The notes under the pieces were generated by a model. It made no database searches. It worked only from the letters and a program-made list of their open reading frames with translations, and was not told where the DNA came from. A DNA stretch of 63,597 nt, filler included, from Collodictyon triciliatum (taxonomy: Eukaryota), in NCBI GenBank assembly GCA_043381765.1. It is 12 parts of 12 records of this genome, joined end to end, with 100 filler letters (N's around TTAATTAATTAA, not from the genome) between each part and the next. Parts side by side here need not be neighbours in the genome. Positions count along the whole stretch, not along the records: positions 60,293 to 63,597 come from JBHJMP010005453.1; 11 more parts are not named here. One strand, given 5' to 3'. A program made the position numbers and the translations under genes. Shown here piece by piece: positions 1 through 63,597 of this stretch. Within the stretch, counting starts at the first letter, position 1; every line of letters starts with the position of its first letter.

Positions 1-229
1 GATAGTGATAGTGATAGTGATAGTGATAGTGATAGTGATAGTGATAGTGATAGTGATAGTGATAGTGATAGTGATAGTGATAGTGATAGTGATAGTGATG
101 GTGATGGTGATAGTGATAGTGATAGTGATAGTGATAGTGATAGTGATAGTGATGGTGATGGTGATGGTGATAGTGATGGTGATGGTGATGGTGATGGTGA
201 TGGTGATGGTGATGGTGATGGTGATGGTG
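1..229. repeat. (GATAGT/GATGGT)n microsatellite
   Basis: Read directly from the sequence. Confidence 0.98.
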
Positions 230-340
230 ATAATACTAATAATAACAACGACAGCATAAAAGATGAAATAGAAGGAAAGTAATGGCAGGTATGAAAGACA
301 CTTTGACTGATAAGTATAATACAAAATCTTTGTGGCATTA

Positions 341-3300
341 CCTTCTTTCGAACAAAATCGACACAGTCGTCAGAAGTTTTCAGTGCACTTGACTCCAACC
401 ACGCAGATTTTCTGGGTTGATTTAGCAGAAGGGTTGTATTTCCTGATGTCAATTGGTCATGTAATTGGTTCATCGTGCCAAGCATGTCATTTACAGATGA
501 CATAAGGAGTCTCCTTAAAATATCCCTTTCAGTGTTCAGGCTTTGCCGAGTTTGTGACCAAACCAACTCTAAGGAATCCAACATACTATCAAAATGAATA
601 TCGTCTGCTCTTTTTTCCAATGTTTCTAAATCCTCGATTTCGGCGATTCTGTGAAAAATTGATCTTCATTAGCCTTTTTTTTTTTTTCATGGCATTATAT
701 ACTTCAACAAAAAATTGTTGTGTGGGTTTTTCCAGTCACATGGAAAAGCTTTTACGGTATATTTGATGATATGCCGAATGAAGAATACGACGATTCCAGA
801 GGAGTGGCAATCTGCTGTAAAAGTCGAGCAAGGGTTGCCTATGGCGCCGATGCTTAGAATGATAAAATAAAAGATGGAAAGAATATACATGAACTGCCTC
901 AACTCACATTAAATCTTAGAATCAGATAATATTTCTCCCTTAGTTTCATTTGTAGAGCTGTGGTTTGTTTTTTGTATGAGCGAATATGCTCTTCCTTTTC
1001 TAGAGATATGCCATTGATTTTGTCAGATAACTCATCGACGATTTTCTCCAAGTCTGACTTTTGTTTTCGTGTCAATTCGTGTCTCTCCTGTTCTGTCTTC
1101 AATTTTGAAATAAATTCACCGTGTTCTACTTTCAATCTGTGCTGGTCAGCATCAAATGAAGATTTTTGAAGCGTTATTTGTCTATTTTGCTCTCGTAGAG
1201 ACTCGATGTTTTGAAGCAGAAGCTGGTAATCATCTTGAACTTTGTTCATTTTTCTTGTCTGTACTTCAAGTTTTGAGGCCAATTCCTTTTCTGAAGCCCT
1301 CTGACTCTGGAGTGTGGATTCTAAATGATGTATTCTAGTCTGCTCTCTTTGATTACTTTGTTTCAGCTCTTCTACTTTTTTGTTCGACACCTCCAAAAGA
1401 GATTCTAAAGTAGATTTCTCTTGCTTCAAAACAACATTTGCTCTTTCCAGGATACTCTGCTCTGAGTTGAGGAATGAGTTGGATGATTGGCCTGTTGACA
1501 TTATACCACGGAGTTCGCGAATCTCTTTTTCTAAATGCTCCTTTGTGAATTTCAGTGTTTGAGATTCTTCTTGTAGGGAAAGTCTTTGTGTCTCTGATTC
1601 ATAAAGTGATGATTGTAGGTCATCATTAGCTGTTACCAGAGACTCGATACGATGACGGAATTCTTCCATTCGTATACGAGCCTCATTCTCTTGTTCCTTC
1701 AAAACAGATATATCCCTATCTTTATCTTCAACTAGGTACTGCAGGCGAGTTACTTCAAGCTGTGAACCAAGAGACTCCTGTTCTAACTGCTGGATGGCCA
1801 TATATTGCGATTCTAGCTTGTGTACTAATTGGTCGGCATATTGTTCCGAATCTGTCGAGTGTTGAAGACCCCTTTCTAGTTGAGTCTTTTCAAGATAGAG
1901 GCGCCTATTCTCACCAACAAGTTTAGTATTTTCAACCTGAACCTGTTCAAAATTATCTTGAACCTCTCGCAGTCGAAGGGCTATTTGCATCTTTTCAGAG
2001 TTAATTGTCTCCGTTTTTGCTTTTTCGACTCGCAGCAAAGATGAAACTTCCAGCCATTTTTCATTAAGTTGGGACCGATCTTCTTGTAAATCTTCAATCT
2101 TTCGATTCAACTCTGCTATGGCACTTTGAAATGTCACCTGTTGGCGGGCTGTCTCGGCCAACTCACTAGCAGTAGATATGTTTCTCAAATCATGCTCTTC
2201 AATTTTTCTCTCTAACTCACCGCACTTTATTTCCAGTAGTTGATTTTTTTGGTTCAGAGAATCAACCATGATTTTGTAATCTTCTATAGATTCCACCAAC
2301 TCCTGCTTCTCCATTTCCATTTTGAGTTTCAATTCATCCATTTTTAAGGTTGATGCAGATATTGTTTGTCTTTCTGATAAAACCTTTTCTTTTTCTTGTG
2401 ATAAAGAGTCTAGTTTCAACGAATAATCATTGACCTCTGTTTCTAATTTTTGGATGGTATCCAAAAGCAAAGGTATATCCTGTGCAGTCAAATGATTCGG
2501 ATTAAACCCAGAATTTGATATTCCATCGCTTTCTGTCGGTATTGATTGGTTGATAGGGAGTTTGAATTCTCTCTTTGTGCGAGAAAGCTGCTGGATGGTA
2601 TCGGCATAGTGCTCGTTTTCTTCGGAGAGCGCTGCACATTGTTCTCTGAGCTTTTCTACTTCCATCTCAAGAGTTTTCAAAGGATGAGAAACAACTCCAT
2701 TTTCATCTATAAGGCTATCTGACCCTGCTGTATTCTGGACGTTGATCCCCACTAGTTCTGCCCTGAGCTGCTGTATCAGCTCGTCATTCAGAGAGAGCTT
2801 GGCCTCATACTCTATTTGCTGTTGTTCCCATTCTTTTTGTGCACTAGCCATTTTTGCAGCACCTTCTTGTTGCACAGAGTTAAGTTGGTCAGATAGGATC
2901 CTCCATTGATTCTGCAGAGCAGAGGAAGACTCCAATAGGCTGGATCTTTCTTCGGTCAGTTCGTCAACTTGCAGAGTCAGGCGCGCTTTTTCTGCTTGAA
3001 GTTCAATAATGGTGCGATTTGCTTTAGCAAAGTCAACAGATACCTGACCTTCGGCCTGGTCAGATAAGGTTTTCACTGTTTCTTCCAAGACTACTCTTTG
3101 TTGGGAGGATATTTTTAATTCTGTGCTCAGTTGATCGATTTTTTGCTGGAGGTCTTGAATTTCTTTCTTGCTCTCATCCAAAGTGGCAACCCATCTGGAA
3201 GTTTCTTCCTGTCGCTCAGTTTCCAATTGCTTCTTGAGCAACTTGGCCTGCATGGATATGCTTTTGTTTTCCTCATGAGCTATGAGTATTTGATCTTCTA

Positions 3301-4986
3301 GTTGAGTGACTTGCTCCTCTAGAGCAGATCTCTGGAGTTCAAGTTCTTTGATGGCTGCTGCATGGTTGGAATGGAGGGATGATTGTGTGGATTTGAATTG
3401 ATCAATAGTGTTTGAAAGCTGTACCACTAAGCTATCCCTTACTTGAGATAGTTCTTTCAGTTCTGACTCCAACTTTTGAACACGCAGCGTAGCGGACGTC
3501 TTTTCTTGCTGTATTTCTCTCATTTTTTGGTTTAGATTAGAAACCTCTTCGGAAAAGCCAGATGGGGACTCTGTGGATGCCAATTGAAGCTGTCGCTGAA
3601 GATTAATTATCTGGTCATTAGATGCTGACAGCTGAACCATCGAAAGATCATACTTTGATTCCAATTCCTTCTTTTCTGCCATGAGTGCATCCTTTGATAA
3701 AATCATATCCTTGAGCCTCTGGGACGTCTCAGCTTTTTCTTGAGTTTCCATTCGAAGTTGAGCCTCTGTTTCTGATAAAAGCGTTTTTAAGTGAATCGTT
3801 TCCCTGTCTGATGAAGATACCCTTTGTTGAAGCGCTGTGATTTCAGAACGCATTTGCGTTATTTGAGTAGAAGCTTGTTGTCCAGATTCATGCTGTAGGG
3901 TGGATGTATCTTTTAGGATAGAGACTTCTCTTGATCGTTTTGCTACTTCTTCCTTGATGGATTGATTTTCGATTCTCAAAGCAGACAGCTTAGCTTCTAA
4001 TCCGGCAATATTTTTTAAGTAGCCGCCAGTTTCTTGCTTATGCAGTTCCTGAACGGAGGAAGAAATCAACACATGTATTGGCGTTATTTGTTAGAAAAAA
4101 ATAAGATAATTGTTTACACTAAAAATATGAGAAATATGTAACCCTTACAAGTTGAAGATTTTGCTCCTTTTTCAACGAATTTATTTGTTGTTTGAGCTCT
4201 TCGTTTTCTGCTGTGAGAATTCGTGTGCTTGCCTTAGACTGCTCTAAAGTCAGCTCTAACGTCGACGTTTTCTTTGATTGGTCCCGTGTCACGGTTGATT
4301 GTTGGGTCATTTGTTCATACAACATACTGTATTTTGATGACTCTTCTTTTAACTTATTTTCCAGCCAAGATAATCGATCATTTTTGCTTTTAATATCCTC
4401 TTGTGATGATTGAATCTGCTGATTTTGCTCGACTACTTTTTGTACAGATGCACTTAGTTTCTCCTGTGATTCTCTCAGCGCATCTTCAAGTCTCTGGATA
4501 ATCGATGCGTATTGGGAGGAAGCCACTCCATCTGTCTCGGATGATGATCGCTGATAAGATAAAAAGTAATTGGTTAGATCATTCATCACACATGAGGATT
4601 TATATAAAGATGGACTTTATGAGTCAAAGACCAGCAAAGCATAACAGACTATCACCTGTGGGATTGTCTGGGTCACAAGCGATGTACTTGGGCTTTTCGG
4701 TAGCTTCAATAGGCGAACTGTGGCAGCTCTCCCAGGGACATAAGTTCCCTCCGCTTTTTGCGTTTTAAGCTGCTCGAACTACATTCATTACAATTTTTAT
4801 TCTGCTGGTCGTACGTGTAAATTATGAATGCATCTCTAAGGGGTACGAAAACATATAAAAATAAGACGGAGGAGGTCACGTTCTTTCGGGCCTATGCGAC
4901 CATGGAAAAAAAAATGATACAATCTCTCGTCCACGCAGTGCTTTCGCTGCCTTCTCCTCGGGATTCTGATTCTTTGCAGGCTCCAT
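341..4986 (-). CDS. Large coiled-coil (golgin/AKAP9-like) protein, multi-exon, 3' partial
   Basis: ORF 899..4072 (1057 aa) is E/Q/K/L/S-rich with heptad periodicity. Upstream exons splice in frame: ATG 4986 MEPAKNQNPEEKAAKALRGREI|LKTQKAEG...TIPQ|RSSSETDG. A further exon at ~341-590 ends in a GT donor before the terminal microsatellite. Confidence 0.75.
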
Positions 4987-5069
4987 TCGCAAAACGCTCA
5001 CTGTATTTGGATGCGAGCAGGCCGCGCTCACAGATCAAGAAGTCCAAATATAAGTCTGTCTTTGGGGGG

Positions 5070-5192
5070 TTGTTTTTTTTGGTTTTTTTTTTGGTTTTTG
5101 GTTTTTTTGGTTTTTTTGGTTTTTTTGGTTTTTTTGGTTTTTTTGGTTTTTTTGGTTTTTTTGGTTTTTTTGGTTTTTTGGTTTTTTTGGTT
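5070..5192. repeat. (TTTTTTTGG)n tandem repeat
   Basis: Read directly; ends contig 1. Confidence 0.95.
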
Positions 5193-5292
5193 NNNNNNNN
5201 NNNNNNNNNNNNNNNNNNNNNNNNNNNNNNNNNNNNTTAATTAATTAANNNNNNNNNNNNNNNNNNNNNNNNNNNNNNNNNNNNNNNNNNNN
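5193..5292. other. Artificial contig spacer N44-TTAATTAATTAA-N44 (first of 11; the others start at 10485, 17945, 23235, 28523, 33810, 39093, 44372, 49649, 54922 and 60193)
   Basis: Identical 100-nt spacer each time, with stop codons in all six frames. Confidence 0.99.
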
Positions 5293-5343
<51 letters not shown>

Positions 5344-5389
5344 CCTCCCTCTCTCTCTCTCTCTACCCCACTTTTCTGATACAATCAGG

Positions 5390-6984
5390 ACACAAAATCT
5401 TTTGCAAGCTCTGGAAAGATTGATAACTGGCAAAATTTGGCTGATGACCGCATCTTTCTGTTTGTTGGAACCGAAGATCGCACGGTCTATCCAGGTAAAG
5501 CCTCTTCTCAAACTAGATTATTATCTGCTAGAGATCAATATATCATCAATAGCTTGTACAAGAATCCCTTCCCTTTAATCGAATGAAGAAAGGAAAAAGA
5601 AAAGGGGCGATAAAATCAATCACTCGTGTATCCAATTTGTTATGCAGGAGTAATGCAAAAGCTTGAGGACTACTATAGAAATTTCATCCCAGCAGGTTCG
5701 CAGGTCTGTGAAGATAGCATGATGATTAATTTTTATGTATATAATTTTTTTTAAGACTGCCTCGAAAACATTAGGAATGATAGAATCATGTTTTAAAATG
5801 CTTGGCTTTTCTTTTTTTCTCCCAAAACTTATCATTTTTCTTGAAGAATTTTCTGTCGCATCTCCAACAAGAGTTTTTTTTTTCTGTAGATTCTTACTGA
5901 TTACTCTCTGCGATGCGGACATGGTGTTCCAACTCTTAACTACGGAGTTACTTGCTCGACCTCAGGAGAGTATGAAGCGATTCTGCATGCTAGCCAGATG
6001 AGAATTATAAGACGATGGCTCTAACAAATTAATATTTGTATACAGCATCAAATTCGAAATGCACTTTCTAAAACACTATCTCCCAATGCAGCCCATACCT
6101 GAATAGATGTAGCTACGATGGAATAGGAATTGGTTTGAAGCAAGTTTATGGAACTATTCTCCCTGCTGTTAACCCCGTAGCGGCTAATGTTAGTAAAATT
6201 ATCTGGAAAAAAAGTGCCAAAAGATACCCTTTTCGATTTTATTTCTAGAAACCAACCCTTTTTTTTCTTTTTTTTTTGCAAAGAGATAATTTTTTCAAAA
6301 ATATATATTTAAAAAAATTATCCCAGACTGAGACCATTTTTTTTTATGTTAGTTGGTATCTTTTGATTTGACACTTTTCAGTCCAAGAACACCATCTTCA
6401 ATAAGCATGGACAGAACAGCCTACGCTTACATTCCTACTGGATGCCACTCGGCCAACTCCAGTATATTTCCTCCCCACTCAGGATTTTTCCGTTCATTAC
6501 CCTTTAAAAATATTGATTTGCCTACAACCAACCTCCACTTATAAGCCCGAAGGTTATTTTTAAATTATTTTTTAAACAAACCATCGAATGCAGCGATGCC
6601 CTGTAAGCTCCACATCTCTTTCCATGGATGCATTCAAAATGTCAATAGTGTCGGCGATGAATACATCAAAAACACGGGTTTGAACGGATATGCGGAGGCA
6701 AACAACATCATCATCCTATATCCACAAACAATAACCACCCTTGGAAGCAACCCGAATGCATGCTATGATTGGTATTTATATTTATATATGCCTGTCTTCT
6801 CTAGTAGAACTTCAACTATATCCATTTTTTCTTTGGATATTGCTTTGTAAAAAGACGAACAACGTGTAGGTGGGGATATCTGGATGCCAACTATGCTGTC
6901 AAGACTGGTCCACAAATGCAGATTGTGAAAAATCTGATAGACTACGTTGTGGGAACCTCTAATCCAACCCTGGTCAGACAATAA
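5390..6984 (+). CDS. PHB depolymerase-like alpha/beta hydrolase, domain/gene 1 (5' partial)
   Basis: Spliced exons give IDNWQNLADDRIFLFVGTEDRTVYP, GHGVPTLNYG, PYLNRCSYDGIG, AYAYIPTGC, CKLHISFHGCIQ, GLNGYAEANNIIILYPQ, NPNACYDW|WGYLDANYA. These are hallmarks of the fungal-type (Penicillium PhaZ-like) PHB depolymerase family. Confidence 0.85.
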
Positions 6985-7249
6985 ACCACCTTGAATAAAG
7001 GCACAAACATACAGGCTTTATGGATTTCTATATTAATTAATATACTTTTTTTTTTTATTCTTCAGTTATTATTCTGATGTCTCATCCCTTGGCTATTTTT
7101 TTTAAAATTTTTTCACTTCATTTTCATTGTATTTTTCATAAGCCATAAATGGCCAAAAGAATGAATATCTTGTGTAAAAATCTATATTAGAGTCCCGCTG
7201 TCTCTTTTTCTTTTCCTTTTCTTAAAATTTATTGAAATTTTGTATGTAG

Positions 7250-9667
7250 AAACCAACACAAACAGCTGCGCGCACAGCAACGAATCGCCGCAGCATGTCA
7301 AAAAGACCAACAAATTCCAACAAACCATCAGCAACGCCCAGGGCAACTGCACCACCATCACAACCTTGTAATAGACCATAAATCCGCTTTCACATCGTAT
7401 AAATGCAATTACAATAGTTGTTTCTTTCGTTTACTGGACTAGTTTTCTAATTTATAAACGCTGTACTCAAGTGCCACCACGTTCTGTCAATCCGTCACTC
7501 ATTTCTGTCGGAGGACTCACTGCGGGTGCATATCTGGCAACGCAAGTACAGGTTAGTCCAGCTTTCTTTCATATTGTATGAGATTATTGCGAGTGATTAT
7601 TCGGGGAAGATGTCGCCTTTTATATGTTTAACTTTTTATATTTCTTATTTTTTCCTTTCCTTTCCTCTCTTTTTTCTTTTCTTTTCTTTCTTTTTTCTTT
7701 TCTTTTCTTTCCTTTCTTTTTTCTTTTTTCTTTTTCTTTTCTTTCTTTTCTTTTCTTTTCTTTTCTTTTCTTTTCTTTTCTTTTCTTTTCTTTTCTTTTC
7801 TTTTCTTTTCTTTTCTTTTCTTTTCTTTTCTTTTCTTCTCCTTAAAGTTATTTCATAATTCTTGCTGTCAGACAAATATTTATGATAAGCAAAAATGAAA
7901 ATCGTGCAGGTTGCATTATCGTCTTCTATCATGGGTGCAGTTATTATGGGAGGCGGGCCGTATTACTGTGAGCTTTCTAATTGATTTTGATATATATATT
8001 GATTTGACAGAGTTCGAAATATACAATCGTCAATTCTTTTCACAATTCTTTTTAATATCTTGGATTAGGTGCTGAGAATTCGCTGACTCTAGCAACAAGC
8101 ACGTGTGTTTCAAACCCCTCCAGAATCGATGCAAACCGTTTGGTTACGTTCACTAATGACTTTGCCAGAGTAAGATAATATGATGGCTATAATTTATCCA
8201 CTCCTAAAATGCAGTTGTATGTGGGGGTTTTTTTTATATCTTATCCATAGAGAAAGTTACGAAACTTACTTAGTATCTGCCTCCAATAGTTGGGATATAT
8301 TGACTCAACTCAGAACTTGGCTAGCCACAGAGTTTTCATATTTTCTGGCACTGAAGACACCACCGTCGTGCCTGGTTTTTATATTTATATTTATTTTTGT
8401 TTTTGTTTCTTTTTCTATTCTTTTTCTTCTTTTTCTTCTTTTTCTACTTTTTCTTCTTTTTTTTTTTACAGCATATAACTACATATTCATAATATTTTGT
8501 TCCGACTTAATGTCACATATACAGGTGTAGTAAAGAAACTGGAAGATTATTACCGTGCATTGAATGTTTCACAAATCCAGGCCGAGGTTTTGACAGATTG
8601 AGTAATAATGCCAAAAGCAACCCCTTTGCCCGAAAGTTAACAGCATACTCTCTCCGTCGCAGTATTCTGTCGCAGCTGGGCATTGTGTACCGACGATATC
8701 CACGGGTGCTGCTTGCTACCGCACTGTATCTCCGTACATCAATAATTGTGGCTATGATGCAGCTGGAATGGCATTGACTCATATATATGGGCGGCTGGCA
8801 TCTCGAGTGACGCAAATCGGAACAAATGTAAAGAAACTAATTATACTATGTAGCATGTTCTGATGGGGCTGTTGGCCTGTTTTTGTTTTTTTTCCCAAGA
8901 AAATAGATGGTCGATGTGAATGTCTTCCCTAGGAGAATATTATTGAAACGTCCCACGTTCACATGAATTTTTTTCCTTTATTCGATACGTTCACATGAAA
9001 TAATTGTATGTAAATCTCTTCTCTTTAATAAAAATTCATGTTTAGCTGGTGATGTTCGATATGAGTCAATACACGTCACGAAGTCCGGAGCTGGTTGGTC
9101 TTGCCAGCAAAGCATTTGCCTACGTTCCTATGGCCTGCAGGCAAAGCAATTGTGAGTTGGATTGTGTGGTCATTATGTTACACCACCACCAAAGTATTGC
9201 ATATTACTTAATAAATACATATATTTGTCTTTTTACCATGGATCAATAGCGCAGTGCGCATTGCACTTTTCATTCCATGGCTGCTCCCAGTCTCAAGCGA
9301 TTGTTGGAAACGCTTACATCCAAACCGCCGGCTACAACGAATGGGCGGAGAGTAATAAGGTTTCTGGCGAATGTCATTCTATTTAGTCCAAATTCATAAT
9401 CATAATCATAATCATAATACTCCAGCGCCCCACATATTTGAGTGAGATTACATCAAGCCCTCTTTATTTAACTTGTGAGCTAATAAAAAAAAACCAACTT
9501 CCTTCCAGATAATTGTCATCTACCCCCAAGCAGCTCCCACACTTGCAAGTCCACTCTCCTGCTTTGACTGGTGGGGGCACACGGGAACCGGCTATGCCTA
9601 CAGGAATGCTCCGCAAATCGAGGCTATCACTCGCATAATTAGCTTCCTGGTTAATGGGCGCATGTAA
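7250..9667 (+). CDS. PHB depolymerase-like alpha/beta hydrolase, domain/gene 2, preceded by a Pro/Thr-rich linker
   Basis: Exons give LPPRSVNPSLISVGGLTAGAYLATQVQ|VALSSSIMGAVIMGGGPYYC, NLASHRVFIFSGTEDTTVVPG, GHCVPT, PYINNCGYDAAG, CALHFSFHGCSQ, GYNEWAESN, IYPQA...CFDWWGHTG. Stop TAA at 9665-9667. Confidence 0.85.
7740..7837. repeat. (CTTTT)n intronic microsatellite
   Basis: Read directly from the sequence. Confidence 0.95.
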
Positions 9668-10430
9668 ATCTGTGCGTGACGTTGGGTAATGGTATGAGAC
9701 TGTACCAAAGCCGGAGCTCAGCCCAGCAGCCGTTAAACGCAGGATATGTTGGAAAAGAATAAAAAGAAGAAAAAGAAAAAGAAATAACGGAATAGAAAAT
9801 AGGAAAGGTGTACAAACCTCATTCCTAAAGTAAGAGTTTCGCACTCGCAAACAGCCAAAAAAAAACACATTCTGACCCTCTGGAAGGAAAAGCCGAGTCT
9901 AAGATGCGAAAACCAGAGTATTTTTTTTTTCTTTTATTCTTCCTTTCAATTTATGCAAGATGCTGGGATGTTGGCGAGCGATGACATAATAATCTGAGTA
10001 AAAAGACGCTATGCAACACACTCAACTACACAATCGACCGAAATGATGATGCTTCTTAACAACCCACTTTCTTTTCCCGCGTTGGCTTGTCTCCTCCGGA
10101 TGCCGCGCGATATTCAAACAGGAATCGTTCAGATTTCTTTATATTTTTTCTTGCCTTTATCTTTTGTTTTTTTCTTTCAAAGAATTGGACTAACCCATGA
10201 CAATATTTTAAGGCTATCTGTCTTAGAGAGTCTTTGTGGATTGGAATGCTTTTAGATACTTTATTATGCAGGTAAGAGGAAAAGGACAAAAGAAAACTCT
10301 GGAATGTGGAAGCGTTCACTCAACCGATGCACTCATACAAACACAAACGTACCGCTACATACATAGACCTTTCGACTCCTGCTTCTTTCCTTTTTTCTTT
10401 TCTACTTCTTATCAACCCCAGTTCTCGGCC

Positions 10431-10484
<54 letters not shown>

Positions 10485-10584
10485 NNNNNNNNNNNNNNNN
10501 NNNNNNNNNNNNNNNNNNNNNNNNNNNNTTAATTAATTAANNNNNNNNNNNNNNNNNNNNNNNNNNNNNNNNNNNNNNNNNNNN

Positions 10585-10642
<58 letters not shown>

Positions 10643-10880
10643 AAAAAAACAAAAAAACAAAAAAACAAAAAAACAAAAAAACAGAAAAACAGAAAAACAG
10701 AAAAACAGAAAAACAGAAAAACAGAAAAACAGAAAAACAAAACGAAACAAAAGCAAAAACACAAAAATAAAAGCGTTTACAATTGTCCAACCCCTCCAGA
10801 AGTACTTGACTCTTGAGATTATATTTGTTGCAGTCTTTTTTCTTGCTGAATCATCCATCACGAACAACAGCACGAACAAA

Positions 10881-13800
10881 ATGTCTAAAGAACCTACGAG
10901 CACAAAGCTCGCACCGGCTTTCACCGGCAATGTGTTTCTTACGCTTCTGGTCGTTATTGCCGTGCATTTTAATCGAGTTGTTCCAGATGCTTACATGGTC
11001 AGTTTTTGGTCATGTTTTTACTATTGGTCTCTTACGTCTCTTGGTTCTGTTCAGATTTTGCGCTTTGCTCAGAGGCAGAGTCTCGCAATAAGACTATACT
11101 CATCGAATTATACAGCCTATACATATGCGACTAACATATCTCCCTTACAAGCACCATTGAGTACCATCCAAAGATGGCATATCTAATCAAAAAGCCTTCC
11201 ATATCAAATTATATAGGATGAGATATTTCACATTAAGCAAACACAACAATACTGCAGAGGCGATTTTTTCACTTGGGACCCAAAGATAACAACCCCTCCT
11301 GGGCTGTAAGAACTATACAAAATTCAGTATTTGTTAGGAAAAAAACCTGGATATTTAAAGTGTTGGTCTTGGGTGATGTAACTTAGTTTCGTTTGAATCA
11401 AAAACATGTTTTTTTCCCACTCAATTTTACTTTAATGACCTTGGTTCCTTAAAAAGAGAGGATCTATATAAATATACTATTTTTTGATTAGTTATTATGC
11501 TTCATGGCTCATGTCCAATTTTTTTGGAATTGTAATGGGCGCACCAACGACAAACTACTGCGCAATACCGTTAGTTCTTTTTCATAAGGATTCCGTACAC
11601 ACTTTTACAATCTAATTCGTTTTAAATATTCTGATTTTATTATAAAAATATTTTGTGTTTCATGCATGTACAACTTTACCATCAAAAGACTTCTGAGGGC
11701 AACAAACATCATTTTTGCCGTCTTAAATTTCTTTCTGGTCCATTCGATAATAAAGCTGAAGCATCCTCTATCATCTACAGAGGATATTACTATCCAAGTT
11801 TATTTACTTTCATTTATAAACATTTGAAATTTATGCAATTGTGTCGAGTATAATCTCCAAGTGGGTATTTATGCACAATTTGCAATTGAAGGACTCGCAA
11901 TTCCTTACAAGAAATACTTGTAGGCTCTATCAGTCTCTACTTTTCCAGTGGTATTCATATTTTATTTCCTATATTACACGGATACCGGGTCTCTTTCATT
12001 TGTCCTATTATCTTACTTGATGGAGGAAAAACGCCGTACTTTTCTATCCTCACTGGTGAGGTCTAAATCTATAACAAATGGAAGGCTTTAAATGAAAAAT
12101 AATAATGTGATAGTATCTGATGATTATAAGTGGTTTATGTAAAGCATGTTGATGCCTAATGTTCATTCATAATGCTTCCATTTTCTTAATGTCTTTCCGG
12201 CCACTCGCTTTTTAAGTTCGGTAGTCTGTCACTTCTATTTCGGCAAACAAATATTATTTGGATTGGCCTCATCTGCTTCGAAGGAATAAATAAGATTGTG
12301 ATGGATAAAGACCCCCACATAGGAGGTATATGCACATATTCTAATATCATATTTTAAAGTTGTATTTTAATCATGAAAATGAGCTTGAAAGGTGCTATTT
12401 GATATCAGCAGCCAAAAAAATGAAGTTAAGTAATTTTTCAATAATAAATCACCAACTGAGTTCTTGATAAAGCAAAGTTCTTTATATTAGGCCGTGAATG
12501 GTTTCGTAGATTCACACAGAATATAAACAAAATTATAAAATTTTCAATCCCATATGTGGTGGTTCTGTGTATATTTGTATTTTTTATCTATATGAACGAG
12601 GGAATTGTTCTGGGTATGTTTGCATATTACTCCATTACTATTACTATTACTATTACTATTACTATTACTATTACTATTACTATTACTATTACTATTACTA
12701 TTACTATTACTATTACTATTACTATTACTATTACTATTACTATTACTATTACNACTATTACTATTACTATTACTATTACTATTACTATTACTATTACTAT
12801 TACTATTACTATTACTATTACTATTACTATTACTATTACTATTACTATTACTATTACTATTACTATTGCATGTGTCACAAGCGATTCACATCAAAATATT
12901 CTCAAGGTGACCGTTCCATGCATTTTGCTGTATTTCATGCCCCACAAGCAAGTTTTTTTTGTTTTTGTTTCATGAGTCTTTACATTTGTAATTTTTGACA
13001 GAATAAAACAATACAGTTAACATTCCTTTATCCATATATCATTCCTTATAGCTTCTATACTTTTTACTGTTTTATTGCTGCTTCCATCCAGGGCATGTGA
13101 TTGAATCGTTCTTGCCTGTCTTGAAAATCATAAGTAATTTTTCTTGCATTGTTTTATTTATTTGTATTTCCCAGACCTAATGTTTGTTTGTTTGTTTGTT
13201 TGTTTGTTTGTTTGTTTGTTTGTTTGTTTGTTTGTTTGTTTGTTTGTTTGTTTGTTTGTTTGTTCATTTTTAGTTAAAAAAATATTAATAAACAGCGAAA
13301 TCAAGATACACCATATTTGCAGTTACTTGCATAATTTTTACTATGTTTTTCTGTATCCAACAGTACACGTAAGTTGAATTGTATCTTACAAAACAAAAAT
13401 TCCAATATGAAACCTTGAATACATTTCTGTTATAAAATACACTTTCACCGCTAACTATATATGATTTTATTACAATTGATGTTCTTGTGGGTTTAAATTG
13501 CTTCTTTTTTCTCCTCGGCTATAGTTTAGTTCATCCGTATATTCTGGCAGATAATCGGCACTTCACCTTTTAGTACGGCCAACATAAAATTATCTCACGT
13601 AAAAAATGCTGTTCTCTTGTGTAAAATAATCAAAACCTAAAGCATGACATTCTATCCACAGCTTCTGGAGGCGTGTTGTAGACAGAAATGAATATTCTCG
13701 CTATTTGATGATACCTGTGTATACCTTTAGTCTGTTTCTCGTGCTTGTGCGCCTCCGTAATTCTCAATTTCGCTGTATCCCACCTGATATCTTTCAACAG

Positions 13801-14367
13801 AAAATGTCATAGTTTGAATTATTTCTTTTGTAAATGAACACTCGCCTGAAAATGCTCTCGAATATATATAGTATCCAACCCCCTCGAGCACTGGACGAGT
13901 ATTATCGTATTTTGCGGAGCCACCGCAGGTATTTACCTTTATGATTATCCGATTATTTTTTTTCCTATTCCGAGCGCCCTGTAAACCTCTTCTGAAGAAA
14001 AAAGAAGCGCACATAAAACCATTCCCTTTCTGATTTTTCAAAGCGTGTCTTATTCCTGCTTGGTTGATGGAAATGCGCTACTTTATCATTCCAACCTACT
14101 TTGTATCGCTCAAGGAAAAGGTCAACCTTTATGCACATTTATAGCGAATTAATTCGATGTTACATAAAGCCGCCCAATCGCATTGTTCCATGATAAAAGT
14201 GATACGCATCTTTCTGACACCCGATTGCCTCTGTACAACAGCCGTCCTCGTTCGCAGCCCGAGCGAATCTTGCGTGCAACATCGCTGTCAACACTGCGCT
14301 TCTCTTTCTTTTCTTGCTGAAGCCGTTCGCTGCCCCGGATGGCCAAGTGGGCAGGTTCATGTGGTAG
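10881..14367 (+). CDS. ALG10: Dol-P-Glc:Glc2Man9GlcNAc2-PP-Dol alpha-1,2-glucosyltransferase (DIE2/ALG10), ~15 exons
   Basis: Spliced motifs: [88 protein letters not shown] and the C-terminal KPF...GRFMW* (TAG 14365-14367). Confidence 0.95.
12633..12867. repeat. (TACTAT)n microsatellite in an ALG10 intron, containing a single-N scaffold join at 12753
   Basis: Read directly from the sequence. Confidence 0.98.
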
Positions 14368-14722
14368 TCGCAGAGACTCGCCTGCGAAGGAAAGAACCCC
14401 CCTGCAACTGCCCTCCCCTCTAAAATCATCTGCGCTCACAATTGCAAACGCAGCAGCCAACCCGAACTGCCGCGATGCGACTCTGAATCGCTCGATAGTT
14501 TTCCTCGTGTCTCTTTTCCATTAAAGTATTGATCATCATCCTCAATAAGAAAAGAAAAGGTGGGGTGGATATACTGCCAAATCGACGGAAAGACCCCACG
14601 AATCCGCCACTGCATCCTCGCTCTTTAAATCATTTTGGGCTGTATTTTGGTTTTGTTGTGAGGCAGTTGAAGACTCTCATATCTTATTTTATTTCATCTT
14701 CTTTATCCACGGCTTGGATTTG

Positions 14723-17700
14723 CTATTGACCGTATGGATTCATTGTGCCGGGTTCAGTTTTAGCTTTCTCGGGACATGCGCTACTTACATGCCCAGGCTT
14801 GTGGCACACATAACAGGTGCGATTGTCGGGACCGGAGCAATCACGGCCTTCATGTATGATATACACAAAGAATCAGCAAGTTGTTCTCTCTTTTTTTAAA
14901 TAATAATAATAACAATAATGTAGTGTCCCGTAATTGAGGTAAAAGCGCAAAGAAAGAAAAAGTGCCCAGGTAATAAAGAATACTCTTGTGTCCGGTCTGT
15001 CCACACTTGAAACATGCGTCGAATCCTTGCGAGGAGACTCCGTTTGCAGTGCAGAACTTGGAGTGATGTCCAGGCTGCAATTTTGTAATTTGAGTGAGGT
15101 TGGAATCTCTCGAGTGGCAGTGGATGCCACGTAGAAGAGATTCATGTTGATTTATCCAACATATTGATTACATTATACATCTGTCTATTTTCTTTTCTTC
15201 TCTTACATCTCCACATCGGTAGCATCGCTCTGGAGGGAGTCTATTTGACATGGGCGGCTCCTTACAATCCTTGGCAATGTGGCCCGCCTGAGTAGTGGGG
15301 GATAAAAAGCAAGACATGTTTGCAATTCGGGTGTGTTAGCCAATAATGAACAAATGCTTGTGGGTTCGAGCCTTATATCTGACTGAATACACAAGGCCGA
15401 AATAGTGCTGATGATTCCACCTGTCTGCAATTGAAGCAAGCCAGCATCCCTCCTCGATAAGCACCATCGATATCCTGCGACATTGACGATGAAAGTTGGC
15501 CATTCGATTTGTTTGAAATAGAGATGATGTGGATTAAGAATAGAAAGAATATAATTGGTGTAGTCGCCATAAAGCCAAATGACATTCAAGAATCAATCGT
15601 ATGTATGAACACATGCACGCAATTACACTGTAGCTCGAACGTCCTCTATCTCTATCTCTATCCCTCTCTCTATCCCTCTCCCTGTCGCGGTCTCTGTTCC
15701 TATCACGTTCTCGGTCCCTGTCGTAGTGTCTGTCGCGGTCCCTTTCACGACCGCGGTCTCTGTCGTAATCCATGTCTCGGTAGCTGGGGCGATAGTCGTA
15801 GCCGTCCAGCGTTTGCGTAGGATAGGAGGCGGCTCCCATATATCCTTGGGTGTAGGTCATGTCCTGCGAATACAGACGCGGCTGGTGATAGGCATCGGGC
15901 GACGAGCCGGTTCGGAACGACGCATCGTAGCCTCTGAGCTGCGTGGCTGTCCCGGCCTCACTTGGGAGATAATCGCTACCCGTATAGACAGGGTCGCGAT
16001 ATGCGTCTCGGGGGTATGCGGCATCGTACTGGCCAAACCCAGAGGCAGACGACGCTGTTGTGGGGCCGCTAAAGCCTGCTGTCTGTCCGTATCCCATACG
16101 GTAGTCTCTGTATCCGGCTGGGTCCATCCGCTCGTCTCTTCCAGAGCCATATGGAGCCATGTAGCCTTGTCCCTGGGTATGCGGTGGATATCCTTGTCTC
16201 GGGCCTGTGGTAGTGATGTTGCATACAGGTTTGTTAACTTATTTTCGCTGCCAAGGTAGAGAATATAATTGTCTCGAAATTCCGTTCATGTGTATTGGTT
16301 TGTGTTGCAAAATTGCGGTGTAGATAGCATAAAAAAAAAATGGCTGTTACAATCATGTGCACAAAATAAATGTTCAATTCATTCATAAAAAGATATGACA
16401 ATGAGAAGAGTAGGAGAGTGTGATTCATTAGTGTTTGAGTTACCCATATCGCCACGTCCGCCACTTCCATCTCCTACCAGGGCATTTGAAATATATTTAG
16501 TAAATTGAAGATAATTTCTCTGGATAATTCGTATCATTAGAAGGCAACTCCAAATTTATCGGAAACAGAGCCCCACTCAATCATTTCAATCGCATCATTA
16601 CTCACTCATTCCACCTCTTCGTGCACCAGGACTACCCAACCATACCCCAAGAATTTGGATGCAGATTCATAATTCATTGAATATGATAATGAAGAAAAAG
16701 CCACTTCAGTCTTTGATACCCTTCCCTTTAAAGTTAAATATACAAAGCAAACTAACAACTTCAAAATTTCTTCTTTTTAAGAAGAAAAAAAAAAAAGAAA
16801 CACCCGCGACCACCGCACCTCTTTTGTTTCTGCCTTTTCAAACTATGCTCGACATATTGTTTTTTTAACTGGGAAGGCGGCTCGGCCAATCCCGAAAGAG
16901 CCAAATAAAAACAAAAGAGGAAATAAAATTTTACAAAGAATGGCTCACCCTCTTTCATGACAATCCATTCCGTGGTGACCCATACGGCCGCACGAGAAAC
17001 ACTTTTCATACTTAAGAGAGGGGCATTCTCGGGCAAAATGTCCTACAGAGCACAGTCAAGAGATTCATTTGATACACACTCATTACAGGCTGAATTGTTT
17101 ATTTTCAGAGTTGTATTTTATTTTCTTATTGCTACTACTTACCTTTCCCTTTGCATTTGTAGCACTCGTGCGCATCGCCGTTAGGATTCTTTGGAGGGCG
17201 GCAATCTTTTGCAAAGTGACCGCGACCACCGCAGCTGGTATGATGGGAGACATTTGGATTCATTGGTCAGCAAGGAAATTTGTGATAAGCAATTGTCTCA
17301 TAGCGAGAGATTGAATTAAATGATAGTATCCCTGGTTTAAATAATTTAATATAAATTTCAAAGGAAGAAAAAATAATGAACTTGTATGCAATTGGGTGAA
17401 ACGGGGTGGTGGGGGGAAGAAATTATTCAAAACGGAATGAAAACAAAGTCGTCCGATTGACTGGAACAATGGAGAGAAATATGGATGTCAAAAGTACCAA
17501 AATTATTGGGAATGAATATGAAAATTAAATGGAAGAGAGAGAGAGAGAAAAACACCATCTCCCGAAGTATAAGGTACCTGAAGCAATTCAGACCGGCCTT
17601 GCCGGGGTGTGAGCGCTCAGGACGATGCTCAAGCGGACCAGCGTGCTGTGAGTCGTTAGTCTCGGCATGCAACCCTTGTTCGTGTCGGTCGTTCGCTTCA

Positions 17701-17830
17701 TCCTGCTGGCCGGTGAACGGGAGAAACGCATCGTTCTGATTCGGAGCCGTTGGATCGTACTCGTCTGCAGTGCTGTTTTCGTGCCCTGCGTTTTCGATGG
17801 CCGGGTGCAGTGGCGGCTGAAGGTGCGTAG
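14723..17830 (-). CDS. CNBP/Gis2/Byr3-like nucleic-acid-binding protein with 7 CCHC zinc knuckles and a central low-complexity insert (5' partial)
   Basis: Spliced knuckles: CFSCGGRGHFAKDC, CYKCKGKGHFAREC, CFSCGRMGHHGMDC, CFNCRQAGHIAKDC, CYRCGDPGHHSKFC, CFKCGQTGHKSRDC, CYVCHKPGHVSSAC. Stop TAG at 14723-14725. Confidence 0.88.
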
Positions 17831-17870
17831 CTGCACTCGCGATGTTCAGACGTCAATAAGTCGGTGCAGT

Positions 17871-17944
<74 letters not shown>

Positions 17945-18044
17945 NNNNNNNNNNNNNNNNNNNNNNNNNNNNNNNNNNNNNNNNNNNNTTAATTAATTAA
18001 NNNNNNNNNNNNNNNNNNNNNNNNNNNNNNNNNNNNNNNNNNNN

Positions 18045-21000
18045 GATGGCTCTAAAATCGTTTCTGGAAGTGATGATAATACAGTCAAAATTTGGAATCT
18101 TTCTGATGGAGCTTTGATTCGCACGTTGACTGGTCATACTAGTGTTGTTTCCAGTGTTACTGTTACTCCCGATGGCTCAAAAATTGTTTCTGGAAGTGCT
18201 GATAGAACAATCAAAATTTGGAATATTTCTGATGGAGCTTTGATTCGCACATTGACTGGTCATAATAGTCAAGTTTACAGTGTTGCTGTTTCTCCTGATG
18301 GCTCAAAAATTGTTTCAGGAAGTTTTGATAGAACAATCAAAATATGGAATCTTTCTGATGGAACTTTTATTCGCACGTTGACTGGTCATACTGGTTATGT
18401 TATGAGTGTTGCTGTTACTCCTGATGGTTCAAAAATTGTTTCTGGAAGTGCTGATAGAACAATCAAAATTTGGAATATTTCTGACGGAGCTTTGATTCGC
18501 ACATTGACTGGTCATACTGATATCGTTTGGAGTGTTGCTGTTACTCCTGATGGCTCAAAAATTGTTTCTGGAAGCAGGGATACAACAATTAAAATTTGGA
18601 ATCTTTCTGATGGAGCTTTGATTCGCACATTGACTGGTCATACCAGTAGTGTTGATAGTGTTGCTGTTACTCCTGATGGCTCAAAAATTGTTTCAGGAAG
18701 TAGGGATACAACAATTAAAATTTGGAATCTTTCTGATGGAGCTTTGATTCGCACATTGACTGGTCATACTAGTTATGTTAACAGTGTTGCTGTTACTCCT
18801 GATGGCTCAAGAATTGTTTCTGGAAGTTATGATAAAACAATCAAAATTTGGGATGCTCCAGAGTTACTTTGTTCTGCTGGTCAGTTTTATGATACAGTTA
18901 CAAAGTCATGTCAACTATGCCCATCCGGAAGCTATAGTGCTGGAGGTGCCTTGTCTTGTTCTTCATGTCCTGCTGGCACATACAATCCTTCAACAGGTTC
19001 TACAAATGTTGGTGCTTGTATATCATGCGCAGCTGGCACATACAATCCATCAACAGGTTCTACAAATGTTGGTGCTTGTATATCATGCGCAGCTGGCACA
19101 TACAATCCATCAACAGGTTCAACAAGTGTTGGTGCTTGTCTTTCATGTGCAGCTGGAACATACAACCCATCTGTTGGTCAAGCAACATGTCTTTCATGTG
19201 TAGCTGGTACATACAACCCATCAACGGGTTCTACAAATGTTGATTCCTGTCTTTCATGTGCAGCTGGCACATACAATCCATCAACTGGTAAGTCTGCTTG
19301 TCTTTCATGCGCAGCTGGAAAATACAATCCATCAACAGGTTCTACAAGTGTTGGTGCCTGTCTTTCATGTCCTGCTGGCACATACAATCCATCAACGGGT
19401 TCTACAAATGTTGATTCCTGTCTTTCATGTGCAGCTGGCACATACAACCCATCAACAGGTTCTACAAATGTTGGTGCTTGTCTTTCATGTGCAGCTGGCA
19501 AATACAATCAATTAACTGGTCAAGCAATCTGTCTTTCATGTGCAGCTGGCACATACAATCCGTCAACCGGTCAAGCAACCTGTCTTTCATGTGTAGCTGG
19601 TACATACAACCCATCAACGGGTTCTACAAATGTTGGAGCCTGTCTTTCATGTGCAGCTGGCACATACAATCCGTCAACCGGTCAAGCAACCTGTCTTTCA
19701 TGCGCAGCTGGCACATACAACCCATCAACAGGTTCTACAAGTGTTGGAGCCTGTCTTTCATGTGCAGCTGGTACATATAATCCATCAACAGGTTCTACAA
19801 ATGTTGGTGCTTGTCTTTCATGTGCAGCTGGTACATATAATCCATTAATTGGTCAAGCAACCTGTATTTCATGTGCAGCTGGCACATACAATCCATCAAC
19901 AGGTTCTACAAGTGTTGGAGCCTGTCTTTCATGTGCAGCTGGCACATACAATCCATCAACAGGTTCTACAAATGTTGGTGCTTGTCTTTCATGTGCAGCT
20001 GGTACATACAATCCATCAACTGGTCAAGCAACCTGTATTTCATGTGCAGCTGGTACATACAATCCATCAACTGGTCAAGCAACCTGTCTTTCATGTGTAG
20101 CTGGTACATACAATCCATCAACTGGGCAGTCTGCCTGTATTTCATGTGCAGCTGGCACATACAACCCATTAATTGGTTCTAAAAGTGTTGGAGCCTGTCT
20201 TTCATGCGCAGCTGGCACATACAATCAATTAACTGGTCAAGCAATCTGTCTTTCATGTGCAGCAGGTACATACAATCCATTAATTGGTCAAGCAACCTGT
20301 ATTTCATGTGCAGCTGGTACATACAATCCATTAATTGGTTCTACAAGTGTTGGAGCCTGTCTTTCATGTGAAAATGGAACATACAACCCATCAATTGGTC
20401 AGTCTACCTGTATTACATGTGCAGCTGGAACACACAACCCATTAATTGGTTCTACAAGTGTTGGAGCCTGTATCTCATGCGCAGCTGGCACATACAATCC
20501 ATTAATTGGTCAAGCAACCTGTCTTTCATGTGCAGCTGGCACATACAACCCATTTATTGGTCAAGCAACCTGTATTTCATGTGCAGCTGGTACATACAAT
20601 CCATCAACTGGTCAAGCTACATGTCTTTCATGTGCAGCTGGCACATACAATCCATCAACGGGTTCTAAAAGTGTTGGAGCCTGTATTTCATGTGCAGCTG
20701 GTACATTCAATCCATCAAGTGGTTCTACAAGTATTGCTGCCTGTCTTCCATGCGCAGCTGGCACATACAATCCATCAAGTGGTTCTACAAGTATTGCTGC
20801 CTGTCTTTCATGCGCAGCTGGCACATATAATCAATTAACTGGTCAAGCAACCTGTCTTTCATGTGCAACTGGCACATACAATCCTTTAAATGGCTCTTCT
20901 TCTATTGAGAATTGCTTATCGTGTGAACCAGGAACATTCAATGATAAAAAGGGGCAAATTAAATGTAATCTATGTGAGCCAGGAACTTACACCAGCGATA

Positions 21001-23234
21001 AAGGAAGGAATATTTGCCAAGATTGCCCACCTGGGCAATACAACAGCAAATACGGTGAAATGGAATGTACTTTGTGTCCTTCTGGGACATACAACTCTTT
21101 TAAAAAGAGTAACAGTTCTTCATTCTGTATTGAATGCGAACCAGGAAATTTTAATAGTGTGATTGGACAAGATAAATGTGATGAATGTCCCACCGGGTTC
21201 TATTCGAATGCAAGAGGACAGAAATTCTGCTCGCCATGCTCTTTTGGACAATACTCAAACAGAACAAAATCAACAGCATGCGAACTATGTCCAGAAGGCA
21301 CATTTAATACAAATATAGGTTCCCCTAACATCGAAAGCTGCCAAAGCTGCCCTCAAGGAACATTCTCATCTGTTTCAGGAAAACTTGTGTGTGATTTGTG
21401 TCCCCCTGGAAAATATAGCGATTTACCAGGTCAAAATAATTGTTTCATATGTCCCAACGGAACTTATAGCACCACCTATGGAGCAACTAGTCTAAATTCT
21501 TGCCTTAAATGCCCTGTTGGAACCTATGGAGACGAAACGAAAATCTCTTGCACCTCATGCCCAGCTGGCACATTCAATAATATCGAGGGCTCATTCGGAA
21601 TGTCTTCATGCATGAAATGTTCACAAGGAAGTTACAGTATAAGAGGTAGCTCAACTTGTACAGAGTGCTCACCTGGATATTTTGCACCGGATTTTACTGT
21701 GAATGGTTGTGGCAAGTGCCAAGCTTGTGCAGAAGGCACGTACAACTCAAACTCGGGCTCATATGGAAACAAATCATGTATCGAATGTCCACAAGGCACT
21801 TGGAATGATAAAGATGGTCAAGCATCATGCTCATCGTGTCCAGCTGGTACATTCAACAATAAAACTGGCTCACTAAATCAATCGCAATGTATTTCATGTC
21901 CAAATGGAAGCTACAGCTCAGAAAGAAGCTCATCATGTAGTCTATGCTTATCAGGATATTATCAAAAAGAAGACATTATAAAAGACTCAAGCTCATGCTA
22001 TGCTTGTCCAAAAGGCACATTCAACTCAAACTCCGGCTCATATGGAAACTCATCATGTATCGAATGTCCACAAGGTACTTGGAATGATAAGGATGGTCAA
22101 GCATCATGCACATCATGTCTAGCCGGAACATATAATAACAAAACTGGCTCACTAAATCAATCGCAATGTATTTCATGTCCAAATGGAAGCTACAGCTCAG
22201 AAAGAAGCGCATCATGCAGTCTATGTTTATCAGGATTCTATCAAAAAGAAGACATTATAAAAGACTCAAGCTCATGCTATGCTTGTCCAAAAGGCACATT
22301 CAACACGAAATCCGGCTCATATGGAAATAATTCATGTATTGAGTGTCCACAAGGTACTTGGAATGATAGAGATGGTCAAGCATCATGCACATCATGCCCA
22401 GCTGGTACATTCAACAATAAAACTGGCTCACTCGATGAATCATCATGTATTACATGTCCAAATGGAAGCTACAGCTCAGAAAGAAGCTCATCGTGCACTT
22501 TGTGCTCATCAGGATTCTTTCAAAAAGAGGTAGTCGCAAAAGACCAGAAATCATGCTATGCTTGTCCAAAAGGTACATTCAACTCAATATCCGGTTCATA
22601 TGGAAATGCATCATGTATCGAATGTCCACAAGGTACTTGGAATGATAGAGATGGTCAAGCATCATGCACATCATGTCTAGCTGGGACATTCAACAATCAA
22701 ACTGGTTTATTCAATCAATCATCATGCATTTCATGTCCAAATGGAAGTTATACTCCAGAAGGAAGCGCATCATGCAGCTTATGCTTATCAGGATTCTTTC
22801 AAAAAGAAGGAATCATAAAAGACTCAAAATCGTGCTATGCTTGTCCAAAAGGCACATTCAACTCAATATCCGGCTCATATGGAAACACATCGTGCACCGA
22901 ATGTCCACAAGGCACTTGGAACGATAGAGATGGTCAAGCATCATGCACGTCATGTCCAGCGGGTACATTCAACGATAAAACTGGCTCATCCGATCAATCA
23001 TCATGTATTTCATGTCCAAATGGAAGCTACAGCTCAGAAAGAAGCTCATCATGCAGTTTATGCTTATCAGGATTCTTTCAAAAAGAAGGAATCATAAAAG
23101 ACTCAAAATCGTGCTATGATTGTCCAAAAGGCTCATTCAACTCAATATCCGGTTCATATGGAAATGCATCATGTATCGAATGTCCACAAGGTACTTGGAA
23201 TGATAGAGATGGTCAAGCATCATGCACATCATGT
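18045..23234 (+). CDS. WD40-repeat protein fused to a long Cys-rich (ephrin-receptor-like/GCC2-GCC3-type CxxC) repeat array; intronless, partial at both ends
   Basis: One open frame spans the whole 5190-bp contig. It holds 6.5 GH...W(N/D) repeats with a 126-nt period (18045-18853), then dozens of C-x-x-G-T-Y/F...C-x-x-C units. Confidence 0.92.
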
Positions 23235-23497
23235 NNNNNNNNNNNNNNNNNNNNNNNNNNNNNNNNNNNNNNNNNNNNTTAATTAATTAANNNNNNNNNN
23301 NNNNNNNNNNNNNNNNNNNNNNNNNNNNNNNNNNTTTTGGTTTTTTTGGTTTTTTTGGTTTGTTTGTTTTTTGCTCGAGTAGCAAGAAAAAATGAACATC
23401 ACTACATAGAAATAACGACATGATAGTATCGATAATGTGTCATGATTTTTTAATCACTATTATTTACATTTTCAAGGTATGTTGTTGTATTCAATTA

Positions 23498-23703
23498 AGT
23501 CAATCAAATCAATCAAGTCAATCAAGTCAATCAAGTCAATCAAGTCAATCAAGTCAATCAAGTCAATCAAGTCAATCAAGTCAATCAAGTCAATCAAGTC
23601 AATCAAGTCAATCAAATCAAATCAAATCAAATCAAATCAAATCAAATCAAATCAAATCAAATCAAATCAAATCAAGTCAATCAAATCAAGTCAATCAAAT
23701 CAA
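23498..23703. repeat. Compound (TCAATCAAG)n/(TCAAA)n repeat
   Basis: Read directly from the sequence. Confidence 0.95.
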
Positions 23704-23819
23704 GATAACTTGGATTAGATCAAACAATATTAAATAATGAGACTAATCATGCTGCGTTTTAGAAAGGGTGATCATAAACTTGACTCATAATGACCAAGAC
23801 TTCAGTTCACCAGCACACC

Positions 23820-24540
23820 TTATAATGAGAATAGGTGCAGATCATCCACCCTACTGTCCAACAAACCCCTCACAAAACAATTCTCATTATTGCATATAGA
23901 AATCGAAAATGAAGGGTTTCCCTATTTACGCACCCCTAACCTTCGTATGAACTGGAGAAATTGCATTTTTCTCCCACAAACCTCATACAAAAAAAAGTGA
24001 CGGAGAGGAAAAAGAAAAACTAGAGTAGAAACCAAGGGCAAACAAAACAAGGAGAAAAAGAAAAGGTTGCCCAGTCGATGATAAAAGGAAACAGACACAT
24101 GAAAAAGTATAAAAAATATTATCTTTGCAAACCTGTCATCTCCTAAAGTTTGCTTGTAACTGGACTCTTTTACTGTTGTATTGCCTACTTCGCCCATCTC
24201 AAACCCCATTTCCGTGCTCGTAAACGCCTTGTGTCTCGTGAAGACATGTAACAGCGCCGGATCCACCGTCTGTCTCCCAAAGAAATCATCACTGGGATTC
24301 AGTATGATGACAGGAGGCGATTAGAGGGCAGGGCATTTCTGTACCATATTAAAATGGTGAAAGCTCTAGTCATGAAAAGTACCTTGTGTCTTCTAGGAGT
24401 GGAAGGAGCTCTGTAGGAATAGGTGAGGTTGTCTCCCAAACGTGATGCAGTAGTAACTCGGTACCACTTGGGACAAAGATGAACCCTTCAGAGTCTCTAT
24501 CCGCCGTCCCCTTGGATTCAGTGGTCCAATCGCCTTCCAT
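23820..24540 (-). CDS. Hypothetical 3-exon protein (~115 aa)
   Basis: MEGDWTTESK...LLEDTS|DDFFGRQTVDPALLHVF...LGDDS|RVDDLHLFSL*, with two phase-matched GT-AG introns. No recognisable domain. Confidence 0.45.
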
Positions 24541-26676
24541 GGAGTCTCTTATGTACTGTTTTTCCTTTTTTTTTTTTTTTTAGTAGATATGTTAGAAATT
24601 TGCCTGTCCTTATACTCTATAATTAATGGAGACGCTTTTGGTGGAACGAGGGGAAAAAAGACACATTGCTCAATAAACCCTTCGCTCAGAGGTAATCGAA
24701 GAAAAAAATATTATTTGGTTGATTTGCCCCACTCGATATAAAGTTGATTGTTTTGTTTTTTGTTTTGTTTTTTGTTTTGTGTTTTGTTTTGTGTTTTTTT
24801 TTCTAGACAAGGGCATGCAGCGAATGCGAAAATTTTGATTCTTTTGTTTGCTGTATGACTATTTAAATAAGGGCAAAAGAAATGTCAACGCAAAAGTTGA
24901 TAAACTATTCTCTTAAGAAAAAGTGATTCTAACGGTCCTGGGGTTGTGACCTGAGTATTTAGTAACTTTTTTAAAAAAATCATTTTTAAAAGATATTTGT
25001 CCACCATCAAAAAATAACTCAAAGAACGGTTCATCGAGCGAATCGCTGAACGGCTCAAACATAAATCATAGCGCGCATAAAGCGACTCGTTAAACGTGTG
25101 AAAGCATCCTATACAAACCCGAAACGAAACAAAGTGAGGCGAAAGAGCACAACGAATTACGAAATGGGAATGAAACAAAACCATGTTATAGAATGAAGCC
25201 GAAGGATTGAATGCTTTAAGAGCTGCTTGTTGCTATACAAGACCTATGGATATAGGAAACGTGCAATCCCAAGAGCGTTTCTTTTATACAACGAGTCGCG
25301 TATATTAGTGCCCCAGCGGGAATGGGAATCAACGGGAACGCATGATTCTGGCAAGCCTTTTTTTTTTCTGCAACTTCGTTAGTTCTGGGAATCACATGGC
25401 GTTAGGGGTAAAGAAAAACAAAAAGATGAGGGAAATTATACTCTCGAGGACTTACACTAGCAAAGGGAATAGATTGTCCCAAGTGAAATGAACGGCTCTG
25501 GCTGGATGCCAGAGTTCCTTATTTTCGATTCCCATAGTTGATTGTCATAGCCTTGTGTTTTGTCAATGACAACCGAAGTCCTGCGGGCACACACGCAAAG
25601 GCATTTGGAAAAAGTGCGCATTAGCCCTATGCCGTTTATATTGCCCCCGAAATCGAAACGCGCTTCGATGACCCCGGCGCGCTTCACATTTGCCGTTTCC
25701 GCTGCGTTTATGGGAATTTGATTTTCGGAAAAGAAATATAGACCCATCCCTGTTCTTTTCGTTTCCTCCACATTGCAATTTGGTCTTTCCATTGAAAAAG
25801 TGAAGTGCATTATTCCTCCTGCCGTCATCCCCTTTTCTTTTCTTTTCATTTCTTTTTTTTTTTTTTGGCCTTGGTGTTTCGTTCTGTGAGTGTTGGGAAT
25901 TCGATTGTTATGGCAGTGGGAATGCGATGGTTTCCAAACTTCAATGAATCATCAATCCCATTGATTTTCCAACCGAACGCCCTTTGCTCTTCTCTCCCTG
26001 GGCGGGCTTCTCTGTTGCGTTTTGAGCCTCTTTTCCCTGCGTTAGTGTGACTAACGCGTTTGGATTCAAGTTTGTTTAGGATGGGAATACGAGAATTTCC
26101 TTAAATGGGCATTCGTTCTGAGAAATCATTTAAATACAGTGTATTATTACTTGCATGATAGTATTCATTGAATATTCTCAACAATGAAAGAAGTTGTTTG
26201 GGTGCTCTAGGTATTTTATTGGCATCGTTTCATTAGATAATATCACTACTTTGGAATTAAATTATGAATTCTGGAATTCATAATATAAAAGGTATATATT
26301 GACACATGTATCACATCAGAAATAATCTCTGATGCGATATTTAATAAAATAGCTTTATTTAATGATTTTGTATCAGATTCCATCGCCCTAAATGTCTAAG
26401 TTAATTGTGGAACTTATCTATTATATAGTACAAAATTGAATCAAAAGACCCCTTAACCCATAGAAATTAAATAATGTGTAAAATGTATATTAATTATATC
26501 GATCTTATTCTCAATAAAAGTAACTGGTGTTAATGAATCGGCTGGATCAATTTAGCAACAGACTATTCCGCTTTTCCAGTGATCGTCCAATCCACACAAC
26601 CCACCCACAGCAACCCGCAAGACCGCGCTGCTCAACCCCACCACCCCAGGGCCGAAAAGAAGCGAAGCGCAGCCAA

Positions 26677-27869
26677 ATGGCAGAGTAAGTTGCACACCAT
26701 TTTGCAATTGTAGGGTTGAAGCCCAAATCTATCCACTTGAAGCATGCTGCTCAATACTTGTGGTTTTATGTGTATGTGTAACCGAAGGGCACACTTGGAG
26801 AAGGCAAGAAAGGACTCCGAAGTTCGTCAGATGATCCACAGCAAATTGGAGCAAAGTGGCGAGAAACAAAAGTTTGCCAATTCAATACTCACTTATCTAA
26901 TTATTTCCTTACATACGTACGCGACTTTCCTCTAAATAACCGAAACGTCCACGACCGACTTTGGTTAAAGCCATGATGAGGGCGAGTAAGAAACGCGGAT
27001 TTCCCTCACGCTTTTGTATCCCGTTTTATGTAACAAGCATTAACAAAAATTCCTCACATATATCGTTCAGATTGCAGGAATTTCTGAGGCGAAGGTTGGA
27101 GGAAACCAAATGGAGAGACGACTTAAAAAAAAGGGCAAAAGGTCGACCTCTAACTTATTTTTTTTTTTATTGTTATCTATCCATTACTGAAGTAGAGGAT
27201 TTCTCATTAGAATATGTGCTACCTCTCAACTTCGTATTTTTCATTCTTTTGACCAAATCCGTAACCATATGAAGCATAATATAATGCCTTTGTTTCATCC
27301 ATGATTATTTTGGAACAGCAGACCTTTGAATCGAATAAATGAATTTTTTTTTGGAACAGCAGACAATTAATGCATAGAACAATCTTTTCCGCATGATGGG
27401 TTTATTGAAACTTCTAACGTATGTAGAAATCATCAAGGAACGAGGAATGGAAAAAATTCGAGTGGAAGACCTTGTTGCAGAGCTGACTCAACACGGGCGA
27501 GGTGAATGGGTTTACTTAGATATAGAATAAAAATGTGCGTGACATGGTGATGATAATAATGATGATAATAATGATGATAATAATGATGATAATAATGATG
27601 ATAATAATGATGATAATAATGATGATAATAATGATGATAATAATGATGATAATAATAATGATAATAATGATGATAATAATGATGATAATAATGATGATAA
27701 TAATAGTGATAACAATAACACTTGCTTATAATATAAGTATATGTAATAATTTACTACCTAAATGTAGTTATCATGATGATTTCTCGTATATTTCTTTATA
27801 GCCACCGTTCCTTCTGAGGTCAAGAATGAGTTATTGGAAAGAATACGTAACTTTCTTGCTACAGAGTAG
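26677..27869 (+). CDS. ENY2: Transcription and mRNA export factor ENY2/Sus1, 5 exons
   Basis: Spliced product MAE|AHLEKARKDSEVRQMIHSKLEQSGEKQK|LQEFLRRRLEETKWRDDLKKRAK|EIIKERGMEKIRVEDLVAELTQHGR|ATVPSEVKNELLERIRNFLATE* matches the ENY2 consensus along its whole length. Confidence 0.95.
27549..27705. repeat. (GATGATAATAAT)n repeat in ENY2 intron 4
   Basis: Read directly from the sequence. Confidence 0.95.
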
Positions 27870-27882
27870 CAGGATATCAGAA

Positions 27883-28440
27883 TCAAGTGCGGAAAATCCA
27901 TCCAAACTCTATCTCATCCACATGCACACGCTTTTCTGCCGGAGATTGGATGGTCTTACTCTTATTCGCTTTCTTTCTTTTTGCCAGAGAATCGGCTTGC
28001 TTCCCTATCATCTTGTTGCACATACAAAGCACATCAATTTGCTGGATAAAGCTGTCAGGGAACTTGGCTAGTAAAACAGCAGAATCTAATATCTCAGTAT
28101 CCATCGGAAAAGAAGCCATACCAAAGAAGTAAATATATCTGTTTTTGTATTGGAACAACGCACGTCTTGCGAATTGCGGCGCTCAAATAGCTTTCCTGCG
28201 GCCAATCCAAGGAGTTGCAATATACGGGCATTTACGTACGGTATGTATAATCTTGGCCACCGTTACGCTAACTTAGACTGTGCAATTTCATTGAATAGTC
28301 CATTTGGTTTCAGCAGCTTTTGATCGGAGCGGTTTTTGAGCGCAGCAATCACACCTCGCAACCGCGAAACTCGTCTGATCTCCTGGCCTTGCCGACAACG
28401 AAGGCGTGACAAAAGCCTGCCTTCAAGGAACTCCAATAAA
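27883..28440 (-). CDS. 3' end of a hypothetical protein (5' part lost in the gap)
   Basis: Two coding-looking segments (~28265-28440 and 27883-~28125), the last ending ...HVDEIEFGWIFRT*. The splice junction was not resolved. Confidence 0.4.
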
Positions 28441-28622
28441 ACATAAAAACAAAAAAAAGAACCAAAAAAGAGAACCAAAAAAAAGAACCAAAAAAAAAAA
28501 GAACCAAAAAAAAAAAAAAAAANNNNNNNNNNNNNNNNNNNNNNNNNNNNNNNNNNNNNNNNNNNNTTAATTAATTAANNNNNNNNNNNNNNNNNNNNNN
28601 NNNNNNNNNNNNNNNNNNNNNN

Positions 28623-28697
<75 letters not shown>

Positions 28698-28846
28698 AAA
28701 AAAACAAAAAAAACAAAAAAAATAATAGAAAATGAATATAAGGAACAAAAAGACAAATGCAGTTGATGGTATGCAAACGAATACAATAACCACAGGTTAG
28801 TTCGTAAAACCCAAAAAAAAAGTTGGAAAAAAGCACCTGGAAAAGA

Positions 28847-31420
28847 ATGAAACGGATGACGGTGCTTGACTCTGACGTGTTTCTGCTTGATTCCTTTGGT
28901 CTGGCCAATTCACAATACACATCGTTCATGCGATTATCTGGATGGTACCATGTTGAAAAGCCTTACTTTCCTTTACGCTGGCCACCATCGTTTGGGAAGA
29001 AGCAAAATGAACATGGTTCGGTCCTATCTCAGGAAACCTCTGGTGCGACTCCCAAGCGCCCACGCCTTGAAAAACAGGAACCTACCCAACCAGCATCTGA
29101 CTCCAGTGTCGCTTACTTATCGGTGCTGTGGATTGCTTTGAAGGAGACTGTAGATTGGGTGGGATACTTGGAGGAAATCGCGCGCAGCGCTAATCCGCAA
29201 CCAAACAGGCAGCAGATATTACCTGGTGCAGTCGAATGGGATCTGTTGAAAGAGGCCGAGTTAGCAGACATTGCGCATTCTCGCTCGAAAAGAGGTCTGT
29301 ATTTAACAAGTATATATACTACTGTCACTTGGAAAGAAACCCCCTGGAAAGATATTAAATACTTTTTTGTTGCATGTTTGCGCTGTCCAGCTGAAAGACC
29401 TTAGAGTCCGTTTATATTAATCCTAATATATTTTTGATTATTAGTGATTTTGTAGAGATTAAATGCTTAAGAATTATTAATGCATTCTTAGATCGGAACA
29501 AAATCATCGATGTTGCAGAAATCTCGGACTATGACTTCTTCGATTTTATGATTTGTAATCATAATGCTGAAACTGTAGCGTTATTAAATATATATAATAT
29601 TAACAATAAAATGATGATGATAAATATGTGATATCCCCATACAATTTTTATTGAATTTTTAGTTGCATTCTTTTCAAAATGACTCCTCCATTATATTTTT
29701 CATGCTATCATCTAATGCGGTGGGTGGTTTTATTCTAACAAATCCTCAGATTAAACGATTTAAAGAAAATGATGTAATTATACCACGGAACTGCTCGTTT
29801 CTTTTGGTATTTAGAATGTTGATTTTTGTTCTTCACAGGAATATTCGATTCTATTCATTTTGTCAAGTCATAAAATAATCCCACAATCTCGCACAAATTG
29901 AAAAGGATACTATAATAAAAATGAAGTATTCTAACATGCCATCGTTTATCCAATTATTGCTCATAAAGTCTGATCTGGAGGATATGGAGCCTCTGATTTC
30001 TAACAAACCAACCGCCGGATTCGATCTTATAACGATGGACCCACCATGGCACAATAAAAGTGTAAAAAGAGGAAACAAGTATATAATTACTGCACGATGT
30101 TGAAGTAGAGCTTGTATTCTTTCAATAGCATTTTTTAATTAATTTTAACTTTCTGCATTTCCAAGTATTTTATCTGCCTGTTTATATTTCATTTTCAACA
30201 ATATTTTAAATCAGAGGAAAATATTATAATTATATAAAAAAAGGTATAGTACTCTTGGTCTATCTGACTTGATATCTATCCCGGTTGATAAACTAGCAAA
30301 TAAGAGGGTATTTTCGAAAAACATATACCTCCGATAATATTCATTTTTAGGATCATATATAATATTTGATTCATTGGTTTATTGACTAATAAGAGGCTCC
30401 TTTCTGTGAAGGGTTGCTTGGTGGTGGTATGGGTGACGAATAATCCACGCTTGCAGCAATTTGTATTAAAGGATATGTTTGGGTATCACAGCTTCTCTTC
30501 TACCAATTTTCTTTGTTTGATAACGCTTCACTTTTAGTTAAAAATGAATAAAGGATTAATTGAGCATTCTGGGTTTAAATTATGCTTGAATATAGTGTTT
30601 GGAACGCAAAGCACATAGCCACGTGGTACTGGATTAAAGTAAGTTTCCAGTGTCAATATATAGACTTGTGAAATGAATTGCATTTTCCTACTGATTGGAT
30701 TTAATATTTAGCCTCCTTTATAATGTTATTACCAAACATTTATTGAATGATTCTGAACCAGCTAATGAGAATATTTATAATATCCTGCGATCGATTATTC
30801 CTTCTTTTTTTTTAAAAAAAAAAAAAAACTTAACAAAAATATAAGGTTACGTCTTTCGGGGATTTGGTAACAGATATGACATCTACTCACAAGGTCCCAT
30901 TTGAGCCCATATTACTCGGTTGGATAGGAGAACATGCGTATGAATCTCATTTTAAATCCATTTTACAAAACCAACTATTTAAGATGTAAACAGATGTTTC
31001 ATTTGTAACGAAACAGTTTCATATCATTATTTTGGATAGGAGAATGCCCATTGGGATAACTGAGAAAACAGTGATGGTTTCAGTCCCAAGCCGACACTCA
31101 CAAAAACCATCCTTACAAGGTCTGTTTCTCCGTGCTTTTCCCACGTTTACATGTCTTCTAGGATTATTTTAAAACACGAGATGAAAAAATTCAAATATTT
31201 TCCCATCCCTCTTTCATCAATTTCCATGTGTTTGCCTTTAAATACTGAAATGAAAATCACAGATGTGATTGGGGCAAAAATATGGGGCTCACTCCTCACT
31301 AATCGGCTGGAGTTATTCGCGAGGAACTTGACACCTGAATGGACAAGCTGGGGAAATGAAGTGTTGTATTTTCAGAACGCCAAGTTTTTCACGCATCGAA
31401 GTGACCAAGAATCCTTGTGA
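28847..31420 (+). CDS. METTL4: MT-A70 family N6-adenine methyltransferase METTL4, 10 exons
   Basis: Motifs FDLITMDPPWHNKSVKRGNK|YSTL, GCLVVVWVTNNP, ATWYWIK|VT, HKVPFEPILLG, VSVPSRHSQKPSL, LELFARNLTPEWTSWGNEVLYFQ. The DPPW-x-NKS and SWGNEVL motifs are typical of METTL4. Confidence 0.93.
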
Positions 31421-32076
31421 TTATTTTTTCTTTGAATAAAAGAACCCGTATCATCCTTATTTTTCCCAGCGTACTTTTCTATTTCAACAAATTAGAAGGA
31501 ATTAACTTAAAAAGTGAAAGGATTGGCGTGCGCAGTGTTTACATTTATATGTGATGAGGTGGATCAAAATTCCATGCTCAATATATGCGATGCATCATTT
31601 ACAATAGAAAAAAAATGGAAAGAAATAAGGTTGAGTAGTTACAAAAAAAAATATAACAACAAAAATTAAACAATGTCAGTGCCAATTTTCTGTCCGATTA
31701 TATGAGTTATTGTCCGACCTTGGCGATGTGTTCTCATTTTAAAAGAATAGTATATCTGCATAACAGAATTATCTAATATGTAAACTTGTACATAAGCATT
31801 TTAAAATAACTCACATTTTTTTCTTAAAAAACTATACCAATTATATGTAATGATAATAGTATGTTCGCCATAAAGTAAATATGCTACTGATTTTGATACA
31901 TATATAAATATCTAATATGGTATTTTTTATTTTGGTCATCACTGTTATCATCAAAATCAGGTAATTTGATGTTGTTTGTGAGCTATGGACACTTTTTTCA
32001 ATATCTGTTTTTCATATGGCCCTATCGAAGGGACAGTGAGAATCCATCAACCCTAAAAACGGAATTAATTGGCCGT

Positions 32077-33558
32077 TCACTCCAAAATCCAATCGGCCCA
32101 TTCCTCAGTAGAGACGGGGCCTATTATCTGCTTGAGGCGTTCGACGTGAGGATGGAAGAGTTGAGCAAGCTGATAGCGCGTAGATACAGACATATGCGGC
32201 TGTGTTTTTTTCAGAGAGTAAGGGACGTTGTTCATATCAGAGTAGGGTCTGTTTGGGACATGCCCACCCTGAGGAAGTCCAGGAGGCTTGAATGGGATTA
32301 TTGTTGCAGAACCACTGAGGAAAGAACGTGCTCTTTGTTTGAAGTTGTCTTCATAACTCTCTGCCGAGTCTTCTTGAACGAACATAAAATTATCTCTTGG
32401 GTATTCGCGGAGCCATTGCAACAGATGAATGTCATACATGGCTGTGACAAGGACATCACGAACATCGTGGGGCAAGTCTTCAATCCATGCTGGACGAGCT
32501 GTAATGTCTTCTGGACCGTACGTTTGCTTCGGAAGCTTGTCTATTGCACTGATTATCCATTCATCAAACGCCACTTTTGACCCTTTTGCTTGAACCACTT
32601 TTTGGAACAAATTCCACACCAAGTCGATTGGATTGCGAAGCCATACTATGAAACGTGTAGAAGTACCCAAGATAGACTTTGCTCTACATAATAAATAGCA
32701 AACATCATCCCGCATTCGGCTTAGACAATCTTTATTTTAATGTCTAAATACAATGGCTAAGCACACCGAAAACGCAATTATGTATAGATAAAATATTGGT
32801 ATATCAGATATTAATGGGGAAGAAAAAAAGAGAATGATAACCTTCTATTTGCTAACAACCACAAACTCCACAATAAACCGAAAAATGAAAAATGATATAT
32901 AAGATATGAAAAATGAGACATGAAAAATGAGAAATGAGAACGGTAAATACCTTGAGTAAGCCTCGTTGGCAGATAGATTTCCATCAGACATATCAATGTT
33001 ACCTTTGAATCCTGGACGTATCATCACAGGCCATGCCGGGAGATACGAGGCCAGTCCAACATTGGGCTCCAGCAAAGGCGAATGAAACTCGATAGTTGCC
33101 TGTCCATTCTGGCCCACGGAGCTGCCGTCGCTACTGGAGTCTGGGTAAACAGGGAGCTGGATTCCTCCGTCAGCCTTCAGAAGAGGCCCAAGAAACCGCG
33201 CAACGACTTCGTCTGTGGAAGGAGGACGAAGCAGCAGGAAACGAGGCAGGCAAGCGTACTCAGCCCACTCCCGCGGCCGCACTCCGATTTCCAGGCCAAG
33301 CGTCTTGACGGGCTCGTAGCCGACGGTTCCGTTGGCGTAGAATATGAGCGAGAAGCAGCGGGCGTAGTAAAGGTGGCGAGTGGAGAAGGGCTGCAGGCTG
33401 GACGAGATTTCGGGGGAGTTGTTGGTTGTGTTTGAGCCGAAGAGGGAAAAGTGGCTGACGAACGAAAAGACCCCGGTGAAGAGAAGCACAAAGGCGGCGC
33501 CCTGGAGAAGCCGACGGCGATGCGCTGTGGTTTCGATCGGGCTTGATTCTGCCTCCAT
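32077..33558 (-). CDS. Type II membrane protein with a degenerate glycosaminoglycan-sulfotransferase-like domain, 2 exons
   Basis: Short basic N-tail plus a TM segment (RRRLLQGAAFVLLFTGVFSFV), then ACLPRFLLL, RFIVWLRNPIDL, YDIHLLQWLREYPRDNFMFV and LAQLFHPHVERLKQIIG...W. These parallel CHST15/HS3ST-type sulfotransferase motifs. Confidence 0.7.
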
Positions 33559-34042
33559 TTGAGTGCAGTTTGGCTTGGTTATCTGCTTCTCCGGGGAGCT
33601 GGGACTACTGGCAAAGACTGCGGGGTTTCCTTCTTCTTTTTTTCTTCCATTTAATATTATAGTTTTTTTTTTAATCTTTAATTGTTTATTTTTATGATGA
33701 TTTGTCATTGTGTTATCAGGCATTGTTGCGTATATTCGATTCAAAGGGATGGAAGGACAACGATTGCATATCGGCCGTGTAATTACATGGGTGAGTTTTC
33801 TGGTGGTGGNNNNNNNNNNNNNNNNNNNNNNNNNNNNNNNNNNNNNNNNNNNNTTAATTAATTAANNNNNNNNNNNNNNNNNNNNNNNNNNNNNNNNNNN
33901 NNNNNNNNNAACAAAAATAAAAACAAAAATAAAAACAAAAATAAAAACAAAAATAAAAACAAAAATAAAAACAAAAATAAAAACAAAAATAAAAACAAAA
34001 ATAAAAACAAAACAAAAATAAAAATAAAGACAAACAAACCAA

Positions 34043-37000
34043 CGTATGAGTTGTGTGCATCGAATTGTTTGATATTCCACTTGACTTTCTCCATCGCAGT
34101 CATGTGAGAGTCGAGCTGAAAAAAGTGGATAGAAAAGATTAAAGCATCAATAAATTTGAACATAAGTGCTTTTTTTTTTTTTTTGGTATTTCTTATATTC
34201 ATAACAAACCGAAAGAAGCTGATAGGATAAATGTCTGTGCATAAACTTTCTCAGCTCCGTAGTAGCTGCTTTGATATTGTCTCGGAACTCACTCAGTTGC
34301 AGAGTGTGTCCTTTTGGAAAAATAACCTAATGCCGGGTGGATATGTTATGCTGTCATTCAAAAGTTACGCTAGCTAGTTCTTTACATAGCTCGTACTCAA
34401 GCACATAAAACAAAAATAAACAGAAACAAAAACAACTGGTGGAAACAAGCATTTCAGTAAATCCCACACTATACTCTGAAACTATTGCTGAAGACAAGTG
34501 TTTTAGTATAATGTGTGATTTGAATGATTGGAATATACTTGAAGTCGACTTGAAATCGATGTGAAAATATCGTCCAGAAATTTCATAGATTCAGCAGCAG
34601 CAACTCTTTCGAAGAAAGAATAGTAGTTCCCAGGATTACTCATAGCGACTTGAGTGTCGAGAGGCATGGGGCGAGGCGGCAGGGATTGGCTCTCTGAATC
34701 AATTTCAGTGCTTATTTAATGGAAATTTTGATATATTGTTTTGTTTCACTTTGATTCAATTCCCTACATTGATGAAAATATAGATGAAAATAATTATTTT
34801 ATCTCACCAAGTGATGTATCGTGTCGGATATCCTTCGGGAATGTCCACCAAGGCTGCTTGGACAAAAACTTATGAACCCAGTGCAGGGGATTCGAAAGAG
34901 ACTGAGGTATCCCTAATATGTATTCATTTATATCAACTTAAGGGTTTTAACATAAATATAGCAAGGTGGATGTTGGAACATACAAAACTCCATGTACATT
35001 AGTTTAATTAATAAGCTCAGGAAGGGACATGAGAATGCAGATATTTGGCTCGTGCGATGAAATAGAGGAATAAAACGTTTTACACAAGATGTTGTTTTCT
35101 GGGGTGGCCATGTGGCATTGACCAGCAAAGAGGGAGTAAACGGAGTAGATCTGCATCATGCAGATATTGAAATGAGGTAAATGGATTTACACAGTTTTAA
35201 GACTTTTTCAATTATTGCTCAGGATTTTTTTTCTTCCCATTACATAGAAACAAGCGATCTGGCACGCATCCACAAAAATATCAGGAGCAATCAGCTTCAG
35301 ATCTTCCATAAGAAGAAGATACTCTCCAATTCTTCGAGATATGTTGATGACTGTAGAGGTTAAGACCGGGCCACTTTCATCCTCGGATTCTTTTATATGT
35401 CATGTACGTGAATGAGATTTTCGGGCTGTGTGCTTAGCATGAAAACAACTTTGTTGCATTCGATTGCGGACGAATACAAAGGCGAAGATAAGGTGAGATC
35501 AAATATTAACTGAATTGTGCAGCTCTCTTTCCTCTCTTTCCAACTTCTTCGTCGATATATTCCTGGCGGAGTTCTTCCATTTCATCGTCTTCCTTTTCAT
35601 GCTCTTTCTATATGAAGATTTTCATATGCACTGAATACACCGTATATGAATATATAAAATGAAGCAGAGTGGTTCTGTGAAAAATGAAAATCGTCCGAAA
35701 GCTTGGAATTTATCTAGAATTATCATAGAGAATAAGATATATTCACCTGAGATGTGATTATGGGGCTTGCCGGCGTCGGTCGACTCAATATGTTCGATTT
35801 ATTGAAGGGGTTGGATCCACTCTCGTATTCAAGGAGCCACTTGTTTGAGGAGGTTGATGATGATGAAGTCTTTTGAAACTTGATGAATGCAAAAATTTCG
35901 GATATATCTAGATGATTTACTCATTGTTAATCGAAATTTTCAGACAATTGTTCTTATTTTATTGTGTTATATTCATGATTGAATTTTATATGAGCCACCT
36001 TTCGCACTAAAGTCTGTCTGGACAAGACAACGCTGCCAACTTTCGTTTTCAATCATTATTTTGAGAGCCTACAATATTTTACAAAAAGATATTGGGATAT
36101 GAGATATACTTATTTTAGATAAATACGTCCGTCTGATGGAATAAAGAAAATATAAAAAATGAACAGAGAACAAATAAAAATAGAGTTTATAGTTTCTCTG
36201 ACATCAATTTGTCCTCTATGGTAGGTGTCGAAAAATATTTTGGTTTGGACAGTCAAGGAGGCATTTAGAATGTGGCTTGTGTGTTCACTGTACTCTGCTC
36301 CGAATTCCATAAACTACATCAACCATAGATGTCAAGTTTCTGATTTTTTTGATTCTTTTCATGGTACATGTTGATGAAAATTTATTCGAAAGTTTTTTTT
36401 TTTTTTAGGGATGTAATCGTATGATATGTGCTAATATGAGACATAAATAAACCTTGTGAAGGGACTGAAAAACCAAAATGAAGTCATCCAATTGTTGATT
36501 CAGTAGCCTATTTTGAGTTGATTGCAAGAAAATGGTCACTTTTCGTTGGACTTCTTCCCAAATTTCCTTTTTGAATGACTGCAAGCGAGTGCCAGTCAAA
36601 ACCATATTTATGTCCGGAATTTTGGTATTCCTTCGAGATTGTTGGTAAAAATAATTAGTTGCATAAATATGATCTATGAACGATGAATATGAGAAGAAGA
36701 AAACCAAATCACATCGCAAAAAATAAATAAATAATTACATCCTCCATCCAATATAAATTTCATAAAAATAAGAGATAAAAGTATGTGATAGAATCAAATA
36801 AAAGGATACTGTGCATATTTCTGATGCCAGAGTACGGCAACATGGTTTTGGTATAGTCTCATAGCAAGACTGTCTATCAGGGACGACAAGCACGCTTGGA
36901 AGTTATTCCTTGATATTTTGCTGCAGATAACTTTAAATTCCGATCTGTTGGAGAAGAAAAAAAAATTAGAACATCAGCACATAAAAAGAAAAAAACAAAA

Positions 37001-38864
37001 GAACGAACTAATGTGCAATTTTTGATTAATTGGTTTGATAGTATCTAGAGAGCTTAATGATGCAAATAGAAATTATTATAATTATAATTATTATTATTAA
37101 GATACACACTTTTCGATAGTGGAGGTATCTGTTGAATCGCTCAGGTTTTCTAAAACATGACGAAGGACACAATCTCGACTTAGATTACCAATCGTTATTT
37201 TATATATCTCTTCGACAGAACTGATGACGCTGTTTTCGTCTTGCAGTTCAAAGTAACTATTTCATACGAGAAAAAATAGCCGCAATTTATGATCATCTAT
37301 TTTCTCTATCCGACCCGAGATATTTCTAAATTACATTTTTTCTTTGACAAAAAGAAGAACAAGATGTTTGTAGAAAAAAATATGATCCTAACCTTTTAAT
37401 GACTGTCTCGTATTTTTCAGGATTAAAAACTTGGGTGAGCTGCTCCATGGATGTTCGTAGCCTCTGTAGGATTGCAAATTTGTTCTCCTGATACATTTTT
37501 CTCTAATATTAGTATATAAAAAAGACACTTATATGTGGCAATATATTTTCCGAAAGTGGATTCATCGTTAATTAAAAATGAATTGATGATTTCAAAAATA
37601 AAATATTTTCTTTAAAAAGAAATGGGTCGTGAGGGAAAGAAGGGATAACATCATCGTGTTATCTGATACTTGCCTCGATGCTATGAACGATATTTTGTGT
37701 TGCGTTCAACTGAAGGTAGAGAGGTTCAGCTTCGCGACATTCCTTATATAACTGAATGGCTTTCATGAAATTTTGACTGTCAAGAGCCCTTCGAATATTA
37801 TCAGATAAATTCAAAAGCTGGCTGACTTTAGCCAAGCTCTCCTCGGCTTCCTGGAAGTAAGTACATATTTTGACTGCATGAACCCGATACGGAATGATAA
37901 AAGCTATATTAGATATTGAATTACATTGTAGCCAATCAATCTTACCTGTATAAAAAGGTGTCTTTGGTAAATACCGATTATCGATACAGGACCGGAAAGC
38001 AAGGCATTGTCAGCTTCGTTCAAGAGCTGCTTTCCTTCTCTGCAAAGCTGTGCCGTAGTTGAGAGTTCAGTACTCAGCTTGTTGATCTGATGTATGCCCT
38101 CCACTATCATGTGATAAAAAAAATAAAAGAAGTAAAAAAAGCCGATTAGATGAGAGATTGTCCATCTGACATAGCTAAATTATGGCACCACAAAGGCAAT
38201 TGTATATGAAATATTAAGGATTATCACCAAAAGCTGCATATCGGTCGTCCACGTGGGATGCAAGTTCTGCATTTATGGATAGAAGAGACTTCTTGACGCT
38301 ATCGATGCTTAGTTCCAGAAAGTTTTCCGAAATCTCTCGCGAATTGGGGAGGTCGTTGAGGACTTTGGCAACTACGTCAAAGTCAGGTTCGAGCATTTCT
38401 GCAGGAAAACGCTGGATTATAAGCTTACTGTCCTGAGCCAGGTCTTGGGGAATATCATCCTTTCAGAATATTTTATACAGATTGAGTTACAATCAGATAG
38501 GAAGTAATAGTCAGTGTATTGACCGAGAACGACTGGTGCAAAAAAATATTAATAATAATACGAAAAACAACAGACGATGATACGATACGATACGATACGA
38601 TATGATACGATATGATACGATAAATAAATGAATTTAGAATATTTTTTTTAAAAGGATGCCGGTATTACAAATATGAAAGTAGGAAAAGGAGGGCCAGAGG
38701 AATGAGAGAGCTGAAAAGAAGAAACAGCTAACCCCTAGACGCGGCAGCTTTGGGATTTCTACAGGATGTATTTCGTCTGTGTTTTCCACGTTGAACAGCC
38801 CAGAGGCAGCCCGAGCCATGTCCATCAAAGGCGCTTGAATGGCACCAAAGCGAAGCATGTCCAT
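34043..38864 (-). CDS. VPS50: Syndetin / EARP complex subunit VPS50, multi-exon, 3' partial
   Basis: Spliced motifs: EPDFDVVAKVL, VEGIHQINKL, EIWEEVQRKV, LKIMIENESWQRC, EELRQEYIDEEVG, GPVLTSTVINISRRIGEY, ERVAAAESMKFL, MEKVKWNIKQFDAHNSYV. Confidence 0.9.
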
Positions 38865-38995
38865 CTTCCTCCGCCTTCAGATTATTTCCTGGGTGATCAG
38901 TCAAACGATCAAAGCAAAGAACGTGCGCTGAGGATACATCAACAAAAAGAAGAAAAAGGCTGTGGATCGGGCGACGCGAAAGGAGTATCGTTGAG

Positions 38996-39092
38996 AAAAG
39001 CATAAAAAGCATAAAAAGCATAAAAAGCATAAAAAGCATAAAAAGCATAAAAAGCATAAAAAGCATAAAAAGCATAAAAAGCATAAAAAGCA
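38996..39092. repeat. (AAAAAGCAT)n repeat
   Basis: Read directly; ends contig 7. Confidence 0.95.
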
Positions 39093-39192
39093 NNNNNNNN
39101 NNNNNNNNNNNNNNNNNNNNNNNNNNNNNNNNNNNNTTAATTAATTAANNNNNNNNNNNNNNNNNNNNNNNNNNNNNNNNNNNNNNNNNNNN

Positions 39193-39345
39193 TTTTTATT
39201 GGGTTTTTTATTGGGTTTTTTATTGGGTTTTTTATTGGGTTTTTTATTGGGTTTTTTATTGGGTTTTTTATTGGGTTTTTATTGGGTTTTTATTGGGTTT
39301 TTATTGGTTTTTTATTGGTTTTTTATTGGTTTTTTTATTGGTTTT
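39193..39345. repeat. (TTTTTTATTGGG)n repeat decaying to (TTTTTATTGG)n
   Basis: Read directly; starts contig 8. Confidence 0.95.
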
Positions 39346-39409
39346 CCTTTATAATTACTAAATGCTACTTTAAACCCTATCCAGTTATGAACTTGTGAAA
39401 AATCCGCTC

Positions 39410-41086
39410 ATGACGCCCAGCAGTTTTTCATTCGACACCCTTCTGAGGCTACAACACTCCTACGAACCAAAAAACCAGTCCATTGACCACTGTTCTCAAT
39501 TACTCATCAAAAGGGAAGGACTACAAACGATACCATCCAGTATATTTACGCTTACATGCCTGTCCTCTCTGATACTCTATGAGAATTATTTATCATCTTT
39601 ACCGTCGGACATATCGTTGCTGGTTCACCTTAGAGCTATAGACGTGTCTGAAAACCGTATTGTCTCTTTGCCGAACTCCATTTCTCTATTAGAGAATCTT
39701 ACAGACCTCAACCTCAGCACTAACACACTCGGCTATTTTCCGTCGGTCATATGTTCAATAAAGAATCTAAGGATACTTGATTTGTCATTCAACCAGCTCT
39801 CATCCCTCCCGCAAGAATTATATATGATGACAAGTCTCGGCTCCCTTAATGTGTCCGTAAATATGCTATCAATAATGCCGGACGGAACATCGGGACTGGT
39901 TAATCTTCACAGTCTTTACATTTCAGAAAATCACTTTCCCGTATTTCCGCCCAAAGTGTTGCTTCTAACCCGCTTGACTAGCTTGTATATCGCAAAAAAT
40001 ATGGTTTGTAATAGAGTTCAATCATATTTTACATCGCTTAAAGATGTTCTTTTAATTAATGAATTTATTAATTATACTTCTCGCAAAATAGTTCGAAGTG
40101 CTTCCTCCGCATATCACTGCGCTGACGAATCTTGTTGATTTTTACACCGAGACAGACCTCTATGACTTTGTGTATGAACCTTCAGGAGAAGGCGGTGACA
40201 TTACATATTATAATGGATATCTTTTTATCAAATCAGCACCTCGAGGTATAACCAGCCTTCCATGCTGGAATAATACGGATGAGAATGATGATGGTATTTC
40301 GGTTTCGCAACACCTCAGAAAACTGCACTTGTATGATGTTGCTGTATGTTGTTGTTGTTGATTTTTTTTTTTAAAAAAAAAAAAGGCAATCTATTCATAA
40401 ATGAATCGGATAATTAATGATGTGGCAGGGCGAAAATGACATGAGGGTGGATTGGGAACCAAGCCAGCAGCAATTGTTATACGAATCGCTGAGTTTCTCG
40501 GGTTGGAATGTGGTAGATATGTCCACAGGCGTATCTCTCCTGACAAATCTGACCTACATGAATGTTAGCTATGCTGGGGTATAAACCTTGTAATTGTCGT
40601 GTTTTGATCTTCCGTGTATAAGTTATCATTATCCCTTAAGATTGACTATTATCTATAAAAAAAATTAATCAAAAATTGGAAACACAGCTCACTGCACTTC
40701 CTGGTGCTATTTGTCTGATTTCTGGACTTAAAATACTGAACATATCAAGCAACCAGGTGTGTTTGGCTATGATTGAATATGAACCAAAATTTGATATATG
40801 GCTGTCTACTTCTTTAAAAACACACATTATTATTATATTATTCATTGAAGATTATGAATTCACATTATAAATTAAACGTAGATTTCAAAGTTGTCTTGTT
40901 TAATCAACAATCTCAGGAGTCTTCAAAGCTTGGATATATCAAATAATCAAGTAAATTGAATAAATTAATATTTCTGATTACAAGTCCTTTTCATCAGGTT
41001 ACAATGTACGTGTTGTTTTTGATAAGAAAAAATATTCTTTATAGGTTGTTGATTTATGCTTCAGCTGTGGCGCCAACAGGGATTGA
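39410..41086 (+). CDS. Leucine-rich repeat protein (LRR-A), 6 exons, possibly 5' partial
   Basis: 23-aa LxxLxLxxNxLxxLP repeats. Exons 39410-40003, 40092-40343, 40429-40578, 40688-40756, 40882-40950, 41045-41086, all joined by phase-0 GT-AG introns. Confidence 0.85.
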
Positions 41087-42528
41087 AGTTAATTACTGTT
41101 GGCTGCATCCTCAAAAGGAATTCATGATACTTCTGTTTTCACAAAAACTCTGAAGCCCTACCAAATAAATATTAAATGTATAAATCAAATTTATTGAAGC
41201 AGTAATTCTTTGCATTTCCGGTCGTCGTCCTTGTAATTTTTGAATATCTTTTATTATGTGAAACCCCCACAGATTTTTTTGTAGTTGAACTTTATGTTCA
41301 AGACGTTTTCAAAATGACTTCCCGATCACGATATAAGCAGTCATAACATATCATCATATTTCATTTCAATCTAATTATTTTCATTTAATGGTATGTACTT
41401 TTTGAAGAAAAGCATCGAGTTATGAAATGTTACTCCGATACGAACCATCGAACGGGGACATGCGGAAGCAAGTGAAACTCCAAAGGGGCTGAGAAGTAAA
41501 TCATGGGATTCTACTTGAAACCATTCCGAACAATGTCTAAGAATAAAGTCCTTGTTCTTACCTTTGAAGCAACTTATATTTCTATGAGTTCCAAGCTTCT
41601 CACACCGACCTACGTATCGTGTATTGAGAATTCATTTTACGCAGTTATTGGAGTAATATCAGTAATAGCTCAGTATAACATCAAACATTATTAAAAAACC
41701 GTAGAAGTAGTCATACATTTACTGTTGATTTAAGTATGTTTTTTTTATTTTATTTTTTTGAAGTGTATTGATCTATCTGAAACAATCATTTATTTATCAT
41801 CGAAGTAGCTTTTCCACGGATGGCCCTCTGGGAGGGTATACTGAGACACAATCATAAACCGGTTGCTCCCTCCACACGAGAAATTTGCGGAAGAAAAGAA
41901 AACATTTTTAAAAAAAAAACCAACCCGATTGCACAAATGTTGTGCCACTTTGCGTCTACTGCGCAGGCCAACTTTTCCTATCATAGATTATGTTTGTTTT
42001 CCTCAAATGCCGTATGAACAAACCGTAAGAAGCTGCAACTGGTTCTCTTGTCGCCATCTTGATGTTTCAGTCTCCTTTCCACCGCTGCCCACACCTCTCA
42101 CGTTGATGTTGTTGTGTTTGCATTGACATAATCCTGCGCTTGCAGAACAAAACGCGATGAGGAATGCACTCGACAGCATGCCAAACAATGCAAAGGAAAA
42201 AAAAATACATCAAACAGAATACCCGGATGGAGCAAAAATGACGCATTATGGCGTTCCGGGGCATTCACCTTAAAGCATTGGTAATAGTCCATCTAAATGG
42301 CTAGTCCCCCTTTTAATTTCAACTTTGGGTGCTAGACATTTGAATACTTTCATGTATATATAACATATAACTTCTTAATATAATTGGATTATGGTTATCA
42401 CGAATGTCCAATTATTCTACTTTAGGTATCAATTGCTGGGTTCCTGTTGTTTTGACTTCTCTTTCTACAGCGGCCAGTTATCTCTTCTTCGTCCAAGCTC
42501 TGCCACGATCCGCACTTTCCTCGCAGCA

Positions 42529-43730
42529 ATGCTCTGCCGCCAGTTGAAGAGGTCGGCTGTCTATGCAAAAAATATGGCGACTCAACCACCGGCAAAAAGC
42601 GCTGGGGAGCTGTTCGATGTGTTCAACGAGAAGAATGAGCTTGTTGGCCAGGAGCTGCGTGGCGTTGTCCACAGGAGGGGGTTTTACCACCGCTCCGTGA
42701 ATGTGCTCTTGCTCAACAGCAACAATGAGATTCTGCTGCAGGTTTTTTGTCTCAAAATATTCCCTCTCATTTCCATTTTTTGTTTTCATATCAATTAATA
42801 TGGATTTTTTATGGATTTTTTATGGATTTTTTATGGATTTTTTATGGATTTTTTATGGATTTTTTATGGATTTTTTATGGATTTTTTATGGATTTTTTAT
42901 GGATTTTTTATGGATTTTTTATGGATTTTTATGGATTTTTTATGGATTTTTTATGGATTTTTTATGGATTTTTTATGGATTTTTTATGGATTTTTTATGG
43001 ATTTTTTATGGATTTTTTATGGATTTTTTATGGATTTTTTATGGATTTTTTATGGATTTTTTATATTCCCCGGAGTATATTGATTGAAAGAAAGGAGAAA
43101 AATCTACATTTTAATGTAGCATCGGTATAAATAATAATAATAATAATAATAATAATAGTAATAACAATAATAGGAAATGTATATAAAATAAGGTGCAATA
43201 TGACTAAACCATCAAACTCACAGAAGCGTGCAGAGACAAAAGATGTATGCCCCGGGCTATGGGATATATCCTGTGCCGAGCATCTCCAACCCGGAGAGAG
43301 CTACGAGGCCGCTGCAGCTCGAGGTTTGAAGGAAGAACTTGGTATTTGCCTTGGCGAACTGTGCAATCCGTCCATGGTACAGATGCGCGGACCTGAGCTT
43401 TTTGTCCACAAGCATTGGGTGAAATCAGACATGGCCCTTGCCTCTTTAGAGCATGAGAGAGAGCCTGACATTCATGATCGAGAGTTCTCTGTATGCTTCG
43501 TAGTGCAATATAACCCCTCTGTCGACCCGGGGATTGTTATACAGCAGGAAGAGCTCTCTGGTGTCCGCTTTGCCACGCAAGAGGATGCTCTTGAGGAGTG
43601 CAAAAAAGGCCGCGTGACGCCGTGGATGCAGTGGGAGATGCAAAACTATCTTCGGTGGCTCACTACTGGCCAAACGGGCATGAAAGTGGCCTCACGACAT
43701 TCGGGCTATGGAATAAAGAGTGCAGACTGA
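42529..43730 (+). CDS. Nudix hydrolase (IDI type 1/YfcD-like subfamily), 2 exons
   Basis: ELFDVFNEKNELVG...VHRRGFYHRSVNVLLLNSNNEILLQ|KRAETKDVCPGLWDISCAEHLQPGESYEAAAARGLKEELGI contains a Nudix box. The basic N-terminus may be an organellar transit peptide. Confidence 0.9.
42799..43063. repeat. (ATGGATTTTTT)n minisatellite in the Nudix intron
   Basis: Read directly from the sequence. Confidence 0.97.
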
Positions 43731-44589
43731 GATATAAAAATAACATATTTAGCAGGAAGGTGGGTGTGATTGCCGGATTAAATATTGGGTGTGATGTCGA
43801 AGTAACGCTTTAACATGCCAAAATCGGAACTCATAGTCAAATGCATGCTTTTATCTGAATAATCTGTGCACACGTATCAAACTGCACAAATATGGGTACA
43901 AACGTATTAGTTGACTGATGTATTAAAACATCAGCCAAGATTGCCATTTCGCCGCACCATCATTGCCTCAATGCTGGATTCGCTGTCACTTCTGCCCATC
44001 TTCTACTGTCTACCGACTTCATTTCCTCCAAACCAATCTCTGAATCGCGGGTTAAATCAACCTCTGCCGCGATTGCCTCCGTCTCGGATTCAACTCCGAT
44101 CGTGCAGAAACCGGGAGTCTAACCTCGCGACATCTCCCAACCTACCCAGCAAACAAGCAGCGTTTCATCCCTCTCCTACCTGATCGGAAAAAAAAACAAA
44201 CACCAAAACACCAAAAACACCAAAAACACCAAAAAAACCAAAAAAAACACCAAAAACACCAAAAACACAAAAAAACACAAAAAACACCAAAAACACAAAA
44301 AAAACATAAAAAACATAAAAAACATAAAAAACATAAAAAACATAAAAAACATAAAAAACATAAAAAACATANNNNNNNNNNNNNNNNNNNNNNNNNNNNN
44401 NNNNNNNNNNNNNNNTTAATTAATTAANNNNNNNNNNNNNNNNNNNNNNNNNNNNNNNNNNNNNNNNNNNNAGAGAAAAATAGAAAAAGAGAAAAAGAGA
44501 AAAAGAGAAAAAGAGAAAAAGAGAAAAAGAGAAAAAGAGAAAAAGAGAAAAAGAGAAAAAGAGAAAAAGGTATGCAAAGGCAAAAGCAA

Positions 44590-47500
44590 AAGCAAAAGAA
44601 ACCTTGGAGGATTTTCTTCAACAGGTATTGATTTGGGTGGTCTTTGCAACGTTTTTGCTTTTAGAGGCCGGGGACGAGTGGGTGCTTCAATTACACTTTT
44701 CTGAGGGGATATTGGCTGGAACTCGGTTTGGACTAGAAAAATACGTAGATATTAGGTACAGCACTACGGTGAGGTGGCTAACTGCAACATCGGTATGCGA
44801 GAACAAGAAAATAGGATAAACCTGCTAAGTAATGGAATCTTTTGGAATGCACCCAAAGTCCAGGATGATGCAGACATGCTTTAGGGCCATTCTCATCATC
44901 AGCAAACCAATCCCCGCATTGCGTACAACGAGAAACGCTGTCCCGATCGATATAGCTTGACTCGATCTAGATTAATAATGTAACTTCAATAAAAAAAAAA
45001 AAAAAAGATAGACAACGATTGAATTTTGCTGATTTTATGTACAAACTTTATATCAATGAGCAAGGAGAGGTGAAATGTGAGTGACATACCATCGGCACAT
45101 GGGCACCAATCTGACAACCATTCCCAAAAAAGTTTTTCACAAATTCTGGGTCGTCTTTCTTTGTCTTGGTGTTGCAACAAGACCAAAATACTCCACCATA
45201 CTTTGTTTCCTTTACCGGGGCCGGGTGGAAACAGCACGCATTTGTAGAGTTCTCCTTTTGCTTATATTGGAGACCACAACGGCCACATTTTAAAAGGAAC
45301 TCTTCGTGGTTGGAAAGCTAATGAAGTAGGAATTGAAAAGAAATGGAAATTAGACTAAATCATCCTGATGTGGTGCTAGGTCATATCTCCATACTCCTTG
45401 CTCTGATGGATGTGACTTAATCGATAGCGAGTGGTAGAAACAAAATGTTTTTCATGTTCTAGGTAGGCTTACTGTGCACCCTTTGACTTCTGAGTCTATT
45501 TGACGACAACAAGACCACCCGCCTTTTACAATATCTGGAACAGCGCGAGTGATGATTTCAGGACTGACCAGGACTTTGCAACCAGCTTCTTCATTTCTCA
45601 TATTCATTCCCAGCTCGACGCTCTATTACACGAGGTAAAAAAATAAATAAATAAACGTGAAAGCGTAAATAGGTGAAATGTAACGTTCCGTTTCCCTGTG
45701 TGCATTAAATAATATGAGCATGAGAAAGTTAAACATTGACAAGAGAGGGAGTACATGCATCCAAGAGATAAAAGGGGCTTATGTTGTAGTTGCCTTGAAA
45801 TATTACACTGTTGTATCGCTTCTGTATTTTTCTTTCTGCATAGCTCCGAAGCAGTGTTGGAGCCTCTGAACTTGCGACTGAATACATCAAATCCATGGAA
45901 TCTGACATCACGCCGATTCCAATCACGAAGTATCATATCATGTCAGTACTCGTACCACATATTCAAATTTACTTCAATATAATCATAGATTACCAAAAAA
46001 GAAAAAAGTTGTGCAAATTCATGGGAAGTACCATATGATTCCAAGTTTTCCGTCTTCTCTACATCACTGTTGTTTATAAGAGATTCCTTTACAACCACCC
46101 TTTGAGCAGGTTCAATCACATTCTTGTAGTATTCAGTTGGGGAAGGAGATAAAATTGGACCGAGAGAAGCCAGTGTTTTTTCGAATTTGGTCCGGTATAT
46201 CTTTGTCTATGAAATTAATATAATTGGAAAGTATTTTAATAAATAAATTGGTATAAGCCAACATCTTCACCACCCTGCACAAAATTGAAAGGAAGAATAA
46301 AAAAAAAAAAAATTGGTATGATTTCTATCGAGTAAATTTCAAAGTAGAGTGAGTCTGTGCGGAGCTGTATAACTGCAGCATCCTCACCCACTCAACTTTA
46401 GGATTTTGGAATATAATTGTGTTTATTGCTAATACACTAAGCGTTATCATGAGAGTATATAGAGCTGAAAGATAAGAATAAGAATATGGTGGCTCTTAAC
46501 TTTTTTTTTGGATAATTCGCTTTGAAAAAATTATATCTATATATATTATGTGAATATAGGGGATCAATAGACATGATTACATCGTTCTGACATGGGTTTG
46601 TTTCATTTGGAGGTTTCGGGTCAGTTGGAATATATCCGTCAATAGTCATCAAAGGAAGAACAACTGGACCAGGAATGGCAGCTTCAGTGCTGAAAGGCAA
46701 GAAAATTGTTAATAGATTTCGTCTTAATTTCTCCACAGTTCTATAGACTGTGACAACAAAACATATTTTCTTATATTTAATTGACAGGGAGATGCAGAGA
46801 TAGAAAGAAAATGCGAATGTGAATGAAAAAATAACCGAAATTGGACAAAAAAAGGAGAAAAAAGGAGAAAAAAGGAGAAAAAAGGAGAAAAAAGGAGAAA
46901 AAAGGAGAAAAAAGGAGAAAAAAGGAGAAAAATTACAGAAAAATTACAGAAAAGGAGACGATAAAAGGAAAAAAGAAGAAAAGGAGAAAAGGAGAAGAAA
47001 AGGAGAACAGAGAAAAAAAGAGAAAAAAGAGAAAAAAGGGGAAAAAGAGAAAAAAGGGAAAAAAGGGAAAAAAGGGAAAAAAGGGAAAAAAGGGAAAAAA
47101 GAGAAAAAAGAGAAAAAAGAGAAAAAAGAGAAAAAAGAGAAAAAAGAAAAAAATGCATACCTTGAATTGATACCATCCAGCGGTTGCTTCTCAAGTTTTT
47201 CAGAGGGTTGTTTTTTCTTTGCTTGTTTCTTTTCATCTATCAGGGAGTTTGATGATGGAGAAGGAGATCTGGTGGTAACAGAACTGAGTGACACCTTTTT
47301 CTCCGCAGATAGCTTTTCCAAGGCTGTATCTAGCTGGTTTTCTATCAATGCGTCAGCTAACGCAGGAGGTAAAGGAGGTTTAGATGAGATGGGAATGGGT
47401 GTTTCTTTCTTTGCAGATGGTTTCCGTTTTGTTCTATGGGTAGATTGTCTTTTTTCATCCAATGATGAGTTGCTCTCCATTCTAGCTTCACTTCTTGAAG

Positions 47501-48626
47501 ATAATGAAGAGCTATAGTCCACAGATGGCTGGTAGGTAGATAGGAATCCCACAGCAGTAGGAGGTAATTCTTGTGGGCCCATAAATTGAACTGAACTATC
47601 TTCGTTAACATGATTTCTTTCATGTTTAGCATACTTCTCGGAGGAAAATATCTTCCTTTGAATTAAATCTTCTAATCGGCTATAATTTTTTTAAACAAAA
47701 AAAAAAAAAAAGAAGGTTGAAGTAAACTGAAATGGACATTAATATATCGTTGCGAGTTATATCTGACATATGAGAGAATATTCCATATCTAGTAAATATA
47801 TTTAATCACTAATAATGTATTTACGATATATTGGTGATCTGATTTTCGAGAAATTCTCTGTCCTCAGCGTAAGGATCCTCAGGTTTTATCTACATGAGAT
47901 AATAATAAACAGATATATAATAATTAATACATAAATAATTAGGAACAAAATGAAGTTCTGTTAGGTTTATGCTATTTATACAAAAATAATTCTTCAAAAA
48001 GATGAAAAAATCACTTTAGATGATTCTACTACTTAAAAACCTTGTAAACAGTTCGACCAATTTCATCCAACTCCATGTTTGTGCACATCGCAGGGTACCC
48101 ATGCAAATATGTTGATGACCAACCAACCTTTGTGTGCCACTTTGACGCAAGCTGCGCTGTTATTTTTATATTTATTTTTTAAGTTTGCTTTTTTCGTAAA
48201 CGAAAAAAAAAAAAAGAAAAAGAGAAACGTTAAGCTAATAATGAATTAAAATTGACAAATATATACGAATAAGACAACATCACTCATTTGAAAGTTGAAT
48301 AATTCTCTACTTGCATATTCTTAAATTTATTTATACAAAATTTATTTTAGCAAAGAACACAATCGCATATATAATTTACCCACATCTCTGAACGTGCTCC
48401 TTTTGAATAAATTCGATGAACAGACGGACAATTTCGTCTGGGGTAGGAAAGGTCCTTGTAATAGCTTTTGAATACAAGTTTACAGCATCTTTTCCCTTCA
48501 TAACATACACTCGAAAACTCGATGTAGAAGGATCGGTGTGCGCATTTCCTAGTATATCATATTAACATCGGTTATCGCCCCGACATTAAGTACGATTTTA
48601 GTTTTTCGAAAAGATAAATATGCGAT

Positions 48627-48685
<59 letters not shown>

Positions 48686-48905
48686 AAGAAGAAGAAGAAG
48701 AAGAAGAAGAAGGAATAAAAAGAAAGGAATAGATAAACCATTTAATTTTAATGATCTCTATACCGATGACTTCGACCGCCCCGGAAAAAGTGGTAATTAG
48801 CTTCTCCGCGACGAGGTTGAAGTGTTTCACATAGGTGGACTCTCGGTGGCGAGTGGTTTTTGAGTGAGTGTGGCAGTTACAGCAGTGTTCGATGTAGACG
48901 TACAT
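44590..48905 (-). CDS. Rdx (SelW-like thioredoxin-fold) domain + Ser/Lys-rich linker + CHORD-like zinc-binding modules, multi-exon, 3' partial
   Basis: N-terminus MYVYIEHCCNCHTH...AVEVIG|...SFRVYV...LYSKAITRTFPTPDEIV. C-terminal part has CGRCGLQYKQKENSTNACCFHPAP...WSCC...NGCQIGAH and CTQCGDWFADDENGPKACLHHPG. Intermediate exons join in phase. Confidence 0.7.
46848..47152. repeat. Compound purine-rich repeat (GGAGAAAAAA, GGGAAAAAA, GAGAAAAAA) in an intron
   Basis: Read directly from the sequence. Confidence 0.9.
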
Positions 48906-49117
48906 TAGACAGCGAAGATTTGTTTGTCAGTCCCAGCCGTAGCAGTCAGACGGGGTTTGCAAAGAGGCTCCTTTCGCTGTAAATCCACCAAAGCCCACGG
49001 CAAGTTTGGACTCTGTAGCGTAAAAAACTTACACATATGAGCATAACAGAAAAGAAAAAGATAAAGAAAAAGAAAAAAGGAAAAAGAAAAAGAAAAGGAG
49101 GGTACGATTTAACAAGA

Positions 49118-49518
49118 TGAAAGCACGTCCACAAAATGATCGCACTGTCTCGTGGGTTGCTAGATGCAGCTGGCGACAAAGAGAAGGACTGCCTAGCCTT
49201 TTTGGAGGCGGTCAGGGAAACAGAGACAAAAGCAGGTTTATGGTAATTTCCAGATTTGAACAATAGAGCAGTTCTACAACGGACTGCAACGGCGTTATCC
49301 AGCGTTTTCGACTCCTCCTGATTTGGACAAAGGGCCGAGCACGAGTGGCATGGGCGATGCAAACGAGATTTCAACAACCGCAGAGGACTGCATCCAGGGG
49401 TCGCCGTCGAGTTGCATGCAGACGGGTCTGTTCGGGTCGTCGTACACAATGCGGATGTGTTTTCCCTACGGGATGGGGCGAATCCATCGAGTTACAACAA
49501 GCATGTTAATGGAAAAGG
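49118..49518 (+). CDS. Possible 5' exons of a hypothetical gene divergent from the Rdx/CHORD-like gene
   Basis: GC-richer coding-like segments end at a GT donor (~49518) before a (GACA)n tract. No domain recognised. Confidence 0.25.
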
Positions 49519-49548
49519 TACCCCAAATAATTGCATAAAAGGGGAGGA

Positions 49549-49648
<100 letters not shown>

Positions 49649-49779
49649 NNNNNNNNNNNNNNNNNNNNNNNNNNNNNNNNNNNNNNNNNNNNTTAATTAA
49701 TTAANNNNNNNNNNNNNNNNNNNNNNNNNNNNNNNNNNNNNNNNNNNNCTAACACTATGCTGGAAATATCGAAGTTTAA

Positions 49780-51747
49780 TCTAACGCGGTGTCTTTTCTT
49801 TTCTCCAATCCTTTCTTTCCTGTATTCTTTTCTTTTCTTCCGTTCTCTTTTCTTTTCTTGAACGTGAGGTATGATGTCTCTGGATTTGTCTTGAAATCTC
49901 GTTTGCTTGTAATGCCCTCTGGATTTCCGTGAAATTGTGGTAGCTCAATTATCTAATTATTTATTCAAAAGCAAGAAGGTACAGATAAGATGGTGATTTT
50001 ATCAATCACATTATCTGCAAGCTTCAATAAATGGTCGACCAGATGCAAAGAGGCTATGGATTTTAATCAATTGTTTCCAATTTACAACACCTTATTATTC
50101 GAAGCATCCAGGTATTCGAGATTGCAGAGTCGGTTGATACCCTCAGGAATACTCGTTATCTTGTTGGTGTTACGTGGTTGCTCGGTTTTATTATTTGAAC
50201 ATATTACTTATTGAAATCAAAATTGAAAATGATTTTTTTTTGATACCTTGTTGTTTGAAATATCGAGAGCTTTGATAGAAGTCAGACAAAACAGATGCTC
50301 TGGGATGTCGGTGAGCTATGTCATTCGCATTGGCATTTAGTGTACATAAATTTACGCTGAGTTATTGATTCATTAAGATCATTACGTGATTTTCTGAGAG
50401 ATTCAAAAAGGTCATGTTTTTTTAAAAGTGTGATGCTCTCTGGCAAAGTTGTAAGCCTCCTTCTGCATAGGCTGAATGAATGGAATTCGATTTGCTCCCT
50501 TTTTGGAGTCCATCCTGGCTCCGAGATTGATTCTAACTGTGTTTGTGGTTTACGTTGCTTTTTTTTTCTTTATTGTTTTTGAAAATATATAGCAAATTGT
50601 CTGTATCATCATCGATATATTTACCATCTCAAAAAGCTGCAAATTTCGAATTTGCTTGTAACTCAAGCACATTTTGTAATGGTAAAACGGAAGAGCTGTG
50701 ATGCCAAGCGGTGCTATCTTCAAGTGTACCCTTCCAGACTTGTCCACAATATCCAGACTTTGCAGATTTGTGAGTGCTGTGATTTTCAGCGGGAGCTCCT
50801 CTATCTAAACACATGATTGTTGGCCACTTTTTCCGAGAACATCAACATCCATATATCAAAAACTTGAATAATTTAACACCTACAGGGTTTTCCGCCATAT
50901 GCAGTTCTTTCAGACCGGTCAAAAACCTTATTTCCGGTGGCAAAGATGACAGGCTATTGTCATCAACATCGAGCATTGTGAGACCAGTCAAACACGATAT
51001 TTCTGGTGGTAGGGATGACAGCTGATTCTCATGCAAATAAAGCTGTGTGAGACCAGTCAAACGCGATATTCCTCGAGGCAGCGACGACAAAGTATTTACA
51101 CAAACATTAATACCATTGAGACCAGTCAAACACGATATTTCTAGGGGCAGTGACGACAACTCGTTATTATTAAGATTAAGCTGTGTGAGACCAGTCAAAC
51201 ATGATATTCCTAACGGTAGTGAAATAAGCTTATTTATATGACCATGAAGAGATGACAGACCAGTCAGTTTTGATATTGCTGGAGGCAGTGAAGACAGTTG
51301 ATTGTAACCAACATTAAGGTGAATGAGACCAGTCAAGCATGATATTCCTGGAGGCAGTGACGACAGTTGATTGCCATTAACATTAAGAACTTTGATGCTT
51401 GTCAAACATGATATTCCCGGAGGCAGTGACGACAGCTGATTGCTTTCAACATGAAGAAATTCGATGCCTCTCAGTCGTGATATCTCTGGAGGTAGGGACG
51501 AAAGTTGATTTCTACTAACATTAAGAACTTTGATGCCTGACAAAAACGATATTTCTGGAGGCAGGGACAACAGTTGATTGTAAGAGATATCCAGTTCCTC
51601 CAGACGATCCAAAAGGAACACACCACGAGGCACAATAGTGAAACGCTTTCCGACGATATTGAGGCTCAAAGAGTTTCTCAACGTGGTGATGTCAGAAACC
51701 TTTGCGAGTCGCCGGAGCTCCTCCAAAGACGCAGTGTGTTCGTCCAT
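49780..51747 (-). CDS. Leucine-rich repeat protein (LRR-B), paralog of LRR-A, with a 1-nt frameshift in exon 3
   Basis: Exon 51747-50884 holds 11 LRRs. Exons 50804-50625, 50536-50386 (151 nt), 50315-50247 and 50159-50091 match LRR-A exons in order and sequence. The last exons are uncertain. Confidence 0.8.
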
Positions 51748-51832
51748 GCCAGCAGAAGTGGGGGAGGCAACTTGGGCGGATTCTGAGGATTCTGAGGATG
51801 TTGTGAGCGTTGTGAGCGAGTCGTGTGTTTCA

Positions 51833-52048
51833 GTTTGTTTGTTTGTTTGTTTGTTTGTTTGTTTGTTTGTTTGTTTGTTTGTTTGTTTGTTTGTTTGTTT
51901 GTTTGTTTGTTTGTTTGTTTGTTTGTTTGTTTGTTTGTTTGTTTGGTTGTTTGTTTGTTTGGTTGTTTGTTTGTTTGGTTGTTTGGTTGTTTGTTTGTTT
52001 GGTTGTTTGGTTGTTTGGTTGTGTGTTTCATTTTGTTTGTTTGTTTGT
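51833..52048. repeat. (TTTG)n microsatellite upstream of LRR-B
   Basis: Read directly from the sequence. Confidence 0.97.
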
Positions 52049-52619
52049 TGCATAGCGCTCCTTACTTTATGTGGCTGTGTTTGACAAATGACTCATGCAA
52101 AAGAGCAGTGCTTGTGCGTGTTGACGTGTGAAAGCACAGCGCGTTGTTATTGGACGGCGTGGTTTGCTTTTGGAGGAGGGAGAATGACGGTGCGCGATTA
52201 TGTTGTGGCTCTGACTTGAACGTCTAAAAGGCCACACCTTCAATGCCGAACCACCGATAGAAAAGTGGATGTATGTATCGTCTGTTTATGTTTATATAAT
52301 TGCGGGATTTTTTTTTATTTGCTGCTTTGGTTGTGCTGTGTTGTTTGAGGCTTTTTGTGTTGTGTTGTTTGAGGCTTGATTGTAATATGTTCATTGTCAC
52401 AAGGAGCAAATATAGGGTGGCGCTTGTGTCATGCGCCGCAATATTCCCACAGAATCTCGCTTGCATTCGGCCGTGGTGGATGATGAACACATGTTATAAA
52501 ATCAATAATACTGTATATTCCGAAATAGAAAACATATCATCACAATTATATGGAGCACTACAGCCTCTTTCGTCCTTTATCTCCCAGGTTTTTTTTTTTT
52601 TTTGTTGTTGTTTTTAACT

Positions 52620-54170
52620 GCATCTAGGGCTTAAATAGGGGATGGCGAATATCATGCGGCTCTTTTCACATACATCTCTTCCATTGATATCACAGTATGG
52701 AAGAATGAGTGTACGTCAGCAAGCTATTCAAGAGGCTGTATTGGACAAGGCTTTCCCGCCTGGATAGATAGATTTCTCGTCTCATCAAGTAATACGCTGA
52801 AAGAAGCACCCATACCACATGAGGACCGCATCATATGTCTTCCTTGTGACTTCCCACAGCATCCTAGAGTAGTGTGGCATTTGGTATTGCGCGCAAAATA
52901 GGATGTTGGAGGTCTGAGTTGATCAGGAGCACAATCAATCTGGCACATCTTCTTGTGAGCGGATTCGATTACTTTTTGAGAGAGCACTAAATAAGCGTGA
53001 ATTCGATTGGGTTGTATCCAATGGGGCTCACGCTGCATCGTGGGGAAGTTATTGTTGCATGGAATACACGCACAGCTATCTAGAGCTCTCCATCACCGAT
53101 ATTGAGCAGTAAAGTACAGTATCTTGAAATTCGGGCGAGTGCGATGGATAAGATGCCAGAATACTCGCTGTCAAAATCCTTTCGGATGGGTAAGCATATT
53201 TGTCCACCATCTCATCGCGAGCGATGTCCATGCAATACCAGGCGTTATGGGTCCCAGTCCTCCCTCTGTAGGTGGCTTAGTGAGCGTCTTGATATTATAT
53301 TCTGATTATTCGTAGTGATGAAGTTGCGGCAGATGTCTTCCAGCTCCTTCAGCCTCTTGAGGTTCAGCAAAGTGCCTTTCATGTGGTAGATAAGGGTCGA
53401 CACCATCACTTGGTTCCAGAACCTTACTTTCCCCACGTCCGAGAGATGAAAGTTGCTCCACACTGATATTTTCGACTTGATGTCCTCAACCGGGCTTGTC
53501 CATTTGTTATCCGATTGTGGACCGAAGATGATACCAAGATACTTGAGTGGATGTGACGGTGGCTTCCACACGATGTTCCCTAGAAACATATGTGCATCCT
53601 GAAAACCGAAAAGAATTCCATCTGTCTTGTCGTAGTTGATTCTTCTGCTGACAGCTCGTGTGTATTCTTGCATGCATTTGTTGGCGAGTGTGGCGCCTTC
53701 GGGAGACCGTAAGATGAATGCTATGTCGTCTGCATATTGAAGTAGCAGTTGGTTGTGCACCTTGTTTTGGTTTCGAAAGTGGTTTGCAAGGCAGTCAGCG
53801 ACAAAGTTGCAGAGCAGTGGTGCAAGTGGGCAGCCTTGATACACCCCGCTCTGTCTTTGAATTGCATCAGTATGTCCGTGTGCCGTGGGTATCCTCGCTG
53901 TTGCATTGTCGTGCAGTTTCTTGATAAGACTGGTGAATCCGGTGCAGAAGCCTCTTTTGTGTAGGATGGTTTCCAGTGCTTCATGTTTCACATAGTCGTA
54001 TGCTTTCTCCAGGTCGTAGAAAATCACAGCGACGGGTGTCCCGCTTACTTGATATTCCATGTACTCTTTGTTGACAAACCAGGTGTTTGTGTCGATGTTC
54101 CTTCCGTTCATGAAGCCAATCTGCTCTTTGGATATGAGTTGGTCGGTGATGGGTAATATGCGATTTCTGA
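52620..54170 (-). mobile_element. 5'-truncated, degenerate non-LTR retrotransposon (L1/Tx1-like RT)
   Basis: RT motifs ISKEQIGFMNGRNI, FYDLEKAYDYV, GVYQGCPLAPLL, LQYADDI, INYDKT, LKYLGI. After a frameshift comes PTEGGLG and then an in-frame TGA. No endonuclease domain is present. Confidence 0.92.
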
Positions 54171-54647
54171 GTAATTAATAAGGCAGTACAGCATCGACGC
54201 GCGTCAACTGGGGTGTTGAAACTAGATGGTCTGTAACTTTTGGAATTTTTTTTTATTTTTTATGTATTTATTGGTTTAAGATTTGGCGTAACAATCATAT
54301 TGTTATGTATATTTAGTGCGGATTAAACAGACTTTCCTTCGTTTTCAATTTTTGTGTTTGTTTCGTCGATTTCCTCCCGAAAGCCAAAGTGTGCTTCTGC
54401 ATACTTAGAATGGTATCAGTTACAAAAGTCCAGAAACCGCAAAAGCCGCCCCGATCGAAGTAGCAACAGCAACAAGCAAAAGCTAATTACCTATTCAACC
54501 AGACAGTAAACATCTTTTTCGTGTCTTCCAATACACTTATGCCTCACCAACCTTCTTATGACAACACGGAAGATTATCCTCTTGTTTCCCGCACCCGTAT
54601 TTTTTGGTTGTTTTAGTTTGTTTTAGTTTGTTTTGCTTTTCATATCC

Positions 54648-54727
<80 letters not shown>

Positions 54728-55221
54728 TCACTCTCATTATTTTATTAAAAAAAAATCTCACATTCTTTTTGCTGTCTCATGCGAGGCTTCTGATAACCTT
54801 CCATAAAATAATTACTCTTATAGTTACAATTTAAAACAGAAAACAAAAAACAAAAAACAAAAAACAAAAAACAAAAAACAAAAAACAAAAAACAAAAAAA
54901 AAAAAACAAAAAAAAAAAAACNNNNNNNNNNNNNNNNNNNNNNNNNNNNNNNNNNNNNNNNNNNNTTAATTAATTAANNNNNNNNNNNNNNNNNNNNNNN
55001 NNNNNNNNNNNNNNNNNNNNNAGAAAAAGAAAAAGAAAAAGAAAAAGAAAAAGAAAAAGAAAAAGAAAAAGAAAAAGAAAAAGAAAAAGAAAAAGAAAAA
55101 GAAAAAGAAAAAGAAAAAGAAAAAGAAAAAGAAAAAGAAAAGGAAAAGGAAAAGGAAAAGGAAAAGGAAAAGGAAAAGAGGGGCTTTTACCATGACCCTT
55201 GGTGGTTGACAATCTTCTCCG

Positions 55222-58200
55222 CTAGTGCCGATAAGGGCCTTGGTAGGACGAGTCGCGGCTTTGATTATAATGGTCGAACGTGTAGTAGTCTTGCTGCTCT
55301 CCAAAGTCCACTGCATCGAAACAGTCATCATTCCTTGGCTTGTGGCGCTTGCGGTCTCTGTCTTCGTCCCTGTCGAGTTCCCTGTGTGAATGTGCAGCAA
55401 AGGAGGTGTCTCTGTCTCTCGACTTGTCTCTGGCTGGTTCTCGCAGCCTTTTTTCCTTATCTCGGTCCTGTTCGCGAACAAGCTTCACATCGCGGTCCTT
55501 ATCTCTATCTTTGCTGCGGTCAGACTCCCGGTCTTTCTTGATGTCCTTCTCCTTGCTTCTCTCGGGGTCTCGTGTTTTTGGATTTTCTTTATCTTTTTCC
55601 TTGTCAGGCCGCTTGTCCTTCTCAATGTCACGGGGACGATTGGCATCCTTCTCTTTCCCTTTATCCTTTTCGTGTTCAGGACGCTTGTCCTTACCTGAAT
55701 CCCTTTTGAGGTGTTCTTCCTTGTCCTTTCCTTTATCTTTTTCCTTGTCCTTACTCTTATCTTTGTCAGTCCGTTTATCCTTATCAGAGTCATGCGGACG
55801 TTGGCTTTCTTTTTCCTTTCCCATGTCCTTTTCTTTTCCTTGCTCAGGGCGTTTCTCTTTGCCTGAATCTTTTTGTGAGTGACTCTCCTTTTCTGGTCGC
55901 TTCTCTTTGTCTGATTCACGAGGTCGATGACTTTCTCTTCCTTTGTCTTTTTCGTGTTCGGGACGTTTGTCCTTATCAGAACCCCGTTTTAAGGAGTTTT
56001 CTTTCTCCTTCTCACTAGCCTTATCTCTGTCAGTCCGTTTATCCTTATCAGAGTCATGCGGACGTTGACTTTCTTTTTCCCTTCCCATGTCCTTTTCTTT
56101 TCCTTGCTCAGGACGTTTCTCTTTGCCTGAATCTCTTTGTGAGTGACTCTCCTTTTCCTTTTCTGGTCGCTTCTCCTTATCTGATTCACGAGTTCGATGA
56201 TTGCCCTTTTCTCTTCCTTTGTCTCTATCATGGTCGGGTTGGCCATCTTTATCAAAGCCATGAGTATGACGAGCTTCACCCACCTTTTCATTTTCCTTGC
56301 CTTTCTCCTTGCTTCGTTCATGGTAGGCTTCTTTGTCAGTGTTTTTGCTTTTTGAGCTGCTGCCTCCACTCCCGCCCATAGCCGTGCTTTTGTCTCTATT
56401 ATGGTGGTCCCGCTCTTTTTCTCGCGTGATATTGTCACGGGTATGGCGTGATTCTTTTTCTTTTTCTTTGTCGCCGGCTTTGTCACGGGATGAATTGCGA
56501 GACTCTTTCTGGTCTTCTTGACGACTTCCCTTGCGAGATGATGAACTGCGAGCTGAACTTACTGCTTCCTCCTGGTAAGGAGTCAAGGTTGTGGCAGTAA
56601 TGTCTCGACTGGGATTTCTGTCGGTATCTTGCGAGTGGTGGTGCCCTTTGGCGCCCAATGTGTCATCACGGATACTGCCCTCGGACATGATTCCATCATG
56701 CGCTCTGGTTCTTGCTTGGTTGGTGCTGCTCGACAGACCTTCAAATGGTTCGTTTTGTGGTTGCACTTGATAATTGATATATACTCTTTCGTCGGCAATC
56801 TCCGTACGAGTCTCGTCCCTGTTCGAATTCTCCTCATCATATGATCTGTTTCCATATGAGCCTATACTGTCCTTGCGGGGGGGTTCATCTAATTCTTCCA
56901 AAAACTCGTCTCGTTTATGATCATTTTGGAATAGCTTCATGTCCTTTTCTTGGTTAAGGCCGAGGCTCGCATTTGGGTATCTCTCCTTTGATGGCTCATT
57001 TTTGCCCATTGGGGGGACTGCCTGAATCGGTAGTGCCCCAAATTCTATGGTTGACATTAAATAATAGAATAGAATTACAAAAAATTGATAATGTGCATAA
57101 AAAGAAGTTATTTGTTTCATATTATTTTATTTCATATTTCCATTTAGATTGGTATGAATTATAAAGTATTGTATTTTGTCTGGCTTTTATCAAAAATATT
57201 TTGAATATGAATCTTCTATCGCGTTATTTGTTTGTTCATTTTTTATCTTTATCGTTTACAAAGAGAAAAAAATATCTAATTCATACGCGGGAAAAAGGGC
57301 TGCATCACAAATCCTTGTCCTCGGAACCCCATTTGGGCCTCAGGGTGAACTTGTGGTAGAAAAGGATAACCCAGAAGTCCAGGGGTGTTCATGGCCTGCC
57401 ACATCATCCCACCCTGTCCAAGAACAGGGTTCAATATGGGAATGCTTGGTCCATCTTGTTTCAGCCTAGAACCAGTGAATGCGTTGTTACCAGAACTAGC
57501 TCTGCTTGCTTCCTTCTTTTGACGATCGGAGTTTGAGTTTGAGTTTGAGTTTGAGTTTGACGCATCGGAGTTTCTGTTGCTCCTCCCAGTTTGTCCGTGA
57601 GAGGATGAATGCTGGTTGGATGATCGGCGACGTTCCTCTTCATCACGCCCTTCCTTTCTCGTTGATGAGGACTGAGTCTTTCTATCCGACGTGTCATCCC
57701 GTGAAGACCTCTTTCGGTCTGACCCTCGGCTGCTGCCGTTTCGTTGTTGAGATGAGGATGATTGGCCTCGTGCTGGATTTATGAGAAGGATTTGGTTGTT
57801 GGTAAAATATCTGCTGTTGATTATTTGTCATGGCGGCGTGTCCTCGTTGGTTCAAGTTGAACCAATGTATGGCCACAAGAAGCAAGAAGCAAGAAGCAAG
57901 AAGCAAGAAGCAAGAAGCAAGAAGCAAGAAGCATGAAAAGAGAAATAAGGAGAAGAGAAGAAAAAAGATACCTCCAGGATTTTTGAAGAGGCGAATTTTG
58001 TCGCTGAGCGAGCGATTTAGAACAAGCTTTTCTGGGGGAAAGTTTTTTGCGCAATTTGGGCATTCTATGGTATGATCTGCAATAATAACAAATTGCTTCA
58101 GTCAAGGGTCGCTTATACTGTATCACCATTTTTACAACTGTCCGAATTAGTTCGTGTAAAACTTTAGTATTTCTCAATAAATGAATGAATAAATAAATGA

Positions 58201-58927
58201 AAAGTAAACGAACGAAGAAACTACAAGGGAAAAAAAAAAGAAAATATATGAGGGCCTTTTAAAAGGAGTTATCTAGCTAATTTTTCTACACATAAACATG
58301 CTTGAAAGTAATTTACCGATGGAAACCAAGTTTTGAAGACAATAATCACAGTAGTTCGATTTACAACATGGAGTTGATGTGGGGTCTGTCAAAATCTCCT
58401 TGCATTTTGGGCATATATATTCTGCTGGCGCGGAGGACTTGTCAACCCTGGCAGTAGTTTTTTGGTCCCTGTCATATTACGTTTTTTCAAGTCAAATCAA
58501 TGTAAACCCGATCATGTCAGTCCGCTATGAATGTGAATAAAGAAACTCTTTTGTCTCGATTTATTCGTTTTAGATACAGTACAAGAATAAATAATAGAAG
58601 AGTAATGTACGCCTATTAAGGCTCTATAAAAAGAGGGGAGGGGAGGGGAGGGGAGGGGATTACTAACGGAACTTAACAGTGTAATAAATAACAAGTAGAG
58701 GATGATGGAGAAGGAGAACAGAATGGACTGCAAAGATGATTGAGTGCTAAATTGGAGGTTTTTAGCCCTGAGAATATCATTGACTATCATACATTTTTGG
58801 CACGTCGATGAAGTATTGGCCATTTCCCATTGGAATTGCACCTCTGTGGTCCTCCGATACTTGTCTGAAGTTTGACCGTGGAATTCCCTGTGGGTTTTTT
58901 TGATATTTTAGGAGGAGGGGATTAAAA

Positions 58928-59022
<95 letters not shown>

Positions 59023-59665
59023 GGGGAGACCTTTTACTCTAATTGGAATTGAATTAGAATAAATTATTTGCTAATTGAATATATGTATGTATACTGCACG
59101 TACATACTGAGACATTTAAAAAAATTTTAAAAAATATATCTCGTACCCTTGGGAGTTGGGAACTCTGAAAGAGGGCGTTTGAATCCCCGCGCTTGGGACA
59201 AGACTTTGCATCATGTCCTGTTTTGTTACACTTTGGGCACGAGCCCTGGTGAAATGGAAATATTAAATAAAATGTATCAAATGAGCACATAGAAGGGGCA
59301 GGTAAAGCATGGAATAAACAATCCACAGAATCATCATCATCATAATAATAATATTCACACATTCTGTGTTGATTGTATGAGTAATCTAATTACATCTCTC
59401 CCAGTTGGTTCGTTGATACTGGTAGTGTTTCGGTCATTGTCGTCGTCACCTGGAGTAGGATTATAAAACGTAATGAAAATTGGTAATAATTCAATTATGG
59501 GTCTTACGCTTGAATGAGGTCTTGTATCCTTTACGATTAGACTTATGGTTTGGGGGAACTCACTGTCGTTTGGCTTCTTTGTATCATTCATACGACTAGA
59601 TTTTGACACTAGCTTGACAATCACGCGCGCATCGTTTCGAATTAACTCAGTTTCTTCCGTGTATT
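55222..59665 (-). CDS. RBBP6: E3 ubiquitin ligase / 3'-end processing factor RBBP6 (Mpe1) homolog, 5' partial
   Basis: DWNN tail EYTEETELIRNDARVIVK, zinc knuckle CPKCNKTGHDAKSCP, TGIPRS motif, RING-like EYICPKCKEILTDPTSTPCCKSNYCDYC, and a long K/E/R/D/S-rich last exon (55222-~57060). Confidence 0.88.
58928..59022. repeat. (AAT)n microsatellite in an RBBP6 intron
   Basis: Read directly from the sequence. Confidence 0.97.
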
Positions 59666-60420
59666 CTATAGTAATTTTAGTATGTAAGAGAGTGTGTATC
59701 ATTTGTCGTCATCATTCCCTTTGATCCTTTTGTTTAACCCTCGGCAAGCAAACAAATTGAGTGAGAACTTATAGTTTGTGGACAGGTTTGAATATGATAA
59801 AGTACGATAATAAAGAATAGCATGTAGAGTAGCCATGTTTCAAATAGAAATGTTGGACGTATGAGGGAAAATCCTTTCTCTTTTCTTTCTAACACGTGTT
59901 GGTTAGATGTAATTGAGTGCAGAACTTTCATCATAATTTGGTAGCATACATACAAAATAATTGCTTGGTGTGTACAAGTGTGCATATAAGCTCATGTATA
60001 AGCAGCAATTTCTCTTTACAAGAAAAGCTGTGGAAGACTTAACATTGCGCTTCTTGTCAAAGAAAGAGAAAGACAAAGACAAAGACAAAGACAAAGAGAA
60101 AGAGAAAGAGAAAGAGAAAGAGAAAGAGAAAGAGAAAGAGAAAGAGAAAGAGAAAGAGAAAGAGAAAGAGAAAGAGAAAGAGAAAGAGAAAGNNNNNNNN
60201 NNNNNNNNNNNNNNNNNNNNNNNNNNNNNNNNNNNNTTAATTAATTAANNNNNNNNNNNNNNNNNNNNNNNNNNNNNNNNNNNNNNNNNNNNTTTTACTT
60301 TTTTACTTTTTTACTTTTTTACTTTTTTACTTTTTTACTTTTTTACTTTTTTACTTTTTTACTTTTTTACTTTTATTATGTGAATTATTCACTTTTACAA
60401 TAATGATTAAAAAAAATTAC

Positions 60421-60657
60421 CAAAAATGTTAGCCATTTGTTCGTCTGGAACTTTGCCTCCACTTCACGGAGAATGGCTGCATCGGCGTCCTGAACATTCT
60501 CATTCCTATTCCAGACAGCAGACAAGTCACCAACATCCATCAACCCAGCTGATGCTGTGGAAGAGAGAGACATGCGCTTCGTGTCTCGATTCAGCTTGTC
60601 ATAGCCAGTCCCGCCAGTCTCTTTCTTCAGTCTGTTCAACTCTGTATCATACGACAT
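60421..60657 (-). CDS. First exon of a hypothetical protein
   Basis: MSYDTELNRLKKETGG...EVEAKFQTNKWLTFL is followed by a GTAATT donor running into the terminal microsatellite. Confidence 0.45.
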
Positions 60658-61754
60658 CTCCTTAACTGTCCAGCGGCTCTCTATTGTTCCTTTATATTTT
60701 GGATGCATGTATGAACCAATTAGTTGTCAGGTATTAAAACCACTACATACGTATTCATCACAACGAGTTGGAGTGATATTTTCTAGACAGGGTCTGAGTT
60801 CATAAATATCTTAGTCAAAAGTGGTACATATATCAGTACATAACGCCACAGAAAAGAGATTGCCGATCCACAAGAGCGTCCCAAATTAATATACTACTTT
60901 CAAAGGTTTACCACCGCATGCAAGGGACTTTACCTCTTGCAGTACTTAGTATTTAAGCAGTGAAGAAATTGAGGGGAGGTTAAATCTCTGCTGCAGTTAA
61001 TTGGCTAGTAAGACAGAAAGGAAAAGGCCAAGTCAAGAGAGCAGGGGATGGGGTGTAGGACTACAGAGCCAACTTTCTCTTGCCCTTCTTGCTCCCTCTG
61101 TATTCGATAAGTAAGACAGCAATACCAAGAGCGTGTGGTGTGTTTCTGTGTCGATGGTGCGACAATAAGAGTATGTGTGTCCCAGATAGCACAGCCGTGA
61201 AAATTATGGAGTTGGTAAAGAGTTATGCGCCTGGTGAAGCCGAGGGCTCGTGGGTTTGTGGGCGGGTGCTTCTGCTAGCGCTGCCGGTAAGTGGTACTTC
61301 TGCGATGCCTGTGCGAAAGGGGGTGCAAATTATCGCCAAATCCACGCGGTGATGTATTCCGAACCTGTCAAGCACTCCAGGGGAGAATCAGGACATTCAA
61401 TGAAATACGAGTCTGTGGGGCGATGGGCTAATAGATGCGTTCGTTGTAACCGTCCAATATGTCCAATTATGCAATTGTATTCCGTTGAATCCAAAGTTGG
61501 GCTGGTTTTCCATATGAAATACGAGACTAATAAATGTTCATTGAAGAGATTGGTATTTCAAATGAGACAGGGTTTCATAATATTGAAAATATATTTTACT
61601 ATTGGAATTAGATCCTGCCCATTATTATAATAATCTAGTATAGTTAAATCAAATATATTCCATATTAAGATGATACTTCTGGATTTGATAAGGCAAAAAA
61701 AAAAAACTGCCTCATGGCATAGAATCTGTTGCGGCCATCTCAAGCATTTTTACA

Positions 61755-61875
61755 TTGTACTAGGAGTACACCATCTTTCGATCGGTAAACCTGGTGTGCT
61801 AGTATCCAAGGTCTCACCACTTTTTTCACAAAGATTGTGTAATGGCGAAGGCTGCCAGGAATGACCCAACAACCT
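61755..61875 (-). ncRNA. Candidate Fanzor omega-RNA scaffold
   Basis: Three consecutive stem-loops lie directly 3' of the Fanzor ORF. The first two have seven G-U pairs that form only on the minus strand. Confidence 0.65.
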
Positions 61876-61887
61876 TTTTTTTTTTTT

Positions 61888-63597
61888 AGAGGAAGGTGTA
61901 TGCATATTTTGAAGAATTGGAAGAACTTTGTTGAGTATATTATAGGCGCTTTTAAAGTCCCTTGTCAAGAATACACTTTGTTTGCTTTCTGAGCGATTGC
62001 ATTCTTTACATATGAGACATCTATACTCCTTTTTTTGAATTTCCTTTCAGTATTATATATTCTAGTTCTTTTTCGCAGTGGCGACACATCTTGGAGGTTC
62101 TAAATTCACCTACACTAATTTTTCAAAACGTTTGGATGGTATTTTTCGTAATCCCCTTCCGATTGTTGGCTTATAATGCTTCATCGGACATTTTCTGCTC
62201 CAGTCTCCATACGCCGGCATAACGTCCTTGCCAAATGTCTTTTCGATTCGGTTCATAAACAACTGTTCACTTCTTTTTGTTTTAACACACTGTCTCCATC
62301 TCATCTTTCGAAAAGTCACTTGCTCATAAAATCTGAATGATTATATCTGGTATCTTGATTCCATAAATACATATTTTCTATTTATTTTTTTTCATAATCG
62401 ACCGTGCATGAATTATGTTTACTCAGTCCTGTCTCTAAATCGATTAAAGATACTCTTGATGTCTCAAACTGCTGATTCTCTTCAAAAGTCCTGAGACCAA
62501 AAGAAACAGCACTTTGTAAATCTGTTGTCATGCATATACCAAAATGATTGTACTTTACTTTTTTATTTTCGCGCAAGAGTATTTTGTGATTTTTAAGAGA
62601 TTTGCTATAATGTCTTCTTTGGTGAGCCGTGTAACGTAATTTCTTACCTGTCTCATCTACCATGTAAACCAAATTAAACTTGCCTGCGTCCACTCCAACT
62701 ATTTTTTTCCCTAATAAAGATAACTGCTCTTTGGAAAGTTCATCTATATAAACATATTATTGGTTCTTTTGATTATATTTGATTCTTGAATTTGAAATAC
62801 CTTTCTTCTCTAACAAAATGACACCACCAAGCCGTCTGTTTGTATCATGTATGTAAAATAGTAGTCTCTTTGATGAAATATCCTCTTCTTCATTTCAAAG
62901 AACTCATCCCATATGGTCTCTTTGCATCCTGATACATTCTTCAGTAATAATTTTTTTTACAGATGATACTAATAGATCAATCAAACATGCAGTAGCTAGA
63001 GTAATATGACATGGTATATTGTTAGTTCTTATAGAGATTGGTTGAAGCAGTTTGGTCCCAATGTCATCAAAAATGTGATTCATGTAAATCAGACATGGAA
63101 TGTACTTATTTGGAATGACTTTGACGTCATATTCGATACCTTTTACAATATCGCTGGTTATGATATGATGCTAACGCGTTGTAGCCCATCCTTTATATTG
63201 TTCCGGTATTTCGAGTTTCTTGAAGATGGCTTTTTTTTAACCTTCGTAACTCCGCCTTTTTAATAGCTTCTGTAATATTCTCATCTTAAGGAACTATTTG
63301 GTTTATAAAGCGCAGTAACCTCTTTACAAAATGTTCCCTTATGTTATTATGATAAGTTGCTAGCACTTGCTTCGCTAAGTACGGTAATACATGAGACGGT
63401 CCAACCAACGGAAAGCGTTCTTCTCGGGACAAAAGGAATCGAAAATCATATAGATAGAAAGCCATCATATCTTTACTCAAACCTGGATGGTTTAAAAATG
63501 CGGGTCTATCTTGTGGAACTATTCCGACTGTCTTTAAAGCGTACAAAAAAAAAAAACACATTTCATCGATTGTTGGGTGTTGTTGTGCTTTCAATAT
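61888..63597 (-). pseudogene. Fanzor1 (eukaryotic TnpB/Cas12-related RNA-guided nuclease), inactivated; the 5' end lies beyond the window
   Basis: Motifs in order: NNIREHFVKRL, YDVKVIPNKYI, QPISIR...IP, MIQTDG, RuvC-I VGVDAG, KLRYTAHQRR, YGDWS, PTIGRGLRK, RuvC-II EFRTSKMCRHC, CKEC, RuvC-III TRDFKSAYNIL. Premature stops at 63286 and 63171, plus several frameshifts. Confidence 0.9.

Follow-up and report, generated by a model that had tools for sequence, protein, structure and literature searches.

The contig at positions 18045–23234 of the analysed window (the whole 63,597-nucleotide stretch of DNA) codes for an inner portion of a giant protein that joins a WD40 propeller to a cysteine-rich stalk of great length. 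We interpret this piece, with a probability of roughly 0.6, as a fragment of a secreted or surface receptor or adhesin with a diversified WD40 head. The contig, about 5.2 kb long, comprises one stop-free reading frame of 1730 codons that is open at both the 5′ and the 3′ end. A ciliate-type genetic code was considered and dropped, as TAA, TAG and TGA are all absent from the contig frame, in which CAA/CAG codons number 57. Both contig ends fall within tandem repeats, and the N- and C-terminus of the protein are missing; with both ends inside repeats, short-read assemblies will systematically break up genes of this kind.

The window is a chain of joined contigs, each a piece of 5171–5192 nt, which are ordered by falling size and separated by 11 copies of an artificial joiner (N44-TTAATTAATTAA-N44) at a spacing of about 5.29 kb. 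The copy at 17945–18044 (non-biological, no strand) separates two unrelated contigs, and that at 23235–23334 (no strand) leads into the next, again unrelated. The DNA flanking 18045–23234 therefore carries no genomic context. The contig is the sole piece of the window that forms one end-to-end open frame. A second window piece holds an open frame of 1063 codons.

The contig begins inside the WD40 array. Six full units of 126 nt (42 amino acids) each occupy 18045–18800 on the forward strand in frame +1, followed at 18801–18854 (forward strand) by a partial seventh unit of 18 residues (DGSRIVSGSYDKTIKIWD), which from its translation and the AlphaFold2 model supplies the final blade with its strands b and c (E256–261 and E266–270). 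The earlier note had reported that GATGG[CT]TC recurs every 126 nt from 18045 through 18801, and this periodicity is confirmed by translation and by Tandem Repeats Finder (TRF; period 126, 6.4 copies, 88% matches, no indels). The description of the units as almost identical holds in so far as they are highly conserved, but pairwise DNA identity between the six full units is 85–94% per pair, with a mean of 0.878. Mean amino acid identity between units is 0.84, which ranks 6th among the 119 proteins compared. The array fits the highly internally conserved, or Highly-Repetitive, class of WD40 proteins, for which the criterion is a unit identity above 0.7 (Hu 2017) or of about 85% (Dyrka 2014); the value of 0.84 lies above the former and at the edge of the latter. 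As repetitive WD40 arrays are reported to assemble unreliably from short reads (available text of PMC12222747), the number and order of the units may be wrong.

The WD40 family is matched in six stretches with 259.5 bits against a cut-off of 27 (Pfam PF00400). Residues D11, W17 and G30-H31 are invariant in all six full units, strand b has S or T, and the canonical 'WD' reads 'WN' in the six units and 'WD' in the seventh. No cysteine occurs in the 272 residues of the WD part, and each blade bears one N-[LI]-S sequon (6/6 units here, compared with 35/1350 comparator units); as the blades are copies of one another, the sequon and the similarly unusual absence of cysteine do not amount to six independent observations. 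The AlphaFold2 model of the WD40 part (pLDDT 92.4, pTM 0.88) has four strands per 42 residues. The best Foldseek matches are seven-bladed WD40 propellers (52–53% identity, TM 0.86–0.91, rmsd 0.7–0.9 Å), and the model matches PDB entry 2ymu, a solved Highly-Repetitive WD40 protein, and the WRAP-T designer propellers derived from it, 7big and 7bie (52–53% identity). The initial strand of the first blade and the final strand of the last one lie outside the fragment. A search of the ESM Atlas with residues 1–700 gave WD40 clusters only, at 0.82–0.85, beneath the useful score.

The stalk that follows is 1458 residues long, in keeping with the more than 1,400 residues of CxxC repeats described earlier, and it contains 160 cysteines and 78 motifs of the form C-x2-C-x2-G-x-[YFWH], spaced 16, 17 or 20 residues apart, the first at residue 289. 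It is assigned to Ephrin_rec_like (Pfam PF07699) in 37 stretches with 724.2 bits, the cut-off being 23.1. At 18909–20884 (forward strand) the stalk consists of 17- and 20-residue CxxC modules (C-[LI]-S-C-A-A-G-T-Y-N-P-...) with 77–78% DNA identity as tandem repeats, for which TRF finds periods of 51, 60 and 111 over 18962–20884. The modules at 20885–21725 (forward strand) are more divergent and make up a non-repetitive mid-stalk. From 21726 to 23234 (forward strand) there are 5.4 copies of a 93-residue (279-nt) unit with five CxxC modules each, and the contig ends in this array (TRF period 279, 88% matches). These units share 86% DNA identity, with a dN/dS of 0.24 and a dS of 0.39. The dN/dS in the 37 scaffold codons of the WD40 unit is 0.18, and the two ratios indicate purifying selection on both parts of the protein.

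The contig could be foreign to its assembly, for example a bacterial contaminant, in which case the protein would be a giant secreted bacterial adhesin. Of the competing explanations this is the most serious, with a likelihood that we would put somewhat short of even; it alters the owner of the contig and not the proposed mechanism. GC3 is 0.18–0.23 in the contig versus 0.37–0.57 in six open frames from elsewhere in the window, and the end-to-end open frame likewise sets the contig apart. Identical or near-identical pieces of the contig are present in freshwater and subsurface metagenomes from three studies; metagenome contigs of 151 nt are identical to the stalk at 21036–21186, 21438–21585 and 21577–21727, and stalk stretches without such cover carry no weight. 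Bacteria and archaea have the same stalk repeats, the best with 44% identity over 686 residues and 41% over 789 residues, and one of these prokaryote loci is in a clearly bacterial gene neighbourhood. Among the matches listed, the most similar WD40 units are those of cyanobacterial Ser/Thr kinase-WD40 proteins (72–76% identity over one unit).

The relatives of the stalk that carry an organism name nevertheless belong mostly to eukaryotes (Percolomonas, Anaeramoeba, Triparma, Aureococcus, Mnemiopsis and molluscs). The best stalk representatives are 4000–6500 residues long and have eukaryote-style signal peptides and C-terminal multi-pass segments. In the codon usage proposed as a check on ownership, the direction of preference shows its strongest correlation (RSCU r = 0.63) with that of a further long frame in the window, and the difference in GC3 points the other way. 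The 1063-codon frame in another piece also argues against a foreign origin.

Variation between the WD40 units is concentrated in codons 10, 12, 33, 34 and 36, which in unit k (k = 0–5, forward strand) are located at 18045+126k plus 27–29, 33–35, 96–98, 99–101 and 105–107. DNA identity over these codons is 0.43, versus 0.94 over the 37 others, and they hold 56% of the pairwise differences, versus 12% expected. Thirteen of their 15 sites are variable, compared with 12 of the 37 third positions in the remaining codons (Fisher p = 5.5e-4). Translation returns exactly the residues that the earlier note had listed after GH and after SGS. Variation is not confined to these two windows, however, as residue changes occur in 14 of the 42 codons of the unit.

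The five codons were selected after inspection, yet the same five rank highest in entropy among the positions of 59 further repetitive WD40 proteins (unit identity at least 0.6). Positions 10, 34 and 36 correspond to D-1, R1-2 and R1, the published binding hotspots of the top face in WD40 domains, under the sequence rule in the available text of PMC3419727. In the AlphaFold2 model, onto which it had been proposed to map the variable sites, positions 10 and 12 are in the loop between strands E4–8 and E13–18, positions 33 and 34 are in the loop that precedes E35–40, and position 36 is at the start of that strand; the mapping is based on the strand positions of the model together with the published rule. 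The per-codon analysis that had been suggested, made on the units of the contig, yields a dN of 1.30 at the five codons versus a dS of 0.17 in the rest of the unit. The corresponding dN/dS of 2.8 is weak taken alone, because the codons were picked post hoc and synonymous sites are few (S = 2.7).

A surface location could be right without any role in recognition, if the units are young duplicates, the five sites merely the least constrained ones, and the protein a generic structural or adhesive one. We regard this as unlikely. High internal identity is read as a sign of recent duplication in the available text of Hu et al. 2017 (PMC5587647), the whole gene is built of young tandem repeats according to TRF, and the comparison made here is between units of one gene and not an allelic or paralogous series. 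On the other hand, neutral drift would not give a dN so far above the dS in the rest of the unit, and at least 25 changes have occurred in the 15 sites of the five codons versus 12 in the 37 third positions. Several of the five codons differ between units at two or three bases. The 93-residue stalk units, taken as a control, are at least as diverged (dS 0.39) and show no hotspots, their variation being diffuse, conservative and spread over 33 of 93 codons. Diversifying selection may be the cause of the hotspot pattern. Among the metagenome variants listed, 10 of the 18 variant places in the WD region sit in hypervariable codons, where metagenome contigs from other units can also map, so that alleles are not separable from units. 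A diversity-generating retroelement was dropped as the source of variation, as changes in the variable codons involve all four bases and the reverse transcriptase of the window sits on another, unrelated contig.

The cellular location was judged from the fragment and from relatives of its stalk. No hydrophobic segment is found anywhere in the fragment, including between the propeller and the cysteine repeats, and the two parts should therefore lie on the same side of the membrane. Relatives of the stalk bear an N-terminal RCC1-like, Kelch, FG-GAP or TIG head, while lectin, TIG, Kringle or PAN heads also occur, and several have signal-like starts and C-terminal TM-like segments. Among 99 stalk-type representatives, 63 have at least one later TM-like segment and 45 have at least three. 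These features sustain the earlier reading as a secreted or surface protein, but the argument from its many sequons falls away as a composition effect, since the cysteine part has 23 sequons versus 25.8 ± 4.2 in shuffles of the same composition.

An intracellular protein, such as the C-terminal part of an NLR/STAND- or kinase-type sensor with cysteine repeats that bind metal instead of forming disulfides, appears improbable to us. Nearly all of the closest WD40 units are found in proteins of cytoplasmic type: besides the kinase-WD40 proteins, these are fungal, bacterial and archaeal proteins with NACHT, NB-ARC or TIR. What lies upstream in the protein is missing from the contig, and the lack of sequon enrichment would also suit a location inside the cell. 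Against this stand the 724 bits for Ephrin_rec_like and the features of the stalk relatives, which begin in a signal-like way, bear heads of lectin, TIG, Kringle or PAN type and have membrane segments at the C-terminus. In addition, such repeats follow the array in 0/120 WD40 matches listed, and signal-peptide proteins with repetitive WD40 heads do exist.

The likeness to HET-E and HET-D of Podospora anserina drawn by the earlier note holds for the array only. The WD40 units of HNWD NLRs are 42 residues long and at least 80% identical within a gene, with few hypervariable sites on the interaction surface, a pattern ascribed to concerted evolution and diversifying selection (available text of PMC12222747 and PMC4986451). 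In the sources available, HET-E, HET-D and HET-R resemble the contig in their near-identical units (mean 0.84 in the contig) and few hypervariable sites. They are, however, intracellular HET-NACHT-WD40 proteins with a C-terminal array, whereas in the contig the array is followed in frame by 1458 residues of Ephrin_rec_like repeats. Assignment to the HET-E/HET-D type of NLR was rejected because the array is not C-terminal and the fragment has no NACHT or HET part, which, as the contig begins inside the array, would lie upstream of what it could show. A highly internally conserved array with variable sites that match those of 59 other proteins stands; a HNWD-type NLR does not.

The propeller passes into the first CxxC module through an in-frame junction and linker (APELLCSAGQFYDTVTKS) at 18855–18908 (forward strand), across which the frame is unbroken. 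That an assembler joined a WD40 gene to a separate cysteine-repeat gene, so that there is no real fusion, is highly improbable: both contig ends do fall within tandem repeats, short-read assemblies of WD40 arrays are reported to be unreliable (available text of PMC12222747) and fused relatives number 0/480 among the matches listed, but the frame is stop-free across the junction, GC3 is similarly low in the WD40 and stalk halves (0.18 and 0.23), and two contigs assembled independently from other samples span the junction at 87–88% identity to the window. Both are freshwater metagenome contigs, from two runs of one study. The first covers 18782–19043 with 30 mismatches (73 letters in the WD part and 189 in the stalk), and the second 18752–18898 with 19 mismatches (103 and 44 letters, respectively). 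At this level of identity they are homologues and not the same reads. The junction is thus real in at least one related natural sequence, which speaks against the misassembly considered in the earlier note.

Further fused relatives were sought in protein, metagenome and genome collections. The four protein searches used regions 190–400, 950–1450 and 225–340 (the last against shorter proteins) and residues 232–700 (against 1.84 billion representatives). The best 120 or 150 matches of each were all WD40-only or stalk-only (WD40 and stalk in one protein: 0/480 among the matches listed), a ranking which a fused form placed lower or a short fragment, such as the metagenome contig across the junction, could escape, as multi-repeat proteins outrank short fragments. 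No WD40 part is present in any of the 339 stalk-type matches listed (120 + 120 + 99). A WD40-plus-stalk fusion is likewise absent from 109 related loci (80 + 29). The JGI metagenome scan with the junction kept 80 loci, of which 78 match in the WD40 part only and 2 (L035 and L045) in the stalk only. Scans with the first stalk modules gave 28 prokaryote loci and one viral locus, none of which has a WD40 match less than 10 kb away; in five of these genomes, WD40 matches at other places reach at most 45% identity. Scans with an alignment of the 93-residue unit produced no match in prokaryote genomes or viral contigs, and in a word search of sequencing runs none contained half of the sampled words and no RNA run was listed. 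The combination of a repetitive WD40 head with a cysteine-rich stalk looks new.

Each half of the protein has counterparts. Highly-Repetitive WD40 proteins, which occur in prokaryotes, fungi and protists and form about 20% of prokaryotic WD40 proteins, resemble the contig in an internal identity above 0.7, a conserved scaffold and diverse hotspot sites, as far as the available text of PMC5587647 describes them, but neither that text nor the 360 WD40-type matches listed contain a fusion to an extracellular cysteine-rich stalk. There is a precedent for a repetitive WD40 head of secreted type in five metagenome proteins with signal-like starts (P0035, P0050, P0072, P0110 and P0112; 2520–2610 residues, unit identity 0.81–0.87), labelled 'WD40 repeat protein/subtilase family serine protease' in the source. 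In P0050, the only one of the five that was scanned, WD40 repeats at about 67–635 are followed by five CARDB domains, which are adhesion domains of extracellular type. Its stalk is therefore CARDB and not Ephrin_rec_like, and none of the five matches the cysteine part of the contig.

Conversely, the stalk family of the contig is shared, at 29–44% identity over hundreds of residues, by giant membrane proteins from protists and metagenomes that join a propeller to Ephrin_rec_like repeats (among them P0141, P0148 of Percolomonas cosmopolitus, P0160, P0240 and P0210) and by others headed by TIG (P0366, P0370 and P0372). The order is that of the contig, an N-terminal head and then the stalk, as with the RCC1-like head at 29–335 of P0141. 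The propellers of these proteins are, however, RCC1-like, Kelch or FG-GAP and not WD40, and no repetitive hypervariable blades were seen in them.

Returning to a surface receptor or adhesin with a diversified head, the following mechanism may be proposed. The source would be a free-living aquatic microbe, either a protist or a bacterium, and the protein giant and secreted or exposed at the cell surface. The WD40 β-propeller, with at least seven blades represented, would form a ligand-binding head. Its blades would be held near-identical, presumably via recent duplication and recombination between units, while the top-face residues D-1, D+1, R1-3, R1-2 and R1 (nomenclature of Wu et al. 2012) vary from blade to blade and could together provide a composite binding surface that is easily re-shuffled. 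With no membrane segment in between, the head would sit on a rod made up of at least 78 small modules of the two-cysteine Ephrin_rec_like (TNFR/furin-like) type and so be kept at a distance from the cell. If the closest stalk relatives are a guide, the protein may start with a signal peptide and end, at the missing C-terminus, in a membrane anchor that probably has several membrane-spanning segments. We infer the extracellular location, the nature of these ends and any receptor or adhesin role from such comparisons; recognition of prey, pathogens or kin might conceivably be the purpose. The earlier interpretation is, as a whole, partly supported.

A bolder version would be that a free-living aquatic protist moved the hypervariable, recombination-prone WD40 sensor of intracellular NLR-type receptors, which serve immunity and allorecognition, to the outside of the cell. 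The sensor would there top a giant receptor, the stalk of which is rich in disulfides and leads to a multi-pass membrane domain; this receptor would shuffle its blades to recognize prey, pathogens or kin and belong to a family with related copies in natural waters. We consider this scenario in its entirety doubtful. Near-identical WD40 blades with hypervariable faces have so far been discussed as sensors of intracellular NLRs in fungi and bacteria or as young prokaryotic repeats. Their occurrence in frame with a very long stalk of extracellular type suggests a further use of this diversifying module at the cell surface, and the signal-peptide WD40-CARDB proteins hint at the same. Should the contig come from a protist, the protein would be a candidate for a surface receptor that recognizes non-self or prey, in a group with almost none known; should it come from a bacterium, the protein would be an adhesin whose binding head can be shuffled.

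A similar layout is seen in the ectodomain of the plant CRINKLY4 receptor kinases (ACR4 and PpCR4), in which a seven-bladed propeller, termed a WD40 domain, is followed by a short linker and a TNFR-like cysteine-rich domain (CRD) and which bears N-glycans (available text of bioRxiv 10.1101/2020.08.10.245050). CRINKLY4 has a disulfide in each blade and an N-terminal strand that fills the pore, whereas the blades of the contig are without cysteine; it has one CRD of about 90 residues and blades that are not near-identical, compared with at least 78 modules in the contig; and it has a single TM helix and a kinase, in a region that corresponds to the missing C-terminus of the contig. The resemblance is a design analogy, architectural only, and not one of kinship.

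The piece of the window at positions 18045–23234 (5190 nt) contains the WD40 array and comprises a single open frame of 1730 codons (read from 18045; hereafter, P0001) with neither start nor stop. Eleven copies of N44-TTAATTAATTAA-N44, at positions 5237, 10529, 17989, 23279, 28567, 33854, 39137, 44416, 49693, 54966 and 60237, split the window into pieces of 5171–5192 nt in falling order of size, and TTAATTAATTAA is an artificial six-frame-stop linker by which small contigs were chained. Features on separate pieces are therefore not neighbours, and the DNA flanking 18045–23234 provides no genomic context. A run of 73 T closes the neighbouring contig (17872–17944) and many other pieces end in long homopolymers or microsatellites, which suggests that the assembly broke at simple repeats.

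Residues 1–272 of P0001 make up six full WD40 units, each of 42 residues, plus an 18-residue portion of a seventh. Tandem Repeats Finder returned a period of 126 with 6.4 copies, 88% matches and zero indels; the repeats recur from 18045 to 18801 exactly where the earlier note had placed them, and the variable residues that it listed after GH and after SGS were recovered unchanged. DNA identity between unit pairs is 85–94% (mean 0.878), being 0.94 across 37 codons versus 0.43 across codons 10, 12, 33, 34 and 36 of the unit, and these five codons hold 56% of all pairwise differences, versus 12% expected. Nei-Gojobori estimates for the 37 scaffold codons are dN 0.031 and dS 0.172, and dN in the five codons is 1.30. 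By minimum-change count there were at least 25 changes in the 15 sites of the five codons, versus 12 in the 37 third positions of the others, with 13 of 15 and 12 of 37 sites variable, respectively (Fisher p = 5.5e-4). Ten of the 18 metagenome variant places listed for the WD region also fall in the five codons, although contigs derived from other units can map there. An internal control is provided by the last 1.5 kb of the frame, which comprises 5.4 copies of a 93-residue stalk unit with 86% DNA identity and dN/dS 0.24. Here, variation is scattered over 33 of 93 codons and is nearly all two-state, the sole five-state codon being that for the free x in an N-x-S triplet; the concentrated change thus belongs to the WD40 units and not to the tandem repeats of this gene generally.

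The array is recognised as a WD40 propeller (Pfam WD40, 259.5 bits). An AlphaFold2 model of residues 1–302, calculated with no alignment, has a pLDDT of 92.4, a pTM of 0.88 and four strands per unit, and it was matched by Foldseek to seven-bladed WD40 propellers, the best matches being WRAP-T designer proteins and PDB code 2ymu, which is described as 'a highly repetitive propeller structure' (52–53% identity, rmsd 0.7–0.9 Å). By its strand positions, the loop joining the second and third strands of each unit holds residues 10 and 12, the loop that follows GH holds 33 and 34, and the next strand begins with 36. As the five codons had been picked after looking, the choice was then tested on other WD40 proteins, namely the protein-search matches listed, cut into units by a profile of the window's six units. 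This gave 119 proteins with at least six full units, among which P0001 ranks sixth by mean unit identity (0.84). In the 59 with mean unit identity of at least 0.6, the positions of highest entropy are 10, 12, 33, 34 and 36, identical to those of the window (Spearman 0.55, p = 2e-4). Under the rule of Wu et al. 2012, positions 36, 34 and 10 correspond to R1, R1-2 and D-1, described there as the three residues that most often touch partners on the top face (PMC3419727). Hu et al. 2017 had already set out a 'Highly-Repetitive' class of WD40 proteins, present in prokaryotes, fungi and protists, in which scaffolds are conserved and hotspot sites diverse (PMC5587647), and the fungal NLR literature attributes the same pattern to concerted evolution and diversifying selection (PMC4986451, PMC12222747). 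The hypervariable-blade pattern is real and already known. The variation measured is that between units, from which variation between alleles is not separated; a real surface protein in which it reflects relaxed constraint only is an unlikely but not negligible alternative.

The stalk (residues 273–1730) contains 160 cysteines and 78 C-x2-C-x2-G-x-aromatic motifs at 16-, 17- or 20-residue spacing, and matches Pfam Ephrin_rec_like with 724 bits in 37 stretches. There is no cysteine in the 272 residues of the WD part and no hydrophobic segment anywhere in the 1730-residue fragment, so that no membrane would separate head from stalk. The abundance of N-glycosylation sequons in the stalk, which the earlier note had emphasized, carries no weight, as the 23 observed are what the N-, S- and T-rich composition yields (25.8 ± 4.2 in shuffles). 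Each full WD unit has N-[LI]-S at positions 18–20, a motif shared by 35 of 1350 comparator units, but the six units, as copies of one another, amount to about one observation.

Among the matches listed, the best stalk relatives are 29–44% identical, and those with names are mostly from eukaryotes (Percolomonas, Anaeramoeba, Triparma, Aureococcus, Mnemiopsis and molluscs). Many carry a different head ahead of the stalk: an RCC1-like propeller (residues 29–335 in P0141, 90–384 in P0160 and 208–435 in P0148), Kelch (P0240), FG-GAP (P0210), lectin-type domains (P0124) or, in the best representatives of 4000–4600 residues, TIG arrays. Several have a signal-like start and a terminal cluster of membrane-like segments, and one or more later TM-like segments occur in 63 of the 99 stalk-type representatives listed, three or more in 45. 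Judged from these predicted features, a head followed by an Ephrin_rec_like stalk and a membrane domain is a common design. The nearest stalk relatives (P0364–P0373; 4000–6500 aa) have a signal-like start, with TIG arrays in some and no head recognised in others; their C-terminal cluster of 3–6 TM-like segments matches no Pfam family. An intracellular protein is improbable beside the Ephrin_rec_like stalk and the signal-like starts of its relatives.

We favour, with a probability of about 0.6, a mechanism in which the fragment is part of a secreted or surface protein, with the propeller acting as a binding head that the stalk, with its 78 or more disulfide-type modules, would hold away from the cell. 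The scaffold common to the blades is under purifying selection, their top-face residues differ from one blade to another, and recombination between near-identical units would lead to gain, loss or reordering of blades and with it to a changed binding surface. Such recombination is also the proposed reason for the contig being broken inside the array; in short-read assemblies of repeats of this kind, one account cautions, unit number and order may be wrong (PMC12222747). The mechanism does not depend on whether the owner is a protist, prokaryote or virus.

The earlier note had named a misassembled WD40–Cys junction as grounds for abandoning the idea, and the junction (18854/18855) is supported: the reading frame is unbroken across it, the two halves have similar GC3 values (0.18 and 0.23), and the junction is spanned by two metagenome contigs, one at 18782–19043 (30 mismatches, no gaps) and one at 18752–18898 (19 mismatches). 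Both come from freshwater runs of one study and have at least 44 letters on each side; at 87–88% identity they are homologues and not the same DNA, which implies that the junction is also carried by a related gene in nature. In freshwater and subsurface runs of three studies, parts of 21007–21727 are matched by 151-nt contigs whose sequence is the same or almost the same. An assembly chimera, in keeping with the lack of both parts together in any of the 480 proteins listed as best matches, is very improbable in the face of these bridging contigs. Of the 80 metagenome loci listed, 78 are WD40-only and two stalk-only, and 29 prokaryote and viral stalk loci have no WD40 match within 10 kb; since match lists favour multi-repeat proteins, the fusion is rare among best-scoring relatives, which does not imply its absence. 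No relevant paper naming Ephrin_rec_like together with WD40 was found in full-text literature searches. Work on extracellular or secreted WD40 proteins includes a preprint on plant CRINKLY4, a small solved analogue in which, as outlined there, a propeller and a TNFR-like cysteine-rich domain form part of a receptor ectodomain (bioRxiv 10.1101/2020.08.10.245050). Five metagenome proteins (P0035, P0050, P0072, P0110 and P0112; 2520–2610 residues, unit identity 0.81–0.87) have a signal-like start, and in P0050 a WD40 array of roughly 14 blades (~67–635) is followed by five CARDB domains. By its predicted architecture, a protein of this type is a secreted-type use of a hypervariable WD40 array. 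Joining such an array to an Ephrin_rec_like stalk varies known designs in a new way; environmental DNA backs the fusion, but no listed protein contains it.

Evidence on the owner of the gene is divided. The features that set the piece apart from the remainder of the window are its GC3 (0.18–0.23 versus 0.37–0.57 in six other open frames), its being the only piece that codes from end to end, near-identical pieces in water metagenomes, closest WD40 units that are cyanobacterial (72–76% over one unit, among the matches listed), and bacterial stalks. Pointing toward a eukaryote, possibly the same one, would be the named and best-scoring stalk relatives and a codon preference that correlates best (r = 0.63) with that of a 1063-codon frame for a coiled-coil-like protein, which lies on a different piece. 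We put a protist at slightly better than even odds, a bacterium or archaeon at rather less than even, and regard a virus as highly improbable. A ciliate-type code is unlikely (57 CAA/CAG codons, no in-frame stop). A scan of prokaryote genomes returned 28 loci with the stalk (Flavobacteriales, Myxococcota, Bdellovibrionales, Poseidoniales archaea and others), the best matching at 44% over 686 residues and 41% over 789, and one of the best has neighbours of bacterial type, with bacterial TSP3 repeats, a subtilase and a gene resembling spermidine synthase. In bacterial genome bins, Ephrin_rec_like and DUF4215 repeat proteins of 1568–2278 aa (L083:5579–12415 and L081:3–4709, plus strand) adjoin a subtilase and a spermidine-synthase-like gene, so that eukaryotes are not the only carriers of the 'ephrin receptor-like' stalk.

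Besides that of P0001, the window has a single long open frame, the 1063-codon one (899–4090, minus strand), which encodes a long coiled-coil-like protein (P0242) with no Pfam match. P0243 (55222–57126, minus strand; 634 codons) is K/E/R/D/S-rich and of low complexity, with 'KEKRPE...DKDK' repeats and likewise no Pfam match. Leucine-rich-repeat open frames occur on two pieces, at 50842–52092 (minus strand), where the frame is built of 69-nt (23-aa) tandem units with 70–77% identity, and at 39374–40138 (plus strand). A reverse-transcriptase frame (53245–54174, minus strand; Pfam RVT_1, E 1.4e-23) lies on a separate piece and bears no relation to the WD40–stalk contig.

Follow-up and report, generated by a model that had tools for sequence, protein, structure and literature searches.

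A candidate omega-RNA 5′ domain in the last codons of a decayed Fanzor1 gene of Collodictyon triciliatum

An omega-RNA candidate at the right end of a dead element

The window analyzed here (63,597 nucleotides of DNA from Collodictyon triciliatum) carries near its end the remains of a Fanzor1 gene, and the last codons of this gene hold three tandem hairpins on the Fanzor sense strand (61750-61874). We conclude that hairpins 1 and 2 (61813-61874) are probably the 5′ domain of the omega-RNA scaffold of this dead Fanzor1 copy. The candidate is distinguished by the fold of the two hairpins and its strand bias, by their position relative to the protein-coding region, by a covarying counterpart in related elements, and by one significant match to a covariance model, which falls on the same strand. 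From these observations, we infer that the window stretch itself was once an omega-RNA.

In the arrangement that we propose, positions 61750-61885 (minus strand) would correspond to the right end of a Fanzor1 transposon that is now dead and that had terminal inverted repeats as its boundaries, and the same region in living relatives would encode an omega-RNA scaffold. The terminal repeat would belong to the 3′ domain (from 61812 to either 61766 or 61750), beyond which the adjoining flank would supply the guide. If published work on Fanzor1 and TnpB is a reliable indication, the region in an intact element would be transcribed on the sense strand and the scaffold would bind the Fanzor protein. 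Approximately 15-20 nucleotides of flank at the scaffold 3′ end would then pair with DNA beside a short adjacent motif, and the RuvC site would cut. Because the protein gene of the window copy is broken, its RNA module is most likely a decaying remnant. The relevant features are as follows.

61750..63597, minus strand: decayed Fanzor1 gene (pseudogene), located by tblastn with the intact relatives P0008, P0004, P0018, and P0021
61875..61887, minus strand: A13 run just 5′ of hairpin 1, encoding KKKK in an open frame (direct reading)
61850..61874, minus strand: hairpin 1, 10 base pairs (61874-61865 with 61850-61859), 5-nucleotide loop, four G-U pairs; candidate counterpart of helix H1 of the relatives
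61813..61849, minus strand: hairpin 2, outer stem of 9 base pairs (61849-61841 with 61813-61821), three G-U pairs; candidate counterpart of helix H2 of the relatives
61839-61835 with 61827-61831, minus strand: hairpin 2, inner stem of 5 base pairs, followed by a bulge of 5-6 A nucleotides and then G-U
61804-61799 with 61758-61763 and 61797-61792 with 61768-61773, minus strand: hairpin 3, both stems entirely Watson-Crick
61752..61812, minus strand: 3′ domain including hairpin 3; possibly, on a tentative assignment, equivalent to the terminal inverted repeat and long closing stem of the relatives
61766, minus strand: candidate right end, after GGUGUAC (61772-61766), the best local match to the relatives' end motif
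61750, minus strand: candidate right end, after UGUAA (61754-61750), where the matches to models R2 and R3 end
61730..61765, minus strand: candidate guide flank, from 61765 downward if the element ends at 61766, or from 61749 downward if it ends at 61750

The Fanzor1 pseudogene and its intact relatives

The initial annotation, made from the raw sequence, assigned the open reading frame to a Fanzor, and this assignment is borne out by a Fanzor1-type pseudogene. Comparison with the four intact relatives by tblastn, together with an inspection of stop-to-stop frames, reveals that the alignment falls into three pieces, distributed over two frames and interrupted by several in-frame stops and by frameshifts. 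The 634-residue relative P0008 matches the window frames with a summed E value of 1e-81. The N-terminal part of the pseudogene, comprising approximately the first 70 residues, lies outside the window, whose end (63597) cuts off the start of the gene. In the remainder, the motifs RuvC-I (GVDAG), RuvC-II (GEFRTSK, in a shifted frame), and RuvC-III (RDFKSAYN) are discernible.

P0008 also matches three Fanzor1 proteins of solved structure, namely those of Spizellomyces punctatus (8GKH; E = 9e-37, residues 14-607), Parasitella parasitica (E = 7e-34), and Guillardia theta (9CER; E = 7e-16). Furthermore, the 62110-62340 piece of the window directly matches the P. parasitica protein (E = 0.0013). Because of these matches to Fanzor1 proteins of solved structure and the direct match of the window piece, the gene is, on sequence homology, a pseudogene of Fanzor1, a RuvC-like nuclease with a zinc-ribbon TNB domain. 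The Pfam Cas12f1-like TNB domain is listed in six of eight relatives; P0018 exceeds the cut-off (28.8 versus 26.3 bits), and the other five lie below it.

Several searches with parts of the pseudogene returned no useful signal. Nothing meaningful was found when seven frame pieces were compared with Pfam, a self-comparison detected no second copy of 61400-63597 within the window, and a distant-similarity search of a phage collection gave no matches. The C-terminal piece used as a protein query gave no matches in the 'longer' search and one in the 'near' search, which was P0108, a 136-residue fragment with 93% identity over 30 residues. P0108 is uninformative about the tail, as its sequence diverges right after the RuvC-III motif. 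An insertion of approximately 35 residues after RuvC-I (window 62460-62570, minus strand) is common to the window and fragment P0002, is missing from the full-length P0008 and from every other fragment in that part of the alignment, and might be a marker of the sub-lineage to which the window belongs.

Intact relatives are numerous in environmental collections. A full HMMER search with the RuvC-I piece as the query recovered 105 proteins at E ≤ 0.001, the nearest of which are short fragments with 55-89% identity; the full-length proteins have 620-700 residues. Scanning with an alignment of the same piece confirmed 562 relatives on metagenome contigs and 229 on viral contigs, and the best 80 of each set were kept (L001-L160). 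Among the best 80 viral-contig loci, 32 reside on contigs with 'GVMAG' in their names, which we take to be a label for metagenome-assembled giant-virus genomes. None of the best 80 plus best 80 loci is close to the window, the top identities being 40-64% over the RuvC-I piece. Nucleotide similarity between the relatives and the window ends at approximately 61931-61940, just past the RuvC-III codons.

Of the best 80 of 562 metagenome loci, 74 show a C-terminal match, and these form two groups. The tails of clade A end in ...EKVGQSVDF..., and those of clade B, which is larger, end in ...EKVRPS. A collection of prokaryote genomes yielded a single locus (L161, contig JAIXWE010000047.1). This 2.7-kb contig belongs to a MAG titled Alphaproteobacteria and carries a clade B-like Fanzor; a viral or eukaryotic origin with subsequent mis-binning is probable.

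Folding of the candidate stretch

The three hairpins proposed in the initial annotation are present with the coordinates, pair counts, and G-U counts originally given, as determined by direct reading and by a check of all pair lists, which contain no non-standard pairs. On the minus strand, the 121-nucleotide stretch that includes them folds at -37.6 kcal/mol (z = -2.26), and 6 of 200 shuffled sequences fold as well. The plus strand folds at -28.1 kcal/mol (z = -0.23; 78 of 200 shuffles as good), which is at chance level. When hairpins 1 and 2 are evaluated by themselves (61813-61875), the minus strand reaches -24.7 kcal/mol (z = -3.59) with none of 200 shuffles as good, versus -8.8 kcal/mol (z = +0.64; 146 of 200) for the plus strand. 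The hairpin 3 region (61750-61812) is at chance level against shuffles on the minus strand (z = -0.69; 46 of 200) and on the plus strand (z = -1.19; 22 of 200).

The folding signal of the 121-nucleotide stretch resides wholly in hairpins 1 and 2, and these two hairpins are real and strand-specific. It had been claimed that the fold of the entire stretch favors the Fanzor sense strand, and a comparison of both strands with shuffled controls had been suggested. This preference holds for hairpins 1 and 2, which surpass the shuffles on the minus strand only, but it does not extend to hairpin 3. The latter forms equally on both strands because its stems are all Watson-Crick. Enforcing hairpin 3 gives a fold of -38.7 kcal/mol, which equals the free minimum-energy fold, and its stem then extends to 61752.

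No match to an Rfam family was found at the curated score. The sole match is to snoTBR5 at 61682-61777 (minus strand; 19.1 bits versus a gathering score of 44, E = 0.26), and this sub-threshold match was taken as chance.

A covarying block at the 3′ ends of related genes

In both clades of relatives, nucleotide conservation begins approximately 20 codons past RuvC-III and continues through the stop codon to a point 47-85 nucleotides beyond it. The conserved block stops abruptly at ...GGTGTAA in both clades, and unrelated flanks follow. In all three loci examined, the block end is one arm of a terminal inverted repeat of 34-35 nucleotides (97-100% complementary), and the partner arm is located approximately 2.3 kb upstream. 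Some members (L121 and L053-L055) have early stops, and their downstream nucleotides are still conserved. Because nucleotides are kept where the frame closes early, the block is, on comparative grounds, constrained as RNA or DNA and not as protein.

RNAalifold applied to the nine sequences closest to the window, which belong to clade A, predicts 40 pairs, of which 20 carry compensatory changes. In the predicted order, the structure consists of H1, a nested H2, a small H3, and a long stem H4 that encloses H5 and pairs the terminal strand back. H2 is formed by an outer stem and an inner hairpin, with G-U after an A-rich bulge. Covariation is also seen for H1 in clade A. The core of H2, aligned for 43 sequences of both clades, is 94.3% paired, with 8 of 13 pairs changed on both sides; none of 500 shuffles reaches its covariation score, and slid controls pair at 40-54%.

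When 62 sequences are fitted to the clade A structure, in an alignment that is biased toward this structure by construction, pairing is found in 89.8% of cells, and changes on both sides occur in 30 of 40 pairs. None of 500 shuffles of this alignment reaches any of the measures, and slid controls pair at 41-53%. Helix 6 in the same alignment has 7 of 10 pairs changed on both sides and is 93.4% paired. RNA and DNA roles might coexist at the terminal strand of the relatives because the inverted-repeat arm also pairs in a covarying stem. By analogy with published Fanzor systems, we infer that the covarying 3′ block of the relatives is an omega-RNA.

Placement of the window stretch in models of the relatives

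A covariance model built from the nine clade A sequences, with the window excluded (model R2), was used to scan both strands of the entire window without filters. The best match window-wide is 61750-61885 on the minus strand (22.4 bits; rough E = 1.6e-4; rank 1 of 19), and the next match scores 12.5 bits. This match appears with filters off only and is not reported under default filters. For comparison, R2 assigns 18-57 bits to the Fanzor 3′ ends of clade B loci that were absent from its build. The R2 alignment places H1 on hairpin 1 and H2 on hairpin 2, and the support from this model for membership rests on these two helices.

Other models gave no significant match at the site. Model R1 (the H2 core, from 43 mostly clade B sequences) scores 8.1 bits there (E = 5.3; rank 12 of 23), and model R3 (62 sequences, in which the H1 pairs are lost) scores 11.6 bits at the same coordinates as R2 (E = 1.1; rank 3 of 21). 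Three nhmmer profiles of the relatives' 3′ block (A3, A4, and A5) gave no matches at the site with E values up to 100, and primary-sequence homology is for this reason undetectable there. Because R1, R3, and nhmmer are not significant, the case for membership is carried by one of three models together with position and layout. The layout shared with the relatives is specific: hairpin 1 directly adjoins hairpin 2, which is nested and has 5-6 A nucleotides and then G-U after its inner stem. Furthermore, this A5-6/G-U arrangement occurs in the same reading frame as the E-K codons of the relatives.

Model R2 also produced extra matches in the loci of the relatives, at L010:1-44, L150:3842-3916 (minus), L015:2313-2428 (minus), L004:1537-1586 (minus), and L009:460-509 (minus). 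The match in L004 is on the opposite strand approximately 2.3 kb upstream and coincides in part with the left terminal-inverted-repeat arm at that locus, the match in L009 is at a similar distance, and the match in L010 resembles the end of a second, adjoining element.

The right end of the element and the guide flank

The right end of the window element has two candidate positions, 61766 and 61750, and neither is significant. The relatives end in GGTGTAA, and a 12-column end matrix gives its best local score (2.8 bits) at 61777-61766; 114 window positions score equally, so the value is not significant. An end at 61766 is consistent with the absence of related contigs below 61762 in sequencing run X4 (described below). 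In favor of an end at 61750, this position is where the long stem comprising hairpin 3 is closed. The initial annotation had put the element end between 61755 and 61740, a range that includes the second candidate, at which the R2 and R3 matches end, but excludes the first. The left end of the element would be at approximately 64.1 kb, beyond the window. A look-alike of the terminal motif on the plus strand (61548-61573; E = 6.8-12) has no Fanzor-like frame upstream and was dismissed as chance.

By the layout given for Fanzor and TnpB omega-RNAs in the pertinent sections of PMC10432273, the guide derives from the flank, and the sequence beyond 61766 or 61750 might by analogy be the guide source. 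A T12 run (61695-61706, minus strand) located 45-70 nucleotides past the candidate element end mirrors the A13 run before hairpin 1. It was considered as a stop for RNA polymerase III, and nothing supports that role.

Hairpin 3 had been counted as part of the scaffold, an assignment that finds no homology or statistical support of its own, given that its z score is -0.69 and that the R2 and R3 alignments both bypass the 3′ domain through a local jump. Perhaps, then, the sequence at 61750-61812 is a feature of the transposon end that acts as DNA, such as a terminal or subterminal repeat for a transposase, or is partly unrelated flank, rather than an RNA helix. Its all-Watson-Crick stems and the slightly better folding of the plus strand (z = -1.19 versus -0.69) would be expected of such an element, as would the fact that the last 34-35 nucleotides of the relatives are a terminal inverted repeat. 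Moreover, if the element stops at 61766, where the end motif matches best and below which X4 cover soon ceases, half of hairpin 3 would be in the flank. Two observations argue for an RNA helix instead. The terminal strand of the relatives also takes part in the covarying long stem (helix 6), and the fold with hairpin 3 equals the minimum-energy fold. We consider this alternative for the segment, whether as a DNA-level feature or as partly unrelated flank, unlikely.

The reading frame through the hairpins

The limits of the Fanzor RNA module found in the first-pass reading of the raw sequence can now be corrected. The A13 run had been placed at the end of the open reading frame and the hairpins directly downstream of it, and neither placement agrees with the frame. 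The run encodes KKKK within the frame, which stays open through all three hairpins down to the TAA at 61750-61752. The tail of the pseudogene also aligns weakly with the C-terminal tails of intact relatives ('EKSGETLD' versus 'EKVGQSVD'). Because the A13 run is in frame, the frame is open to this TAA, and the tail aligns with those of the relatives, the hairpins are, by homology, an overlap with the last ~40 codons of the Fanzor frame. The length of the A13 run differs between related copies, with one X4 contig missing four of the A nucleotides, and the run is aligned to the A-rich leader of model R2. Thus, the initial reading of the stretch as an omega-RNA scaffold is retained in that hairpins 1 and 2 fall at the covarying block of the relatives and provide the top R2 match, but it is revised in that the scaffold overlaps the tail of the reading frame and does not follow it.

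Given this overlap, the hairpins might be nothing other than coding sequence for the Fanzor C-terminal tail, and their pairing might be incidental. The open frame to 61750, the weak alignment of the tails, and the failure of nhmmer and two of the three covariance models to see anything at the site are all compatible with this possibility. It does not account readily for a strand-specific fold with a z score of -3.59, for an R2 match at E = 1.6e-4, or for a stretch in the relatives that is conserved in its nucleotides, with compensatory changes, past both premature and normal stops. Incidental pairing is therefore a decidedly unlikely explanation for the hairpins, and we favor the omega-RNA scaffold.

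Related copies and the fate of the RNA module

None of 17 listed sequencing runs contains half or more of the words of the stretch, and 11 contain small shares; no run recorded as RNA was found to carry it. Four runs were compared with the stretch at 80% likeness, and the three metagenome runs among them gave a few short pieces. Run X4 gave 338 related contigs, of which 24 are at ≥99% identity, 66 at 95-99%, 132 at 90-95%, and 116 at <90%. The label 'RNA?' for this run is a guess, and X4 is not counted as evidence of expression. Its contigs cover every bin of 61762-63597 and none below 61762. Because of this coverage, hairpins 1 and 2 can be considered part of a repeated family in the organism from which X4 derives.

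Between 61839 and 61875, the X4 copies show at least four differences from the window, four of them among those listed (327 are beyond the list). At 61872, in hairpin 1, the window has U (U-G) and related copies have C (C-G). In hairpin 2, two G-U pairs of the window, at 61846 and 61842, are A-U and C-G in related copies. The difference at 61862 is in the loop of hairpin 1. Three of the four listed differences therefore exchange a G-U pair of this copy for a Watson-Crick pair, and one is in a loop; three of three structure-preserving differences would arise by chance with a probability of approximately 1 in 8. This pattern fits a scaffold that, judging from these copies, had better pairing in the family and diverged in the window copy through transitions. 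Stem covariation, which had been suggested as a check, is found in the block of the distant relatives, where half of the 40 clade A pairs show it; the window's own lineage provides only the four listed differences, all compatible with the fold. With at least four listed differences within 37 nucleotides of the hairpins, the earlier impression that the RNA is better preserved than the protein is not sustained.

It could also be speculated that this dead copy still produces its RNA module and that the Fanzor protein of intact copies takes the module up in trans and is thereby directed to cut a sequence resembling the module's flank. Hairpins 1 and 2 are still fully paired by way of G-U, and the abundance of the family in X4 (338 contigs, 24 at ≥99%) indicates that intact copies may exist. 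Nevertheless, such putative trans use is very unlikely when weighed against the at least four listed differences from related copies within 37 nucleotides and the fact that the 3′ domain, the least conserved part here, is the one that joins scaffold to guide in the solved Fanzor1 complexes as portrayed in the relevant portions of PMC11423790. The broader proposal that dead Fanzor copies across the genome keep working omega-RNA modules that are loaded in trans by intact copies is likewise putative and highly improbable. If true, each decayed insertion would supply a guide for its own flank, and the copies would constitute a dispersed guide library rather than inert debris.

Other features of the window

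An unbroken frame of 1761 residues at 17997-23282 (plus strand) encodes N-terminal WD40 repeats and 36 ephrin-receptor-like cysteine-rich repeats. The host genome that this frame suggests is eukaryotic and poor in introns. The neighborhood also contains an RVT_1 reverse-transcriptase fragment (E = 1.4e-23) and two frames with leucine-rich repeats, at 53245-54174 (minus), 50842-52092 (minus), and 39374-40138 (plus). Long simple repeats at 58904-59070 and 60040-60190 include a trinucleotide run (poly-N, poly-L, or poly-Y depending on the frame) and a GA/AG dinucleotide run that adjoins a run of N's. Between 5193 and 60292 there are eleven pairs of 44-base N runs, the members of each pair being 12 bases apart; the pairs recur every ~5.27-5.29 kb with one step of 7.46 kb. 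The sequence between the pairs is not a tandem repeat, and there is a single N at 12753.

Comparison with known systems

Published descriptions of Fanzor RNAs provide a frame for these findings. According to the parts of PMC11423790 that deal with them, Fanzor1 omega-RNAs have 75-150 nucleotides, of which the first stem-loop is conserved and the rest varies. The account in PMC10530073, as far as it concerns this point, describes Fanzor omega-RNAs as overlapping the inverted repeat and extending past the open reading frame.

The candidate resembles the system of SpuFz1 from Spizellomyces punctatus (Saito et al. 2023, PMC10432273; 8GKH), whose protein belongs to the same family through P0008 (E = 9e-37). 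In the relevant passages of that report, the SpuFz1 element has inverted repeats of ~30-35 nucleotides and a sense-strand RNA at the right end that spans the 3′ repeat and takes its guide from the flank. Its omega-RNA, transcribed from the right-end repeat, is described there as a 75-nucleotide scaffold with a guide of 14-15 nucleotides. The same passages place this scaffold after the stop codon and describe a single stem-loop that separates SL1 from the guide. In contrast, and comparing by description, the candidate here would be ~110-125 nucleotides long, would overlap ~40 codons, and has a nested second helix.

The GtFz1 system of Guillardia theta is similar in other respects. As portrayed in the sections of PMC10432273 and PMC11423790 that treat it, GtFz1 has a long scaffold (150 nucleotides) with several stem-loops, and its omega-RNA overlaps 17 C-terminal codons of the gene (PMC10432273). 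However, the overlap is longer in the window copy, and the GtFz1 protein is more distant (P0008 versus 9CER, E = 7e-16).

A comparable organization is also attributed, in the pertinent parts of PMC10432273 and PMC10530073, to the TnpB omega-RNA of IS200/IS605 elements such as ISDra2, in which the scaffold overlaps both the nuclease gene at its 3′ end and the right end, and the guide comes from the flank. The ISDra2 TnpB system differs in being prokaryotic and in having no terminal inverted repeats of this kind. Compared with TnpB RNAs, Fanzor RNAs reach further past the open reading frame, according to the corresponding statements in PMC10530073.

The closest relatives found are the Fanzor1 elements L001-L160 from freshwater metagenome and giant-virus contigs. 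Their parts occur in the same order as in the window, namely H1, then H2 (nested, its A-rich bulge preceding G-U), then a 3′ domain that is closed by a long stem and ends in ...GTAA. They differ from the window copy in having intact genes (~630-700 residues) and an extra linker and small hairpin between H2 and the closing stem, and they lack detectable primary-sequence similarity to the window beyond the RuvC-III codons. The window copy, in turn, is set in a eukaryotic chromosome-like context. These intact elements of freshwater giant-virus contigs are the source of the covarying 3′ block with its sharp inverted-repeat end, and this block could help in selecting natural Fanzor1/omega-RNA pairs to test. 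Overall, the comparison suggests that the Fanzor/omega-RNA system discussed herein is of an already known kind, with nothing that suggests a new mechanism.

Follow-up and report, generated by a model that had tools for sequence, protein, structure and literature searches.

A decayed Fanzor1 gene copy from Collodictyon triciliatum and its giant-virus relatives

At the end of the Collodictyon triciliatum DNA analyzed here lies what is very probably a dead Fanzor1 gene, left over from a small Fanzor-encoding element with inverted-repeat ends. Fanzor1 proteins are RNA-guided RuvC endonucleases of eukaryotes and giant viruses in the TnpB-Cas12 superfamily, and the copy is a real but ordinary relic of this known family. 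The window (the whole stretch of DNA analyzed) is 63,597 nucleotides long, filler included, and joins 12 parts of 12 records of assembly GCA_043381765.1. On its minus strand, positions 63570-61838 and residues 72-642 of P0001, an intact relative of 648 amino acids, can be aligned codon by codon, and in the frame-aware alignment 342 of 565 codons are identical; with 565 aligned codons, the reconstructed frame of >550 amino acids in the original prediction holds. A tblastn search of the whole window with P0001 gave E=6e-148 at this locus only, all other matches having E>6. Some 70 N-terminal codons are cut off by the window edge, as is the element's 5′ end. The features of the locus are collected in Table 1.

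Table 1. Features of the Fanzor1 locus, in window coordinates
Feature	Position	Strand	Basis or remark
Fanzor1 pseudogene body	61838..63597	-	P0001 alignment and tblastn; reading frame still open at window edge
In-frame stop, TAA	63286..63288	-	P0001 alignment
In-frame stop, TAG	63171-63173	-	P0001 alignment
In-frame stops, all TAA	62757-62759, 62382-62384, 62341-62343	-	P0001 alignment
Frameshift in A7 run (run 62030-62036)	62029..62036	-	P0001 alignment
Frameshifts in A8 runs	near 63231 and 62948	-	P0001 alignment
Other frameshifts	near 62818, 62375, 62121	-	P0001 alignment
T-D-G of IQTDG, WED-domain motif	62831..62839	-	Conserved in relatives, retained in window
RuvC-I D-A-G	62682..62690	-	Asp codon GAC 62690-62688 aligns to SpuFz1 D383
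Stretch of ~33 aa common to P0001	62453..62549	-	Absent from 7 more distant relatives
G-D-W-S, canonical RuvC-II position with invariant Gly	62197..62208	-	Aligns to SpuFz1 GDWS
Alternative catalytic Glu of EFRTSK (E555)	62105..62107	-	Aligns to SpuFz1 E541
Zinc finger CxxC...CxxC, interrupted by A7 frameshift	61999..62088	-	Cys codons start at 62086, 62077, 62010, 62001
R-D of TRDFKS, RuvC-III Asp	61957..61962	-	Aligns to SpuFz1 D606 (chain residue 1000)
3′ tail to probable right end of repeat unit	61766..61837	-	Related-contig cover stops within 61764-61827

The reading of the locus as a decayed Fanzor1, as first proposed, was borne out because sequence homology (of a window fragment, of P0001, and of a family profile) and fold agree. 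A window fragment of 76 amino acids (62110-62340, the part with GDWS) matches the Parasitella Fanzor1, PpFz1, with E=1.3e-3 in a PDB search; the RuvC-I and C-terminal fragments gave no Fanzor match in that search, and seven window fragments searched against Pfam gave nothing meaningful. P0001 itself matches all three solved Fanzor1 proteins, GtFz1, PpFz1, and SpuFz1, with E values from 2e-28 to 4e-23. A profile of 42 family sequences matches the solved Fanzor1 proteins with E=6.7e-105 (SpuFz1), 2.5e-100, and 3.8e-74; TnpB and Fanzor2 are both absent from its matches at E≤1e-3. The AlphaFold model of P0001 has a pLDDT of 85.3 and superimposes in Foldseek on SpuFz1 with TM scores of 0.75/0.79, compared to 0.21/0.28 for Fanzor2 and 0.20/0.32 for ISDra2 TnpB (0.20-0.21 being the query-normalized values). 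Two of the checks suggested for the original prediction, a profile search and a comparison of the model with SpuFz1 and TnpB, side with Fanzor1.

The family is large: a cutoff of E≤1e-3 gives 3147 representatives and one of E≤1e-30 gives 537. Its proteins of ~600-650 residues are not of the compact TnpB/Fanzor2 type (about 400-470 residues). ISDra2 TnpB (PDB 8H1J) and mimivirus Fanzor2 (PDB 9B0L) belong to the same superfamily, with its RuvC fold, zinc-finger insert, and RNA-guided cleavage, and were matched in Foldseek with E=2e-4 and 4e-5, respectively; the window's family is ~250 residues longer than either type and has the REC/WED insertions of Fanzor1 as well as the TDG motif. The profile match to SpuFz1 of Spizellomyces punctatus (PDB 8GKH, 9CEU-9CEZ) spans positions 7-602 of 611. 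The identity to SpuFz1 is ~20%.

The motifs of the original prediction (the RuvC-I Asp, GDWS, the Glu of EFRTSK, the paired cysteines, the RuvC-III Asp, and IQTDG) are all where it had placed them. The RuvC-I Asp aligns to SpuFz1 D383, which is chain residue 777 after a 394-residue tag and is named as a catalytic residue of SpuFz1 in PMC10432273. The adjacent position differs: SpuFz1 has D-P-N, the window's family has D-P-G, the form given for Fanzors in PMC10711439, and the window has D-A-G. The proline concerned, Pro365, is invariant in the 42 relatives, including P0001, and we read its replacement by Ala as a decay lesion, in which family descent is kept and the Fanzor signature is missed. 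In Fanzors the canonical RuvC-II Glu is replaced by Gly or Pro, and an alternative Glu lies downstream (PMC10530073). The Gly of GDWS, G521, is invariant in the 42 relatives and retained in the window. The Glu that had been called the RuvC-II residue is present but not at the canonical site: it is the relocated Glu, and GDWS marks the site that was vacated.

All four zinc-finger cysteines (C562, C565, C587, and C590, invariant in the 8 closest relatives) are retained in the window, and 29 of the 42 relatives match Pfam PF07282 (Cas12f1-like TNB); P0001 itself gives only a weak match (E=0.11). A family-invariant Asn neighboring the RuvC-III Asp is lost. The T-D-G motif, named as a Fanzor1 characteristic in PMC10711439, is kept in full, T312 being invariant and D313 and G314 at least 90% conserved in the 42 relatives. 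The stretch of ~33 residues common to the window and P0001 could be an insertion specific to the lineage or an intron that is read through; within it, P0001 residues 416-439 are modeled with pLDDT<50.

Damage to the conserved body, as determined by alignment to P0001, amounts to five in-frame stops and six frameshifts, and the poorly conserved tail adds one stop and one shift (61888, 61893). The lesions that had been named beforehand, the stops at 63286 and 63171 and the shift in the A7 run at 62030-62036, are all in place; they are part of a longer list. Of 13 family-invariant residues, 10 are retained in the window copy and 3 are lost, including the Pro of the DPG motif. With five stops, six frameshifts, and three lost invariants, the window copy cannot act as a nuclease, and its catalytic and zinc-finger codons survive simply because decay is incomplete.

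That the gene is instead alive, with breaks that are homopolymer assembly errors, TAA and TAG recoded as sense, or unrecognized introns, is extremely improbable. All six stops, that of the tail included, are indeed TAA or TAG, and three of the six body shifts fall in A7-A8 runs; however, the other three lie outside long homopolymers, and the shift at 62121 is spanned by an exactly matching metagenome contig from another data set (X3 record 12, 62029-62257, 0 differences). Three invariant residues have also been substituted, and window frames of 1761 and 1063 amino acids are stop-free under the standard code. As for an alternative genetic code, recoding cannot mend six frameshifts. In a single contig, 62434 is followed directly by 62648, and the missing piece has GT..AG ends on the gene strand, as an intron would, but the candidate intron (62435-62647) was rejected: the joint removes the family-invariant LRYTAxQRR and occurs in that one contig, and we therefore take it to be a deletion copy. 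The locus had been described as intronless in an intron-dense genome. The first half of this description holds as far as the copy is colinear with P0001; the second is not borne out by the window, which contains uninterrupted frames of 1761, 1063, and 634 amino acids.

The dead gene is probably part of a multi-copy, diverged repeat family, the evidence for many copies coming from two other organisms. From these, 313 and 298 contigs, drawn from runs that may be RNA or DNA, align on 61764-63597 with 85-99% identity, and up to 20 distinct contigs are found at one position. Where the window has its lesions and lost invariants, many of the related contigs differ from it in letter or in length. None of them, in the runs examined, covers 61700-61763.

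It is very unlikely, if slightly less so than a living gene, that the stretch is foreign to the host genome, either as contamination or through a wrong join in the scaffold. The stretch does sit right at the window's end, the scaffold is broken by N blocks, of which the last is at 60249-60292, and no sequencing run contains at least half of the stretch's sampled words. Against this, it is joined by 3.3 kb of unbroken sequence to DNA that, as elsewhere in the window, is AT-rich and bears microsatellites, and its load of lesions is more in keeping with residence in a large eukaryotic genome than in a virus or bacterium, the examined relatives being intact in 80 of 80 cases. Shares of sampled words in water metagenomes were 0.06-0.12, and no habitat is named by them; no RNA run was listed among those that share words with the stretch. 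A sulfotransferase-like ORF of the window resembles Atlas clusters from Mollusca and Haptophyta, which we note as a lead only.

The nearest labeled relatives of the dead Fanzor1 copy are intact genes on giant-virus metagenome-assembled genome (MAG) contigs of up to 289 kb, with 44-47% identity over P0001 residues 1-648. These came from a scan of viral contigs with an 8-sequence alignment as the query; the same scan with P0001 alone found no relative. Candidate stretches in the viral contigs encode relatives in 449 of 546 cases, and all 80 retained viral loci have intact ORFs, of 555-637 amino acids. Their units are ~2.4 kb long and consist of a single Fanzor1 gene between terminal inverted repeats of 28-40 nt, which were seen in all 24 loci with both ends found, and a small conserved ORF of 86-99 amino acids lies upstream. 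A 3′ RNA begins in the last ~90 bases of the gene and stops at the right inverted repeat. Its cells are paired in 97.6% of cases compared to ~50% when slid, and 77 cells show double changes compared to 21.6 for shuffled data, none of 500 shuffles reaching that count. In loci L001-L005 and L083, the RNA model is found again precisely at the ORF end.

P0005, which among full-length representatives is the closest, has 88% identity to the ORF on a giant-virus MAG contig. Among five unlabeled neighbors checked, one (P0012, 92%) has a near-identical viral contig, and P0014, P0015, P0020, and P0022 have none. Atlas look-alike clusters are 92-100% viral, of Nucleocytoviricota, which is a lead only, and a metagenome scan gave one distant locus with 21% identity. 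The clade of viral Fanzor1 relatives fills freshwater and marine giant-virus MAGs. In the tree, the clade of the window and P0001 is sister to the viral group and not nested within it (SH-aLRT 94). Of the suggestion that the gene was possibly acquired from a giant virus, then, the kinship stands, the nearest labeled relatives being viral; the sister position means that no donor is shown.

The catalytic and zinc-finger columns of the giant-virus Fanzor1 proteins (L002-L006 and ~75 further loci, L007-L081) are the same as those of the window copy. There is also a likeness at the element end: the last six letters of the 3′ tail, GGTGTA, are also those with which the right inverted repeat of the viral relatives closes, their units ending in GGTGTA(A). 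Elsewhere in the window, the putative end motif is no more frequent than expected by chance. In contrast to the intact viral copies with their covarying 3′ RNA, the window copy is broken and the RNA model goes unmatched. A search of 61000-63597 with the covariance model R1, built on the viral copies, left the ORF end unmatched even with filters off, the best match (E=0.27) lying away from that end; the source copies of R1 are only ~39% identical in protein, so that a diverged RNA could be missed. The fold of 61760-61990 is no better than that of shuffles (z=-1.14), and a scan of the window with Rfam at gathering thresholds and for tRNAs gave nothing. No partner transposase was found among 10 window ORFs scanned with Pfam. 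A LINE reverse transcriptase (RVT_1) lies 7.7 kb away in the window.

The viral kinship raises the alternative that the locus is the edge of an inserted, endogenized giant virus (GEVE) with which Fanzor elements entered the host genome, as in Chlamydomonas, where Fanzor1 elements were reported in a GEVE and, as a fragment with 80% nucleotide identity, on a host chromosome (bioRxiv 10.1101/2024.09.03.611062). We consider this unlikely here. The length of the giant-virus contigs, the identity of P0005 to a viral ORF, and, as a lead, the viral look-alike clusters would suit such an insertion. However, among the 10 window ORFs scanned with Pfam, eight of which are at 53.2-61.6 kb, only RVT_1 and NUDIX were matched and 0 viral families; the cover by related contigs ends within ~70-120 nt of the ORF end, which suits a small unit and not a long viral block; the sampled viral proteins reach only 44-47% identity to the window copy; and the clade of the window copy is sister to the viral group.

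The Chlamydomonas reinhardtii case is nonetheless close to the present one in that Fanzor1 is likewise common to giant virus and host, with degraded copies and fragments in host DNA, as described in the same preprint. It differs in that the full Chlamydomonas elements carry a transposase of the Tc1/Mariner type, and none was seen in the window, and in virus-host identity, which is 80% at the nucleotide level there, the window copy having only 44-47% identity to the nearest viral protein.

Returning to the small inverted-repeat-bounded element of which the dead gene is very probably a remnant, its intact form would be ~2.4 kb long, with inverted-repeat ends, one Fanzor1 gene, and a structured 3′ RNA, if its layout was that of the giant-virus MAG copies. 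The element Spu-1 is like the viral units in that it has inverted-repeat ends and only one gene (PMC10432273 for Spu-1). The active site of the protein would comprise the RuvC-I Asp, the relocated Glu, and the RuvC-III Asp. By analogy with SpuFz1, for which, among others, RNA-guided cleavage of double-stranded DNA is known (PMC10432273), the nuclease would take up the omega RNA (reRNA) and be guided by it to make a double-strand cut beside a short adjacent motif. We infer such RNA-guided cleavage, and any role of it in the life cycle of the element, from that likeness; the window copy differs from SpuFz1 in being broken.

The dead gene itself carries no weight, since Fanzor1 is already known widely, from fungi, protists, arthropods, plants, and giant viruses (PMC10432273), and degraded Fanzor copies common to a giant virus and its host have already been described (bioRxiv 10.1101/2024.09.03.611062). 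In the literature searched, no paper names Fanzor1 together with Nucleocytoviricota, and the supplements of PMC10432273 and PMC10530073 may list the clade or host. What the locus does is flag a eukaryotic lineage whose Fanzor1 family, probably multi-copy, is close kin to a very large clade of giant-virus genes. The description of that viral clade, with its ~2.4-kb units, 28-40-nt repeats, covarying RNA, and upstream ORF, could aid the mining of Fanzor proteins and omega RNAs.

It is possible, and we offer it tentatively, that the locus is the fossil of an invasion vectored by giant viruses, in which an inverted-repeat-bounded Fanzor1 element jumped from a virus to this eukaryote, probably an aquatic one, was amplified to dozens or hundreds of copies, and died. 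If this were so, the locus would be a datable record of the spread of RNA-guided nucleases from virus to host, and the lineage would be worth searching for intact pairs of Fanzor1 and omega RNA and for the partner ORF upstream.

The gene at the end of the window was read on the minus strand from 63597 to 61500, with stop-to-stop frames listed, and its pieces are spread across all three frames. Searching its 124-aa RuvC-I frame against 5.8 billion proteins yielded P0001, an intact protein of 648 aa that is 65% identical over that piece. P0001, searched by tblastn against the whole window, returned a single locus in three pieces (E 6e-148), the next matches having E >6, and a frame-aware alignment from 63570 to 61838 pairs it with P0001 residues 72-642, identical at 342 of 565 aligned codons (60.5%); about 70 N-terminal codons lie past the window end. 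This reading and alignment place the Fanzor-like gene pieces and codons of the original prediction where it had put them. The stops and shifts that it listed are also there, and the damage is heavier than it described, with five stops and six shifts in the body of the alignment. The stops are TAA or TAG throughout, and three of the frameshifts sit at A7-A8 runs. The window copy is dead.

Positions of lesions, active-site residues, and accompanying frames
Feature	Position	Strand	Basis or remark
In-frame stops	63288, 63173, 62759, 62384, 62343	-	frame-aware alignment to P0001
Frameshifts	63231, 62948, 62818, 62375, 62121, 62029	-	frame-aware alignment to P0001
Additional stop	61888	-	poorly conserved tail, weak alignment
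Additional shift	61893	-	poorly conserved tail, weak alignment
RuvC-I Asp (D of DPGK in the family)	chain residue 777 = SpuFz1 D383		alignment
Alternative Glu (E of NEFRTSK)	chain residue 935 = SpuFz1 E541		alignment
RuvC-III Asp (D of TRD)	chain residue 1000 = SpuFz1 D606		profile of 23 viral C-termini and the window's own frame
Small upstream ORF, examples	L013:4949-5221; L014:7598-7891; L045:7639-7935; L001:2048-2308
Reverse-transcriptase frame	53245-54174	-	Pfam RVT_1, E 1.4e-23
1761-aa uninterrupted frame	17997-23282	+	both ends run into N blocks

Pfam matched nothing in the window fragments and gave P0001 only a weak Cas12f1-like TNB match (E 0.11). Searched alone against the PDB, the window's GDWS fragment (76 aa) matched the Fanzor1 of Parasitella (E 1.3e-3), and P0001 matched the Fanzor1 proteins of Guillardia (GtFz1; E 2e-28), Parasitella (PpFz1; 3e-24), and Spizellomyces (SpuFz1; 4e-23). 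With P0001 as the phmmer query, 1.84 billion representatives gave 3147 proteins at E<=1e-3, and 537 when the cut was E<=1e-30. From 42 near-full-length relatives, aligned as A1 and with PF07282 matched by 29 of them, a profile was built that aligned to SpuFz1 over profile positions 7-602 of 611 (E 6.7e-105), and to PpFz1 (2.5e-100) and GtFz1 (3.8e-74); the sole further match was LaTranC (~7e-4), with neither TnpB nor Fanzor2 among the matches at E<=1e-3. The AlphaFold2 model of P0001, built with the A1 alignment (pLDDT 85.3, pTM 0.83), superposes on SpuFz1 with TM 0.75/0.79, on PpFz1 with 0.67/0.61, and on GtFz1 with 0.63/0.67, whereas the mimivirus Fanzor2 and ISDra2 TnpB reach just 0.21/0.28 and 0.20/0.32. 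Together, the profile matches and the superposition confirm the assignment to Fanzor1.

In SpuFz1, Saito et al. (PMC10432273) describe two Mg ions coordinated by E541, D383, N385, and D606. The solved chain includes a 394-residue tag, and its numbering is offset accordingly. Codons aligning to D383, E541, and D606 are present in the window, as are all four zinc-finger Cys, so the catalytic residues and the C4 zinc finger remain readable, as predicted. Jiang et al. (PMC10530073) describe Gly or Pro in Fanzors in place of the canonical RuvC-II Glu, with an alternative Glu ~45 residues downstream. Both the window and the family have an invariant Gly at GDWS and a Glu in EFRTSK, and thus what had been called the RuvC-II Glu is the relocated one: it is the catalytic equivalent, aligning to E541, but the canonical RuvC-II position is occupied by the GDWS Gly. 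Yoon et al. (PMC10711439) list DPG, the alternative Glu, and the TDG motif of the WED domain as Fanzor signatures. Ten of the 13 columns invariant across the 42 relatives are kept in the window (P254, T312, D364, Y481, G521, E555, S559, R603, D604, and N610), and three are lost: the Pro of DPG, E391, and N606, which adjoins the catalytic Asp. Among 60 columns invariant in the eight closest relatives, 43 are kept, 10 are lost, and 7 fall outside the window.

The description as intronless holds for the copy only in the sense that it is colinear with P0001. A stretch of ~33 aa (62453-62549, minus strand; P0001 residues ~409-441) that is common to the window and P0001, absent from seven other relatives, and disordered in the P0001 model (pLDDT <50) could be an insertion specific to the lineage or an in-frame intron that the gene caller took as coding sequence. 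The intron density claimed for the genome was not established: uninterrupted frames of 1761, 1063, and 634 aa argue against a uniformly intron-dense locus, though the NUDIX gene appears split. The 1761-aa frame encodes WD40-like repeats, and after them come dozens of Cys-rich repeats of the GTYNPSTG type. The N runs between 5193 and 60292 are pairs of exactly 44 N with 12 bases between, recurring every 5.27-5.29 kb apart from one interval of 7.46 kb; this regularity looks like a masking or assembly convention, not natural gaps.

No public run contained at least half of the sampled words of the stretch, and four runs were aligned to it. In run X3, a metagenome contig (record 12) matches 62029-62257 with zero differences and spans the shift at 62121, which is not in a homopolymer; the contig belongs to a separate data set and may be from the same organism as the window. 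A second exact-match metagenome contig (X1, record 2) spans 62480-62729; it has a single gap and no differing letter. Two small runs (DNA or RNA) from coded organisms A and B, X2 and X6, contributed 313 and 298 contigs, respectively, to 61764-63597, and as many as 20 distinct contigs overlap at one position. By identity, 24 X2 contigs are at >=99%, 66 at 95-99%, 132 at 90-95%, and 91 at <90%; the corresponding X6 counts are 25, 78, 102, and 93. At several lesions and lost conserved residues (e.g., 62343, 62609, 63158/63159, and 63360), these contigs, with few or no exceptions, have another letter. Judged by the contigs of A and B, the window copy is most probably a decayed copy from a multi-copy family whose members have diverged. 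Near 62030, 62118-62121, and 62953, where the window has three of its shifts, some of the contigs differ in length and the others do not, and therefore some lesions are common to several copies. One X2 contig joins 62434 to 62648; the 213 nt that it omits have GT..AG ends when read on the gene strand, with a short direct repeat at each side. Because the omitted part contains the invariant LRYTAxQRR stretch, we take it to be a deletion derivative among the family copies.

In a protein atlas, used as a lead only, look-alike clusters were 92-100% viral, mostly Nucleocytoviricota. Scanning IMG/VR with an 8-sequence alignment gave 546 candidate stretches, 449 of them encoding relatives; identity is highest, at 44-47% over residues 1-648, for relatives carried by giant-virus MAG contigs as long as 289 kb. 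In each of the 80 viral loci kept, the ORF (555-637 aa) is uninterrupted. P0005, which among full-length representatives is the closest to P0001 (48%), shares 88% identity with one such viral ORF. The window and P0001 paired with support 100 both in a FastTree of 210 rows and in a quick IQ-TREE of 53 rows rooted on the distant locus L001. The IQ-TREE makes the viral loci L002-L006 plus P0005 the sister group of the pair (SH-aLRT 94, not starred), and both belong to a clade of 22 rows, 11 of them viral (support 90). The FastTree places the pair within a 15-row group of unlabelled proteins, and there it is this whole group, not the pair itself, that has L002-L006, P0005, and P0018 as its sister (support 88). 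A near-identical viral contig (92%) was found for P0012, one of five unlabelled neighbours examined, and for none of the other four. The IMG/VR relatives and the tree placement therefore show kinship with giant-virus Fanzor1; of the acquisition from a giant virus that had been suggested, they show neither a donor nor a direction of transfer.

Across ~70 viral copies, DNA similarity extends no further than ~75-120 nt beyond the stop codon and, on the other side, ~400-460 nt before the start. The units have a very sharp right boundary, after AAAGGTGTAA, and a left boundary that is its reverse complement; where both ends were found (24 loci), they measure 2243-2457 bp and are bounded by 28-40-nt inverted repeats, TTACACC... 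at the left end and ...GGTGTAA at the right. RNAalifold on 60 copies gave three predicted helices (24 pairs) in the region that begins ~90 nt before the ORF end and reaches the right repeat, with 97.6% of cells pairing, compared to ~50% with partners slid, and 77 cells changed on both sides, compared to 21.6 in shuffles (0/500 as high). A covariance model of this RNA (R1) recurs exactly at the ORF end in more distant loci: L001 (E 2e-6), whose protein is only 21% identical, L083 (2e-5), L003 and L005 (8e-5), L002 (7e-4), and L004 (1e-3). The arrangement agrees with Fanzor1 guide RNAs as described in PMC10711439, where the inverted repeat is part of the scaffold. All 24 units with both ends also have a small Lys/Glu-rich ORF (86-99 aa) between the left repeat and the Fanzor start. 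At the nine loci inspected it is on the Fanzor strand, with a coiled-coil look, conserved YYEKNK and AYLxKKEKL, and a C-terminal ENI; no Pfam family passed the cut-off. The ORF may encode a partner protein for viral Fanzor1 elements.

In the window, R1 found nothing at the ORF end (best match E 0.27, inside the gene), the 3' tail folded no better than shuffles (z -1.14), and Rfam and tRNA scans were blank. A boundary is nevertheless visible: cover by the related contigs drops to zero between 61827 and 61764, and the tail there ends in GGTGTA with TTTACC before it, which resembles the viral TTTTACC...GGTGTAA ends but is a resemblance only. The flanks resemble host DNA, with microsatellites, a LINE reverse transcriptase, and a NUDIX gene, and no viral families were found among 10 window ORFs scanned. 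The reverse-transcriptase frame is probably a LINE-type retroelement, and no relation to the Fanzor copy was seen.

Judging by homology, the ancestral element was most likely a SpuFz1-like, single-gene unit between inverted repeats, whose 3' RNA would have directed cleavage by the nuclease to DNA that matches the sequence adjoining the right end of the element. Fanzor1 is reported from protists, fungi, animals, plants, and giant viruses (PMC10432273), and for an alga, degraded Fanzor copies common to the host and its integrated giant virus have been described (bioRxiv 10.1101/2024.09.03.611062). The window copy adds to these published occurrences of Fanzor1 in eukaryotes and giant viruses.
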